From: Alphaproteobacteria bacterium | GTDB lineage: Bacteria > Pseudomonadota > Alphaproteobacteria > Rickettsiales > UBA998 | DNA: 45,419 bases | NCBI GenBank assembly: GCA_021730835.1 | Contig: JAKFYP010000056.1 | Span: 1 to 45,419 of the forward strand | Direction of reading: 5' to 3' | Part shown: one piece after another, positions 1 through 45,419 of the stretch | How the letters are laid out: every line of letters starts with the position of its first letter | Position numbering within the stretch: the first letter of the stretch is position 1 | The notes under the pieces: generated by a model | The model's input: only the letters and a program-made list of their open reading frames with translations | Database searches by the model: none | Told to the model about the DNA's origin: nothing | Program-made: the position numbers and the translations under genes

Positions 1-1
1 C

Positions 2-2257
2 GCCCTTTCAATCGCAACCACCCTGCAAACCAGTGTCACCACGCTCCGGCAAGCGCTAAATAATAGCCTGCAAGCCTCGAGTTACCTTGGGGTTGCTGAT
101 GGCGGGCTGACCCAGATCGAACAACTTCTCCAGCGTATGAATGCGCTCTCGACGCAGGCTTCTTCAGGGGCACTTTCTGCAACCGAGAGGGGATTTCTCA
201 ATACAGAATTCTATCATTTGTACCGAGAGATTGACCGCATCGCTGAAACCACGAATTTTAATAATGTCCGGGTGTTGCAACAAGATCACGGAGAGACCCG
301 TATCGGCACGGCGCTCAATACCACGCAGGGTGTGCGCGCTTACGGACAGGTCAATTTCACTACCAGCAATATCGGGGCCGGACAGACAATAGTCCTTAAT
401 AACGTAACTCTGACCGAAGGTACGGATTTCACCCGGGGCGCGACCATCAACACCACGGTTCAGAATCTGGCCGATGCACTGAATGTCTCAACCAATAAAC
501 GCATCAATGTCGCCCGCTATACCGCTGAAGGTTCGATTCTGAAGATTGAGCACAAGGCCACCGGGGCGCTTGGGAATGTCTATACGATCAACGAGCAATC
601 CTCGACCGGCGGCGGCTCATTTGACACGATTGGCCTGCAACTGGATGCGTCGCGGCGGTTTACTCTCTATGAAGGCGCGGATGGCGGCGGCGGTAACCAG
701 ATCAATTCGGTAACGGCGACCGGTGGCAGCACCACGACCCTGCTGACCAGTCAGAATCAGACACCTTCGACAGCCCGGTATTTTTTTACGACCGGAACCA
801 ATATCGCGGATGGCGACACTTTCCGCATTGATGACGGGATCGGCTCCTCGGTTTTCTTCACGTTTCGTAACGCTCCGGCGGCGTCCCTTGACGTGCAGGT
901 GGGAGCGACCGGCGAGGAGAGTTTGCGTAATCTGGTTTCCACCTTTAACAACTATCTCAATACCTCTCCTGCCAGCAACACCATTCAGGGGATTCGCATG
1001 GTGGAGATGTGGCGTAGCGGCGATGAGGTGTTCGTCGCATCGCAGTTGCCGGGTATACCTTTCGATTTTATCGGCCTGACACCGGCCACGGATGCGCTCG
1101 ACATCGGGGAAACGGGCGCTGGAATTTCGCTGGAGACTCCCAATCAGGCTGCCGGGCCATTTAACCTGAGCAGCGGATCGGATACCGGGGGCGTCAATAC
1201 GACAGGCATTACCAATGATGCGTTCGTTGGGAAAATTTCCGGGTTTGAGGCCACTTATGTTGCCGATGACTCGATTCGGCTGAATATCACGGTGGGCGAG
1301 CATACCTATACGGCCAATCTGACCGATACCGACCCCACAACCAACACCGAAATTCAGTTTACTTCCAAAGATGGTGGTTATTTCTATGTCGAATTCGCCG
1401 CCCGGGAAGGCCGTGCAGTTGAAAATCAGGCTGATGCCGCCACCTTTGCCCGGGATCTGGATTTTGCGTTTTCCGGGCTGAATTTCTACCGCCGCCAGTC
1501 GCTGGATTTTAATCAGGTGGATTTGCTCAACGGGGTGGATATTTCGGTCACGACGGATGATTTCTCCAACCTCGTTTTTGAGGATGTCAGCGTGCAAGCG
1601 GCATCTGCCGGTGTCAGCGCCCAAATTACCTTTACCCTAAACGGCGAAACCTATCGCAGCCATGACCAGATCGGCACGGAAATCGGCTCGCGGGAGTTTT
1701 TTACCTTCATCAGTGAGGATGATTCGGGCAAGAGCATCCGTCTGACCGCAGGGGCCAGCAGCTTCAGCCTTGACTCCACAGAAGAAGCGCAGGAGTTGGA
1801 AGATGCGCTGAAAGAGGCGCTGGCCTTTGAAACGCTCGATATCAACGATACCTTGCTTGCCCGACAGTTTCAGGTCGGCGACACCAGCGAGCAATCCATC
1901 TCCATCCTGTTGCAATACATCGCAACCGATACCCTGTTTAGCGGCGGTACGCCCGATATCCTGACACAGGAATCGGCGGCGGCGGCTCAGAGCGCCGTGC
2001 TGGCCGCTATTGATTATGTCATCTCAGCCCGGGCTGAAGTCGGTTCGCTGCAGGAGCGGTTCGACGTGGCGGCGGATAACATCAGCAGCGCCCTGCGCAA
2101 TCAGGATATTGCCCGCGGCGCGCTGGAAGATACCGATATTGCTTCCGAATCTACGAAATTCGCACAAAATAACGTGAAAGTACAGGCTGCCATCAGCATG
2201 CTGGCGCAGACCAACGCCCTGCGGATCAGCCTGATTACGCGGCTGCTGGCTGGTTAG
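2..2257 (+). CDS. flagellin-family protein (FliC/FlgL-like) with a very large central variable region; 5' end cut by the window edge
   Basis: The frame of the 137..2257 ORF stays open back to nt 2, reading ...LTQIEQLLQRMNALSTQASSG, which is the flagellin N-terminal helical motif. The C-terminus (RAEVGSLQERF...ESTKFAQNNVKVQAAISMLAQTNALRISLITRLL) matches the flagellin C-terminal domain. About 550 aa of Thr/Gly/Asn-rich sequence lies between the two. Confidence 0.8.
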   Translation, partial: ALSIATTLQTSVTTLRQALNNSLQASSYLGVADGGLTQIEQLLQRMNALSTQASSGALSATERGFLNTEFYHLYREIDRIAETTNFNNVRVLQQDHGETRIGTALNTTQGVRAYGQVNFTTSNIGAGQTIVLNNVTLTEGTDFTRGATINTTVQNLADALNVSTNKRINVARYTAEGSILKIEHKATGALGNVYTINEQSSTGGGSFDTIGLQLDASRRFTLYEGADGGGGNQINSVTATGGSTTTLLTSQNQTPSTARYFFTTGTNIADGDTFRIDDGIGSSVFFTFRNAPAASLDVQVGATGEESLRNLVSTFNNYLNTSPASNTIQGIRMVEMWRSGDEVFVASQLPGIPFDFIGLTPATDALDIGETGAGISLETPNQAAGPFNLSSGSDTGGVNTTGITNDAFVGKISGFEATYVADDSIRLNITVGEHTYTANLTDTDPTTNTEIQFTSKDGGYFYVEFAAREGRAVENQADAATFARDLDFAFSGLNFYRRQSLDFNQVDLLNGVDISVTTDDFSNLVFEDVSVQAASAGVSAQITFTLNGETYRSHDQIGTEIGSREFFTFISEDDSGKSIRLTAGASSFSLDSTEEAQELEDALKEALAFETLDINDTLLARQFQVGDTSEQSISILLQYIATDTLFSGGTPDILTQESAAAAQSAVLAAIDYVISARAEVGSLQERFDVAADNISSALRNQDIARGALEDTDIASESTKFAQNNVKVQAAISMLAQTNALRISLITRLLAG

Positions 2258-2395
2258 AGTAAAAACCATAGATATTCCAGCGCCTTGCGCATGCTTTTCG
2301 GCGCAAGTGGCAGTATCATTGGCTTGTCACAGAAAATTCACAATATTTCCGCCCAATCGCTGATATAATGCAGAATAGGGTAATGTGAGCGATGT

Positions 2396-3559
2396 ATGGA
2401 TTCCGAACTTCCCGAGGATATGATTGACCCTCTCCTGAAGAAGGCAATCAAGATCGAACAGGCCAAGATCAAGGTCAAACCTTATAACGAAGCCGTACTT
2501 AACCGCTCTTTTGGGCTGGGCGACAGCGGGTTTTGGGGCGGGGCGGCGCTTGGGCTGGTCTCGGGGCTGGCTATCGGCGCGATTGCGATTTTTGCGCTGC
2601 CTGCGATCATGCCTGGGATTGCCCTTCAGGGTAGCGCCCTGACCGCTCTGGCCAAATTCGCCGCCGCCGGAGTGACGATCGGCACGCTCAGTGGCCAGAT
2701 CATTGGCGCAAGCGCCGGAGCCGCCGCCGCCGCCGCCGAAGAGCGCGAACGCCGGGAAAAGGGGCAGGCGCTGGAGGCGCAGATACTGGCTTCTCCTAAA
2801 TTACAGCAGATACTCAAAGACAAATACGCAGACCATATCCCGGAAGATATGCCCGCCAACACTTTTGAGGAAGTGCTGGAGAATTCACTGGATCAGGAGC
2901 ATTTCTGGAAGCGCATGGTACGCCCGAAAGTTTTGCTGCTGGCGGGAGTCCTCGGGGCGGTGGTCGGGGCGATAATGGGTGCGGCGGGAGGTATCCCGAT
3001 TCTGGAAATTGCGGGTGAGGCGACGGCGGCGCATACGCTCTACGGCGCCGGAATTTTCTCCCTGATGGGCATGGCGTTCGGCGTAAATTATTCGGCGCTG
3101 TTTACCTCCATCTGCCGGGGCGTCAATAATATGCTCAATGGCAATCCTTTTGAGAAACAAAAAGAGAAAGATGCGGCGCCGTATGATCTGGCGCTGGAAC
3201 AAAAGCTGGCGCAGGAGTTGCAAGGCAGGCCAATTACCAAATTATACGGCAGTCGCCTCGATGAGCTGATTGCCCGGGGGTATGCGCCAGGCCCGCAAAA
3301 TACTCCGGAACCGTATTGCCCGCCTGCCCCCGCGAATGAGATGCCTGCGTCCGCCGCACCCGGAGTTACGTTACTCAGGCCGATTGTATCCGCCTCCCCG
3401 GCGCGCATGCCTGCATCGGCGACTATTCCCGTCGCGGCGGATATGGAGCATATGTCTGGCTCGGTGAATCCGCGTAAACCGGCATCCCATGTAGTCTCGC
3501 ATGTCTATGAGAACCCGCTGATGGGCGTTACCGCCGATCAGGAAATTACCATACACTAA
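2396..3559 (+). CDS. hypothetical membrane protein with duplicated glycine-zipper TM modules and a Pro/Ala-rich C-terminal tail
   Basis: A 387-aa ORF. It has two Gly/Ala-rich hydrophobic blocks (GGAALGLVSGLAIGAIAIFALPAIMPGIAL...GASAGAAAAAA and LLLAGVLGAVVGAIMGAAGGIPILEIAG...) separated by a charged helical linker. I recognise no family. Confidence 0.55.
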   Translation: MDSELPEDMIDPLLKKAIKIEQAKIKVKPYNEAVLNRSFGLGDSGFWGGAALGLVSGLAIGAIAIFALPAIMPGIALQGSALTALAKFAAAGVTIGTLSGQIIGASAGAAAAAAEERERREKGQALEAQILASPKLQQILKDKYADHIPEDMPANTFEEVLENSLDQEHFWKRMVRPKVLLLAGVLGAVVGAIMGAAGGIPILEIAGEATAAHTLYGAGIFSLMGMAFGVNYSALFTSICRGVNNMLNGNPFEKQKEKDAAPYDLALEQKLAQELQGRPITKLYGSRLDELIARGYAPGPQNTPEPYCPPAPANEMPASAAPGVTLLRPIVSASPARMPASATIPVAADMEHMSGSVNPRKPASHVVSHVYENPLMGVTADQEITIH

Positions 3560-3570
3560 TCACGACAATT

Positions 3571-3655
3571 ATATAGTCATTCCACATAAGCATTCCTCCT
3601 CCTATGTTGGAATGACAGGCTTGCGACCGCAAGCCTGCCGCTTATGCGGCGTATA
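3571..3655 (+). repeat. nested-hairpin intergenic repeat, short variant (copy A)
   Basis: It shares the modules atagtcattcc...ggaatgac, ggcttgcgaccgcaagcc and gccgcttatgcggcgta with the copies at 5204..5331 (inverted) and 35587..35715 (same orientation). It lacks the AT-rich palindrome module. Confidence 0.6.
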
Positions 3656-3775
3656 AGCCTGCGTGGCGTATGAACGCCTGATTAATTCTGAGAATCAGAA
3701 TGATCAGAAATACTATACTTGTCATTTCCCGTGTATCCCTGCTAAAGAAGCGGAAGCAGTGAAGAAAATAGCGCC

Positions 3776-5185
3776 ATGCCGCCAAAAACACTTTTTGATA
3801 AAATCTGGGAGCGCCATCTGGTCAATCAGCAGGAAGACGGAACCTGCCTGATCTATATTGACCGGCATCTGGTGCACGAGGTGACTAGCCCGCAGGCTTT
3901 TGAGGGGCTGCGTATGGCAGGACGCCGGTTACGTCGCCCCGAAGCGGCGCTGGCCGTGGCCGATCATAATGTACCGACCACACCCGACCGGGCGCAGGGT
4001 ATCAAAGATGAGACTTCGCGTATTCAGGTGGAAACACTGGAGAAAAATTGTGCCGAATTCGGCGTTACCTATTTTCCGATGAACGACCGGCGGCAGGGCA
4101 TCGTCCATGTCGTCGGGCCGGAACAGGGATTTACCCAGCCGGGTATGACGATTGTTTGCGGTGATTCGCATACCTCGACGCACGGAGCATTCGGGGCGCT
4201 GGCCTTTGGCATCGGTACCAGCGAGGTCGAGCATGTGATGGCGACGCAAACCCTGATTCAAAAACGCCCTAAAACCATGCTGATTCAGGTCACGGGCGTC
4301 CCCTCCCCCGCCGTGACCGCTAAGGATATTGTGTTGGCTATCATCGGCAGGCTCGGGACGGCAGGCGGCACGGGCTACGTTCTCGAATATGCCGGGGAGA
4401 CCATCCGCAATCTCAGCATGGAAGGCCGCATGACAATCTGCAATATGTCAATTGAAGCCGGAGCGCGGGCCGGGCTGATTGCGCCGGATGACGTGACATT
4501 CACTTATCTTAAAGGCAGGCCAATGGCCCCATCAGATGAAGAGTGGGAAAAAGCAGTCGCGTACTGGCAAAGTTTTTCCAGCGATGAAGGAGCGCGCTAC
4601 GATGAGACACTGGCGCTCGATGCCGCATCCATCGCGCCGCAGGTGACATGGGGAACCAGCCCGCAGGATGTGCTTCCGGTCACCGCGTCGATTCCTGCGC
4701 CGGAGGATTTCTCTGATGCTGGCCGCCGTCAGGCAGTGGCGCGCTCGCTCGAATATATGGGCCTGAAGCCGGGGCAGAAACTGGAAGATGTGCCGGTGGA
4801 TAAAGTATTTATCGGCTCGTGCACCAACGGGCGGATCGAAGATTTGCGCGAGGTGGCTTCACTGGTCAAAGGCCGCAGGGTGGCCGGAAATATCAGGCTG
4901 GCGATGGTCGTGCCGGGTTCGGGTCTGGTCAAGGAGCAGGCTGAGGCGGAAGGGCTGGACAGGGTTTTTACCGAAGCCGGGTTTGAATGGCGCGAGCCGG
5001 GATGTTCGATGTGTCTGGCGATGAATGCCGATAAGCTGGAGCCGGGCGAGCGTTGCGCCTCGACATCCAACCGCAATTTTGAGGGCAGGCAGGGCCGTGG
5101 CGGGCGTACCCATCTGATGAGTCCGGTGATGGCCGCCGCCGCCGCGGTGACCGGCCATCTGGCGGATGTGCGGAAACTGATATGA
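3776..5185 (+). CDS. leuC: 3-isopropylmalate dehydratase large subunit
   Basis: 469 aa. It begins [16 protein letters not shown] and has the aconitase-family Fe-S ligand motifs CGDSHT and GSCTNGR and the C-terminal [10 protein letters not shown]. Confidence 0.95.
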
Positions 5186-5203
5186 GGGGTTGTCCCCTGA
5201 AAT

Positions 5204-5331
5204 ATTGTCTTTCTACTTTATTTTTTCTTCATAAGAAAAAATAAAGTCGGTTACGCCGCATAAGCGGCGGGCTTGCGTTGCAAGCCATAGTCATTCCGAC
5301 TTTACAGGAAATTATTAAGTGAAATGACTAT
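5204..5331 (-). repeat. nested-hairpin intergenic repeat, full-length (copy B)
   Basis: Its reverse complement is almost identical over about 128 nt to 35587..35715. It contains four palindromic modules: ctttattttttcttcataagaaaaaataaag, gccgcataagcggc, ggcttgcgttgcaagcc and tagtcattccgac...gaaatgactat. Confidence 0.85.
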
Positions 5332-5337
5332 ATAGGT

Positions 5338-6231
5338 ATGATCGACTGGGATAAATTACGCGTATTTCACTCGGTGGCGCGGCATCGGAATATCACCCAT
5401 GCGGCGACGGAACTGGGCGTGAATCAATCCTCGATTAGTCGCCAGATTACGGCGCTTGAGGAACAAATGGGCGTGCCGCTGTTTCATCGCCGCCCGCGAG
5501 GGTTGCTCCTGAGCGAACAGGGAGAAATCCTGCTGGGTACGGTCAACGATTTTTTTCAGAAGCTTTCTCTGACGGAAAACACCCTGCTGGAACTCAACGA
5601 GCGCCCGACCGGCGAGTTGAAAGTCAGCGTGCCCATCGCCTTCGGAACGGTCTGGCTGGTTCCGGCTATGCAGGAATTTATCAAGCTCTACCGCGAAGTG
5701 CGCCTGAGCCTGATCGTTGATGACCGGGAGGTTGATCTCTCCATGCGCGAGGCCGATATTGCCATCCGGTTTTACCCGTCAAAACACCCCGACCTCATTC
5801 AGCGCCCGCTGTTTTCGGTCAAAAGCTCGCTTTATGCGTCGAATGATTACCTGCGCCAGCGCGGTATGCCCAGAAATCTCGCCGCGCTGGAGCAACATGA
5901 CCTGATTGCCTATAACGAGGGGCATCAGCCGCCCTATAAGGACATCAACTGGTTATTTACCATGGCTGAAAAGAAAGGTGTCCGCCTGAACCCGGTAATC
6001 AGCATCAACAGCCTGTACGGTATGCTGCGAGCGGTGAAAAGCGGCATGGGCATCGCCTCGCTTCCCGATTACATGGTGCAGCGTGCAAAACGCGTCAGTG
6101 TTATTCTTCCCACACTTGAAGGGCCGACCGTTGACGCGTATCTGGTCTACCCGATTGATCTGAGGGAGTCCAAGCGTGTTCGTGCTTTCCATAATTTTAT
6201 TGGGCGAAAACTGGTGGAATCGGGGTTCTGA
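5338..6231 (+). CDS. LysR-family transcriptional regulator
   Basis: The N-terminal wHTH is LRVFHSVARHRNITHAATELGVNQSSISRQITALEEQMGVPLFHR. The 297-aa length fits a LysR substrate-binding fold. Confidence 0.9.
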   Translation: MIDWDKLRVFHSVARHRNITHAATELGVNQSSISRQITALEEQMGVPLFHRRPRGLLLSEQGEILLGTVNDFFQKLSLTENTLLELNERPTGELKVSVPIAFGTVWLVPAMQEFIKLYREVRLSLIVDDREVDLSMREADIAIRFYPSKHPDLIQRPLFSVKSSLYASNDYLRQRGMPRNLAALEQHDLIAYNEGHQPPYKDINWLFTMAEKKGVRLNPVISINSLYGMLRAVKSGMGIASLPDYMVQRAKRVSVILPTLEGPTVDAYLVYPIDLRESKRVRAFHNFIGRKLVESGF

Positions 6232-6242
6232 AACGATCACCT

Positions 6243-8042
6243 CTACCGGTACTGTTCTTTCATCCACCAGGTATCGAACCCAAGATTATAGTCCGGGCGG
6301 GCTTTGGGGTGCTCGAACATATCCCAGAAGGCAACACGAAAATTACTTATACTCCAGTGGGGTATAATCAGGTGTTTCCATAACAGCACACGATCTAAAG
6401 CCCGGGCTGGTATCTTGAGAGAATTATAATCCCGGGCCGAAACGATCTTTTCAAGTAACGCATCAACGAGGGGGTCTTTAAGTCCCGACTGATTCTGGCT
6501 GCCGGGAATATCGGCCTGTGACGAATGCCAGAATTGCATTTGCTCCTGTCCCGGAAATACCAGCCCTTGATTCCACCAGATGGAAATCAGGTCAAAATCA
6601 TTCTTTTCAATACGTTTCTGGTATTGCGCATCGTCAACCAGCCGGAACGTTGCTGTGATGCCCAGCCGATTAAGGTGACGGATCATTGAGGCAACGACCC
6701 GCTCAAACGTTTTTTGGCGCATCATGAATTCAATGCTCAGTTTCTCACCGGTTTTCTGATTTACCCGGATTCCGTCTTTAATCACCCATCCGGCCTCATC
6801 AAGTAGTCTTTGTGCTTTCAACAGGTTTTCCCGATTGTTACCGGAACCATCGGACGTGAATGGCTCGTAGATTTTTGAAAAAACCTCGGGCGGCAGGGAG
6901 TCGCGGTACGGCTCCAGCAGAGCGATTTCTTCTTTTGAGGGCAGCTCACGAGCGGCGAAATCGGTGTTCTGGAAAAAACTGTCATTGCGCTCATATGCGC
7001 CAAAAAAGATGGTTTTATTCATCCATTCAAAATCCATCGTCAGGCTAATGGCTTCGCGCACGCGGGCATCGGCGAATTTCTCCTTGCGGGTGTTAAAGAT
7101 AAAAGCCTGCATGCCCCGGGGTATCTTGTGCTTTGCCGTATATTTGATCAGCCTGCCGTCGCGTACTGCCGGAATATCGTAAGCTGTCGCCCAGTTGCGG
7201 GCGATGTATTCATCATGCAGGTCGGTCTCATGGGCTTTGAGCGCTTCCAGCGCCACGGTATCGTCGAGATAAACATCGTAGCGGATTTTATCGAAATTGA
7301 AATGTCCCTTGCGCACCGGCAAGTCGCGGCCCCAGTAATCGGGGTCGCGCTGGTAAGTAATCGTGCGCCCGGCCTCGACTCTGGCGATCTTGTACGGCCC
7401 GCTGACCAGCGGCGGCTCAAGCGAAGATTTGGCAAAATCATGGGTCGTGTAATAGGTTCTGGAGATAACCGGCATGGCGGCGACGATAAACGGCAGATCG
7501 CGGTTTTCCGGGTCACTAAGCGTAAAGCGCACCCGGTACTGGCCGGTTTTTTCCGCTTTGGGGACGGGCTTATACTGGAGTTTGAAAAACGGATCTCCCT
7601 TTTCTTTCAGGGTATTTAGGGAAAAAATCACATCCTCCGGGGTTATCGGCGTGCCGTCCTGCCAGCGGGCTTTAGGGTTAAGATGAAAAGTGACAAAGGT
7701 TTTATCCGCTGCCAGATCAACACGCTCGGCGATGAGTCCATAATAGGATTGTGGCTCATCATAGGAAGGCGTCATCAGGGTTTCAAACAGATAGGCCAGC
7801 CCCGGCGCGGGCAGGCCCTTGAGGATATAGGGATTGAGGCTGTCGAAACTGGCCGGGTAGTCGAGGCGCACCGTGCCGCCCTTCGGCGCAGCGGGATTGG
7901 CGTAGTCGAAATGGTCGAAGCCGGGCTTGTATTTGGGTTCGGTGAACAAGGTCAGCGCATGGGAGGGTTTGCCCCATGCAGGCGGAACATAGCCTGAAAT
8001 CAGGCACAGGCAGGTCAGGGCAGGAAAAAAAATCAGGCGCAT
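6243..8042 (-). CDS. ABC transporter substrate-binding protein, family 5 (peptide/opine/YejA-like)
   Basis: 599 aa with an N-terminal signal peptide (MRLIFFPALTCLCLISGYVPPAWG). Size and sequence resemble YejA/OppA-type SBPs. No permease or ATPase gene is adjacent. Confidence 0.8.
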   Translation of the reverse strand: MRLIFFPALTCLCLISGYVPPAWGKPSHALTLFTEPKYKPGFDHFDYANPAAPKGGTVRLDYPASFDSLNPYILKGLPAPGLAYLFETLMTPSYDEPQSYYGLIAERVDLAADKTFVTFHLNPKARWQDGTPITPEDVIFSLNTLKEKGDPFFKLQYKPVPKAEKTGQYRVRFTLSDPENRDLPFIVAAMPVISRTYYTTHDFAKSSLEPPLVSGPYKIARVEAGRTITYQRDPDYWGRDLPVRKGHFNFDKIRYDVYLDDTVALEALKAHETDLHDEYIARNWATAYDIPAVRDGRLIKYTAKHKIPRGMQAFIFNTRKEKFADARVREAISLTMDFEWMNKTIFFGAYERNDSFFQNTDFAARELPSKEEIALLEPYRDSLPPEVFSKIYEPFTSDGSGNNRENLLKAQRLLDEAGWVIKDGIRVNQKTGEKLSIEFMMRQKTFERVVASMIRHLNRLGITATFRLVDDAQYQKRIEKNDFDLISIWWNQGLVFPGQEQMQFWHSSQADIPGSQNQSGLKDPLVDALLEKIVSARDYNSLKIPARALDRVLLWKHLIIPHWSISNFRVAFWDMFEHPKARPDYNLGFDTWWMKEQYR

Positions 8043-8149
8043 TGTTATAAAATCTTCATTTTTTATCTGAGTGAATTCAGGCTAGGACGTTTTATATAGC
8101 ACGAATGCGCTATTAGAAACGGCGAAAAACAAGAAAAACGAATCAGGCA

Positions 8150-8899
8150 ATGATGACGTATCGATACCAGAGGGCCCTTAAAACATGGAGCATGTACCCC
8201 AAAGTTAATGGGTGGATTCAGGCTATCAATCGGGGCGATGCAGATACAGAATCGCGCTTTGTGGAGAAAATGCTTCCCTGGGCGGTGGCGAAAACCGTGG
8301 AGCGTGCCCGCTATCGTTTTCCGCAAAATGAGATTTCTGAAGAAGTATGCAGGGAGATTGCAACCCACTCGTTTGCCGACATTCTCAAACGCGCAAAAAA
8401 AGGCACGGTGCGCGACTGGAAGCTGTTTTCCGGGTCTTTTCATATACTTTCGATGAATCGCCTGAAGGCTTATGTACGCGATCTTGGAGATGAGACGCTG
8501 GAAGCTCCAACCCGCTCTTCGTGCATGCCGGATGAGGTGAATGTGTGGGAAAATCCGCCTGAGGAGGCGGTGATCTGGCATCAGTTAGAAAAAGCTCTGC
8601 TGAATGCCGTCAATGAACTACAGATAGAAGACAAGAACAAAGAGGCTTTGCGGATGCGGTTTGGCATCGGCGAATATCATGCGCCGCACACCCTTGAGGA
8701 AACAGCAGGAAAACTTAAGATCAGCCGTGAAAGAGTGCGTCAGTTGGAGGGTCAGATGAGAAAGGGAATTGAGCAAGGGCCGTATTTCGCTTTGTTAAAG
8801 GAAATGTGGGACGGTGAGCCGGCATCCGGATGCAAGGGAGACCATTCGTGGACGGAATCGCTCGCCGGAGAGGATAATAGCAGGGCGCAATCCCGCTGA
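8150..8899 (+). CDS. divergent sigma-70-family factor / region-4 HTH regulator
   Basis: The C-terminal half carries a clear sigma region 4 (EALRMRFGIGEYHAPHTLEETAGKLKISRERVRQLEGQMRKGI). The N-terminal region 2 is only weakly recognisable, and the start codon is uncertain. Confidence 0.55.
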   Translation: MMTYRYQRALKTWSMYPKVNGWIQAINRGDADTESRFVEKMLPWAVAKTVERARYRFPQNEISEEVCREIATHSFADILKRAKKGTVRDWKLFSGSFHILSMNRLKAYVRDLGDETLEAPTRSSCMPDEVNVWENPPEEAVIWHQLEKALLNAVNELQIEDKNKEALRMRFGIGEYHAPHTLEETAGKLKISRERVRQLEGQMRKGIEQGPYFALLKEMWDGEPASGCKGDHSWTESLAGEDNSRAQSR

Positions 8900-8920
8900 T
8901 CGGAACCGCTCATTTCCCGA

Positions 8921-10312
8921 TTGCTTTTTCTGTCATTTCCGGCCACATTCCGCGTTTGTGAATATGTTTTCGGGAATAATATGAATTCATCACGTCTTTC
9001 CTTTTGGCAAATATGGAATATGAGCTTTGGCTTTATGGGCATCCAGTTCGGCTGGGGGCTGCAAATGGCCAATATGAGTTCCATCTACGAAATGCTTGGA
9101 GCGAAAGAAAGTGAACTGGCTCTGCTTTGGATCGCCGCGCCGCTAACCGGCCTGATTGTTCATCCGATTATCGGTTATATGAGCGACCGCACCTGGAATC
9201 GTTTCGGGCGGCGCAAGCCTTATTTTCTCGTTGGCGTGATATTGTCGTCGCTGGCGCTGGTCGCTATGCCCAATTCCAGCGCGCTCTGGATGGCCGTAGG
9301 GCTGCTATGGGTGCTCGACGGGGCGATAAATATCGCCATGCAGCCGTTTCGGGCGTTTGTCGCTGATCTGGTTCCCGAGAAGCAGCGACCCTTTGCATAC
9401 TCCGTTCAAACCGTGCTGATTGGTATTGGCGCAGTGGTATCCTCCGCCCTGCCGTGGATTCTGGCTAACTGGTTTGGGGTTGTTTCGGACAGCGCCGATG
9501 GCGGCATTTCCAGATCAGTGGTGCTGGCCTTCTACATCGGCTCCGGCGTGCTGTTTGCCTGTGTTCTATATACAATCATTACGACAAAAGAAGCGCCGCC
9601 TGCCGATATGGAGGCGTTTTACCGGATGAAAGCTGAGAGGGCCGGGTTGCTAGCCGGTGTAAAAGATATTTTCGCTAGTATCGGTAATATGCCGCCGCGG
9701 ATGAAGCAACTGGCATGGGTGCAATTGTTCACTTGGGCCGGGTTATTCTCCATGTGGACATATTTTGCCCCGGCGGCAGCGCGCAGCGTGTTCGGGGCAG
9801 TGGATGCCCATGATCCTCTGTATGCACAGGCTACGGAATGGGTCGGGGTCTGCTTTTCACTCTATAACGGAGTAGCGCTGGTCATGGCATTTTGCTTTAT
9901 GGCGCTGGTACATAAAATCTCGCCACGCACTATTCACACCTTCAGCCTGCTATGTGGTGGCGTAGGGCTGATCTCGGTTATGTTCATTCATGATTCTGAT
10001 ATGCTGCTTTTCTCAATGGTTGGAGTCGGAATTGCCTGGGCTTCGATTCTCGCCATGCCTTATGCGATGCTGGCTGGTGCTCTTCCTGAAGGCAAGATGG
10101 GTGTCTACATGGGGATTTTTAACCTGTTTATTGTGATTCCGCAGGTGATCGTGGCTCTGGGTTCCGGCTTTGTCGTGAAGCATTTTCTGGGAGGGCAGTC
10201 GGTTTATGCGCTGGCGCTTGGTGGCGCGTCAATGGTCGTCGCGGCAGCGCTAACACTCAGAGTTGATTATGTCGCCACGCAGGACGCACTTGTTCCGGAG
10301 GCGGCGCACTGA
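8921..10312 (+). CDS. MFS/GPH-type sugar:cation symporter (SLC45-like)
   Basis: It has 12 predicted TM segments and the motif GYMSDRTWNRFGRRKPYFLVG, typical of glycoside/sucrose symporter-like MFS proteins. The true start is more likely the internal Met near 8981 (MNSSRLSFWQIW). Confidence 0.8.
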   Translation: MLFLSFPATFRVCEYVFGNNMNSSRLSFWQIWNMSFGFMGIQFGWGLQMANMSSIYEMLGAKESELALLWIAAPLTGLIVHPIIGYMSDRTWNRFGRRKPYFLVGVILSSLALVAMPNSSALWMAVGLLWVLDGAINIAMQPFRAFVADLVPEKQRPFAYSVQTVLIGIGAVVSSALPWILANWFGVVSDSADGGISRSVVLAFYIGSGVLFACVLYTIITTKEAPPADMEAFYRMKAERAGLLAGVKDIFASIGNMPPRMKQLAWVQLFTWAGLFSMWTYFAPAAARSVFGAVDAHDPLYAQATEWVGVCFSLYNGVALVMAFCFMALVHKISPRTIHTFSLLCGGVGLISVMFIHDSDMLLFSMVGVGIAWASILAMPYAMLAGALPEGKMGVYMGIFNLFIVIPQVIVALGSGFVVKHFLGGQSVYALALGGASMVVAAALTLRVDYVATQDALVPEAAH

Positions 10313-10315
10313 AGG

Positions 10316-11293
10316 TTACTCAGGAATCAGAATAGTTGAGCCTATGGTATTACGGGATTCGAGATCCCGATGCGCCGAGGCGGCGTCGGCCAGATAATAG
10401 CTCTGGCCGATATGGATTTTGATTTTTCCCTGCATGACATGATTGAGCATTTCCATCGCCCCGAGCAGATATTCTCCGTGGATTTTCTTGTAATCCCCAA
10501 GGGTGGGCCGGGTGAGAAACAAGGAGCCTTTCTCGCGCAGCAATGAAATATCGAAAGGCGGAACCGGGCCGGAGGATTGGCCATAACTGACCAACAGACC
10601 AAACAGGCCAAGGCAGTCGAGTGACTGCATAAATGTTGCCTGTCCCACCGAATCATAGACGACGTTGCACCCCCTGCCCTCCGTGATGTCGCGCACACGC
10701 TTCACCACGTCTTCCCTGCGGTAGAGAATCACATGATGGCAACCGTTCTGCCGGGCGAATTCGGCTTTCTCCTCCGAGCCGACCGCTCCAATAACTGTGG
10801 CCCCCAATGCGTTGGCCCACTGGCAAAGAAATTGCCCGACCCCTCCGGCAGCCGCCCAGATCAGCGCCGTCATGTTAGCCCGAAGATCGAAGGAGCGCCT
10901 CAGGAGCATATGGGCGGTTGTTCCCTTGGTCATCAGCCCGGCGGCATGCTCGAACGATATTTCATCGGGCAGCTTCACAAGATCGGTCTCTTTAATCGTG
11001 CGCCACTCACTGTAGGAACCGGGCGGGCCCTTGGCGTAAGCTACCCGGTTGCCAACGGAGACATATTGTGTCCCCTTGCCGCAGGCCATCACGACCCCTG
11101 CCCCCTCAATCCCCGGTGTAAACGGGGTGGGTACGGGATAAAGCCCGGTGCGATGATAAACATCAATATAGTTAAGGCCAACGGCCTTTTGCTGAATAAG
11201 CACCTCTCCCTCACCCGGCTCGGGGATGGGGACTTCCTCCCACTTTAATACGCTGGGATCACCATACTGATATATGCGAATTGCCTTTGGCAT
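10316..11293 (-). CDS. qor: NADPH:quinone oxidoreductase (zeta-crystallin/MDR family)
   Basis: 325 aa. It begins MPKAIRIYQYGDPSVLKWEEVPIPEPGEGEVLI and has the nucleotide-binding AAAGGVG motif. Confidence 0.85.
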   Translation of the reverse strand: MPKAIRIYQYGDPSVLKWEEVPIPEPGEGEVLIQQKAVGLNYIDVYHRTGLYPVPTPFTPGIEGAGVVMACGKGTQYVSVGNRVAYAKGPPGSYSEWRTIKETDLVKLPDEISFEHAAGLMTKGTTAHMLLRRSFDLRANMTALIWAAAGGVGQFLCQWANALGATVIGAVGSEEKAEFARQNGCHHVILYRREDVVKRVRDITEGRGCNVVYDSVGQATFMQSLDCLGLFGLLVSYGQSSGPVPPFDISLLREKGSLFLTRPTLGDYKKIHGEYLLGAMEMLNHVMQGKIKIHIGQSYYLADAASAHRDLESRNTIGSTILIPE

Positions 11294-11353
11294 TTTTCGT
11301 TGCGCTCACCTTGTGGCGATTGTATGGCATGGCCACAGAAAGACAATGAAAAT

Positions 11354-12691
11354 ATGGTAACACGATCTGATACGATTTTTGCTCCGGCAACCGCACCGGG
11401 CCGGTCAGGCGTGGCGGTGGTGCGCCTCTCCGGGCCGGATACCGCGCAGGCATTGGCGATGCTGGGTGTCAGCCCCCTGCCCCATCCGCGTATGGCGACG
11501 CTGAAAAAGCTGAAACATTCCTCCGGCGGGATAATAGACACCGCACTAGTGTTATGGTTTCCGGAGCCGGGAAGCTTTACAGGCGAAGATGTGGCGGAGC
11601 TGCATGTGCATGGTAGTCGAGCCGTGCTTACCGAATTGCTCGAAACACTCGGTAAAATGCCGAGCTTAAGAATGGCGGAAGCCGGGGAATTTGCGAGGCG
11701 GGCTTTTTTGTCAGGCAAGATGGATCTGACCGAGATCGAGGGACTGGCTGATTTGATTGATGCCCAGACGGCAATGCAAAAATCTCAGGCGCTACGCCAG
11801 ATGCAGGGAGAACTGGGTCGGGTATGCAGCCGGATGCGTGAGCAACTGGTTGCCGTCAGGGCCGAAATTGAGGCGTATCTCGATTTTCCTGACGAGGATT
11901 TGCCGCCGCACCGGCTGAATGATCTCAATAACCACTTGCTGGAGCTGCAAGGTGAGGTGAGTAGATTGCTGGATAGGGGCAAAAAAGGGGAGCGTATTCG
12001 GGAAGGCATTCAGATAGCAATCATTGGTGCGCCTAATGTCGGCAAATCATCGCTGCTGAATTGTCTGGCGGGGCGTGAAGCGGCGATTGTTTCTTGCGAG
12101 GCCGGAACGACCCGTGATGTCATCGAGCTTTCGATGGATCTGGAAGGTTACCCGGTGGTTCTGTACGACACGGCTGGTTTACGGGAGGGTGTGACAAATG
12201 TAGAACAGGAGGGGATTCGGCGTGCCAAAATAAAGGCAGGCGAGTCAGACATGCGATTATTGGTATTGGATGCGGGTCGTTCTTTGGCAGAACAAAATGA
12301 TGGATTCTCATCGCTTAAACAAGATGATGTGGTAATTTGGAATAAAACTGATATTTTCCCACAATATATAGTAGATGTGGGTGAGTATCCTTATCAGTGC
12401 AAAATCTCGCTAAAAGAACAAAAGGGGGTTGAGTCATTGCTTTTCATGATTAAAAAGCGTATGGATGACGGTTTTCACTCAATGAACGATGTGGTGGTGA
12501 CGCGAGAGCGACATCGTTTGGCTTTCATCTCCTGTCGAGAAAGTATCGAGTCGGCCATGAAAACCCCATTTTTAGAGATAAAAGGAGAAGAAATTCGTCG
12601 TGCGATGCAAGCGCTGGGTAGTATTACCGGTGTTATTCATCTTGAAGAAGTGTTAGATCAGCTCTTCCGATCCTTTTGTATCGGAAAATAA
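11354..12691 (+). CDS. mnmE: tRNA modification GTPase MnmE
   Basis: It has [22 protein letters not shown] at the N-terminus, G1 [13 protein letters not shown]3 DTAGLRE and the C-terminal FCIGK motif. The ORF opens at 11300, but the Met at 11354 matches the family N-terminus. Confidence 0.93.
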
Positions 12692-12704
12692 ACCGTAGTA
12701 ATCC

Positions 12705-12720
12705 TGTTCCACGTGAAACA
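12705..12720. promoter_or_regulatory. parS: parS centromere-like site (ParB binding)
   Basis: It is an exact TGTTCCACGTGAAACA, the canonical chromosomal parS 16-mer. It lies in the mnmE-mnmG intergenic spacer, about 3.3 kb upstream of parB. Confidence 0.85.
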
Positions 12721-12726
12721 ATAAAA

Positions 12727-14595
12727 ATGTCACAGCAATCATACGAGATAATTGTCATAGGGGGCGGTCACGCCGGATGTGAAGCCGCTGCTGCTGCCGC
12801 CAGAATGGGGATGTCTACCCTTCTTCTGACTCAGAATAAAAGTAAGGTTGGTGTGATGTCCTGTAACCCGGCCATTGGAGGTGTAGGTAAGGGAACCCTG
12901 GTCAGAGAGATTGATGCATTGGATGGTGTGATGGGTCGTGCCATAGATCGGGCAGGTATTCATTACAAAATGCTCAACAGTAGTAAAGGCCCGGCGGTCT
13001 GGGGACCAAGAGCACAGGCTGATCGAGCTTTATATCGTCAGGCCGTTCAAGATATTCTAATGGAATATAAGTCGCTTACGGTGATTTCCAAATCGGTTGA
13101 GGATATTTTAGTGTTACAAAACGCTGTGTGTGGCGTTGAATGCCAAAGTGGCGAGCAGTATTTGGCTAACGCTGTGATCCTTACTACAGGCACTTTTTTG
13201 AATGGGCTAATTCATATTGGAACGCATCAGGAGCATGCAGGGAGAATCGGCGAGCCTCCCTCCGTTGGGCTGTCTAATACACTGAAAAAATTAAATTTCT
13301 CTTTGGGCCGGTTGAAAACCGGAACCCCTCCTCGTCTGGACGGTAAAACTATTGATTGGTCAGTGGTGGAGTTGCAGCCGGGTGACGCAAAACCCGCTCC
13401 TTTTTCCTATCTTACCGATAGCATTACAATCCCGCAAATCGCTTGTGGTATTACGCGAACGACGCCTGATACCCATCGTATTATTAGAGAAAACTTACAT
13501 CAGGCTCCCATGTATTCCGGGCAAATTGCTGGCACGGGGCCGCGCTATTGTCCCTCGATAGAGGATAAAATTGTGCGCTTCTCTGGCCGGGAATCTCATC
13601 AGATTTTTCTTGAGCCTGAGGGTTTAGATGATGATACAGTCTATCCAAATGGTATATCTACCTCCCTTCCTAAAGAGATTCAGCTAGAGATTCTCAGGAC
13701 TATTCCGGGACTGGAGCAAACCACAATGTTGCGCCCGGGGTATGCCGTGGAGTATGATTTTGTGGATCCCAGAGAACTTTACTCAACGCTGGAGACTAAG
13801 AAAGTTGCAGGTTTGTACCTCGCCGGGCAAATAAATGGGACAACAGGGTATGAAGAAGCGGCAGGACAGGGTATCATTGCCGGTATAAATGCGGCTCTGA
13901 AAGTGCAAAAGCGCCCTCCTTATGTCTGCAAGCGTTCGGATGCGTATATTGGCGTTATGATTGATGATCTGGTGACGCATGGCACGCGTGAGCCATACCG
14001 CATGTTTACTTGCCGTGCTGAGTTTCGGATTTCTTTGCGGGCAGATAATGCGGATCAGCGCCTGACGGCAGCAGGTATTGAGCTGGGTGTGGTTTCTCTA
14101 CTGCGGCAACAGACATATGAACGAAAGCAAGCGAGTTTGTCTCAAGCAAGGCAGCTTTTTAACGCCAGCCAGATATCGCCAAGTGCATTGAAGCGGCATG
14201 GAATTCACGTGAATCAGGATGGTGTGAAACGTAGTGCCGACCAGCTTATTGTGCAGCCTGATATTCAAAAAGACGCGCTATTTGCTATCTGGCCAGATTT
14301 GGCTACCATTCCTGAAGATATTTTTGCGGCAATTACTTATGACGCAATTTACGCAGGTTATCTGGAGCGTCAGCAGCGGGATATTGAGTTGTTTAACCGC
14401 GATGAGGCACTGGAAATTCCAGAGATACTTGATGTCAATAAGATTGCCGGGCTTTCCAACGAGATACGCGAGAAACTTATGCAGCATAAACCCGCGACAC
14501 TGGGCGTAGCCTCACGTATTCCCGGTATGACGCCAGCCGCACTTTTGCTGCTGCTCGGGCATATTCGCAGCAATAGATTTTCAGCGGCTACCTAG
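12727..14595 (+). CDS. mnmG: tRNA uridine 5-carboxymethylaminomethyl modification enzyme MnmG (GidA)
   Basis: It begins [24 protein letters not shown] (FAD-binding fold) and matches GidA along its length. The Met at 12727 is the likely start (the ORF opens at 12676). Confidence 0.95.
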
Positions 14596-14596
14596 C

Positions 14597-15253
14597 ATGT
14601 TTTCAGGTATTTTATTGCCCCCGGATTGTTCTGTTCCACGTGAAACACACGTTAAATTAGAGGCCTATGAGCGGTTGTTAGTCCGGTGGCAGAAGAAGAT
14701 AAATCTTGTCAGCCCAAAATCTATGTCGGATTTGCGAAATCGCCACATTGCGGATTCAATGCAATTGCTATCTTATCTACCGAAAGACCCACATATTCGT
14801 ATTGCTGATATTGGTTCCGGAGCCGGATTTCCAGGGCTGGTACTCGCCATGTGCGGCTATAAGGACGTACATCTTATTGAAAGTGATAGAAAAAAGGTAG
14901 AGTTTTTGCGTGAAGTGGCACGGATAACGCAGATACAGGTGACGATTCATCATGCCCGGGCCGAAGATGTTTCGCTGGCGGATATATCGGTATTTACCTC
15001 AAGGGCTTGTAGTAATCTGCTTAAGCTACTCTACATATTGTACCAAAATTGGCAAGAAAACGCATTTTGCCTCTTTCACAAAGGTGGGACTTATAGTAAA
15101 GAGTTACATGAAGCAGAAAAGGACTGGGATTTTCAGTGTACCGCTCTGCCCAGCCGGACCGATCCGCAAGGAGTTATCCTCAACCTCTCTCATATAGTTC
15201 CAAAACATGCCAAGAATCATTGCAGTCGTAAATCAAAAGGGGGGGGTCGGTAA
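14597..15253 (+). CDS. rsmG: 16S rRNA (guanine527-N7)-methyltransferase RsmG (GidB)
   Basis: It has the SAM-binding motif DIGSGAGFPGLVLA. Size (218 aa) and position between mnmG and parA fit. Confidence 0.9.
   Translation: MFSGILLPPDCSVPRETHVKLEAYERLLVRWQKKINLVSPKSMSDLRNRHIADSMQLLSYLPKDPHIRIADIGSGAGFPGLVLAMCGYKDVHLIESDRKKVEFLREVARITQIQVTIHHARAEDVSLADISVFTSRACSNLLKLLYILYQNWQENAFCLFHKGGTYSKELHEAEKDWDFQCTALPSRTDPQGVILNLSHIVPKHAKNHCSRKSKGGGR
14632..14647. promoter_or_regulatory. parS: parS centromere-like site (ParB binding), inside the 5' end of rsmG
   Basis: A second exact TGTTCCACGTGAAACA. It shares the preceding c with the first copy. Confidence 0.85.
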
Positions 15254-15995
15254 GACGACCACCGCTGTTAATCTGGCCACAGCCCTTGCCGCCATAGGCC
15301 GAAAGGTGCTGCTGATTGATCTTGATCCGCAGGGTAATGCAAGCACTGGACTGGGTATATCGCCTAACAGGCGCCGGATCACCTCCTATGACCTGCTGAT
15401 CGGCTCGCATCGTGTACCGCAAGCCGAACAGGAAACACTGATTCCCGGCCTGAATATCGTTTGCTCGACCATTGATCTCTCAGGCGCGGAGATTGAGCTG
15501 GTTACTCAGGAGCGTCGTGAATATTGCCTGAAAAAAGCTCTGGCCGGGGGGCTGGAATGCTATGACGATGTATTAATCGACTGCCCTCCCTCTTTGGGTA
15601 TCCTGACGCTTAACGCGCTGACGGCAGCGGATTTTGTGCTGATTCCGCTGCAATGCGAATTTTATGCGCTGGAAGGCCTCAGCCATCTGCTGAAGACCAT
15701 CAAACTGGTGCAGCGCAAGCTAAACCCGGAGTTGGCCATTCTGGGCATTGTGCTGACCATGTACGACAAGCGCAACAAGCTGACCGAACATATCGAAGAA
15801 GATGTGCGTGATTTTCTGGGTGAGCAGGTCTATAAGACGGTCATCCCGCGTAACGTGCGTATTTCGGAAGCGCCTTCGCACGGCAAGCCGGCGCTGGTCT
15901 ATGATATGAACTGTCGCGGCTCGCAGGCATATTTGCTGCTGGCGAGGGAGGTACTGAGGCAGACGCTTTCGCCACTGGCGCAGACGGCGGCATAA
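15207..15995 (+). CDS. parA: chromosome partitioning ATPase ParA
   Basis: It has the deviant Walker A motif in IIAVVNQKGGVGKTTTAVNLA and a ParA/Soj-like sequence throughout. Confidence 0.95.
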   Translation: MPRIIAVVNQKGGVGKTTTAVNLATALAAIGRKVLLIDLDPQGNASTGLGISPNRRRITSYDLLIGSHRVPQAEQETLIPGLNIVCSTIDLSGAEIELVTQERREYCLKKALAGGLECYDDVLIDCPPSLGILTLNALTAADFVLIPLQCEFYALEGLSHLLKTIKLVQRKLNPELAILGIVLTMYDKRNKLTEHIEEDVRDFLGEQVYKTVIPRNVRISEAPSHGKPALVYDMNCRGSQAYLLLAREVLRQTLSPLAQTAA

Positions 15996-16008
15996 AGGAG
16001 GAGCAGTT

Positions 16009-16908
16009 ATGGCAGCAACATCAAAAAAACTGGGCAAGGGGCTGTCCGTTCTGATTTCCGAGGAATACAGCAAATCAGTCGAAGAGGGAGGGGAACAATC
16101 CGCTCTGCGGCAACTGGGCGTGACGGAGATCGTCTCGGGTAAATACCAGCCGCGCACCCGCTTCACACAGGAATATCTGGAGGAGCTGGCCGAATCCATT
16201 AAGGCTAACGGCATTATGCAGCCGATTATTGTCCGCCCCTCCGCCGAGGTGAAGGATAAATTCGAGATTATCGCTGGAGAGCGCCGCTGGCGTGCCGCCC
16301 GGTTGGCAGAGCTTGAGACCGTGCCGGTTATCGTGCAGGATATCTCCGATCAGAAGGCGCTGGAGCTGGCGCTGATCGAGAATATTCAGCGACAGGATCT
16401 CTCACCGCTCGATGAAGCTTCCGGCTATCAGCGCCTGCTGGATGAATTCAGCTACACGCAGGAAGAACTGGCGACGACGGTGGGCAAGAGCCGCAGTCAT
16501 ATCGCCAATCTGTTGCGACTGCTTTCACTGCCGGAGAAAATTCGCGCCCTGCTGGAGGAAGAGAAAATCAGCATGGGGCATGCGCGGGCGCTGCTCAATG
16601 CCAAAAACCCGGAAAAGCTGGCTGAGGAAGTGGTCAGGCGCGGCCTCAATGTACGCCAGACTGAAAATCTGGCGCGAGGCGAGACATCCGGCAATTCTTC
16701 CCGGTCATCTTCCCGAAAGCCTGCTTCCGGGGATTACGCCGAGAAAGAGAAAGACCCCGATATTATTGCACTGGAGGAAACCCTGTCAGAGAGCCTCGGG
16801 CTGAGAGTCAGCATACAGGATCGCGGAAAAAGCGGCCAGATTGTGCTGTTTTATGATTCCCTCAGCCAGCTCGATGAAATCCTCAAGCGGCTGGGTGGCG
16901 GGGCCTAG
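16009..16908 (+). CDS. parB: chromosome partitioning protein ParB
   Basis: It has the ParB box IIAGERRWRAA and the HTH region YTQEELATTVGKSRSHIANLLRLL. It lies immediately after parA. Confidence 0.95.
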   Translation: MAATSKKLGKGLSVLISEEYSKSVEEGGEQSALRQLGVTEIVSGKYQPRTRFTQEYLEELAESIKANGIMQPIIVRPSAEVKDKFEIIAGERRWRAARLAELETVPVIVQDISDQKALELALIENIQRQDLSPLDEASGYQRLLDEFSYTQEELATTVGKSRSHIANLLRLLSLPEKIRALLEEEKISMGHARALLNAKNPEKLAEEVVRRGLNVRQTENLARGETSGNSSRSSSRKPASGDYAEKEKDPDIIALEETLSESLGLRVSIQDRGKSGQIVLFYDSLSQLDEILKRLGGGA

Positions 16909-16926
16909 AAGGGTTCCGGCTCGATC

Positions 16927-17766
16927 ATGCGTCAGTTTCATCTGTATCTGATTTCAGACTCGACCGGCGAGACGGTCAGCAGTGTGGCGCGGGCGGCGGT
17001 AGCGCAGTTCGAGGATGTTGATCCTGAAGAGCATGTCTGGTCGCTGGTGCGCACGCCTGCCCAGCTTGAGAAAGTGCTGGAGACCATAGAAGCGCATCCC
17101 GGCGTGGTGATGTATACGCTGGTTAACAATGAGATGCGTGATCGCCTGCGCCAGTTCTGCGGTGATCTGAACCTGCCCTGTGTGCCGGTACTGGCCCGCG
17201 CCATCAGCGAAATGGTGGCTTATCTCGGTATCGAAACATCCACTCAGCCGGGGCGCAAACACTTGCTCAACGAAGAATATTTCTCCCGCGTCGAGGCGGT
17301 CAATTTCGCGCTGGCGCATGATGACGGACAGGCAACCTGGGAGCTTGAGGAGGCGGATATCGTGATCGTCGGGGTGTCGCGCACCTCCAAATCGCCGACA
17401 TGCGTTTATCTCGCTAATCGTGGCTTTAAGGCGGCTAACGTGCCGTTTGTCGATAGCTGCCCGCTGCCGGAAAACCTCCTGACGCTCAAGCGCCCCCTGA
17501 TCGTCGGGTTAACGATTGACCCCGACCGATTGGAGCAAATCCGCAAAAGCCGCCTGCATTCGCTCGATCAGCATACGGAAACCAATTATGTTGACCGTGA
17601 GCGCATTGTGGCAGAGATTGCCGCCTCGCGGAAGCTTTATGCCAGACAGGGCTGGCCGGTGATCGACGTGACGCGCCGGGCAATCGAGGAAACGGCGGCG
17701 ACGATTTTGCAGCATCATGACCGTCATTGCGAAAAGCGGCTGGGTTATGGCAGCCAGAACGGGTAG
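16927..17766 (+). CDS. pyruvate,phosphate dikinase / PEP synthase regulatory protein (bifunctional kinase-pyrophosphorylase, DUF299)
   Basis: It has the N-terminal LISDSTGET and the P-loop VGVSRTSKSPT. 279 aa. Confidence 0.85.
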   Translation: MRQFHLYLISDSTGETVSSVARAAVAQFEDVDPEEHVWSLVRTPAQLEKVLETIEAHPGVVMYTLVNNEMRDRLRQFCGDLNLPCVPVLARAISEMVAYLGIETSTQPGRKHLLNEEYFSRVEAVNFALAHDDGQATWELEEADIVIVGVSRTSKSPTCVYLANRGFKAANVPFVDSCPLPENLLTLKRPLIVGLTIDPDRLEQIRKSRLHSLDQHTETNYVDRERIVAEIAASRKLYARQGWPVIDVTRRAIEETAATILQHHDRHCEKRLGYGSQNG

Positions 17767-18598
17767 GGCGGCGCTGGCCGCGGTGATCGGTCATCCGGTA
17801 GCGCATTCGCTCTCACCGGCGATCCACGAATACTGGTTGCAGGAGCGCGGAATTGACGGTGCGTATATTCCACTGGCGGTGGCTGGCGATGATTTCACTA
17901 AGGCTGTTTCATTTTTGATGCGCGCCGGGTTTCGCGGGTGCAATGTCACCATCCCGCATAAAGAGACAGCATTTCGTTTGTGCGATGTGCCCGATGAGGC
18001 GGCGCAAAGGGCAGGGGCGGTCAATACGCTGTGGTTTGAAGCGGGCAGGGTGCACGGTGCTAATACGGACGGGTATGGATTTATTCGCAATCTGAGCGGG
18101 TCGGGGTTTGATCCCGCCGGGAAAAAAATTATCGTGCTTGGCGCAGGCGGTGCGGCGCGGGCCATCGTCATGACGCTGGGCGATGCAAAAGCGGGAGCAA
18201 TCGTCATCGTCAACCGCACAGGGGAGAAGGCGGCGGCGCTGGTGGATGCCTGCTGTCGGTACGGCGTGCCATGTCAGGCAAGCGGGCAGGGAATGCTGGC
18301 GCGTGAGCTTGATGACTGCCATCTGCTGATTAATACGACGCCCTGCGGCATGGCTGACAGAGAGGCGTTTGAGTTGGATCTGTCGCCCATGCCGGATGGC
18401 GCGGCGGTGTGCGATATTGTCTACACGCCGCTGATGACGCCGTTACTGAGAGAGGCGAAGGGCAGGGGGCTTACCGTTATTGACGGGTTGGGGATGCTGC
18501 TGCATCAGGCCGCGCCGGGATTCGCCCGCTGGTTCGGAGTGATGCCGGAGGTGACGCCGGGCTTGCGCAATCATGTCGTTGCGTTGTTGCCGTCATGA
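17717..18598 (+). CDS. aroE: shikimate dehydrogenase
   Basis: It has VIGHPVAHSLSPAIHEYW, NVTIPHKE and the NAD(P)-binding GAGGAARA. The Met at 17747 is a plausible alternative start. Confidence 0.9.
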   Translation: MTVIAKSGWVMAARTGRAALAAVIGHPVAHSLSPAIHEYWLQERGIDGAYIPLAVAGDDFTKAVSFLMRAGFRGCNVTIPHKETAFRLCDVPDEAAQRAGAVNTLWFEAGRVHGANTDGYGFIRNLSGSGFDPAGKKIIVLGAGGAARAIVMTLGDAKAGAIVIVNRTGEKAAALVDACCRYGVPCQASGQGMLARELDDCHLLINTTPCGMADREAFELDLSPMPDGAAVCDIVYTPLMTPLLREAKGRGLTVIDGLGMLLHQAAPGFARWFGVMPEVTPGLRNHVVALLPS

Positions 18599-19191
18599 TC
18601 CGGCTGGGGCTGACCGGAGGCATTGCCAGCGGCAAGAGCACCGTCGCCGCCATGTTCGCCCGTGAGGGTATTCCGGTATTCAATGCCGATGCAGTGGTGC
18701 ATCGCCTCTACCGGCGGGCGGATGTCATCGCTTCTATCGGGGCATCATTTCCGGGCTGTGTGCAGGATGGCAAAATTGACCGGCTGGTATTGGCGGAAGA
18801 GGTTTTTTTCGATCACGCGAAACTGCATGCGCTGGAGCGGTTGCTGCATCCGCTGGTGCACCGTGAGGAACGGGTATTCTGGAGGCGCGGCATGCTGGAG
18901 CGCAGATGGTGCGTGATCTCGGAGATTCCTTTATTGTTTGAATCGGATGCACAGGGACGCTACGATGCGGTGATCCTCGCCGATGCGCCGCCGATGATCC
19001 AGAAGCAACGGGCCTTGCGGCGCAAGGGGATGACGGAGGGACGCCTTGAGCATATATTGCAACGGCAATGGCGGCTGGAGCATAAGCGGAAATTCGCGGA
19101 TATCGCGGTTCCAACCGGTGCGGGCAAGGCGGTGACCTATGCGGCGGTGCGTAACGTTTTGATGGGGTTGAGGAGAAACGACGATGCGTGA
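18595..19191 (+). CDS. coaE: dephospho-CoA kinase
   Basis: It has the P-loop in LGLTGGIASGKST. Its start overlaps the aroE stop as ATGA. Confidence 0.9.
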   Translation: MIRLGLTGGIASGKSTVAAMFAREGIPVFNADAVVHRLYRRADVIASIGASFPGCVQDGKIDRLVLAEEVFFDHAKLHALERLLHPLVHREERVFWRRGMLERRWCVISEIPLLFESDAQGRYDAVILADAPPMIQKQRALRRKGMTEGRLEHILQRQWRLEHKRKFADIAVPTGAGKAVTYAAVRNVLMGLRRNDDA

Positions 19192-19873
19192 AATCGCTTT
19201 CGATACCGAGACGACCGGGCTGGATCCAAAATCCGGGCATCGGATCGTGGAAATCGGCTGCGTGGAGATGATTGGGCGGGTGCGCACCGGCAAACATTTT
19301 CACACCTATCTCAATCCCGAGCGCGATATGCCGCCGGAAGCCGAGCGCATCCATGGCTTGTCCTCGACCTTTCTCTCCGATAAGCCGGTCTTTAAACTGG
19401 TCGCGCCGGAGCTACTGGCGTTTATCGGTGATGCGCCGCTGGTCATTCATAATGCCGGTTTCGATATGAAATTCATTAACCATGAGCTTGGGCTGACGGG
19501 CCGTTCCGCTCTTGGTTTTGAGCGCGTGGTGGATACGCTGCCGATGGCGCGGGGGAAATACCCCGGCCAGCCCGCCAGTCTGGATGCGTTGTGCCGCCGC
19601 TTCGGCATTGATCTCTCGGCGCGTGACAAGCACGGGGCGCTGCTTGATGCCGAATTGCTGGCGGAGGTGTATCTCGAACTGACCGGCGGCAGGCAGACTT
19701 TTCTCGATCTGGCGGCGGGCAAAAAAGAGGAAACAAACGAGATAACGCAAGCGGTGAAAGCGGATATTGTCTGCCGCGCTTTTCCGGCCAGCACGGAAGA
19801 AAAGGGGCGGCACAAAGCGTTTTTAAAGCAGTTGAAAGAGCCGCTCTGGGAAAAGCTGGCTGAGGAAGCTTAA
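19184..19873 (+). CDS. dnaQ: DNA polymerase III subunit epsilon (3'-5' exonuclease)
   Basis: It has Exo I FDTETTGL, Exo II VIHNAGFDMKF and Exo III HGALLDAELLAEVY. Confidence 0.93.
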   Translation: MREIAFDTETTGLDPKSGHRIVEIGCVEMIGRVRTGKHFHTYLNPERDMPPEAERIHGLSSTFLSDKPVFKLVAPELLAFIGDAPLVIHNAGFDMKFINHELGLTGRSALGFERVVDTLPMARGKYPGQPASLDALCRRFGIDLSARDKHGALLDAELLAEVYLELTGGRQTFLDLAAGKKEETNEITQAVKADIVCRAFPASTEEKGRHKAFLKQLKEPLWEKLAEEA

Positions 19874-20577
19874 ACGCTGAGCGATTTGGGATCAAATGCG
19901 TGCATGCTGGCGGCTCGTTCGATGAGCGTGCACTGATGCGCGAATTTATTTTGCCAATAGGAAGGGAGATTAGCCAGTATGTCGCGGTAGAGCGCCAGAT
20001 TTTCCGGCGACCTGTCGCGTATCAGGGGATTGCCGACATAATGTTGGAATTCACCCAGTGCGCAAACTGCCAGAAGGTTTGCACTCGCTTTGTTTTGATA
20101 GGCAAAGCAGTCTTCACGTAAGGGAGGATATTCGTAAGAAAATTTACCTTCCAGTTTTTCCCGTGCTGCCCTTACCGCATTGCCTAACGCCGTTTCCGAA
20201 AATATAGTGCCTGTCTTACGTAAGGTTATGTCTGCCCCGGCCCTCAAAAGTGCATATAAATGCTCGCGTGCATTCGTTTTTTTGACAGCGATCGAGATGG
20301 CCCTTTCTCCGCCTGGGTCCGGCAGGTTCACATATTCTGGCAGTTTAGTCGCTTTCGGGAGAAAGAAAATATCGGAGATTCCGTGGTAGTAAGCATAAGT
20401 CAGCAACGTCATTTCTAGTTGTTGTTCGGCTATAACCTCAAATAAACAGGGATAACGTTCAAATAGATTGTTGTAGTAAGCCGCCTGTGAATTTAGCGTT
20501 CTATTCGCAATCGCTTGCTTTATATTCCGGGCGTAACCTTGAACAGGTTCAGGCATATCTTCCATTTTGATGGCCAC
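19870..20577 (-). CDS. hypothetical protein, possibly with an ankyrin-like repeat; lower-GC ORF
   Basis: A 235-aa ORF. The segment ERAISIAVKKTNAREHLYALLRAGADITLR loosely resembles one ankyrin repeat. A hand-counted 100-nt sample (20401-20500) is 39% G+C. The ORF is convergent with dnaQ, and the two ends overlap by 4 nt. Confidence 0.5.
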   Translation of the reverse strand: MAIKMEDMPEPVQGYARNIKQAIANRTLNSQAAYYNNLFERYPCLFEVIAEQQLEMTLLTYAYYHGISDIFFLPKATKLPEYVNLPDPGGERAISIAVKKTNAREHLYALLRAGADITLRKTGTIFSETALGNAVRAAREKLEGKFSYEYPPLREDCFAYQNKASANLLAVCALGEFQHYVGNPLIRDRSPENLALYRDILANLPSYWQNKFAHQCTLIERAASMHAFDPKSLSV

Positions 20578-20692
20578 TGTCGTACTCCGATAGGCTTGTG
20601 TCCTGATTGTCGGGTAAGCCGGTGAATTTCGGCTTTTTATGGTTATGGGTAACGCAAAACTGGAATAACAATAGCAGAAAAATGCGCATTTA

Positions 20693-21913
20693 TTAATGTT
20701 TTTTTACTTTCTCCAGTAGCATGTGGCGATCGGGCAAGTAATCCTCCTCTTCCCACCACTTTTCCAATCCTTTGAGTATCTCTCCCATGTGCGGGCCGGG
20801 GGAAAACCCGTGCGCCAGCAAATCTTTGCCGGTAAGTGGAAAAACAGGAGCCTGCCAACTTGCGGTCAGCGTTAGCGCCTGAGAGAGCGCGGCGTCATTC
20901 GGTGAGAGGGCCTGCTCCGCCGCGTCGCGCAGCAACAGGGCGACGGCATCCCGGTTGCCGTGGACGCGAATCTGGCGTTTGAGCGGTTTAGGCGCATGCG
21001 GCATGGCGCGATGCGTGGCATAAAGCGAAAGCGTGTCGCTATCGCGGCGCGAAAGTTTCCACCGTCGGGCAATGGCATCGGCGTTTACTTCACCCCGGCC
21101 ACGCAGCAGGAGCGCCAGACGCAGCAAGGGTAGGGGGACGGTATCATCCGGTTGCAAATGTTCCAGTGCTTCAGGAACGGCGGCCTCAAGCCCCAGATGC
21201 GACAACATGCAACATGAAGCCATGAGCTTCAGCGCCGTCAACGGATCAGGCGCGCCCAGCAGCCGGAACATCTCATGCTGAATCCGCTCGCCCGAGAGCG
21301 TCGCCAGTTGCGGCGCATGACGGGCACAGGCATCCAGCGCCGCCGTATCGGCGGGGGACTGCCCATGCGTGGCCAGAAAACGAAAAAAACGCAGCATGCG
21401 CAAATAATCTTCCTGAATGCGGGCATCGGTATCGCCGATAAAACGGATGCGGCCAGCTATCAGGTCATCCCGGCCATGCGTGTAATCCCACAGCATACCT
21501 TGCGGGCTGAGGGAAAGCGCATTGATGGTGAAATCACGGCGCATGGCGTCGGCTTGCCAGTCGCCGGTGAAAGCGACTTCGGCCCGGCGTCCGTCACAGG
21601 CGGTATCGGTGCGCAGGGTGGTCACCTCAATGGCGGTGTCGCCGATAACAACGGTGATCGTGCCGTGTCCGATGCCGGTGGGAATCGCCCGCAACCCGGC
21701 GCGCTCGCACAATGCCAGCATGGCGTCCGGCGCAGCGGGCGTTGTGGCGTCAAGATCGCCGGGAACGCGGCCCAGAAGACTATCGCGCACGCAGCCGCCG
21801 ACAAAGCGTAACTCATACCCGGCAGCGGCGAATGCTTCGGCCAGCCGGCGCGGCGCGGCGTCCTTCAGCCAGCCAAAGGCGGGGTGGGAGTGCATGTCAG
21901 CGGGGGTTTGCAT
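20693..21913 (-). CDS. cca: CCA-adding enzyme / poly(A) polymerase-family tRNA nucleotidyltransferase
   Basis: It has the class II nucleotidyltransferase motif FVGGCVRDSLLGRVPGDLDATT and then RRDFTINAL. Confidence 0.85.
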   Translation of the reverse strand: MQTPADMHSHPAFGWLKDAAPRRLAEAFAAAGYELRFVGGCVRDSLLGRVPGDLDATTPAAPDAMLALCERAGLRAIPTGIGHGTITVVIGDTAIEVTTLRTDTACDGRRAEVAFTGDWQADAMRRDFTINALSLSPQGMLWDYTHGRDDLIAGRIRFIGDTDARIQEDYLRMLRFFRFLATHGQSPADTAALDACARHAPQLATLSGERIQHEMFRLLGAPDPLTALKLMASCCMLSHLGLEAAVPEALEHLQPDDTVPLPLLRLALLLRGRGEVNADAIARRWKLSRRDSDTLSLYATHRAMPHAPKPLKRQIRVHGNRDAVALLLRDAAEQALSPNDAALSQALTLTASWQAPVFPLTGKDLLAHGFSPGPHMGEILKGLEKWWEEEDYLPDRHMLLEKVKKH

Positions 21914-22193
21914 CGTCGTCCGGGGTGATGATCCGGCCCTCGATCAGCTTGCCGTTTTCCAGATGCGCCGGTACATAGACACCCTCGCGGTTGGGTTTTT
22001 CACTCAGCGCGTAGAAAATAAAACTGGCGAAAAGCAGCGTAAAGGACGCGACAAGCGACCAGAATAACCCGCCCCGGGTGATATTTACCGGTTCGTCACC
22101 TTCCTTCAGGCGGCGGCGCTGATACCATATCCAGCCGATATAGACTATCAGGGGAATAAGAGCGGGCCACGCCCTGAAAAAAATAAACCGCAT
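21897..22193 (-). CDS. small two-TM membrane protein, hypothetical
   Basis: 98 aa with hydrophobic helices FFRAWPALIPLIVYIGWIWY and LFWSLVASFTLLFASFIFYAL. It overlaps the start of cca by 17 nt and is in operon-like order after glnD. Confidence 0.5.
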   Translation of the reverse strand: MRFIFFRAWPALIPLIVYIGWIWYQRRRLKEGDEPVNITRGGLFWSLVASFTLLFASFIFYALSEKPNREGVYVPAHLENGKLIEGRIITPDDDANPR

Positions 22194-22286
22194 GATGTCA
22201 GTCCTTGTTATTTGCTTTCAGGTTCGCTATCTCGCCACATGCGGCGTAGCTCCCCTCACCCCTCCCGTAAAAAAGGGTAGTATGTT

Positions 22287-25049
22287 TTACAGCGCGGCAA
22301 TCGCCTGCGCAATGTCGGCGCGTAACTGCTCCTGACGTGACTCACGGGTGATTTTAAACCCGTAACTATCCTTGACGTAAAACACATCCACCGCCCGTTC
22401 ACCATAGGTGTTGATATGCGCTGAGGCAATATTGATCTGCGCCTCGTGCAATGCCCGGCAAATCGCATGCAGCAGGCCGGGCGAATCCATGCAGTCCACC
22501 TCGATGATGGTGCAGGTTTCGCTGTCGCCGTTGTTAATAAAGACCTGTCCGGCAATGGCAAAATGATTGTGTTTTTTATGCCATGACGGATACGAGGGCA
22601 GTGGCGGCGGTGTACCGGACGCAGTAAACATGGTGTTCAGCTCGCGCCTGAGTCTGGGCATGCCTGAGCGGGCATCGAGCGGGCGTTTCGCCGCGTCCTG
22701 CAACAGCCAGGTTTGCACCGCCCAGCCATGCTTTAAGGTAAATACCCGCGCCCCGAGAATATTCGCCCCCGAGCGTGAAATTGCCCCGGCGACATCGGCC
22801 AGCAGCCCGCGCCGGTCAGGAGCGACCAGCAGGCCGAGCGTGGTGGCGCGGGCTTCATCGGCGCTTGTCTCCACGGCGAATGCGCCGGGGTTTTCCTCCG
22901 CCTCGCGCAGCAGCCGGGCTACAGTGGCATGCTCCTCTGCCGGGCGGCTTGACCAGTAGGCCGGAAACCCCTGATCCAGATAATGCAGGATTTCGGTATG
23001 GGTTAGCCCGGTCTCGGGCGCGTGCAGTGCCTGATCCAGCGCCTCGATATCGGGGTAGGGCAGGGCGTAGTTGCCGGTTTCGATATAATGCACGGCGCGA
23101 GTATAAAGCTCGCGCATTAACGCGCCTTTCCAGCCGTTCCATACGGTCGGGCCGACCGCCCGGATATCGGCGACGGTCAGTGCCAGCAGCAGCCGGAGTT
23201 TCTCCAATGAGCGCACTTTTTCCATGAAGCTGGCCAGCGTCGCCGGGTCGCTGAGGTCACGCTGGAAAGCGGTATGGCTATAAAGTGCATGATGGCGCAC
23301 CAGCCATGCTACCATCTCCTGCTCCTCGCCGGAGAACCCGAACCGTTCCGCCAGCGCCCGGGCGACCTCCGCGCCGCGCTCCTCATGCCGCCCGCCCTTG
23401 CCTTTGGCGATATCGTGGCACAGCAATGCGAGGTATAATACCCGTCGCGAATCCAGTCGCGGCAACAGGTCGGTGGTCAGCGGCAATTCCCGTCTTAAAT
23501 CTCCGTGCTCGATGGCGTGCAGCGTGCCGATGGCGACCAGCGTATGCTCATCGGTCGTATAGATATGATACATATCGAATTGCATCTGGCCGATGATATG
23601 GGCGAATTCGGGGATGAACTTTCCGAGAACACCTGATTCGTTGAGTCCTTTCAAGGCGATGACGCCGCAGGTAATATCGAGCAGCAAAGAGAGAAACAGC
23701 GCGTTGGCTTCCCGGTCTTTGCGCAACCGGTCGTCAATGAGGTGCAGGTGGCGCGAAATCAGTTGCAGGGTTTTGGGATGCACGTCGAGGCGCTGCCGCG
23801 CCGCCGTTGCGAATATCTCAAGAAAAGTGACCGGATGGCTGCAAAGCAGTTTTTCGTCCTCGAGCATCAGCCGGTTCTGCCAGACGGAGAAAACCCCCGC
23901 CCGTTGCTTACCGCCCCACAGGCGGTTAAAGCCGATGCGCGGATGGTATTTCTGTTCCTCCTCGAAGATCGAGCAAAAGACGCCGGTGAGATAACCGACA
24001 TCGCGGGCGATACGGAAATAATGCCGCATGAAACGCTCCACGGATGCGTTGGGGGTTTTGCCGCGATAGCCGAGCGCCTCTGCGATGCGCCGTTGCGCAT
24101 CGAAGGTCAGGCGTTCCTCGGCCCGTCCGGCGAGAATATGCAGGTGCAGCCGGATGACGGAGAGAAAGTGCCGCGCCTTGCGGAAGCGGCGATATTCGGC
24201 GTCGGTCAGCATGCCATGCCCCAGAAGCCCGCGCACGCCTGCCACGTCATAGGCGAATCGGGCCATCCAGTAGAGCGTATGCAGATCGCGCAGGCCTCCC
24301 TTGCCGTCCTTGATATTCGGCTCGAGCAGGTAGCGCGAATCGCCGCCGCGCAAATGGCGCTCGTTGCGCTCCAGCATTTTGGCCGAGAGAAAACGGTGGA
24401 TGTTGCCGGGTGTGCGTTCCTGACGCAGCATCTCGTGAAGCGCATCGGCGAGTGTGTTGTCTCCCGCGACCAGTCTTGCATCTAACAGATTGGAGAGAAA
24501 CTGCTGATCTTCAAGCTGGCCCCTGACCGCATCGAGCGGCAAAACCCGATGGCCGACGCTCAGCCCGAGATCCCACAGGAGGTACAAAATCGGCTCGCAG
24601 AGCGTTTTAATATCACGCTCCTTGCCCGCATAGAGAAACAGCAGGTCAATGTCCGAATGTAAAAACAGGTCGCGGCGGCCATAACCCCCGGCGGCGATAA
24701 CCGCCACTCCGCCCGTGGCTTTTCCCCTGTCGGAGCGGTGCTTCAGCAAGGCTCCGAACAATGATGAAAGCAGCGTATCCATTTGGTGAGTCAGGGCGGC
24801 GATAGCACCAAATGCATCGTGATTGCGCAAAAAAAGCGCGATGATTTCCGCCTGCCCGGATTGTATATGCGCCCGTATGGATTTCACGCATTGCGCGGAG
24901 AATTTGCCGCTTGCGTTAACTTCAATGGCAGGCCGCATGGTCGCGGCAATATCCGTTGGTTCTCGCTCTTCTCCGGCGCTGTGGGCAGTATCTGAAAGTG
25001 ACATAGGCAATCCGTTGCGAAGCAAGGCGGAACAAAACGGGCTGTACAT
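22287..25049 (-). CDS. glnD: [protein-PII] uridylyltransferase/uridylyl-removing enzyme
   Basis: It has the nucleotidyltransferase motif GGYGRRDLFLHSDIDLLFLY, an HD domain (ALLCHDIAKG) and two C-terminal ACT-like domains. About 900 aa; the start may be the internal Met at 25004. Confidence 0.93.
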   Translation of the reverse strand: MYSPFCSALLRNGLPMSLSDTAHSAGEEREPTDIAATMRPAIEVNASGKFSAQCVKSIRAHIQSGQAEIIALFLRNHDAFGAIAALTHQMDTLLSSLFGALLKHRSDRGKATGGVAVIAAGGYGRRDLFLHSDIDLLFLYAGKERDIKTLCEPILYLLWDLGLSVGHRVLPLDAVRGQLEDQQFLSNLLDARLVAGDNTLADALHEMLRQERTPGNIHRFLSAKMLERNERHLRGGDSRYLLEPNIKDGKGGLRDLHTLYWMARFAYDVAGVRGLLGHGMLTDAEYRRFRKARHFLSVIRLHLHILAGRAEERLTFDAQRRIAEALGYRGKTPNASVERFMRHYFRIARDVGYLTGVFCSIFEEEQKYHPRIGFNRLWGGKQRAGVFSVWQNRLMLEDEKLLCSHPVTFLEIFATAARQRLDVHPKTLQLISRHLHLIDDRLRKDREANALFLSLLLDITCGVIALKGLNESGVLGKFIPEFAHIIGQMQFDMYHIYTTDEHTLVAIGTLHAIEHGDLRRELPLTTDLLPRLDSRRVLYLALLCHDIAKGKGGRHEERGAEVARALAERFGFSGEEQEMVAWLVRHHALYSHTAFQRDLSDPATLASFMEKVRSLEKLRLLLALTVADIRAVGPTVWNGWKGALMRELYTRAVHYIETGNYALPYPDIEALDQALHAPETGLTHTEILHYLDQGFPAYWSSRPAEEHATVARLLREAEENPGAFAVETSADEARATTLGLLVAPDRRGLLADVAGAISRSGANILGARVFTLKHGWAVQTWLLQDAAKRPLDARSGMPRLRRELNTMFTASGTPPPLPSYPSWHKKHNHFAIAGQVFINNGDSETCTIIEVDCMDSPGLLHAICRALHEAQINIASAHINTYGERAVDVFYVKDSYGFKITRESRQEQLRADIAQAIAAL

Positions 25050-25087
25050 TGTACTCAGCCAACATTACACGAATAAGGTAAAAAAAT

Positions 25088-26008
25088 TTGTTGAAGCATA
25101 GCATGGTTTCTCCGGCCCTCTCACGCGAATTATCCGGCATCGCTCTGTTTGTCTTTGCTATGGCCTGTTTTGCCGTCATGAATACGGTGATCCGGGGAAT
25201 GGCGTCCGAGGTTTCCCCCTTTTTTCTGGTTTTTCTGCGCAATGTTATCAGTTGCGCGCTCATGCTGCCCTGGCTGTTGCATCATGGTGTCGGCGGGCTG
25301 GCGACAAAAAGGCTGGGGCGGCATTTCTGGCGGGCCTTTATCGGTATCATCGCAATGGAGACCTGGTTTTATTCGCTGGCGCATATGCCGCTTAACGAGG
25401 CGACGGCGCTGAGCTTTACCGCGCCGCTGTTCGCTGCCGTTTTCGCCGTCCTGCTGCTGGGTGAACGTGTTGGCCCGGCGCGCATCGCCGCGCTGGTGAC
25501 CGGATTCGCCGGAGCGATGCTGATTATCCGTCCGGGTATGGGCGGCTCACAAGGTGCGGCGTTGCTGGTGCTGTTCTCCGCCGCCATGATGGCACTGGCC
25601 GGAACCGTGGTTAAAACCTTAACCGCGACTGATCCGCCCTGGCGCATTGTCACCTATATGAGCGTGTTCATGGTGATTTTTTCCGCGCCTTTGGGGATTC
25701 TGTACTGGCAGGCGCTCAGCCCGGCGCAATGGATCGGGGCGCTGGCCATTGCGGTTTGCTCGACGGCGGCGCAAATGGCTATGGTCAGCTCCTTCATGCG
25801 GGCGGAAGTCATCGTATTAGTGCCGTTCGATTTCATGCGGCTGGTTTTTACCGCCATTCTTGCCTATGTTGTGTTCGGCGAGCCGCTGGGCCCACGGACG
25901 CTGGCAGGGGCTTGCGTGATCGTCGCCAGCGCCGCCTTTATCACCTGGAGAGAAACGAGGAAACGCCATGCCCGCCAGCCTGCCAGCCCGCCATCCGGCC
26001 CCGCATGA
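25088..26008 (+). CDS. EamA/DMT-family transporter
   Basis: It has 10 hydrophobic segments in two repeated halves, with typical EamA composition. 306 aa. Confidence 0.8.
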   Translation: MLKHSMVSPALSRELSGIALFVFAMACFAVMNTVIRGMASEVSPFFLVFLRNVISCALMLPWLLHHGVGGLATKRLGRHFWRAFIGIIAMETWFYSLAHMPLNEATALSFTAPLFAAVFAVLLLGERVGPARIAALVTGFAGAMLIIRPGMGGSQGAALLVLFSAAMMALAGTVVKTLTATDPPWRIVTYMSVFMVIFSAPLGILYWQALSPAQWIGALAIAVCSTAAQMAMVSSFMRAEVIVLVPFDFMRLVFTAILAYVVFGEPLGPRTLAGACVIVASAAFITWRETRKRHARQPASPPSGPA

Positions 26009-26795
26009 AACAATCCGCCACCGTGCCCGGCTGCTGACGCAACTGGTCAGGCGCGATACTGCCCAGCGCTATCGGGGGTCGTTGCTGGGCATGTGCTGGT
26101 CATTCCTGACGCCACTTTTGATGCTGGCGGTCTATACGTTCGTGTTTTCGGTCGTATTCCGGGCGCGGTGGAATACTGGCGGGCCACAGGATGATCCGGT
26201 TTCTTTCGCGTTGATTCTGTTTTGCGGGCTTATTGTTCACAGCCTGCTGGCGGAATGTCTGACCCGCGCTCCCGGAATCATTATAATGCACGGCAATTAT
26301 GTGAAAAAAGTCGTGTTCCCGATTGAAATTCTGCCGCTGCTGCCACTGGGGTCGGCTCTGTTTCATTTCACCGTCAGTTTCCTTGTTCTGCTGGCGGCAC
26401 AACTGGCGCTGATCGGGCAGATACACGCAACCGTCCTGTTGTTGCCGCTTGTTCTGACGCCGCTGGTGATTCTGGCCGCAGGCATCTGCTGGGCACTGGC
26501 GGCGCTTGGCGTCTATTTGCGTGACATTGGCCAGCTTTCCGGGTTGCTCGCTACCGTCTTGCTGTTTTTAAGCCCCGTCTTCTATCCGGCGGAAGCGCTG
26601 CCCGAGCATTTCCGTCCGCTTCTCTATGCCAATCCGCTCACGCTGATCATCGAAAACGCCCGCGCCGTCATCCTGTGGGGGAAGCCGCCCGCGTGGAGCG
26701 GGCTGGTCGCTTACGCCGTCTTTGCCGTTTCGTGTGCGTTCGCGGGTTATTTCTGCTTTGCAAAAACCCGTCGCGGTTTTGCCGATGTCCTCTGA
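25968..26795 (+). CDS. ABC-2 type exporter permease (Wzm/KpsM/TagG-like)
   Basis: The N-terminal RDTAQRYRGSLLGMCWSFLTPLLML is typical of polysaccharide ABC-2 permeases. It has 6 TM segments and overlaps the EamA gene by 41 nt. No ATPase gene follows. Confidence 0.75.
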   Translation: MPASLPARHPAPHETIRHRARLLTQLVRRDTAQRYRGSLLGMCWSFLTPLLMLAVYTFVFSVVFRARWNTGGPQDDPVSFALILFCGLIVHSLLAECLTRAPGIIIMHGNYVKKVVFPIEILPLLPLGSALFHFTVSFLVLLAAQLALIGQIHATVLLLPLVLTPLVILAAGICWALAALGVYLRDIGQLSGLLATVLLFLSPVFYPAEALPEHFRPLLYANPLTLIIENARAVILWGKPPAWSGLVAYAVFAVSCAFAGYFCFAKTRRGFADVL

Positions 26796-27083
26796 AAATC
26801 GGCAAAACCGTGGCAGCATTGCAACAGGCGCAGGCGGGTATATGGGGCATATAGCAAAATCCCTTGCGATAGCAATTGACAAGCATAGTCCCGATTTCCT
26901 AATCCTACGGTCAGTGATCCGGGCTGTGCCTGCTCCCGGCAGTTGCCGGTTAAGCAAGATGTCCGCTCACGGAGAGTTTTTGCTTGCAATCGGCAGCGCG
27001 AACGGTACAGTATGACCGCTCGCTCTCTGCATGCAGGGACAACCGGAATAACAGTTAGTTGAACCAAATAAAGGAACAAAGCA

Positions 27084-29387
27084 ATGACGGTATATGACTT
27101 TGATAGCATTGTAGGTCAATCGGTTGCGTTTAGCGCAAGCAGTGACATCCTCGTGCTGACCGGCGATTCAAACCTCTTCAGGTTTGAGCAGTCGGGCTCG
27201 AATACGATCGTAACCCGCCCCAGCACCAGTCACACGGTCACGTTGACCGGTATCACGCCGGCGGCGCTTACCAGCACCAACGTAATCCATACCGGCAGCG
27301 ATTCCACCGCTCTGTTCGGGGATAACAACACCTCCACTGCGGCGGATGGCGTGGCCAACACCATCAGCGTGGCGGCTACCGTTGCTGCGGCTGAAGAGGA
27401 GAATAACCTCGTTTATGGTTTGGGTGGCGGTGACACCATCACCGTCGGTAACGGTAACAACGTGATATTTGGTGGAACCGGCGTTGCCGATTCGACCGAT
27501 GGCGGCGATACCATCACCATCGACGGGACAATTGGCGCGACCAGCGGCAGTAACGTGGTTTACGGAAACGGCGGCAACGATCAGATCACTTTCACCGATC
27601 CGACCGGAGCAGGTCAGACTTCTTCCGTATTCGGCGGTCTGGGCGACGATCAGGTCACGACCGGCGCAGCTACCGGCACGCTGGAAATTCGTGGTAACGG
27701 AGGCAGCGATACGCTCAACGCAACCAACATGACCGGCTCGTTTACCATTTTCGGTGGAAACGGAATTGTTGACAGCACCGATGGCGGCGACACCATCACC
27801 ACCGGTCTGGGTAGCGGTACTGTTTACGGTAACGCTGGTGCGGATACCATTAACATTGCGGCCTTTATCGGCACGGCCAGCCAAAATATTTTCGCTGGTG
27901 CGGGCGATGATATTCTGGCCACGACGGGCGCTTCTGCCGGCGATCTGATGATCTCGGGCAACAGCGGCGGTGATTCCATTAACGTGGCCACCCATGTCGG
28001 CGAAGTTACCGTGTTTGGCGGCAATGGCCTTCAGGACAGCACGGACGGCAATGACAGCATCACGGCAGGTGCAGGAAACGCGGCTCACCGTGCTACCATC
28101 TATGGTAACGCTGGCGCAGATACCATTGTTTCCGCAGCAGCGCTTGCTGCCAGCGAAACCATCGTTGCGTTAGGTGGTTTGGGCGCGGATGTATTCAACA
28201 TCAGCGGCAACCGTTTTGCTAACAGCATTCTGAGCCTGACCGGCAACGAAGGTGACGACATCTACAACATCAACGATACTACACTTAGCAACGGTGATGC
28301 TGCGCTTACTATCACGGATTTTGCTTCCGGCGATATCTTCCGTGTGACGCTTGATGGTGCCGCGAACGCTGACGATCTGTCCGTTACGGGTCTTGGTTCA
28401 AGCGTGATCGTAGAGAATCCGGGTGGTAACTCTGGTACATATGTCTTCCAGAATTACACCGGTGCGTTTTCTGCGACCAATTTTGTTGTCAATGGCGGCA
28501 CGTCTCTCTTTATCACCAATACGGGCGGTACGGCTACTACGCTTACCGGCGGAACGGGTGACGATCAGCTAATTGCCGGTGACAATGGAGATACCCTCTC
28601 TGGCGCGAACGGAACCGACAAGCTGACCGGTGGTACGGGTGTTGACAGCGTTGACGGTGGCGCGGGCGTTGATACCATTGACACGGCGGCCGGTGCGGAT
28701 ACCGCGAACGGCGATGCCGGTGACGATGTGATCTCCGGTGGTGATGGCAACGACACGCTGAACGGCGGTGACGACAACGACACCATTAACGGTCAAAACG
28801 ACAATGACAGCATCACCGGCGGTAACGGAACGGATACCCTGAACGGGAATGCCGGTAACGATACCATTCTCGGTAATGCGGGTGCGGATACCATTGCCGG
28901 TGGCGATGGTAACGACACCATCAATGGTGGTGCTGCGGCTGATTCCATTACTGGTGGAAACGGTGCGGATACGGTTATCTTTGACGAGCCGGCGACCATT
29001 GACGTTGTGGTTGGAACCGAGGCGGTTTTGACAGTGGATATTTTCCACTTCGACAATAGCGCTCTGACGCTGGGAACCACCAACGACACGTTCCAGTCAG
29101 GCGCATTCGGGACGATTGCCTCTAACGGCAACATTCTGGTCGATACCGCTGGTAACCATGCCAACCTTGCTGCTGCCGCTGCGGCGATTGCGGGTAACGC
29201 TGCTATTACCGCGACGCAGGGTATCTTTATCTACGCTGATACCGGTGCGTCGGTGGTGCGGGTGATTCATTCGGATAACCTGGCGGGCGATGGTACGGAG
29301 ACTGAACTGGCACAGTTCACGTCACTGACCACCGGTTTCGCCAATCTTGACACCTTTACCTCCTCCAACTTTGATTTCATTGCATAA
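27084..29387 (+). CDS. RTX / hemolysin-type calcium-binding repeat protein, probable type I secretion substrate
   Basis: It has about 16 tandem GGxGxDxxx nonapeptides (GGTGVDSVDGGAGVDTID...GGDGNDTINGGAAADSITGGNGADTVIF). It contains no Cys, is acidic, and ends in ...SSNFDFIA. The T1SS ABC and MFP genes lie directly downstream. Confidence 0.9.
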   Translation: MTVYDFDSIVGQSVAFSASSDILVLTGDSNLFRFEQSGSNTIVTRPSTSHTVTLTGITPAALTSTNVIHTGSDSTALFGDNNTSTAADGVANTISVAATVAAAEEENNLVYGLGGGDTITVGNGNNVIFGGTGVADSTDGGDTITIDGTIGATSGSNVVYGNGGNDQITFTDPTGAGQTSSVFGGLGDDQVTTGAATGTLEIRGNGGSDTLNATNMTGSFTIFGGNGIVDSTDGGDTITTGLGSGTVYGNAGADTINIAAFIGTASQNIFAGAGDDILATTGASAGDLMISGNSGGDSINVATHVGEVTVFGGNGLQDSTDGNDSITAGAGNAAHRATIYGNAGADTIVSAAALAASETIVALGGLGADVFNISGNRFANSILSLTGNEGDDIYNINDTTLSNGDAALTITDFASGDIFRVTLDGAANADDLSVTGLGSSVIVENPGGNSGTYVFQNYTGAFSATNFVVNGGTSLFITNTGGTATTLTGGTGDDQLIAGDNGDTLSGANGTDKLTGGTGVDSVDGGAGVDTIDTAAGADTANGDAGDDVISGGDGNDTLNGGDDNDTINGQNDNDSITGGNGTDTLNGNAGNDTILGNAGADTIAGGDGNDTINGGAAADSITGGNGADTVIFDEPATIDVVVGTEAVLTVDIFHFDNSALTLGTTNDTFQSGAFGTIASNGNILVDTAGNHANLAAAAAAIAGNAAITATQGIFIYADTGASVVRVIHSDNLAGDGTETELAQFTSLTTGFANLDTFTSSNFDFIA

Positions 29388-29409
29388 TCAGAGACTGGAT
29401 TCGGTTTCA

Positions 29410-29443
29410 GGGGGCGGCTTTGAGAGCCGCCCCCTTTTTATTT
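29410..29443 (+). terminator. rho-independent terminator after the RTX gene
   Basis: A perfect 10-bp GC-rich stem, gggggcggct / agccgccccc, with the 5-nt loop ttgag. It is followed by tttttattt and starts 23 nt after the stop codon. Confidence 0.85.
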
Positions 29444-29607
29444 GCTTTTGCTGTGCATCTGGTGCAAAAACAAACCGTGAAAAACATGAGTCCCACAAAA
29501 ATGTGTATGATCGCCGTTCAAGTAATTTTTATAAGCGGCGTGCGGGATTATGTTGATAAAAACCCGAAAAACACTAAGTCCGGCATTGTCCTGTTGATGG
29601 AAAGAAG

Positions 29608-31341
29608 ATGATAAGAAAAGCAAGAGATTCGCAAGAGTTGCAGCCGTCGCTTAGCAAAATGATAAAAAGGACTCGGCGTTCTCTTTTTTATGCGGCTCTC
29701 TTTAGCCTGTGTTTGAATCTGGTGATGTTGGCCTTGCCGCTTTACTCCCTGCAGGTGCTTGATCGTGTGATGTCCAGCGCCAGTTTGGAAACACTGGTAA
29801 TGCTGACCCTGATTACGCTGGTTGCGTTTGTCTTTTACAGCATCTTTATGGCGGTGCGTGGTTTTATTCTCTCCGGTGTCAGTGAGTGGCTGGATCATTC
29901 AGTAGCACCGCAACTGGTATCTGAAGCGGTGGTGCGTTCCTCCCTCGGTTCCCTGTCTCAGGCAGGGCAATTTCAGCGTGATCTGATGGCAATCAAGAGT
30001 TTTATCTCGGGAGGGCCGCTGGCAACCTTGCTGGATGCACCCTGGTCATTTATTTTTATTTTGGTCATCTATATGATTAACCCCTGGCTTGGCGTGCTGG
30101 CGGTATTCGGGCTGGTGGCGCTGGTGGGGTTTGGCGTTATTAATGAACTGGCAACGCGCAAGGTATTTAAAAAATCAGCGGAGCTTTCGACCAGAAGCCA
30201 GATGCTGGCGGATACGGCCAGCAATAACGCTGAGGCGATAGAGTCGATGGGCATGATGGAGAACGTGCTTGCCAGTTGGCGGCGCTTTCATCAGGAATCG
30301 GGTTATCATCAGTCGGTTGGCACAAGGCGCGGTACGCTTATACAGTCAGTTTCGCGCTTTATTCGCATGGGGATCCAGATTGGCGTGACGGCGGTAGGTG
30401 GTTATCTGGTGTTGCAGCACCAGATGACAGTAGGCGGTATGATTGCCGGGTCTATTCTGGTGGGGCGGGCGCTGGCGCCGTTTGAGGGGGCGATTTCGAT
30501 CTGGAAATCGTGGATTTCAGCCCGTGATGCCTGGGAACGCTTAGGCAAGGCGCTGGGCGCTTCGGATAAGCTGGAGCGTGGTACGGTAGCGTTGCCTGCC
30601 CCGCAGGGCCTGCTGACGGTTGAGAACGTGATTTATACGCCGGTGAAAAATAACCCGATCATCAAGGGGATTAGCTTCAGTATTATGCCGGGTGAGAGCC
30701 TCGGGATCATCGGGCCGAGCGCAGCGGGTAAATCGACGATGGCCAAATTACTGGTCGGCCTGCTGCCGCCTTCGCACGGCGCGATACGGCTGGACGGGGC
30801 GGAGACCTTTAAATGGAACCGCGCCGATTTCGGACAGTATGTCGGTTACCTTCCGCAGCATGTCGATCTATTCGACGGGACGATCAAGGATAACATCGCC
30901 CGCCTGAATTTTGATGCGCCGATGGAAAGTGTGATTGAGGCGGCGCGCAAGGCGCACGTACATGAGCTGATTCTGCGGTTGCCCAACGGGTATGAAACCG
31001 AGTGCGGGATTGGCAATCTGGGCCTCTCTCCCGGACAGCGGCAACGGATCGGGCTGGCGCGGGCGCTATACGGCCAGCCACGGTTTATCGTGCTTGATGA
31101 GCCGAACTCCAATCTGGACGGGGAAGGGGAGCGGGCACTGATTGATACGCTCAAAATCCTGCATGCGGAAAACATTACCACGGTTGTGGTTGCGCACCGC
31201 CCAACGATTGTCTCTACGGTGGATAAGCTGTTGGTGCTGCGTTCGGGCACGATTGAAAAATTTGGGCCGCGTGAAGATATTCTGCGGCAGTATGCGTCGA
31301 CTCAGGTACAGGCGGCGGCGCAAAAAGCAGTATCGGGGTAG
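29608..31341 (+). CDS. type I secretion system permease/ATPase (PrtD/AprD type, no N-terminal C39 domain)
   Basis: It has an N-terminal 6-TM domain, Walker A GPSAAGKST, signature LSPGQRQRIGLARAL and Walker B FIVLDEPNSNLD. 577 aa. Confidence 0.9.
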   Translation: MIRKARDSQELQPSLSKMIKRTRRSLFYAALFSLCLNLVMLALPLYSLQVLDRVMSSASLETLVMLTLITLVAFVFYSIFMAVRGFILSGVSEWLDHSVAPQLVSEAVVRSSLGSLSQAGQFQRDLMAIKSFISGGPLATLLDAPWSFIFILVIYMINPWLGVLAVFGLVALVGFGVINELATRKVFKKSAELSTRSQMLADTASNNAEAIESMGMMENVLASWRRFHQESGYHQSVGTRRGTLIQSVSRFIRMGIQIGVTAVGGYLVLQHQMTVGGMIAGSILVGRALAPFEGAISIWKSWISARDAWERLGKALGASDKLERGTVALPAPQGLLTVENVIYTPVKNNPIIKGISFSIMPGESLGIIGPSAAGKSTMAKLLVGLLPPSHGAIRLDGAETFKWNRADFGQYVGYLPQHVDLFDGTIKDNIARLNFDAPMESVIEAARKAHVHELILRLPNGYETECGIGNLGLSPGQRQRIGLARALYGQPRFIVLDEPNSNLDGEGERALIDTLKILHAENITTVVVAHRPTIVSTVDKLLVLRSGTIEKFGPREDILRQYASTQVQAAAQKAVSG

Positions 31342-31344
31342 GTT

Positions 31345-32778
31345 ATGTCGGAAGTGTCGCTGGTTCAGGCTGAGGGAGAAGAAAAATCGGTTGCAGTGCT
31401 GGCTCGTAAGGGAATCAGGCTGCTTGACCGGGTAGGTGAGTATGTTATGCCGCCCGTGCAGCAGGAGCCGGATTCTCCCGAAGCGATTTCCGGGCGTTCA
31501 ATCCGAGTCGGGATGTTCGCTCTGCTCCTGTTTTTTGGGGTATTTGGGTTATGGTCAGCAATTGCGCCGTTAAACAGCGCAGCAGTAGCCGGTGGGCATG
31601 TCATCCTCGATTCCAACCGTAAAACGATCCAGCATCTTGAGGGTGGTATTATCAAGGAAATTCTCGTCAAGGAGGGCGATAAGGTCAAAAAAGGGGAAGC
31701 GCTGGTGAGGCTCGATGAAACAGCGGCGCAAGCCAGACTGGATTTGCTCAGTGGTCAGAGTATCGCGGCACGGGCGACAGAGGCTCGGCTGCTGGCAGAG
31801 CGTGACAACCGCGAAGACATCGTTTTTCCTGATGATCTGCTCAGGCTGGAACAGACGCACCATGCCGTTGTTGAAGAGAATCTCGATAGCCAGCGTCGCC
31901 TTTTTGACTCCCGGCGCAAAAACGTTGAGGGACAGATAGCGATTTTGCACCAGAAGATAGAGCAGTTTAAGAAGGAAATCGAGGGGCTTAAATCCCAGAA
32001 GAATTCCGCCGACGAACAGATAGGGTTTCTGCAGGAAGAAATAGGCGCAGTGCGTAAATTGCTGGCTTCCGGCAATGCGTCCAAACCCCGCCTGTTGGCG
32101 CTGGAGCGCAATAAGGCGGCGATTGACGGGGAGCGGGGAGATTATGTTGCCAGAATTTCGCGTTCACAGCAAAGCATTGCGGAAGCAGAAATTTCCATGA
32201 TTAACCTGCGCAATGATTTCCTCAACGATGTGGTGGGGGAACTGAGGGAAACGCAGGTGCAAATCGCCGATCTCGAGGAGCGGATACGCGCCAGCGCCGA
32301 TACGGTGGTGCGCATCAACATCCTCGCGCCGATCTCCGGGGTGATTACCGGCCTCAAAGTACATACGCTGGGCGGTGTCATTGCGCCGGGCGAGCCGATT
32401 ATGGATATCGTCCCGCAGGATGACAAGCTGATTGTCGAAGCGAAAGTGCAGCCGAGGGATATTGACGTGGTGCGCGCCGGTCTGATTGCCCGTGTACGCC
32501 TGAGCGCCTATAAGAGCCGGAAAGTACCGCCGGTGGAGGGAACGGTGCAGCAGATTTCCGCAGATCGTTTTCAGGATGAGCGCACCGGTGAAGCATATTA
32601 TCTGGCGCGGATCGAAATCAGCTATGATGAGCTGGATAAACTGAAAAAACTGGAGGAAGTGGAACTCTATCCGGGGATGCCGGCGGATGTGCTGATTGTC
32701 ACGGGTTCACGCACTTTCCTGTCTTATATGTTCACCCCGCTTACCGATTCACTCAGCCATGCGTTCCGTGAACAATAA
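31345..32778 (+). CDS. HlyD-family type I secretion membrane fusion protein
   Basis: It has a single N-terminal TM segment, a long coiled-coil middle region and a C-terminal beta domain (VIVTGSRTFLSYMFTPL). It starts 3 nt after the ABC gene. Confidence 0.9.
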   Translation: MSEVSLVQAEGEEKSVAVLARKGIRLLDRVGEYVMPPVQQEPDSPEAISGRSIRVGMFALLLFFGVFGLWSAIAPLNSAAVAGGHVILDSNRKTIQHLEGGIIKEILVKEGDKVKKGEALVRLDETAAQARLDLLSGQSIAARATEARLLAERDNREDIVFPDDLLRLEQTHHAVVEENLDSQRRLFDSRRKNVEGQIAILHQKIEQFKKEIEGLKSQKNSADEQIGFLQEEIGAVRKLLASGNASKPRLLALERNKAAIDGERGDYVARISRSQQSIAEAEISMINLRNDFLNDVVGELRETQVQIADLEERIRASADTVVRINILAPISGVITGLKVHTLGGVIAPGEPIMDIVPQDDKLIVEAKVQPRDIDVVRAGLIARVRLSAYKSRKVPPVEGTVQQISADRFQDERTGEAYYLARIEISYDELDKLKKLEEVELYPGMPADVLIVTGSRTFLSYMFTPLTDSLSHAFREQ

Positions 32779-32783
32779 ACCAC

Positions 32784-33203
32784 TCAGTGCCCCGCTGCCA
32801 GCAGGTTTTTGATGGTAGCCGGAAAAGAAGAGCGGATTGGTTGAGCCTTGACCCGAAGCCATGCGCACAGGCCTGATTCCATTTGCATGATGGTATCGTT
32901 GAGCATGCGGGCGGTCGGGCAGGAAAGTCGGAACGTATGAATATGACCGCTGGCGTCGGAAAGCGCCATGACGCCGAACTCTTCGGGATTGGAGCTGGTT
33001 TCATTATCCAGCGCAAAATCAGTGGCATGAAATACGGAATTCAGTTCGCGGTACAGTTCAAGCGGATCTTCCGGGCCGTGGGTGTGTGCGTCAACGATGA
33101 CAAGCGCTTCTCCGTTCTTGAAATTGGTCATATGCTTGAAATGATCGAGGCATAGTTCACGACGCCATTCCTTAACAATCTCCAGGGCATCTTCTTCGAG
33201 CAT
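32784..33203 (-). CDS. hypothetical protein (139 aa)
   Basis: An ORF with reasonable codon composition and no recognisable motif. It is convergent with the HlyD gene (5-nt gap) and is transcribed divergently from astB across a very AT-rich spacer. Confidence 0.45.
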   Translation of the reverse strand: MLEEDALEIVKEWRRELCLDHFKHMTNFKNGEALVIVDAHTHGPEDPLELYRELNSVFHATDFALDNETSSNPEEFGVMALSDASGHIHTFRLSCPTARMLNDTIMQMESGLCAWLRVKAQPIRSSFPATIKNLLAAGH

Positions 33204-33321
33204 GATCTGATCCTTATTTGTTAAATAAATGTTTAATCGTACTTTTCATGATTACTGAATACTATTATATCAATAATTATACAAATGTTCCACATTATTT
33301 TAACTATTTATTAATACTAAC
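33204..33321. promoter_or_regulatory. extremely AT-rich divergent intergenic region (probable promoters for astB and the 139-aa ORF)
   Basis: A hand count of 33221-33320 gives 17% G+C, against about 60% in the flanking genes. It lies between two divergently oriented start codons. Confidence 0.35.
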
Positions 33322-34668
33322 ATGTATACATACGCGGAACTTCAGTGTGACGGCCTGATTGGGCCTACACACCATTATGCCGGATTGAGCCGAGGGAACG
33401 TGGCTTCCCTCACCAATGCCGGCAGCATTGCCTACCCGAAACAGGCGGCCCTGCAGGGGCTGGAGAAAATGCGGCTGGTTGCTTCTCTGGGTATCCCGCA
33501 GATCGTCTTGCCGCCGCCGCCCCGCCCCAACCTCGTCTTGCTGCGGCATCTGGGGTTTACCGGCTCAACGGAGACGATGCTGGCGGCTGCATGGCGTGAA
33601 AATCCGCAGCTTTTGAGTGCCGTCTGGTCGGCTTCGGGCATGTGGGCCGCCAATATGGCCACGGTTTCCCCGGCTTGCGATACGGCTGACGGGAAGCTGC
33701 ACATGACGCCCGCCAATCTGGCCAGTACGCTGCATCGCCATCAGGAGGCCTTATTTTCTCACCGGCTGCTGACGCGGGTTTTCGGGGAGGTGGGGGTTAT
33801 CCATGCGCCTCTGCCTGCCTGTGTGCCCTATACGGATGAAGGGGCGGCCAATCATATGCGCCTGAGCGCTCAGTACGGGCAGAGAGGGGTTGAGATATTC
33901 GTCTACGGGCGAGAGGCGGCGGATGCCCCTTCGGCCTGCCCGCAGCGTTTCCCGGCGCGCCAGACGCGTGAAGCCTGTGAGACTATCGCTCGTCTGCACG
34001 GATTGCCGGAAGAACGGCGTCTGTTCGTGCGTCAGAGCGCCGGTGCGATTGATGCCGGGGTGTTTCATAACGATGTGATTGCCATGAGCAATGGTCCGCT
34101 CCTGATCTATCATGAGCTTGCCTTTACCGATGAGGCGGTATTTTTGGAGGAACTGACGACAAAATTGCCGCAAGTGCAACGGATTCGTATCCGTGAGGCG
34201 GATTTGCCGCTGGCGGAGGCGGTACGGAGTTATTTTTTCAATTCTCAGATGTTGAGCCTGCCCGGCTCGGAAGAGATGGTAATCATTGGCCCGGTGGAGT
34301 GCCGGAAAAGTGAAGCAGCCCGCACAGCGCTGGAGCGGCTGAAGCAAAGCCCGGACAATCCGGTGCGCGAGGTGCATTACCTCGATATACGGGAAAGCAT
34401 GAAAAATGGAGGAGGGCCTGCCTGCCTGCGTTTGCGGGTAGTCATTGACGAAATATCTCTGCAAAAACTCCCGCAGGGCATATTCATGAATGATGCCTTA
34501 TACGAAAAACTGCATCACTATATCTCCGTGCACTATCCGGAAAAGCTGGAAGTTTCTGATTGTATCCGCTCGGGGCTGATTTTTTCCTGTCAGGAAATAT
34601 ATAAGCAACTTGAAACTATTCTGGGGCTGGAGGGGATGTATGATAATATGGAAAGCGAATTTCTGTAA
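33322..34668 (+). CDS. astB: N-succinylarginine dihydrolase
   Basis: It matches E. coli AstB along its length: DGLIGPTHHYAGLS, DEGAANHMRL, FPARQTREA, GVFHNDVIA and the catalytic-Cys motif NGGGPACLRLRVV. Confidence 0.9.
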   Translation: MYTYAELQCDGLIGPTHHYAGLSRGNVASLTNAGSIAYPKQAALQGLEKMRLVASLGIPQIVLPPPPRPNLVLLRHLGFTGSTETMLAAAWRENPQLLSAVWSASGMWAANMATVSPACDTADGKLHMTPANLASTLHRHQEALFSHRLLTRVFGEVGVIHAPLPACVPYTDEGAANHMRLSAQYGQRGVEIFVYGREAADAPSACPQRFPARQTREACETIARLHGLPEERRLFVRQSAGAIDAGVFHNDVIAMSNGPLLIYHELAFTDEAVFLEELTTKLPQVQRIRIREADLPLAEAVRSYFFNSQMLSLPGSEEMVIIGPVECRKSEAARTALERLKQSPDNPVREVHYLDIRESMKNGGGPACLRLRVVIDEISLQKLPQGIFMNDALYEKLHHYISVHYPEKLEVSDCIRSGLIFSCQEIYKQLETILGLEGMYDNMESEFL

Positions 34669-34896
34669 TTTTTAGGTTATGGAAAAATGATGGCCCTTAA
34701 GATCATCATATATGATGTTGAAAATCAAAGTTTTATATATCGTATGGCCGATTTGCTTTATGAGTATACATAAACTGAATGGGCTATAAGAAGATGAGCA
34801 TCCCACAGGTGGATGCTGTATCTTTATGGTTGGCCAGCGGATGCTGGCAGGGGAAGGTTGGGAGGGGGGATGATGCAAAGGTCTCTCTATAAGCGG

Positions 34897-35571
34897 CTAG
34901 GCAAAATGGCTACGGATGTCCTCCAGCCGGTCTTCAAATGACATGGCTACCATATTGCCGATGGAATTGAGAATGGTAATTGCGTTGAACGGCGCATCGC
35001 AACCGGGGGCGGCCCCCGCCTTCAGGCGAGTAATAATCCCCTTGTTTACCTCGTATATTTCGCGGTAAATGGTCTGGATGTCGTCGATGATATGCTCCCA
35101 TTCCTTCCAGTCCGTCTTTCCCTCAAGGTAGGGTTTCATAAAATAGGTTCCGACGACGCGAAACAGGGTTTCCTCGTGTGTGGCAAACGGCAGATGAAAC
35201 CACGCCATTCCCTTAAACGGTTCAAAGGCGGGGCAGCCGCTACGGGCCATCACCAGCCCGAACAGGCCGCTTAATCCTTCCTGTATGGTTGTGGATTTCA
35301 GGTAATTACGTTCGGATGTTTCCACCAGTACCTCCGCCGTTTCGTAAGAAGGCAGCTTATCAAGCAGCATGGCCGGGCCATGCAGGCCAACGGCTACCGG
35401 GCAACGATCGCTTTGTGTCCAGCGGCATCCCTCGCACTGGTGAAATTCCAGCCGTGTCCATTCGGGCAGACCTTCCGGTTCAGGCATTGGTTGCTTGCTG
35501 ATTTCTACCGTATACGAAACACGGCTCATATCTTTGAGCGTAAAATGGTAGGTAATCTCTTTTTTTTCCAT
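34897..35571 (-). CDS. conserved-looking hypothetical protein with a Cys cluster
   Basis: 224 aa with the motif EFHQCEGCRWTQSDRCPVA plus SGCPAF and PGCDAPF. I cannot name a family. Confidence 0.55.
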   Translation of the reverse strand: MEKKEITYHFTLKDMSRVSYTVEISKQPMPEPEGLPEWTRLEFHQCEGCRWTQSDRCPVAVGLHGPAMLLDKLPSYETAEVLVETSERNYLKSTTIQEGLSGLFGLVMARSGCPAFEPFKGMAWFHLPFATHEETLFRVVGTYFMKPYLEGKTDWKEWEHIIDDIQTIYREIYEVNKGIITRLKAGAAPGCDAPFNAITILNSIGNMVAMSFEDRLEDIRSHFA

Positions 35572-35586
35572 TGTATTACCGTTTTA

Positions 35587-35715
35587 ATAGTCATTTCACT
35601 TAATAATTTCCTGTAAAGTCGGAATGACTATGGCTTGCGACCGCAAGCTCGCCGCTTATGCGGCGTAACCTACTTTATTTTTTCTTATGAAGAAAAAATA
35701 AAGTGGAAAGACAAT
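35587..35715 (+). repeat. nested-hairpin intergenic repeat, full-length (copy C)
   Basis: It is near-identical to the reverse complement of 5204..5331. Its modules are atagtcatttcac...gtcggaatgactat, ggcttgcgaccgcaagc, gccgcttatgcggc and ctttattttttcttatgaagaaaaaataaag. Confidence 0.85.
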
Positions 35716-35847
35716 AAGAACGCATCCTGACTATCCCGTAGCATTTTCAGGAAAAATGTAAAAGATTCACGCCATGGCTGCAACGGGGCGGGTTAAATCT
35801 GACGTATCCGGGTTTATTTTAGCGCAGAAATGTTAAAAATGTGTCCG

Positions 35848-36891
35848 TCAGGGAAAAACCGGCACATGCCGGAGGCCGGTTGTCTCGTCAAAACCGAACA
35901 TCAGATTCATATTTTGAACGGCCTGCCCGGAAGCGCCTTTAACCAGATTATCAATTGCGCTGACGAGGATAGCATCTTCCGGCCTGCGTCCGGCGAACAG
36001 GTTGATACGGCAGGTATTTGTGCCGGTCACATGCTGTGTTTGAGGATACGCACCCTCGGGCAGGATGGTCACGAACGGCTCGGCCCGGTAAGCCCGCTCA
36101 AGGTAAGCCCGTGCCTGTTGCAGCGTATAGCCGTTCAGGCGGACATAGATGGTTGCCAGCATGCCGCGCTTCATCGGCACGAGATGCGGAGTAAAGTGCA
36201 CCTCGACGGGCCGTTCCGCTGCCCAGGAAAGCACCTGCTCGATTTCGGGCCGGTGACGATGCTGGCCGACGCCGTAAGCGCTGAAGCCGCCCTCAATCTC
36301 GCAAAATAACAGGTTGCGCTTCATGCTCCGCCCCGCTCCGGTGACGCCGGACTTGGCGTCAATAATGATCGGATCCGGACAGATCATGCCCTCCTGCAGA
36401 AGCGGCAGGAGTGGCAACAGGGAGACAGTCGGGTAGCAGCCGGGATTGGCGACCAGCCGGGCGGAAGCGATTGCCTCACGGACATACTCGCTCAGGCCAT
36501 AGACGGCGCTTCTCTGAAGCTGTGGAGCGCGGTGTTCATGGCCGTACCATTCGGCGTAAAGCGCCGGATTAAACAGCCGGAAATCAGCCGAGAGATCAAC
36601 GATGCGCACATGGCCGGGCAGGGCGGCGATGATTTCCTGCGTCGTGCCGTGAGGCAGGCAGCAGAATACGAGTTGCACCCCGTTGAAATCCACCTCCTCG
36701 ATTTTCACCAGCGGCGGCAGAGCGAGACCGTGCAGATGCGGAAAACTCTCCTCTATGGGCTGTCCGGCCTGAGAATCGGCGGTCAGGGCAGCGATTTTTA
36801 CATACGGATGATGATGCAGCAGGCGCAGCAATTCCGCACCGGTATAACCGCTCGCGCCGAGAATGACAGTTGGGATGGGAGTGGGGGTCAT
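35848..36891 (-). CDS. argC: N-acetyl-gamma-glutamyl-phosphate reductase
   Basis: It has the N-terminal ILGASGYTGAELLRLL and the active-site motif NPGCYPT. 347 aa. Confidence 0.93.
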   Translation of the reverse strand: MTPTPIPTVILGASGYTGAELLRLLHHHPYVKIAALTADSQAGQPIEESFPHLHGLALPPLVKIEEVDFNGVQLVFCCLPHGTTQEIIAALPGHVRIVDLSADFRLFNPALYAEWYGHEHRAPQLQRSAVYGLSEYVREAIASARLVANPGCYPTVSLLPLLPLLQEGMICPDPIIIDAKSGVTGAGRSMKRNLLFCEIEGGFSAYGVGQHRHRPEIEQVLSWAAERPVEVHFTPHLVPMKRGMLATIYVRLNGYTLQQARAYLERAYRAEPFVTILPEGAYPQTQHVTGTNTCRINLFAGRRPEDAILVSAIDNLVKGASGQAVQNMNLMFGFDETTGLRHVPVFP

Positions 36892-36898
36892 ATTATGA

Positions 36899-37321
36899 TT
36901 ACTTTTCCCTTAAAGCAGTAATAACCGTACCAATAAGAACAACCATAAATAATATAAAGGCTGTTGTCAGGGTGGTATAATAACCCGCGCCTGATAATAA
37001 GAAATCAGGTATAACCCCGAACCAGATCACTAAAATCAACAGACCAAGCAAGGAAAGCAAGGGAATGGTATACGCGCTATAAAAAAGAAGATGTCTCGGC
37101 CTTGCGTGCCATTTTGCTTTTCTTATAAATGCTTCAGCAATTTCTTTTGCTTCCTGATCAAGAGTTCCTGAAGCGATCATCAAGGCAATAAAATCATTTA
37201 TATTTTTCTGAGATGGTTCTTTTCCTGAGTTAGCCTTTTTATATTGTTCCTTAAACTCCGCGATTCTCCTTTCATGCAAAAGGGTAATAATGTACGGCCT
37301 CAACTCCTCTGCCAGCGACAT
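36899..37321 (-). CDS. small membrane protein: soluble helical N-domain plus two C-terminal TM helices (hypothetical)
   Basis: 140 aa. Residues 1-80 are charged and helical, followed by LLFYSAYTIPLLSLLGLLILVIWFGVI and YYTTLTTAFILFMVVLIGTVITAL. The region is low in G+C. The ATG lies 1 nt after the stop of the upstream Dcd-like ORF. Confidence 0.6.
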   Translation of the reverse strand: MSLAEELRPYIITLLHERRIAEFKEQYKKANSGKEPSQKNINDFIALMIASGTLDQEAKEIAEAFIRKAKWHARPRHLLFYSAYTIPLLSLLGLLILVIWFGVIPDFLLSGAGYYTTLTTAFILFMVVLIGTVITALREK

Positions 37322-37322
37322 T

Positions 37323-38045
37323 TTAAGTCAATCCGAGTAATTTTTTCTGTTCTTCGGAGAGATGATTGATAAAATCTCTGGATTTTTCAGTAATCCGCGT
37401 ATTTAAAAATTCTATAAGTTGATTCTTGGTCGTCCGGCTTCCGAACTTCTGAAAACACTCGATAAATTCTTTGTCTTCCGAAAGTCTGGAAAGAGTAATA
37501 TTTTTTTCCGCATGATATTTCGCTTCCGCTCGTTTGCTGTAATCTTTGAGTACGGCTTTTGCTTCCGACAGCACGAGTTGGCAGATTCGCATACCGGGAA
37601 TCAGATGAAAGGAAAAACTTCCGACATTATGAATGGCAATCGGTAGCTTTCCTTCATAACCCGGATTGATATAGCTCGAAAGCCCGACATTGACACCTAA
37701 TCGAATAACGCTGTTGCGATTTTGTATATTGCCCACCAGCTTTTCCGATAGGCTCAAAGTTTCTTTAATCTGCCCCAGAATGAATTCTCCGGGTTGCAAT
37801 ATATAGCCATCGTTTCCCAGGTGCGCGTGGGTAAAATATTCTTTCAATTGCGTCGAATCAGGATAGGGCGCATTGATCTCCATATTTTTCTTAGGAATCT
37901 CAATTTGCTCATCCAACGTCAAATCTACAGAAGACGGTTGGATATTCTCAACCTGGAAAGGGGAAATATGTAATTCTTTTTGATAGATTCTCTCTAGAAT
38001 CTTCATATCCGAGAGCACACTCATAACTACCCCAAGAAATAACAT
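37323..38045 (-). CDS. dCTP deaminase/dUTPase-fold protein with a C-terminal extension (divergent, possibly non-catalytic)
   Basis: It aligns by eye with E. coli Dcd across the fold: LSDMKILERI, SSVDLTL, ILQPGEFILGQIKETLSL, NRNSVIRLGV, INPGYEGKLPIAIHN, IPGMRICQLVL and EAKYHAEK. An extra tail of about 55 aa follows. The Met at 38024 (MSVLSDMKIL), preceded by tggggtag, is the more likely start. Confidence 0.7.
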   Translation of the reverse strand: MLFLGVVMSVLSDMKILERIYQKELHISPFQVENIQPSSVDLTLDEQIEIPKKNMEINAPYPDSTQLKEYFTHAHLGNDGYILQPGEFILGQIKETLSLSEKLVGNIQNRNSVIRLGVNVGLSSYINPGYEGKLPIAIHNVGSFSFHLIPGMRICQLVLSEAKAVLKDYSKRAEAKYHAEKNITLSRLSEDKEFIECFQKFGSRTTKNQLIEFLNTRITEKSRDFINHLSEEQKKLLGLT

Positions 38046-38155
38046 CTGGCAGATTTAGTCTTACAGACTACTATATATAGCGTCTATAAGAAAAATATTT
38101 TCATAAAATACGAAAACACGAATTTCTTCGGTACGCATCTTATTTATTACGTTAT

Positions 38156-39604
38156 CTAAAACTGGAAATACAAAAACGGTGAGAAGGACTGAGCAATCAT
38201 TTTACTGACGCCGACCGCCATCACGGCCACCACGGCGCATTGTCCGGCCACCGAGACGCGATACGCCCAGGTCGGCCCGAGATGCCCGGCCTGCACATTG
38301 AAATGCCGCATGCGCCAAGGAGCAAGAAACACAATGACCCAGCCACCCGCCAGTGCTGCCAGATGCAGCGGCGTAATCTGCCAGACCAGCGTATCGGCGA
38401 TACCGAAACCGTTAAGCCCGAGCATGCCTTCGTAGAAGCCAAACGCGGTGCTGACATTGGGAGCGCGAAACAACACCCAGCCGATCATCACCATCAGCAG
38501 GGTCAGCGGCAAGGCCAGCAGGCGCGGATAAGGCGCGCCGCCCCTGCCGCCGATGAGGCGCTCCAACGCCAGAATCGCCCCGTGCCAGGTTCCCCAGAGC
38601 ACGAATGTCCAGTTCGCACCGTGCCACGCGCCGCCTAGAATCATGGTCAGCAGCAGGTTGATATAGGTGCGTACTTTGCCCTTTTTATTGCCGCCGAGGG
38701 GAATATAGAGATAATCGCGCAGCCAGGTCGAAAGCGAGATATGCCAGCGCCGCCAGAATTCGGTGATTGAGCGGCTAATATAGGGATGGTTGAAGTTCTC
38801 AATGAAGCGGAAACCCATCATCAGCCCGAGTCCGATCGCCATATCGGAATAGCCGGAGAAATCGAAATAAAGCTGGATGCTGTAGGCGAGAATGCCTAGC
38901 CACGCTTCGGAGAAGGAAGGGTTTGCCTGTGCAAACATCATATCAGCGATGGGCGCGACCGTATCGGCGATCATGACTTTTTTACAGAAGCCGACGGAAA
39001 AGCGAATCGCCCCCTCGTTGAATTTATCCAGCGTATGCGTGCGCTCATAGAACTGGTGGGCGACATCCTTATAGCGCAATACCGGCCCGGCGATGAGCTG
39101 AGGAAACAGGGCGATAAAGGCGGCGAAATCAAGAAAACTCGGGGCAATCTCGGCATCGCCGCGATAGACATCAATGACGTAGCTGACCGACTGGAAAACA
39201 TAAAAGGAAATCCCGATCGGCAGGATGACCTTCCATGCTTCCATCGGGGTGAACCCGGCGGCCAATAGCGCGGCATTGAATGAGTCCACGCCGAAATTGA
39301 AATATTTGAAATAGCCCAGCACCAGCAAATTCCCGGCAACGCCAATCGCCAGCCAGCGCTTGCGGTGACGGATTATTTGTTCTTCGGGTGTTTCTGCGGG
39401 CAGGCGACTCATGCGCAGTGTCACCCAGTAGCTGAAATATGTTACGGCGGCAAATAAAGCGAGGAAATCCACCCGCCACCAGCCGTAGAAAATATAGCTG
39501 CCAATGAGGATCACCAGCGATTTGCGTTTAAACGGCACGAGGTAATAGACCACCAGAAACAGCGGCAGAAACAGGAGCAGGAATACGGCGGAGGAGAAAA
39601 CCAT
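38156..39604 (-). CDS. algI: MBOAT-family polysaccharide O-acetyltransferase (AlgI-like)
   Basis: It is multi-TM and has the MBOAT signature FWRRWHISLSTWLRDYLYIPLGG. 482 aa. Confidence 0.88.
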   Translation of the reverse strand: MVFSSAVFLLLFLPLFLVVYYLVPFKRKSLVILIGSYIFYGWWRVDFLALFAAVTYFSYWVTLRMSRLPAETPEEQIIRHRKRWLAIGVAGNLLVLGYFKYFNFGVDSFNAALLAAGFTPMEAWKVILPIGISFYVFQSVSYVIDVYRGDAEIAPSFLDFAAFIALFPQLIAGPVLRYKDVAHQFYERTHTLDKFNEGAIRFSVGFCKKVMIADTVAPIADMMFAQANPSFSEAWLGILAYSIQLYFDFSGYSDMAIGLGLMMGFRFIENFNHPYISRSITEFWRRWHISLSTWLRDYLYIPLGGNKKGKVRTYINLLLTMILGGAWHGANWTFVLWGTWHGAILALERLIGGRGGAPYPRLLALPLTLLMVMIGWVLFRAPNVSTAFGFYEGMLGLNGFGIADTLVWQITPLHLAALAGGWVIVFLAPWRMRHFNVQAGHLGPTWAYRVSVAGQCAVVAVMAVGVSKMIAQSFSPFLYFQF

Positions 39605-39618
39605 GTGTTTAACTTTTG

Positions 39619-40839
39619 TTATTTATTTTCTTTTGCCGAAACCCTGTGCTCGCGGGCGGCGACGCTGCCGGTCGCAGGTGTGCAGGTTGCTGCTTGTGTT
39701 TTCTGACCGGAGGGGGCCGGAACCTCGATCTTCACATCCGCGTAGGTTTTCTGGATGAAGCGCTCAGGCATCTCCCAGATGACAAAACGCGGCGCGGTTT
39801 GTCCAAAATCGGTGTTCTTCAAAAAAGATTGCATTGGCTCAAGCGGGCCTTTGCCTTCCTCGGCAAGGTTGAGCACGTCGGTATGAAGCGCCTGTTTGAG
39901 CGCGCCCTCGAAATTCCACTCTTTCTCGAAACTGTAGGATGTGCCGACCAGCGCTACCGGGATCTGTTGCTCGCCGAACAAATCGCCGCCCGCTGCATCA
40001 CTATCCGCTTTGGCCGTCTTTATCTTCATATATGTCTCGGAACGCGGGCCGATGACCTCTTTCAGCGCACCGGTTGGGATAAAGGCGCTTAAATCGCCAT
40101 CGTAAACCTTCTTTTTGCCGCGGATGGTCTTATATTCCGCCGTATCGTAATCCGGCGCGCCGCAGGCCTGCGCTATTTCCGCAGCGATAGCCTGTGCGGC
40201 AATCTCTGCGCCTTCCGGCGACCAGTGCGTGTCGGTGCGCATGAAAACCTGTATGCCCTGTTTCTTCGCCTGCGCCAGCGGCTCCAGCAGGTCGGGCGCA
40301 AGAATGCCGCGCTTTTTCAGCCCTGTGTGAAACCGCCGGTAGCCTTCCTGCTTTTCCTGCGGGAAAGGAATATCGCCCAGCGCATCGGCATAAATACGCG
40401 TTTTGGCGGGTACAACGGCGACGACCAGCGTGATTCCCCGGCTTTTGAGAAAATCATGAATGCGCGCTACCAGATCGAGGCGCGCCTGCTCTTCCTTCAT
40501 TCCGTCTGGATAATGCTCGAATTCCTCGCGGGTAAACAGCCACTCATCCCGGCCCACAATCACCCCGTCATTGCCGACGCCAAACAGCGCGTAACGCAAG
40601 ATGCCCCAACTGGCCGTGGCCAGTTTTTTACCGTGCAGTCTGTCCTCGAATTTATCTTCAAGCGCCGCCGCCGCTTTACCGCGCAGAAAATCCGGAGCCG
40701 TTACCTCCCCGATTTCAAAAACCTTTTCCCGCTCCATCCATAAGGTAGAAAGCGCCGCGAATGCTGATACGGCAAAGAATGCCAGTATGGCTATCGCGCT
40801 GACGGGGATCAGGCGCGGCTCTTTCGTTTCACGCTCCAT
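39619..40839 (-). CDS. AlgJ/AlgX-like SGNH-type O-acetyltransferase, membrane-anchored
   Basis: It has an N-terminal TM anchor (IPVSAIAILAFFAVSAFAAL) and the motif RTDTHWSPEGA, which resembles the Asp-x-His catalytic pair of AlgJ/AlgX. It lies next to algI. Confidence 0.7.
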   Translation of the reverse strand: MERETKEPRLIPVSAIAILAFFAVSAFAALSTLWMEREKVFEIGEVTAPDFLRGKAAAALEDKFEDRLHGKKLATASWGILRYALFGVGNDGVIVGRDEWLFTREEFEHYPDGMKEEQARLDLVARIHDFLKSRGITLVVAVVPAKTRIYADALGDIPFPQEKQEGYRRFHTGLKKRGILAPDLLEPLAQAKKQGIQVFMRTDTHWSPEGAEIAAQAIAAEIAQACGAPDYDTAEYKTIRGKKKVYDGDLSAFIPTGALKEVIGPRSETYMKIKTAKADSDAAGGDLFGEQQIPVALVGTSYSFEKEWNFEGALKQALHTDVLNLAEEGKGPLEPMQSFLKNTDFGQTAPRFVIWEMPERFIQKTYADVKIEVPAPSGQKTQAATCTPATGSVAAREHRVSAKENK

Positions 40840-43045
40840 GACCTGCTACCTTTGTTTCCATTTCGATTCTTGCCAGCGGGTGTTTCTCCGCCGCCGCTTT
40901 TTCCAGTAACCGCCCGGCCAGCGCCGCATCACGGGGTACGCCCTCGCCGCGCTGATAGGCTTTGGCCAGCCAGTAGATGGCGTCACGATGGCCCTTATCC
41001 GCCGCTCTCTTGAGCCAGAGGATGCCTTTGCCCGCGTCGCGGTAGCCATCCGGGCCGTGTAGATAAATCAATGCCAGATCAACCATCGCTTCCGGATATT
41101 GTTTCTCGGCGGCGCGGGCGATGTAATCGCGGCCTTTGGCCGTATTGCGCGGCACGCCAATCCCATTGAGATAGGCCGCGCCAAGCTCATGCCAGGCTTG
41201 CGGGATATCGGCGCGGGCCGCCTCAGTGAAATAATGCACGGCGCGGCGAGAACTCATCGGCACACCCCTGCCTCCGGCATAGGATAGCCCCAACTCAAGC
41301 TGCACTTCGGGAATACCCGCCGCTTCGGCTTCGTGAAACAGCCGGATGGCGTCTGCCTGCGTATAACCTTCGACCACATCCCACAGGGCGATGCGGGCCA
41401 GTTCGACCTTGGCTTTGGTTTCTCCCAGCTTAATGGCTTTCTCCAGCCATTCGACTGATCTGGCAATGTTGCGCTCAACGCCCGTGCCGGTACGGTATGC
41501 ATTGGCGACTTGCATCATGGCGCGCCCGTCGGAGGGAGAAATGTTTTTCAGGGCGCGATGCACATATAAACTGCCAAGCATGGTATCCTGAATCGTGCCA
41601 CGGCCTTCGGTCAAGGCGCTGGCAACCCTGAGCATCGCCGAAACATTGCCCCGGTTAGCCGCCTTGCGATTCCAGTAAAACGAGGTTTTGGGATCGTCCG
41701 CGTCGTCGTAATACCCGGCGAGGTAATGCACGGCCTTGGTATTGCCCTCTTCACCCGCCTGTGTCATCCATTTCAGTCCCTCCTGCCGATCATAGAAATG
41801 GCTGGAAGGCGTCACCATGATGCGGGCGATACGCCATTTATCGGATGCCGAAATCGCCGATTCTTTTGCTTTGTTGAAGTACAGGGCGGCTTTCGCCTCG
41901 TCGCGGATGATCAGTCTGCCTTCGTCAAACAGCGAAGACAAGGTAAGTGCGGAGGTGACATCGCCGTTATTGGCCAGTGGTTCCAGATAAGCTACCGCCT
42001 GCGCCGAATTACCTGTTTCGAGCGCCCGGAATGCCAGAGAACGCGTCGCTTCGCCGCTACCGACCGCCGCAGCACGCCGTAGCCATTGATCCGCCTCTTC
42101 CTTCGGTACATCGAGATAGGCGCGCTTATTATTGCTCCGGCTGCTGCCCATCGCCTCGGCGGCGGCAACCGAACCCTGCTCGGCGGCGCGGCGCATGTAA
42201 TCGGTTGCTTTCTTGCGATCAACCGCCACGGTGATGCCTCGCCCATACATATCGGAGAGCGTCATCAGCGCGCCGATATGGTTATTCTTCATGGCCTCCT
42301 CAAACCAGATGAGCGCCCGTGCCTGATCCGCAGCCACGCCTTCCCCGTCAGCGAAAGCCTGTGCCAGGCGATAAGCGGCGTCACCTTCGCCTTTTTTCGC
42401 CGCTTCCTCAAGATAGGAAACACCGAGAATCGCCATATCCTGTGCCGCCGTGCGGGAGGGAGCCGGAACAAGCCCCTGCCGGTAAAGCCTTGCCAGCGCC
42501 AGCGCCGCCTTGCCGTAACGCCGCTGGATGGCCAGACGGTATTGCTCCGCCGCCGCCTTCATGTTGGATCCCAGATTGCCCGCGCCGGTTTCAAGCAGTT
42601 GCCCGTACTCATAGGCCGCCACCTTATCTCCGGCGGCGATGGCCTGTTTCAGCAGGATTTCGGCCCGCCGCCCGTCGGCGCGCACGCCTCTGCCGTCCAT
42701 ATAGAGGCTGGCGAGGCTGCGCTGGGCGCGGGTCGTCCATTCGTCGCTGATGCCTTCATCTTTTACCAGCCGAAGCGCTTTGGTGTAATATTCCGCTGCG
42801 GTGGCGTAATCGGCGCGGGGCAGCAGATGCACTGTCGGCAGATGCTCGTAAAGTTTTCCCAGCCGTACCATGGCTTCCGGCAGGCCGGTCTCCTCCATCT
42901 GGGAGGCAAGTTGCCGGAATTCCGCCTGCTTTCCCTGTTTTGCCAGCTCTTCAAGCCGGACGATATCGGCTTGCAGGTTGCGAGCGGATACACCGAAGGG
43001 TAGCAGCATCAGCAAAGCGCATAGAATATATCGCATCATTTTCAT
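40829..43045 (-). CDS. Sel1-like repeat (SLR/TPR) protein with a signal peptide; AlgK-like position
   Basis: It has more than 12 Sel1-type repeats (e.g. LGAAYLNGIGVPRNTAKGRDYIARAAEKQYPEA and WLAKAYQRGEGVPRDAALAGRLLEKAA). The start at 43045 gives MKMMRYILCALLMLLPFGVSA, forms an ATGA overlap with the algL stop, and follows a GGAGGA site. The ORF opens at 43066. Confidence 0.8.
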   Translation of the reverse strand: MKMMRYILCALLMLLPFGVSARNLQADIVRLEELAKQGKQAEFRQLASQMEETGLPEAMVRLGKLYEHLPTVHLLPRADYATAAEYYTKALRLVKDEGISDEWTTRAQRSLASLYMDGRGVRADGRRAEILLKQAIAAGDKVAAYEYGQLLETGAGNLGSNMKAAAEQYRLAIQRRYGKAALALARLYRQGLVPAPSRTAAQDMAILGVSYLEEAAKKGEGDAAYRLAQAFADGEGVAADQARALIWFEEAMKNNHIGALMTLSDMYGRGITVAVDRKKATDYMRRAAEQGSVAAAEAMGSSRSNNKRAYLDVPKEEADQWLRRAAAVGSGEATRSLAFRALETGNSAQAVAYLEPLANNGDVTSALTLSSLFDEGRLIIRDEAKAALYFNKAKESAISASDKWRIARIMVTPSSHFYDRQEGLKWMTQAGEEGNTKAVHYLAGYYDDADDPKTSFYWNRKAANRGNVSAMLRVASALTEGRGTIQDTMLGSLYVHRALKNISPSDGRAMMQVANAYRTGTGVERNIARSVEWLEKAIKLGETKAKVELARIALWDVVEGYTQADAIRLFHEAEAAGIPEVQLELGLSYAGGRGVPMSSRRAVHYFTEAARADIPQAWHELGAAYLNGIGVPRNTAKGRDYIARAAEKQYPEAMVDLALIYLHGPDGYRDAGKGILWLKRAADKGHRDAIYWLAKAYQRGEGVPRDAALAGRLLEKAAAEKHPLARIEMETKVAGHGA

Positions 43046-44157
43046 GCTTTTCCTCCCGGTTTCCACCAGAAGCAGGTGGCGTTCCCGCCTGAGAATTCGT
43101 CAATCAACGGACGTTCTTTGAATCCCCGGTTGTCCATCAGTTGCCGCAGCCGCGCCGCTGCGAAGGATTCGGGGTGGTAGCGCAAATAGGCTTCCGTAAA
43201 TGCCATGTAATGACGCTGGTGGCTCCGCCGATCAAGCATGCCATGCTCCTGCACGAGATAGTTATCACTCGGCCCCGGTATGTAGTTGGCCGATGCTTCA
43301 GGCAGGATCACCAGTGGGTTATAGACGGCGCTCAGGAAGTAATCCATGATAGTGTCAATTGACTTGCCGTCTTCGTGTTCGCCATAGAGGTCGTCGCCGT
43401 GCAGGCGGGCGATTTCCGCCATGACAGTCAGGCTGGAGAGCGACTGGCGCATATACCAGGTCGCCCGCGCCCCGCGCCTTGTCTCCAGTGGCAGGCCGCC
43501 ATCCGGGTTTGCTTGCTCCAGCGCTTCCTGAAAACGTTCAATTCCTTTTCTGTACAGGGCATCGTCAGCGCTGTACTGCCCCCATGCCATCAGGACGGAA
43601 TCCGCGAGGTAACGGTGATTGTTATGGTCCACATCGCCGTCAAAGGTAGCGTTCATGCGACGCGATAAGCCATCAAGCCAGTCATGCACGATTTTACTGT
43701 CAGCCGGATTCATGTTATGCCCGACGACGCTGTAGGCGGCGATGGTCGGCAGCAGCAGGCGTTTGAGCGCATAATAAGGATCGTAGTCTTCTTTTGACCT
43801 GACAAAAGCCTTCGCCTTTGCCCAGCTGATCAGTAGCGAAGAAAGATCCCGCTCGGAAGCAGCATCGCCCGCCAGTGCCCTTCCCGAGAGCACCATCATC
43901 GCCCATGAAAAATCGGTGGCGCTCTGATCGGTTCCGTATTCTTTGGTTTTCTTCAACTCAGGGATCGGAGTGGCAAGCTTCTTAATGTTGATTTTATACG
44001 CCTCCGCCATGCAGGCTTTGCGGGCAGGGGCGAAAGCCGGATGCTGCAACTCGGCCCGCCGCGCTGCTACGTCGAATATCGCCGATGGCTCCACTGCGGC
44101 AACGGCAAGCGGACACAGTAAAAGCAGCATGGCTATCGGGTATAACAGACGAGTCAT
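43042..44157 (-). CDS. algL: alginate lyase family protein (PL5, AlgL-like)
   Basis: It has a signal peptide (MTRLLYPIAMLLLLCPLAVAA) and the motif VDHNNHRYL, corresponding to the AlgL NNHSYW catalytic motif. 371 aa. Its start forms an ATGA overlap with the upstream gene. Confidence 0.75.
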   Translation of the reverse strand: MTRLLYPIAMLLLLCPLAVAAVEPSAIFDVAARRAELQHPAFAPARKACMAEAYKINIKKLATPIPELKKTKEYGTDQSATDFSWAMMVLSGRALAGDAASERDLSSLLISWAKAKAFVRSKEDYDPYYALKRLLLPTIAAYSVVGHNMNPADSKIVHDWLDGLSRRMNATFDGDVDHNNHRYLADSVLMAWGQYSADDALYRKGIERFQEALEQANPDGGLPLETRRGARATWYMRQSLSSLTVMAEIARLHGDDLYGEHEDGKSIDTIMDYFLSAVYNPLVILPEASANYIPGPSDNYLVQEHGMLDRRSHQRHYMAFTEAYLRYHPESFAAARLRQLMDNRGFKERPLIDEFSGGNATCFWWKPGGKA

Positions 44158-45419
44158 GGCGTGTGATTCCCTGCGGATTTGATTTCACCGGCGCAGGTGC
44201 GCTGCATGATGCGCTCGGGTAACGCTTCCTGCCCGTCGCCCGCGAAAAATCCGAGTTCGCGGAAGGAGCAGGCTTCATAGGATTTCATCTCCCCGCTCGG
44301 GCAGCGCTGGGTAATAAATACCCCGTCATGCTCAATGTCGTGCCGAGCAAGAATGGTAGGGAATCTATCCGTCCAGTCACCGCGCAGCAGCCTCGGGGAT
44401 TGCTTCACAAACTGGTTGTTGCGGATATATAGCGCCGCCAGACTGTCCATGCTGAGGCCCGTGCCGTTGGCCTCGATCCAGTTGCCAACAGCGTTGAGCG
44501 CGGTTGCCTCGACGTAAGGATCGAGAATAAAATCGCGGTGGGAATGGCTCGGGTCGCTGGCAAGGTCGGAGACATAACCCTGAATACCGGCTTGCAGGTT
44601 TTCGTGAATCACGTTGTAGAAAATGCCGATATCAATGCTGTTGCGCACGCGTACCCCGGCGCGCTTGTTGTTAAATAAGCGATTGCTGGCGATAATCTTG
44701 CAGCCGCTTTCAAAAATGGTCAGCCCGTCCTGGCCATTATTGAAAGCGGTATTGCCATAAATCAGCGTGCCTGTGCTCTGGCGGTCGATCATGATTCCGG
44801 AGCCGTGATTGTCGAAGGAAATGTTGCCGAGAATGGTTGAGTCGTTTACCTCGCGGGAGATGATGATTCCGTGTTTTTTCTCGGTGTCGTAGGCGGTGTT
44901 GTAGGCGATCGTGAACCAGCGCGATCGGTCATGCGGGTCAATGCCGTAGACAACGTTGTTAATATATTCGTTGCCGATTAACACCACATGATCGGCCTCG
45001 TAGGAATAAAATCCGTAATAGAGATTGTTAAACGAATTATCGACGATAATCGAAGTCGGGCGTGTGCCCTTGTCGGAATCGAGGTTTTTCAGAAACAGGT
45101 TCGGCCCTGAGGAGAGCGAAATGCCATATGCCTTGGAGTTGGTCGAGCCGAGGGCGATAAACTCGGTTGAACTCATGAAGGTTTCCGAGCGGCTCCACGA
45201 GGTGATGAAAGGGCGAAAAATTCTTTTTTTCTCGTAAGTCGCCCATTGCGGCTCCTGCTTCGCCTCATCCCATGCCGTAACCTCCGTGCCGACGATATAG
45301 AGCTTGCCCGCGTTGACGATGTAAGCGCCCTGATCTTTGGAGAGCAATAATTTTCCAACCTCTCCTCCGGCGATAACCAGAGAGGCTTCCGGCGCGATGA
45401 TTAGCGGGCGACGCAGGAT
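44154..45419 (-). CDS. algG: mannuronan C5-epimerase-like right-handed beta-helix protein (AlgG-like); N-terminus beyond the window
   Basis: It has the motif GIDPHDRS (the AlgG DPHD motif) and repeated CASH/beta-helix units (NHGSGIMID, NGQDGLTIF, NKRAGVRVR). The reading frame stays open from 45347 to the window end at 45419. Confidence 0.78.
   Translation of the reverse strand: MLRRPLIIAPEASLVIAGGEVGKLLLSKDQGAYIVNAGKLYIVGTEVTAWDEAKQEPQWATYEKKRIFRPFITSWSRSETFMSSTEFIALGSTNSKAYGISLSSGPNLFLKNLDSDKGTRPTSIIVDNSFNNLYYGFYSYEADHVVLIGNEYINNVVYGIDPHDRSRWFTIAYNTAYDTEKKHGIIISREVNDSTILGNISFDNHGSGIMIDRQSTGTLIYGNTAFNNGQDGLTIFESGCKIIASNRLFNNKRAGVRVRNSIDIGIFYNVIHENLQAGIQGYVSDLASDPSHSHRDFILDPYVEATALNAVGNWIEANGTGLSMDSLAALYIRNNQFVKQSPRLLRGDWTDRFPTILARHDIEHDGVFITQRCPSGEMKSYEACSFRELGFFAGDGQEALPERIMQRTCAGEIKSAGNHTP

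Follow-up and report, generated by a model that had tools for sequence, protein, structure and literature searches.

What is a gene that resembles dCTP deaminase (Dcd), an enzyme of nucleotide metabolism, doing directly ahead of a small membrane-protein gene, in an AT-rich block lodged between two unrelated genes of an alphaproteobacterium? The window (the whole stretch of 45,419 nucleotides that was analysed) had previously been read from its letters alone, and this first-pass annotation proposed that the two genes form a candidate defence module. Here we examine the pair by profile and structure comparison, and by comparison of its homologues and their neighbourhoods across genomes and phages.

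Results

Layout and base composition of the cassette

The two genes lie on the minus strand between an algI-like gene and argC, one nucleotide apart, just as they had been described. Listed in the direction in which the pair is read, the features are as follows.

38156-39604: AlgI-type MBOAT gene (algI-like), upstream of the cassette
38025..38155, minus strand: AT-rich upstream spacer, presumed (by inference) to be the promoter/operator region, GC 0.298
37323..38045, minus strand: gene 1, Dcd-fold pseudo-deaminase, ORF of 240 aa
37322, minus strand: single base between the gene 1 stop and the gene 2 start, sequence CTTAAAATGTCG
36899..37321, minus strand: gene 2, partner protein, ORF of 140 aa
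36892..36898, minus strand: gap of 7 bases between the gene 2 stop and the argC start codon, sequence GAAAAGTAATCATAATATGACC
35848-36891: argC, starting 7 nt past the gene 2 stop

The TAA of gene 1 occupies 37325-37323 and is followed, after one base (37322), by the ATG of gene 2, a spacing that indicates translational coupling. Because homologues of gene 1 open at MSVLSD, its true start is probably Met8, at 38024, which would give a product of about 233 aa. No sigma-70 consensus promoter reached the scan threshold in the upstream spacer or between gene 2 and argC, and a terminator scan of the spacer and of the gene 2-argC gap detected none; the spacer does contain an imperfect palindrome (38081-38112). 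As no terminator intervenes, argC is now probably transcribed through the cassette. A scan around the cassette for marks of how it was inserted (direct or inverted repeats at its flanks, tRNA genes) gave nothing above chance. The copy in the window is a solitary islet between housekeeping genes.

The hand-counted GC samples on which the first-pass annotation had based a sharp break in composition proved exact (0.29 at 37321-37420, 0.44 at 37681-37780 and, within argC, 0.63 at 36601-36700), and the break itself is clear. The GC content of the cassette is 0.396, against 0.55 ± 0.037 for every other stretch of 1147 nt on the contig (z = -4.2); the lowest value among those others is 0.45, making the cassette the most AT-rich block. 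Similarly, GC3 is lower in its two genes (0.43 and 0.38) than in ten genes of the neighbourhood (0.60-0.70), and the spacer between 38046 and 38155, already noted as AT-rich, has a GC of 0.29. The window cassette is foreign in composition and was horizontally acquired. In all 26 loci for which the comparison was made (26/26), the pair is AT-richer than its flanks.

Gene 1 is a Dcd/Dut-fold protein without the catalytic residues

Gene 1 shares its sequence family and fold with canonical Dcd and DCD-DUT (PF22769, TIGR02274; E. coli 1XS1, M. tuberculosis 2QXX, M. jannaschii 1OGH). It matched the Pfam DCD model at 1.6e-32, PF22769 with 113 bits (cutoff 27) and, above the cutoff of 92.8, the TIGR02274 'dCTP deaminase' equivalog with 118 bits; the only Pfam domains found in it were of DCD, DCD_N and dUTPase type. 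Its AF2 model (mean pLDDT 89.4) consists of the Dcd barrel and three further helices (192-201, 207-227 and 231-236), and agrees with the Dcd/Dut fold plus helical tail that had been read from the sequence, the tail being about 50 aa long. The protein can be divided as follows.

Residues ~8-165: barrel
Residues ~166-190: lid
Residues 191-240: subfamily-specific three-helix tail

Foldseek searches with this model matched 4a6a, 2qxx and 1xs1 with E values of 6e-17 to 3e-15, the best being the M. tuberculosis DCD-DUT (6e-17), at 27-29% identity and target-normalised TM-scores of 0.85-0.9 to the canonical Dcd structures. A fold search of BFVD returned no tailed homologue, and gene 1 found only canonical phage Dcd/Dut in the GenBank phage records.

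The Arg-x-Ser...Arg phosphate-binding motif and the Lys-Tyr lid motif of canonical Dcd are both present in gene 1. However, PDB alignments place Ala137 of gene 1 at the catalytic Glu (E138 in E. coli, E129 in M. tuberculosis, E145 in M. jannaschii), and Asn127 stands in for the active-site Asp, which is the Asp of the motif (I/V)D(P/A)G(F/W), the motif-III Asp of the Dut superfamily. Ala137 aligned with the catalytic Glu of the M. tuberculosis and B. halodurans Dcds and with the engineered Ala of M. jannaschii E145A. When 95 relatives were compared, the Asp position was Asn in 81, all of them long (225-256 aa), as it also was in every tailed locus, and the Glu position in the 82 sequences of the long subfamily was occupied by Val (50), Ala (22), Ile (6), Thr (2), Ser (1) or Leu (1). 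The short canonical Dcds, in contrast, keep both residues, with Glu at the Glu position in 13 canonical sequences. By its sequences, the gene 1 family is a distinct subfamily of ~225-256 aa with a dead site and a three-helix tail of ~50 aa; it differs from canonical Dcd in its Glu to Val/Ala/Ile and Asp to Asn replacements and its C-terminal tail, as well as in having an obligate partner with two transmembrane (TM) helices and in being mobile, AT-rich and sporadic.

Nucleotide sensing and nucleotide depletion had both been suggested for gene 1. Because substitutions of the catalytic Glu and the conserved Asp run through the whole subfamily, gene 1 is unlikely to deplete nucleotides by deamination, and deamination of dCTP is not an activity that the sequence predicts; sensing or binding appears to be the better reading. 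The PDB includes a structure of E. coli E138A with bound dCTP, so a site lacking the Glu can still bind its substrate. Nevertheless, gene 1 might be an enzyme with a non-canonical site, such as a dCTP/dUTP pyrophosphatase or modified-nucleotide hydrolase acting through Asp191, Glu193 and Glu180, with gene 2 serving as a membrane tether and nucleotide depletion or cleansing as the result. Gene 1 does score above the TIGR02274 cutoff; its phosphate-binding Arg110, Ser112 and Arg115 and its lid residues Lys176 and Tyr177 are retained, being invariant or nearly so across the subfamily, and the invariant acidic Asp191 and Glu193 and the near-invariant Glu180, all new and situated in or after the lid, could provide an alternative catalytic mechanism. 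We regard such an enzyme as quite improbable, since both carboxylates of Dcd/Dut catalysis are replaced in all ~80 subfamily members, the Glu position varies among hydrophobic residues (V, A, I, T, M), in the manner of a relaxed, non-catalytic position, and a membrane tether would have no obvious purpose for an enzyme of a soluble pool.

Gene 2 belongs to a new family of small membrane proteins

The AF2 model of gene 2 (pLDDT 92.2) has a three-helix N-domain (3-73) followed by TM helices at 77-101 and 112-139, in agreement with the N-domain and two C-terminal TM helices proposed earlier. The N-domain is presumed to be cytosolic and the protein to be a membrane effector. Gene 2 matched no Pfam, PHROG or PADLOC family, its model found no match in a PDB fold search (best E 3.8), and neither the GenBank phage records nor the PLSDB plasmids contained a homologue. 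A word-indexed protein search with gene 2 alone returned only the query, and the family was instead recovered from the DNA downstream of Dcd-like homologues, followed by local HMM iteration. This defined a new membrane-protein family, without a Pfam entry, of 72 representatives among 1.84 billion proteins. An assignment of gene 2 to DUF6404 (E 0.0065) was rejected as a chance match, as it was made by one of 48 family members. A holin/lysis cassette was also considered for the pair and set aside: the pair is flanked by argC and algI in the window and, in phages, by a late regulator and terS, with no lysin adjacent.

The two genes are inherited together

In about 70 loci, a Dcd-like gene with the tail and the dead site always has the partner ORF, or what remains of it, immediately behind it, and among about 100 canonical dcd loci no ORF of the partner family scored above threshold. 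The link between the tailed Dcd-like gene and its partner is essentially obligate. The first-pass annotation had made its case depend on whether the TM partner is conserved beside Dcd-like genes elsewhere, and the partner is present in every locus of the subfamily. The two genes are co-oriented, abut or overlap and are inherited together, as in a two-gene module; in other loci they overlap by up to 99 nt or lie 0-8 nt apart, and more divergent clades show the same architecture. As had been suspected, the pairing is not a catalogued one: PADLOC-DB v2.0.0 holds neither protein, its models giving zero families for the two and no match to gene 1 at E <= 1.

Where one of the genes has decayed, it is usually the partner. 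In 5 of 29 evaluable variants a frameshift, stop, insertion or IS interrupts the partner and the Dcd-like gene is intact, and the reverse was seen in one case. Such preferential decay would fit a costly or toxic effector. The explanation that we favour, although we would put it at slightly less than an even chance, is that the cassette is a horizontally mobile conflict module composed of a nucleotide-binding pseudo-enzyme and a membrane effector.

Distribution and genomic contexts

The pair is found sporadically, in about 23 of 185,579 species genomes, with a patchy taxonomic spread (Methanothrix, Desulfovibrionaceae, Synergistaceae, Bacillota, Spirochaetes and Planctomycetota); one MAG holds two copies (L029 and L030). 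This distribution bears on the simplest reading of gene 1, that it is the host's housekeeping dCTP deaminase and gene 2 an unrelated neighbour. The TIGR02274 equivalog score (118 against 92.8) and the name 'dCTP deaminase' given to relatives in source records speak for that reading, but it is effectively refuted by the absence of the catalytic Glu and Asp, the foreign composition, the rarity of the gene, its presence in phages and islands and its obligate linkage to the partner.

The AT-richness of the pair relative to its flanks, its patchy spread and the MAG with two copies show that the module is mobile, and its neighbourhoods suggest ties to mobile elements and to defence. In the mosaic genomes (~30-36 kb) of gut siphophages the pair occupies a fixed slot between a late regulator/activator and the small terminase gene (terS), this clade accounting for 156 blocks in the index, and IMG/VR contigs also carry it. 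Elsewhere it adjoins an integrase/AlpA island; lies among IS66/IS3, integrase and conjugation genes, next to ParE; sits beside a SoFic-like Fic gene, three HicAB pairs and an XcyI restriction-modification (R-M) system; or is flanked by a DarA_C polyvalent protein and a type IIG-like methyltransferase. PemK is a further toxin-antitoxin (TA) neighbour, and a type IIG R-M enzyme directly precedes the pair in no fewer than 12 loci of the Methanothrix type. In several loci, including that of the window, the pair is a solitary insertion between housekeeping genes. Through the module, the gene pools of bacteria, archaea (Methanothrix R-M loci) and phages are connected.

Enrichment near defence genes, which the first-pass annotation had put forward as a check, gave a mixed picture. 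The contexts are rich in mobile, defence and TA genes, but PADLOC families among the neighbours number 40, against 21 around control canonical dcd genes, a roughly two-fold and noisy difference. A per-locus comparison by seeds (19 of 41 against 2 of 77 loci) is biased, as the seeds came from pair loci and the 12 Methanothrix loci are related to one another. The lack of a PADLOC match for either protein and the solitary insertions between housekeeping genes also weigh against a conflict module.

These contexts invite two further explanations. Since much of the family is phage-borne, a phage-serving role is possible and fits this carriage equally well: the module might mainly provide superinfection exclusion, a dNTP-gated, holin-like timing of lysis, or a counter-defence acting through the buffering or sequestration of nucleotides, the chromosomal copies being remnants. 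The clade widespread at a fixed slot in siphophages, the IMG/VR contigs with the pair and the holin-like size and two TM helices of gene 2 all point this way. However, no endolysin is adjacent in the phages or in the window, most lineages (the Methanothrix R-M loci and the solitary islets) have no phage genes nearby, and the partner occurs in no GenBank phage record; furthermore, superinfection exclusion is itself a form of defence and thus not truly distinct from the conflict module that we favour. As a separate explanation we consider it unlikely. Alternatively, the pair could be a TA-type addiction module, with gene 2 as toxin and gene 1 as antitoxin, that stabilises carrier mobile elements or R-M loci and has no specific anti-phage role. 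The antitoxin-like gene comes first, the genes overlap, other TA modules (HicAB, ParE, PemK) adjoin and the putative toxin gene decays preferentially. Yet a conserved nucleotide-binding fold of 230 aa with strongly conserved ligand-site residues exceeds the needs of a simple antitoxin, and, since TA modules often act in defence in their own right, this explanation overlaps with the conflict module; on its own it seems rather unlikely to be correct.

Discussion

Given the gene structure, foreign composition, catalytic-residue loss, obligate pairing, mobility and contexts observed here, the module is a good candidate for a new conflict system, one that would sense nucleotides and serve defence or exclusion. 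In its most specific form, which we consider possible but would not expect to hold, the conflict module would be an immune switch, in which the pseudo-enzyme reads the pyrimidine dNTP pool and its tail gates the two-TM effector, giving a defence or superinfection-exclusion device exchanged among archaea, bacteria and phages. Gene 1, presumably a trimer, would retain the nucleotide-binding scaffold of the Dcd/Dut fold and, because the residues for deamination and Dut-type hydrolysis are lost and the scaffold is kept, would bind a pyrimidine (d)NTP but leave it unconverted. In canonical Dcd and Dut enzymes, the C-terminal lid becomes ordered above the nucleotide once this is bound; as the new tail of gene 1 comes straight after its lid, the tail would be positioned according to whether the site is occupied, and the three-helix cytosolic domain of gene 2 may dock on it. 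A change in the dNTP pool, as might follow from takeover by a phage, from unusual nucleotides of phage origin or from an arrest of replication, would then release or activate the membrane partner, and the membrane would be compromised. Conceivable signals are the appearance of dUTP or hydroxymethyl-dCTP and the collapse of dCTP during phage takeover, and the outcome could be abortive infection or exclusion or, in cells that lose the module, post-segregational killing.

Several known systems resemble parts of this scheme. Small membrane effectors are familiar from two-gene systems of the abortive-infection (Abi) or TA type, for example RexAB, the TM effectors of CBASS, Pycsar and retrons, and GhoST-type membrane toxins. 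Like these, the cassette combines a sensor or regulator gene with a small TM effector, is compact and mobile, and lies near R-M and TA genes, although neither of its proteins has any sequence or fold kinship to them. We know of no description of a pseudo-enzyme of nucleotide metabolism acting as a sensor.

A defensive 'dCTP deaminase' was reportedly described by Tal and colleagues in 2022. The first-pass annotation had started from the premise that enzymes of the dCTP-deaminase family can be defences, but this mixes two unrelated families, as the known ones are AvcD-type and do not have the Dcd/Dut fold (PMC10511110). AvcD is the deoxycytidylate-deaminase-type enzyme of AvcID, a type III TA system (PMC10511110). 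Although it too forms a conflict system that acts on deoxycytidine nucleotides and is carried on mobile elements, its family is unrelated to the Dcd/Dut barrel of gene 1, and it is an active enzyme that acts through depletion, without the TM partner that gene 1 has. In keeping with this, the PADLOC model for the defensive (AvcD-type) dCTP deaminase did not match gene 1, and the Pfam domains of gene 1 include neither a catalytic domain of deoxycytidylate-deaminase type nor the N-terminal domain that the defensive enzymes have in addition.

The best mechanistic precedent is offered by the trimeric dUTPases of staphylococcal phages, which are dUTP-controlled switches that bind Stl, the SaPI repressor (PMC5593958, PMC4914113). 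They are phage-borne members of the fold superfamily of gene 1, and their partner binding is governed by a nucleotide-dependent C-terminal element together with an added motif. However, the phage Duts are active enzymes, whereas gene 1 has a dead site; their partner is a DNA-binding repressor on another element rather than an adjacent membrane protein; and their extra element is the internal motif VI, in contrast to the C-terminal helical tail of gene 1.

If the module is indeed a conflict system, it would represent a new type of sensor in prokaryotic immunity, a dead enzyme of nucleotide metabolism employed as a dNTP receptor, and would open a direct way of studying how cells notice that a phage has altered their deoxynucleotide pools. 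The dead-site proteins pass the TIGR02274 equivalog cutoff, and public records call them 'dCTP deaminase'. This name probably amounts to a systematic misannotation of the subfamily, by which reconstructions of the metabolism of phages and MAGs could be distorted. A full-text literature search found no description of the pairing of a Dcd-fold protein with a two-TM protein; a paper on a Desulfovibrio piger prophage merely names a 'dCTP deaminase' among the prophage accessory genes.

Layout and composition of the cassette

The Dcd-like gene (gene 1) and its two-TM partner (gene 2) lie between argC and a gene for an AlgI-type MBOAT protein, and both minus-strand ORFs are present exactly as the first-pass annotation had placed them:

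37323-38045, minus strand, gene 1, ORF of 240 aa
36899-37321, minus strand, gene 2 (partner), ORF of 140 aa

One base separates the gene 1 stop codon from the gene 2 start codon, and alignment of homologues indicates Met8, at 38024, as the probable true start of gene 1. The three hand counts of G+C in the same annotation proved exact on recounting (0.29, 0.44 and 0.63). The GC content of the whole cassette is 0.396 (z = -4.2 against the remaining equal-size windows of the 45-kb contig, which have a mean of 0.55 ± 0.037 and a minimum no lower than 0.45), and third-position GC is 0.43 and 0.38 in the two genes, compared with 0.60-0.70 for ten genes nearby. Searches around the cassette found neither flanking repeats nor tRNA genes. 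A milder low-GC stretch occurs at 11500-15000 (0.47-0.49 vs about 0.55; ORFs 11300-12691, 12676-14595 and 14597-15253), and there are short AT-rich intergenic dips at 33100-33400 and 34600-34800.

The spacer upstream of the cassette (110 nt, 29% GC) holds an imperfect 19-nt palindrome (CGTCTATAAGAAAAATATT / AATATTTTCATAAAATACG) at 38081-38112 in the window, 5' of the cassette, which could be an operator. On the other side, the start codon of argC (35848-36891) is 7 nt past the gene 2 stop. As this gap (36892-36898) is so short and a scan of it found no terminator-like site, argC is probably now transcribed through the cassette. The insertion probably displaced argC's own promoter, leaving the expression of arginine biosynthesis dependent on a foreign cassette.

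A Dcd fold with replaced catalytic residues

The gene 1 protein matches Pfam DCD (1.6e-32) and scores 118 bits against the curated cutoff of 92.8 for the NCBIfam dCTP deaminase equivalog (TIGR02274). Furthermore, its AlphaFold2 model (37 homologues in the alignment, pLDDT 89) superposes on the Dcd structures of M. tuberculosis, E. coli and B. halodurans (Foldseek E 6e-17 to 3e-15; TM-score normalised to the target 0.85-0.9). Taken by themselves, such matches would fit a housekeeping dcd, a reading that we consider extremely improbable. Ala137 aligns with the catalytic Glu (the 'LEL' Glu of the M. tuberculosis and B. halodurans enzymes) and Asn127 with the Asp of the (I/V)DPG(F/W) motif; in the family profile, the Val/Ala column coincides with the alanine engineered into the M. 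jannaschii E145A variant. A defining catalytic residue was looked for and is absent, which on sequence grounds places the module outside the functional dCTP deaminase family. The 95 relatives drawn from 5.8 billion proteins split into a long group of about 80 (225-256 aa, motif INPGY...LPI[V/A/I]I.N) and a short group of 13 canonical Dcds (174-200 aa) that keep the Asp and the Glu.

The E. coli Dcd E138A mutant is deaminase-dead, and its complex with dCTP in the PDB shows that substrate can still be bound when this Glu is missing. In the subfamily of tailed proteins, the phosphate-binding Arg110, Ser112 and Arg115 are invariant or nearly so, as are Lys176 and Tyr177 of the lid, and the gene 1 product is best read as a putative nucleotide-binding pseudo-enzyme. 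The model also has a three-helix tail specific to this subfamily (helices 192-201, 207-227 and 231-236), with invariant Asp191 and Glu193 in the tail region and a conserved C-terminal LS.EQK..LGL motif; no counterpart of the tail was found among the PDB or BFVD structure matches. It is conceivable that new acidic residues support an unconventional catalytic mechanism and that gene 1 is a still-active, non-canonical enzyme, but with both canonical acidic residues replaced we regard this as quite unlikely.

Members of the dead subfamily exceed the TIGR02274 cutoff, and several (P0002, P0010, P0020, P0045, P0058 and others) carry the name 'dCTP deaminase' in JGI, NCBI and UniRef. This naming is likely a systematic misannotation.

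An obligate two-TM partner

A word-indexed protein search with gene 2 did not recover relatives. The DNA 3' of Dcd-like homologues holds an ORF of 137-160 aa with 27-35% identity to the partner and the same architecture. We scanned loci from 185,579 species genomes, IMG/VR and JGI metagenomes with a local HMM pipeline. Every locus with a tailed Dcd-like gene (31 distinct variants initially, then about 40 further metagenomic loci) carries Asn at one catalytic position and a non-acidic residue at the other, with a partner or partner remnant directly downstream; intact pairs overlap or are ≤8 nt apart. No partner-family ORF above threshold was found at about 100 canonical dcd loci. More divergent Dcd-like clades also lack the Asp and Glu, and at the two such loci examined 3' of the Dcd-like gene (L188 and L202) a two-TM ORF of about 150 aa follows. 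The pairing is obligate. Conservation of the partner beside tailed Dcd-like genes elsewhere, on which the first-pass proposal of a defence module had been made to depend, therefore favours a functional pair.

The AlphaFold2 model of gene 2 (48 sequences, pLDDT 92) predicts a three-helix N-terminal domain (3-73) followed by TM helices 77-101 and 112-139. A PDB fold search with this model gave no match (best E 3.8), no family was found among PHROG or PADLOC profiles, and there was no consistent Pfam family (DUF6404 matched weakly, in one member out of 48). When 1.84 billion cluster representatives were searched exhaustively with HMMER, 72 family members came up at E ≤ 0.001, and nearly all of these stand alone as proteins of 120-170 aa. 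This membrane-protein family, of which gene 2 is the founding member, is undescribed.

Proposed mechanism and known systems

Our preferred reading, held at somewhat less than even confidence, is that the cassette is a mobile conflict module. The Dcd-fold protein would bind a pyrimidine nucleotide but not turn it over. In the canonical Dcd and Dut enzymes, which are trimers, a C-terminal lid orders over the bound nucleotide; in gene 1 the lid runs straight into the helical tail, so nucleotide occupancy could reach the partner. The tail would relay occupancy to the partner's cytosolic domain, from which the signal may pass to the TM hairpin. Phage trimeric dUTPases, which share the fold of gene 1 and work as a nucleotide-controlled switch acting on a partner protein, provide a precedent (PMC5593958). 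In contrast, the link drawn earlier to defensive dCTP deaminases does not hold: the described enzyme is an AvcD-type deoxycytidylate deaminase (PMC10511110) of a different, unrelated family, and its PADLOC model does not match gene 1. A full-text literature search found no description of the Dcd-like/two-TM pairing; a Desulfovibrio piger prophage study merely lists 'dCTP deaminase' among accessory genes. On our preferred reading, the module would follow a known plan, in which mobile elements carry a sensor together with a small TM effector, with an unprecedented type of sensor and an undescribed effector family.

Distribution and decay

The subfamily is rare and patchy (about 23 loci among the 185,579 species genomes). 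Its carriers are archaea (Methanothrix/Methanotrichaceae), Desulfovibrionaceae, Synergistaceae, several Bacillota, Leptospirales, Spirochaetia, the planctomycete Ca. Loosdrechtia and one candidate-phyla-radiation bin. The pair is AT-richer than its flanks in 26/26 loci, by 0.025 to 0.285, inside phage genomes too. One Desulfovibrionaceae MAG has two copies, L029 and L030 (contigs CAYJLO010000166.1 and CAYJLO010000008.1), one of which adjoins two integrase genes.

The partner is disrupted beside an intact Dcd-like gene in 5 of 29 evaluable variants and the reverse was seen once, these being small numbers. The partner has been broken by a frameshift, by a stop after 60 aa, by truncation, by an apparent IS3 insertion and, in Methanothrix, by ~280 nt that interrupt the profile between residues ~32 and ~30.

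Broken partner sites (locus coordinates)
L007, 8715-9166
L008, 8713-8895
L013, 6830-7484
L025, 1251-1502
L137, 5206-5707

Such partner-biased decay would fit a module in which cost or toxicity lies with the membrane protein.

Genomic contexts

The index of the assembly collection lists one partner variant, the phage-type one, in 156 blocks. The eight loci viewed are siphovirus-type genomes (seven on 30-36 kb contigs, one on a 100-kb contig). In each of them the pair has an ArpU/RinA-like late regulator on one side and the small terminase on the other, and lies downstream of replication modules that are swapped between genomes. This fixed position bears on a phage-serving role (exclusion, lysis timing or counter-defence), which we judge rather unlikely for the pair as a whole, given that it also stands as a solitary islet between housekeeping genes in the window and three other lineages. 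In the head-gene region, some pair-carrying phages also have a gene for a Tad2-like protein of the anti-Thoeris sponge family (L125 14171-14440; L126 14177-14446).

Elsewhere, the pair follows two integrase genes and AlpA at a Desulfovibrionaceae locus. In a Syntrophomonadaceae-like variant it either lies amid conjugation genes, an integrase and IS66 or comes immediately behind a ParE/antitoxin pair; in three of these contigs the partner gene seems to be cut by an IS3 element. Toxin-antitoxin neighbours and the decay of the partner have to be weighed with the idea that the pair is a pure addiction module, which we consider unlikely; in practice several of these rival readings overlap. In Synergistaceae, a Fic gene (PADLOC SoFic, 1e-51) and HicAB modules flank the pair, and an XcyI-type R-M system is 4 kb away. 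At least 12 non-redundant Methanothrix-type loci have the pair directly downstream of a type IIG restriction-methyltransferase of about 1,300 aa (Eco57I, N6_Mtase, MmeI_Mtase and TaqI_C domains; PADLOC REase_MTase_IIG 1e-80), with multiple TaqI_C specificity-domain fragments on both sides. On one metagenomic contig the pair is flanked on one side by a gene for a DarA_C/LPD1 polyvalent protein and on the other by one for a type IIG-like methyltransferase.

Neighbours of the pair matched 40 PADLOC families (131 neighbours), against 21 for canonical dcd (129 neighbours). Per locus, the seed comparison gave 19/41 vs 2/77, with seeds taken from the pair loci and related Methanothrix loci counted separately. 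Quantitatively, the association with defence is suggestive, not decisive.

Up to 9-11 same-strand TaqI_C fragments occur per Methanothrix-type locus, with the pair nested within the array, which looks like a reserve of alternative target-recognition cassettes through which specificity could be switched.

TaqI_C fragment arrays (locus coordinates)
L151, 3766-13674
L018, whole locus
L152, 1-9614
also L015, L016, L020, L024 and L031

In a human-gut clade, the pair adjoins a cI-type repressor and a VapE-like primase. This clade has Thr at the former Glu position and a third gene, encoding an 83-aa DUF1653 protein, 2 nt past the partner (L178 9155-9406; L173 7949-8200). Beyond it lie a divergent HTH_3 repressor and the VapE-like primase, an arrangement suggesting that a small integrative or satellite-like element has its edge here.

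Follow-up and report, generated by a model that had tools for sequence, protein, structure and literature searches.

A Dcd-fold protein with replaced catalytic residues and a predicted membrane partner in a candidate nucleotide-sensing cassette

What function might be carried out by a protein that has the fold of a dCTP deaminase (Dcd) but seems to have lost the residues needed for the reactions of both Dcd and dUTPase (Dut)? This question is raised by an open reading frame (ORF) of the Alphaproteobacteria bacterium assembly GCA_021730835.1. It lies in a 45,419-nucleotide stretch of DNA (contig JAKFYP010000056.1), which was analysed as a whole and is referred to here as the window. A sequence-only reading of this ORF had suggested that its product keeps a nucleotide-binding scaffold without either canonical activity, that it may act as a sensor or in another non-canonical role, and that it belongs to a non-housekeeping cassette. 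We investigated the protein, its neighbouring gene and their relatives computationally. The cassette and all features located within it below are on the minus strand.

Active site and conservation of the Dcd-like protein

The Dcd-fold ORF (37323..38045) is listed with 240 amino acids and was analysed using the ORF list, Pfam, TIGRFAM, phmmer and AlphaFold. The true start is likely the ATG at 38024, yielding a protein of 233 amino acids that begins with MSVLSD, since all homologues begin at this point with M(S/G/A)(V/I)LSD. Residue numbers given here are nevertheless those of the 240-residue ORF. Residues 8-190 (37476..38024) were assigned by PF22769, TIGR02274 and Foldseek to a Dcd/dUTPase beta-barrel core followed by a C-terminal lid. 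In a profile comparison of the kind proposed with the sequence-only reading, both Dcd profiles matched: the Pfam family PF22769 covered residues 10-161 with an E value of 1.6e-32, and the dCTP deaminase equivalog TIGR02274 reached 118 bits over residues 10-187 against a cut-off of 92.8. Scores for the Dut models were under their thresholds (PF00692, 20.2 versus a gathering threshold of 22; TIGR00576, 25.4 versus 102.6; the archaeal-type NF002598, 40 versus 130). The AlphaFold model (pLDDT of 86.7) pointed to the same fold, with Foldseek TM scores of 0.85-0.90 to the Dcd structures of E. coli and M. tuberculosis over 188-192 columns (rmsd of 2.2-2.5). Structures matched in this way included 1xs1, 2v9x, 4a6a and 4xjc, and identity to Dcd was 28-29%. 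A search of BFVD with the Dcd-like protein returned only ordinary viral Dcd and Dut proteins.

Directly behind the nucleotide lid, the AlphaFold model and the alignment revealed a family-specific C-terminal extension of about 50 residues (residues 192-240; 37326..37472). In the model, it forms three helices (192-201, 207-222 and 231-236). The extension ends in a conserved L(S/T)xE(Q/E)KxxLGL motif and is not present in canonical Dcd. We propose that it might serve as the link to the partner protein described below.

Three alignments were used to compare the active site: one made by phmmer to solved Dcd chains, one by MAFFT that included E. coli Dcd, and one of E. coli Dcd and Dut to an HMM of the family. 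All three agreed in their register. In the phmmer pairing, NRNSVIRLG and YINPGYEGKLPIAIHN of the query were placed opposite GRSSVGRLG and WVDPGFNGQITLELFN of Dcd. Arg110, Asn111, Ser112 and Arg115 of the query thus correspond to Arg110, Ser111, Ser112 and Arg115 of Dcd; the codons for Asn109-Arg110-Asn111-Ser112, which is Gly-Arg-Ser-Ser in Dcd, are found at 37710..37721. The phosphate-binding residues Arg110 and Ser112 are retained, with Asn111 in place of Ser111. Asn127 (codon AAT, 37665..37667) stands where Dcd has Asp128 and E. coli Dut its water-activating Asp90 (PMC3905902), and Ala137 (codon GCC, 37635..37637) where Dcd has the catalytic Glu138. The residue correspondences of the sequence-only reading, namely Ala at Glu138, Asn at Asp128, Asn at Ser111 and a retained Arg115, were therefore reproduced by all three alignments.

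We observed a further replacement in the lid motif Lys176-Tyr177-His-Ala-Glu180 (37506..37520), in which Lys176 is kept (Dcd Lys178) and the canonical Gln182 has become the family-conserved Glu180. The residue at Gln182 contacts the triphosphate in canonical E. coli Dcd. Among the triphosphate contacts of Dcd, Arg110, Ser112, Tyr169 (Dcd Tyr171) and Lys176 are preserved next to this exchange, and the aligned residues for Mg, phosphate and deoxyribose that are kept comprise Asp41, Arg110, Ser112, Arg115, Tyr130, Arg153, Gln156, Tyr169 and Lys176. The carboxylate introduced at the position of Gln182 could favour a different ligand, or it could support a residual, different chemistry.

The dUTPase motif III, I-D-x-x-Y, reads I-N-P-G-Y in this protein, with the stacking Tyr present as the family-invariant Tyr130. 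The motif III Asp orients the attacking water, accepts its proton and forms a hydrogen bond with the 3'-OH, and the Tyr three positions further on stacks on the deoxyribose (PMC3905902; for the stacking role, also PMC12524310); in the dUTPase of M-PMV, these residues are the catalytic Asp95 and Tyr98 (PMC3905902). The catalytic Asp of Dut had been described as lost through replacement of the second Asp of IDSDY by Gly. It is indeed absent, and the second Asp does align with Gly129, but this second Asp is not the catalytic one. Since the catalytic Asp precedes the stacking Tyr by three residues (PMC3905902; Asp90 in E. coli), it is the first Asp of IDSDY that is catalytic and that aligns with Asn127. 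Bifunctional dCTP deaminase-dUTPases of the M. jannaschii/M. tuberculosis type have the Glu of the deaminase as well as the Asp of motif III; in an alignment to 2qxx and 4a6a (both M. tuberculosis) and to 4xjc, both residues were found to be replaced.

We then searched the alignments for a Glu or Asp from elsewhere in the sequence that might substitute for Glu138 in the active site. No family-specific conserved acidic residue was found in the beta-strand core, and the only one detected by the survey was Glu180 in the lid. Asp41 and Glu95 are shared with canonical Dcd, where they are likewise invariant, and hence also present in its E138A variant; position 139 is variable.

The replacements are not confined to the window. 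About 100 homologues of 225-245 amino acids, from archaea and bacteria and 38-67% identical, have NR(N/S)S...INPGY...PI(A/V/I)I in common, giving the family signature N-R-(N/S)-S-R...N...(A/V/I)...Y-K-E as opposed to the canonical G-R-S-S-R...D...E...Y-K-Q. When 235 relatives were aligned, 140 combined Asn128 with a residue other than Glu at position 138, 80 combined Asp128 with Glu138, and 15 were discordant. The family residue at the Glu138 position was Val in 54 sequences, Ala in 25, Ile in 7 and another residue in 14. Asn stood at the Ser111 position in 68 of 100 family members, and the Gln182-to-Glu exchange was seen in 113 of the 146 sequences without Glu138. Asp41, Arg110, Ser112, Asn127, Tyr130, Arg153 and Gln156 are among 25 residues that are invariant in the family. 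Judged from these alignments, the loss of catalytic residues is conserved across the family, more than chance or decay would allow. The nearest homologue is 67% identical and is encoded on an unrelated metagenome contig. The homologues bear the public name "dCTP deaminase", as TIGR02274 does not discriminate the clade lacking Glu138.

Compared to homotrimeric Dcd (EC 3.5.4.13; TIGR02274/PF22769), the family thus shares the fold, the N-terminal SxDLxL, the Arg110/Ser112/Arg115 loop, and the Tyr and Lys of the lid. In contrast to Dcd, it shows the replacements Glu138 to Ala/Val/Ile, Asp128 to Asn, Ser111 to Asn (about 70%), His121 to Gly/Ser/Ala, Gly109 to Asn and Gln182 to Glu, together with the helical C-terminal extension, a partner gene encoding two transmembrane helices, and a mobile-element context in place of a housekeeping locus. 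Similarities to Dut (EC 3.6.1.23; PF00692) include the motif I Asp (Asp41), the Arg and Ser of motif II, Tyr130 of motif III, and the Arg and Gln of motif IV, which reads GMRICQ versus GERIAQ. Unlike in Dut, Asn takes the place of the water-activating Asp, the sequence shows no glycine-rich motif V, and the lid is of the Dcd type.

Both main replacements have laboratory counterparts. The natural Ala137 corresponds to the E138A variant of E. coli Dcd (1xs1), which was crystallised with dCTP (1xs4) and dTTP (2j4q), and the INPGY of the family mirrors the LINSDY of the Dut variant D90N, D90N being the sole sequence difference between E. coli Dut 1rnj/1syl and the wild type. Dut D90N, like Dcd E138A, was crystallised with nucleotide bound. 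These statements on E138A and D90N draw in part on PDB titles and sequence comparison. Taken together, the agreement of the alignments, the structural model and the conservation throughout the family bear out the claim that the scaffold is kept, and they lend good support to a predicted loss of both canonical dCTP deamination and dUTP hydrolysis.

Membrane partner, locus and distribution of the cassette

One nucleotide past the stop codon of the Dcd-like gene (TAAAATG), a second ORF starts that encodes a partner of 140 amino acids (36899..37321; ORF list and sequence). A homologous partner gene was found immediately downstream, and often overlapping, in nearly all family loci examined. The partner family consists of fast-evolving proteins of 140-160 amino acids with a three-helix N-terminal domain and two transmembrane helices. 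In the window, alignment and AlphaFold delimited the soluble N-terminal domain to residues 1-75 (37097..37321); it carries the conserved motif RPYI...EY...Y...P(S)xxEINxFI, and its helices (3-30, 38-51 and 53-72) were modelled with a pLDDT of about 78-94. Transmembrane helix 1 (residues 86-104; 37010..37066) reached 2.72 in a 19-residue Kyte-Doolittle window and is helical in the model, and transmembrane helix 2 (residues 118-136; 36914..36970) reached 2.39. Two such hydrophobic segments were present in most partner homologues.

Comparison of the partner with Pfam, PADLOC and PHROGs gave no family above threshold; the Pfam score for DUF6404 (17.3 versus 27.6 bits) was below threshold and was treated as not significant. 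Foldseek found no meaningful match for the partner model in the PDB (best E value of 1.9). In a set of 5.8 billion proteins, the partner sequence retrieved only itself, and a profile retrieved 6 proteins. Since protein matches were so sparse, the distribution of the partner was determined from the DNA that follows Dcd-like genes. In the wider clade, a relative in a prophage of Helicobacter trogontum ATCC 700114 has a partner without transmembrane helices, and some relatives have a GGDEF partner; a membrane effector is thus not universal in the wider clade.

The two genes and an AT-rich upstream region make up a cassette at 36899..38155, delimited by GC composition. According to Pfam, it is bordered on one side by an MBOAT/AlgI-like gene (38156-39604) and on the other by argC (35848-36891), whose ATG follows the partner stop codon after 7 nt. 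The GC content in 200-nt windows was 33-45% within the cassette versus 56-64% in the flanks; the gene pair forms a 1.25-kb island of 38-40% GC in surroundings of about 58-64% GC. The intergenic region at 38046..38155 (about 34% GC) contains an imperfect palindrome at 38081-38112 and is assumed to hold the promoter/operator of the cassette, on the basis of its composition, sequence and palindrome. A scan for the sigma-70 consensus gave no match in 38046..38155, and neither a sigma-70 promoter nor a terminator could be recognised convincingly. Neither direct repeats nor att-like sites were found flanking the cassette. A search for an empty site returned metagenome ArgC relatives that were at most 65% identical, and none of the closest had the AlgI-like gene or the cassette nearby. 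Insertion at this locus is thus judged from composition, which suggests that the Dcd-like gene and its partner were acquired horizontally as a mobile two-gene cassette.

Hosts of the family are scattered over archaea and bacteria and include Methanothrix, Synergistaceae, Desulfovibrionaceae, Lachnospiraceae and Ca. Loosdrechtia. In several prophages, the cassette follows an endolysin and small genes and directly precedes the integrase; in one viral contig its neighbours are a late regulator and the terminase, and at one locus it adjoins two integrases. Restriction-modification (R-M) genes are located beside it in some loci, and another copy sits in a HicAB/Fic/R-M island. A sister family of 208 amino acids, with a cassette in Enterobacterales, has the same arrangement of gene and partner, and its cassette adjoins QatBCD. 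Of the Pfam families seen in 123 neighbouring ORFs, that of the Eco57I-type R-M methylase was the most frequent; the link to defence genes is a qualitative judgement from the neighbourhoods examined. The window's own cassette and several Methanothrix loci are flanked by ordinary metabolic genes. The sharp low-GC island, the patchy archaeal and bacterial spread, and the prophage, integrase, R-M, toxin-antitoxin (TA) and Qat neighbourhoods lend good support to the earlier view of a non-housekeeping cassette.

Candidate explanations of the cassette

The retained binding residues, together with the change of the deaminase Glu to Ala and of the water-activating Asp to Asn, imply that the Dcd-like protein should bind a 2'-deoxynucleotide without converting it. 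It would then be a receptor and not an enzyme, with a pyrimidine dNTP as its most likely ligand. A sensor or other non-canonical role, as put forward in the sequence-only reading, is consistent with the aligned Mg, phosphate and deoxyribose residues and with the membrane partner. The cassette is probably a mobile module of sensor and membrane effector, of an undescribed nucleotide-sensing type used in conflict with phages.

In this proposal, the sensor would assemble as a trimer, as assumed from canonical Dcd and Dut, and the occupancy of its inter-subunit sites, or the identity of the nucleotide bound there, would order or release the C-terminal lid. Because the helical extension lies directly behind the lid, lid movement could be passed on to a bound partner. 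The partner, with its cytoplasmic three-helix domain and two-helix membrane hairpin and translationally coupled to the sensor, would in turn perturb the membrane, to toxic effect. The outcome may be abortive infection, or exclusion of a phage that, as it replicates, skews the dNTP pool or changes it chemically. Taken as a whole, a disabled Dcd-fold sensor that acts against phages through a membrane effector is our best explanation, which we put forward tentatively. Points against it are the lack of PADLOC matches for both proteins, the metabolic neighbours of the window's copy and of several Methanothrix copies, the conserved carboxylate at the Gln182 position, and the relatives whose partner is of another type.

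A bolder and more doubtful extension of this explanation is that the cassette is the founding example of a defence in which the deoxynucleotide pool is sensed directly by a metabolic enzyme that has lost its catalysis, and that dead Dcd is a portable input module. The domain would then detect an imbalance of dUTP, dCTP and dTTP, or phage-specific modified pyrimidine dNTPs, acting as a substrate trap whose lid closure gates the effector. It could also be wired to other outputs, such as the GGDEF protein, soluble partners and fused coiled-coil tails.

The same gene pair might instead serve itself or a phage, which we consider rather unlikely. It could be a TA-like addiction pair, in which a membrane toxin is held by a Dcd-like, nucleotide-responsive antidote, or a prophage device for lysis timing or superinfection exclusion that makes permeabilisation of the membrane depend on the cell's dNTP state. 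Small two-transmembrane proteins are typical holins or toxins. The cassette lies between endolysin and small genes and the integrase in prophages and in the slot between late regulator and terminase in the viral contig, and other loci are found among HicAB and Fic modules or adjoin integrases. However, many copies, including that of the window, have no phage or lysis genes nearby, and a conserved cytoplasmic domain of 75 residues would be unusual in a holin. The junction of lysis genes and integrase is also a classical prophage slot for defence genes, so that position does not tell the two readings apart. Moreover, TA and abortive infection overlap mechanistically, and the idea is partly a relabelling of our best explanation.

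It is also improbable that the protein is still an enzyme, with an altered chemistry. Asn111, Asn127, Glu180 or a residue of the partner would then support another nucleotide reaction, such as hydrolysis at a different phosphate or a reaction on a modified pyrimidine, with the partner as a membrane tether and with defence by nucleotide depletion or modification in place of sensing. Nucleotide-depleting defence enzymes are an established class, exemplified by dCTP deaminase and dGTPase systems. The active-site region is among the best conserved, and the conserved replacements (Asn109, Asn127, Tyr130, and Glu180 in 113 of 146 sequences) point to a defined chemical environment. Asp41, which binds Mg, is retained along with the phosphate residues. 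Against this, both known mechanisms of the fold require the missing residues (PMC3905902). Rescue of deamination would be unexpected, since Dcd E138A (1xs4, with dCTP) carries every other shared acidic residue. At position 137, the residue alternates between Ala, Val, Ile, Thr and Met, none of which has a reactive side chain, and the strict pairing with a membrane protein is atypical of soluble nucleotide depleters.

That the protein is an ordinary dCTP deaminase of the host, its unusual residues being tolerated variants, is very improbable. The TIGR02274 score above cut-off and the public names of the homologues speak for it, but it is contradicted by the residue analysis, in which the aligned Glu138, Asp128 and Ser111 positions are all replaced; the low-GC island, the membrane partner, the patchy, mobile-element-linked distribution and the distance to the nearest homologue argue against it as well. 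A decaying, non-functional Dcd remnant, of which a loss of catalytic residues would be expected, is hardly credible, given an intact ORF that overlaps or abuts its partner gene, a confident structure model and a family-wide purifying conservation that contradicts decay, with the same substitutions and 25 invariant residues in about 100 archaeal and bacterial homologues.

Relation to known systems and significance

A receptor built from a disabled Dcd would have relatives in function among known proteins. The dUTPase-related proteins of herpesviruses are non-catalytic or moonlighting examples of the dUTPase fold. Anti-phage dCTP deaminases have a zinc-dependent cytidine/dCMP deaminase (CDA) fold and an N-terminal kinase-like domain, and they are active single-gene depleters. 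Unlike these CDA-fold defence deaminases, the window protein is a Dcd/dUTPase beta-barrel, a fold not related to theirs, lacks the catalytic residues and has no PADLOC match. It resembles them (Tal et al. 2022; AvcD of Vibrio cholerae), which act on the dCTP pool, in its association with defence islands and in its database name, by which the two are easily confused. Both a lid switch and signalling without catalysis have precedents in the superfamily of Dcd and Dut: a C-terminal motif closes the site upon substrate binding, and the binding of staphylococcal phage Dut to Stl, a SaPI repressor, is independent of catalysis and competed by dUTP (PMC12524310). The Dut-Stl pair thus offers a parallel, in which a member of the dUTPase superfamily serves as a protein-protein switch that depends on nucleotide, in a conflict between phage and host. 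In contrast, the phage Duts are still active enzymes and target a DNA-binding repressor, whereas the present family has lost the catalytic residues throughout and has as its partner a dedicated small membrane protein from the same operon.

CBASS or Pycsar systems with 2TM/4TM effectors, as well as RexAB, are two-gene abortive-infection modules of a sensor and a small transmembrane effector. The cassette shares with them a compact operon that pairs a small membrane protein with a ligand-binding protein of the cytoplasm, carriage by prophages and defence islands, and a patchy distribution. Unlike these systems, it has no nucleotide cyclase or second-messenger synthase, and the signal that it would read, by means of a dead metabolic enzyme, is the dNTP of the cell or phage itself; neither cassette protein is homologous to their components.

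PADLOC-DB v2 contained no match for the Dcd-like protein, its partner, the partner of the sister family or the GGDEF partner, and in PHROGs the Dcd-like protein matched only the generic "dCTP deaminase" family. Cultured collections (phages, plasmids and E. coli genomes) yielded only canonical Dcd and Dut of at most 35% identity, with the exception of the H. trogontum prophage relative. Neither PADLOC, PHROGs and Pfam nor the literature searched yielded a description matching this two-gene system.

If the proposed explanation is true, a whole clade annotated as "dCTP deaminase", with members in archaeal (Methanothrix), gut and wastewater lineages and in prophages, would be non-metabolic and would consist of nucleotide receptors of mobile conflict systems. 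It would correct a systematic annotation error, in which the TIGR02274 equivalog scores the clade above its cut-off, and add a candidate two-gene anti-phage system that is absent from current defence databases. It would also provide a naturally occurring "substrate-trap" scaffold with which to study how dNTP pools or phage-modified nucleotides may be monitored in bacteria and archaea.

Fold and active-site residues of the Dcd-like protein

The Dcd-like gene (37323-38045, minus strand) encodes an ORF of 240 aa, on which residues are numbered here; since all homologues begin at the internal Met8 (MSVLSD...), the true product is probably a 233-aa protein starting from the ATG at 38024. The protein matched Pfam PF22769, "dCTP deaminase-like" (E=1.6e-32), with PF00692 (dUTPase) sub-threshold in Pfam, and scored 118 bits against the NCBIfam equivalog TIGR02274, "dCTP deaminase" (trusted cut-off, 92.8 bits). 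Its nearest solved relatives by sequence were Dcd or Dcd-Dut chains of B. halodurans, M. tuberculosis and E. coli (E=1e-19 to 1e-12). Modelled by AlphaFold from 28 family sequences (mean pLDDT 86.7), the protein superposed on Dcd structures with a TM score of 0.85-0.90 (target-normalised) and an rmsd of 2.2-2.5 over ~190 columns, confirming the Dcd fold; the residue correspondence was taken from alignments. The protein is thus a member of the dCTP deaminase/dUTPase structural superfamily.

The sequence-only reading had proposed, from a manual alignment, that both the Dcd catalytic Glu and the Dut catalytic Asp are missing. Three methods were used to set the register: solved Dcd chains were searched with phmmer, E. 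coli Dcd was aligned by MAFFT, and E. coli Dcd and Dut were both matched to a family HMM. The three alignments were concordant. Both residues are indeed missing: Ala137 occupies the position of Dcd Glu138, and Asn127 that of Dcd Asp128 and Dut Asp90. Further replacements relative to E. coli Dcd are Asn109 for Gly109, Asn111 for Ser111, Gly for His121 and Glu180 for Gln182. Arg110, Ser112, Arg115, Tyr169 (Dcd Tyr171) and Lys176 (Dcd Lys178) are kept, as is an aromatic residue at Trp131 (Tyr130). The earlier placements of Asn at Ser111 and Asp128, and of a retained Arg115, recurred in all three alignments.

On the Dut side, the family HMM set the family segment iNPGY opposite IDSDY of E. coli Dut. 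In M-PMV dUTPase, Asp95, three residues ahead of the deoxyribose-stacking Tyr98, orients the attacking water, takes its proton and hydrogen-bonds the 3'-OH (PMC3905902). Its positional equivalent in E. coli Dut is Asp90, the first Asp of IDSDY, and the Dut catalytic Asp therefore corresponds to Asn127. The second Asp, which the earlier alignment had called catalytic, does face a glycine (Gly129) but is not the catalytic one (PMC3905902).

In the alignments, no family-specific carboxylate in the beta-barrel region could substitute for Glu138. Canonical Dcd also has Asp41 and Glu95 as invariant residues, so its E138A variant carries them too, and position 139 nearby is variable; the sole family-specific carboxylate is Glu180, in the lid. 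Judged from the residues, the protein very probably lacks canonical deaminase and dUTPase activity. Membership among functional Dcd, Dut or bifunctional Dcd-Dut enzymes was rejected on the absence of their defining catalytic residues. Homologues are named "dCTP deaminase" in public sources, and the whole clade looks systematically misannotated.

Conservation of the ligand site

A search of 5.8 billion proteins yielded ~80 full-length relatives (225-245 aa, 38-67% identity), and when 1.84 billion cluster representatives were searched exhaustively with a profile, ~20 further full-length clusters and sister clades emerged. All relatives share NR(N/S)S(L/V)IRLG ... (Y/F)INPGYxG(K/Q)LPI(A/V/I)IxN and a helical C-terminal extension of ~50 residues ending L(S/T)xE(Q/E)KxxLGL. 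In a joint alignment of 235 sequences, loss of Glu138 coincided with Asn at 128 in 140 and Glu138 with Asp128 in 80, only 15 being discordant. Gln182→Glu, Gly109→Asn and loss of His121 co-occurred with the Glu138-less, Asn128 state.

Contact residues were assigned by alignment to E. coli Dut, with roles after M-PMV dUTPase (PMC3905902). Asp41 is the motif I Asp, which contacts Mg-bound waters in M-PMV dUTPase (PMC3905902), Arg110 and Ser112 belong to motif II, Tyr130 is the motif III Tyr, and Arg153 and Gln156 lie in GMRICQ, the counterpart of GERIAQ in Dut motif IV. The Dcd-type lid contributes Tyr169 and Lys176. Since all these residues, which in the superfamily serve Mg, phosphate-chain and sugar binding, show little or no variation, the alignments indicate that the ligand site is under selection, with the two chemistry residues swapped for inert or non-basic side chains. 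Decay to a pseudogene is contradicted by conservation across archaea and bacteria.

The two swaps match engineered proteins. E. coli Dcd E138A, the match to Ala137, was crystallised with dCTP (1xs4) and with dTTP (2j4q). E. coli Dut in 1rnj and 1syl differs from the wild type by D90N only (LINSDY), matching Asn127; these are the inactive-mutant complexes with imido-dUTP and dUTP. Alternatively, chemistry could be changed and not lost, with Asn111, Asn127 and Glu180 defining a new reaction. All three are conserved and Glu180 takes the place of a triphosphate-contacting Gln, but position 137 varies among inert side chains.

A membrane partner and a mobile cassette

The gene directly behind (36899-37321, minus strand; 140 aa) starts 1 nt past the Dcd-like stop (TAAAATG). 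Its product is modelled with an N-terminal domain of ~75 residues in three helices (pLDDT ~78-94), followed by hydrophobic helices at residues 86-104 and 118-136. Because basic residues flank this hairpin on both sides, the sequence suggests an N-in/C-in topology. The partner matched no Pfam, PADLOC or PHROG family above threshold and no PDB structure in Foldseek. A homologous gene (phmmer E 1e-27 to 1e-5) occupies the same position in nearly all family loci examined, often overlapping the Dcd-like gene by 4-8 nt; the homologues evolve fast (11-34% identity), and most have two hydrophobic segments. In the reverse search from the partner, the checked matches again lay directly behind a Dcd-like gene.

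The pair and 110 nt upstream form a 1.25-kb block of 33-45% GC between flanks of 56-64%, located between an MBOAT/AlgI-like gene and argC. We found no repeats or att-like sites around it, and no close relative of the source genome that would allow an empty-site comparison. The source organism seems to come from a thinly sampled lineage, since no ArgC relative in the scanned metagenome collection exceeded 65% identity. The argC start codon (36891, same strand) lies 7 nt past the partner stop (36884-36905), with no terminator-like site in the gap; argC may be co-transcribed with the cassette, its ribosome-binding region falling inside the partner 3' end. Upstream, 38156-43066 holds an alginate-type O-acetylation cluster (the MBOAT/AlgI-like gene, an AlgX-like SGNH gene and a 745-aa Sel1-repeat protein). 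Just beyond argC, 34897-35847 holds a DUF6901 protein (224 aa, E=1.6e-52), followed by an AT-rich intergenic stretch (35572-35847; 200-nt windows down to 36-42% GC). GC in the surrounding 34-36 kb region is ~49%, which is lower than the average of the window, and a second foreign segment may be present here.

Hosts are sporadic: Methanothrix, Minisyncoccia, Leptospirales, Bacillota, Halanaerobiales, Ca. Loosdrechtia, Desulfovibrionaceae, Synergistaceae, Spirochaetia and Lachnospiraceae. In prophages with a CI/S24-type repressor (loci L104 and L110-L113), the cassette sits at the endolysin-to-integrase junction. An RVT_1 reverse transcriptase, which may be a diversity-generating retroelement, lies a few genes upstream in four of these (L110:2943-4061; also L111-L113). 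On a viral contig (L090) the cassette is flanked by a late regulator on one side and, on the other, by both terminase subunits (small and large) and the portal. Elsewhere it adjoins two tyrosine integrases and AlpA (L101) or a Type I/IIG R-M pair and a DarA/LPD1 giant protein (L105); the island that holds it at L114 also contains Fic, four HicAB-type genes and an XcyI-type R-M system. At 16 further loci, which gave 123 neighbouring ORFs, the Eco57I-type R-M methylase was by raw count the top Pfam family, followed by HTH_3, N6_Mtase, MmeI_Mtase and HicB. Some loci, including the window and several from Methanothrix, have metabolic neighbours only. The association with defence and mobile elements is qualitative; that the pair is a mobile two-gene cassette is almost certain.

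Variants and proposed role

A sister family of ~208 aa carries an NRNS / INPGF / non-Glu signature without the KYxxE lid motif and has the same kind of two-TM partner, overlapping and 147-155 aa long (L198:3413-4503; L034:958-2024). The L198 cassette lies beside PADLOC-confirmed QatB/QatC/QatD, and the L034 one is from an Enterobacterales MAG; no copy turned up among 5,426 complete E. coli genomes. At L197:5285-6836, the 282-aa Dcd-like P0085 (QRSS...LNPGY...LPCLISN; Glu→Leu, Asp→Asn) has a longer C-terminal domain, and the small gene in front of it gives a faint WYL match. The overlap of P0085 with a gene for a GGDEF-domain protein ending in a CxxC...CxxC zinc-ribbon-like segment suggests that the dead module is also coupled to a nucleotide-cyclase-type output. 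In a Mu-like prophage of the cultured strain Helicobacter trogontum ATCC 700114 (BK070156.1; L199:3959-4817), a 190-aa relative annotated "dcd: dCTP deaminase" bears the disabled signature (ANPGY, PIIIFN, KYQNE), and its overlapping 100-aa partner has the helical N-domain and no transmembrane segment. Two representative-library matches, P0152 and P0173 (347 and 361 aa; Asp128→Asn, Glu138→Gln), may be single-chain sensor-plus-effector versions; by eye, their fused C-terminal tails (~180 residues) are low-complexity or coiled-coil-like with a hydrophobic or amphipathic end segment.

The published anti-phage "dCTP deaminase" of the AvcD type, which has a zinc-dependent cytidine-deaminase fold, is unrelated to the window protein with its Dcd/dUTPase fold, and the latter had no PADLOC match. 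In architecture the cassette resembles abortive-infection pairs of a sensor plus a small TM effector, but it is homologous to none. PADLOC v2, PHROGs, Pfam and the searchable literature gave no description of either the clade or the cassette, though one may exist elsewhere. The nearest analogues in behaviour are the engineered Dcd E138A and Dut D90N and moonlighting phage dUTPases.

In trimeric Dcd and Dut, the active sites are formed where subunits meet. Selection for deoxyribose is the task of the motif III Tyr (PMC3905902; PMC12524310), a C-terminal segment shuts over the site upon substrate binding, and in phage Dut-Stl a dUTPase acts as a nucleotide-dependent protein-binding switch independently of catalysis (PMC12524310). 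The Dcd-like protein would likewise be trimeric and trap a pyrimidine 2'-deoxynucleotide, the trigger being a dNTP pool altered by the phage or a modified dNTP specific to it. Lid closure would shift the helical extension directly behind the lid (residues 192-240), which would bind the partner's cytoplasmic three-helix domain; the hairpins would then assemble or open in the membrane, and the infected cell would be stopped or the incoming phage excluded. We give a conflict or defence role about an even chance and regard this specific gating mechanism as doubtful.

A selfish toxin-antitoxin-like pair, or a phage lysis or exclusion device, would also fit those cassettes that adjoin lysis genes or keep company with TA modules. 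However, phage genes are absent around many copies, and this alternative overlaps mechanistically with abortive infection. The housekeeping Dcd of the annotation is contradicted by residues, partner, composition and distribution. The analysis shows a Dcd-fold protein with contact residues conserved and chemistry residues replaced, a dedicated, co-translated small membrane protein, horizontal mobility, and copies in prophage accessory slots and in defence or TA islands. The earlier proposal of a non-canonical, sensor-like role was essentially right, and the most fitting description of the pair is a mobile-element-borne sensor, derived from a pseudoenzyme, with a membrane effector. The cassette is a compact, widespread candidate defence system, and it suggests that dead Dcd domains serve as reusable nucleotide-sensing inputs.
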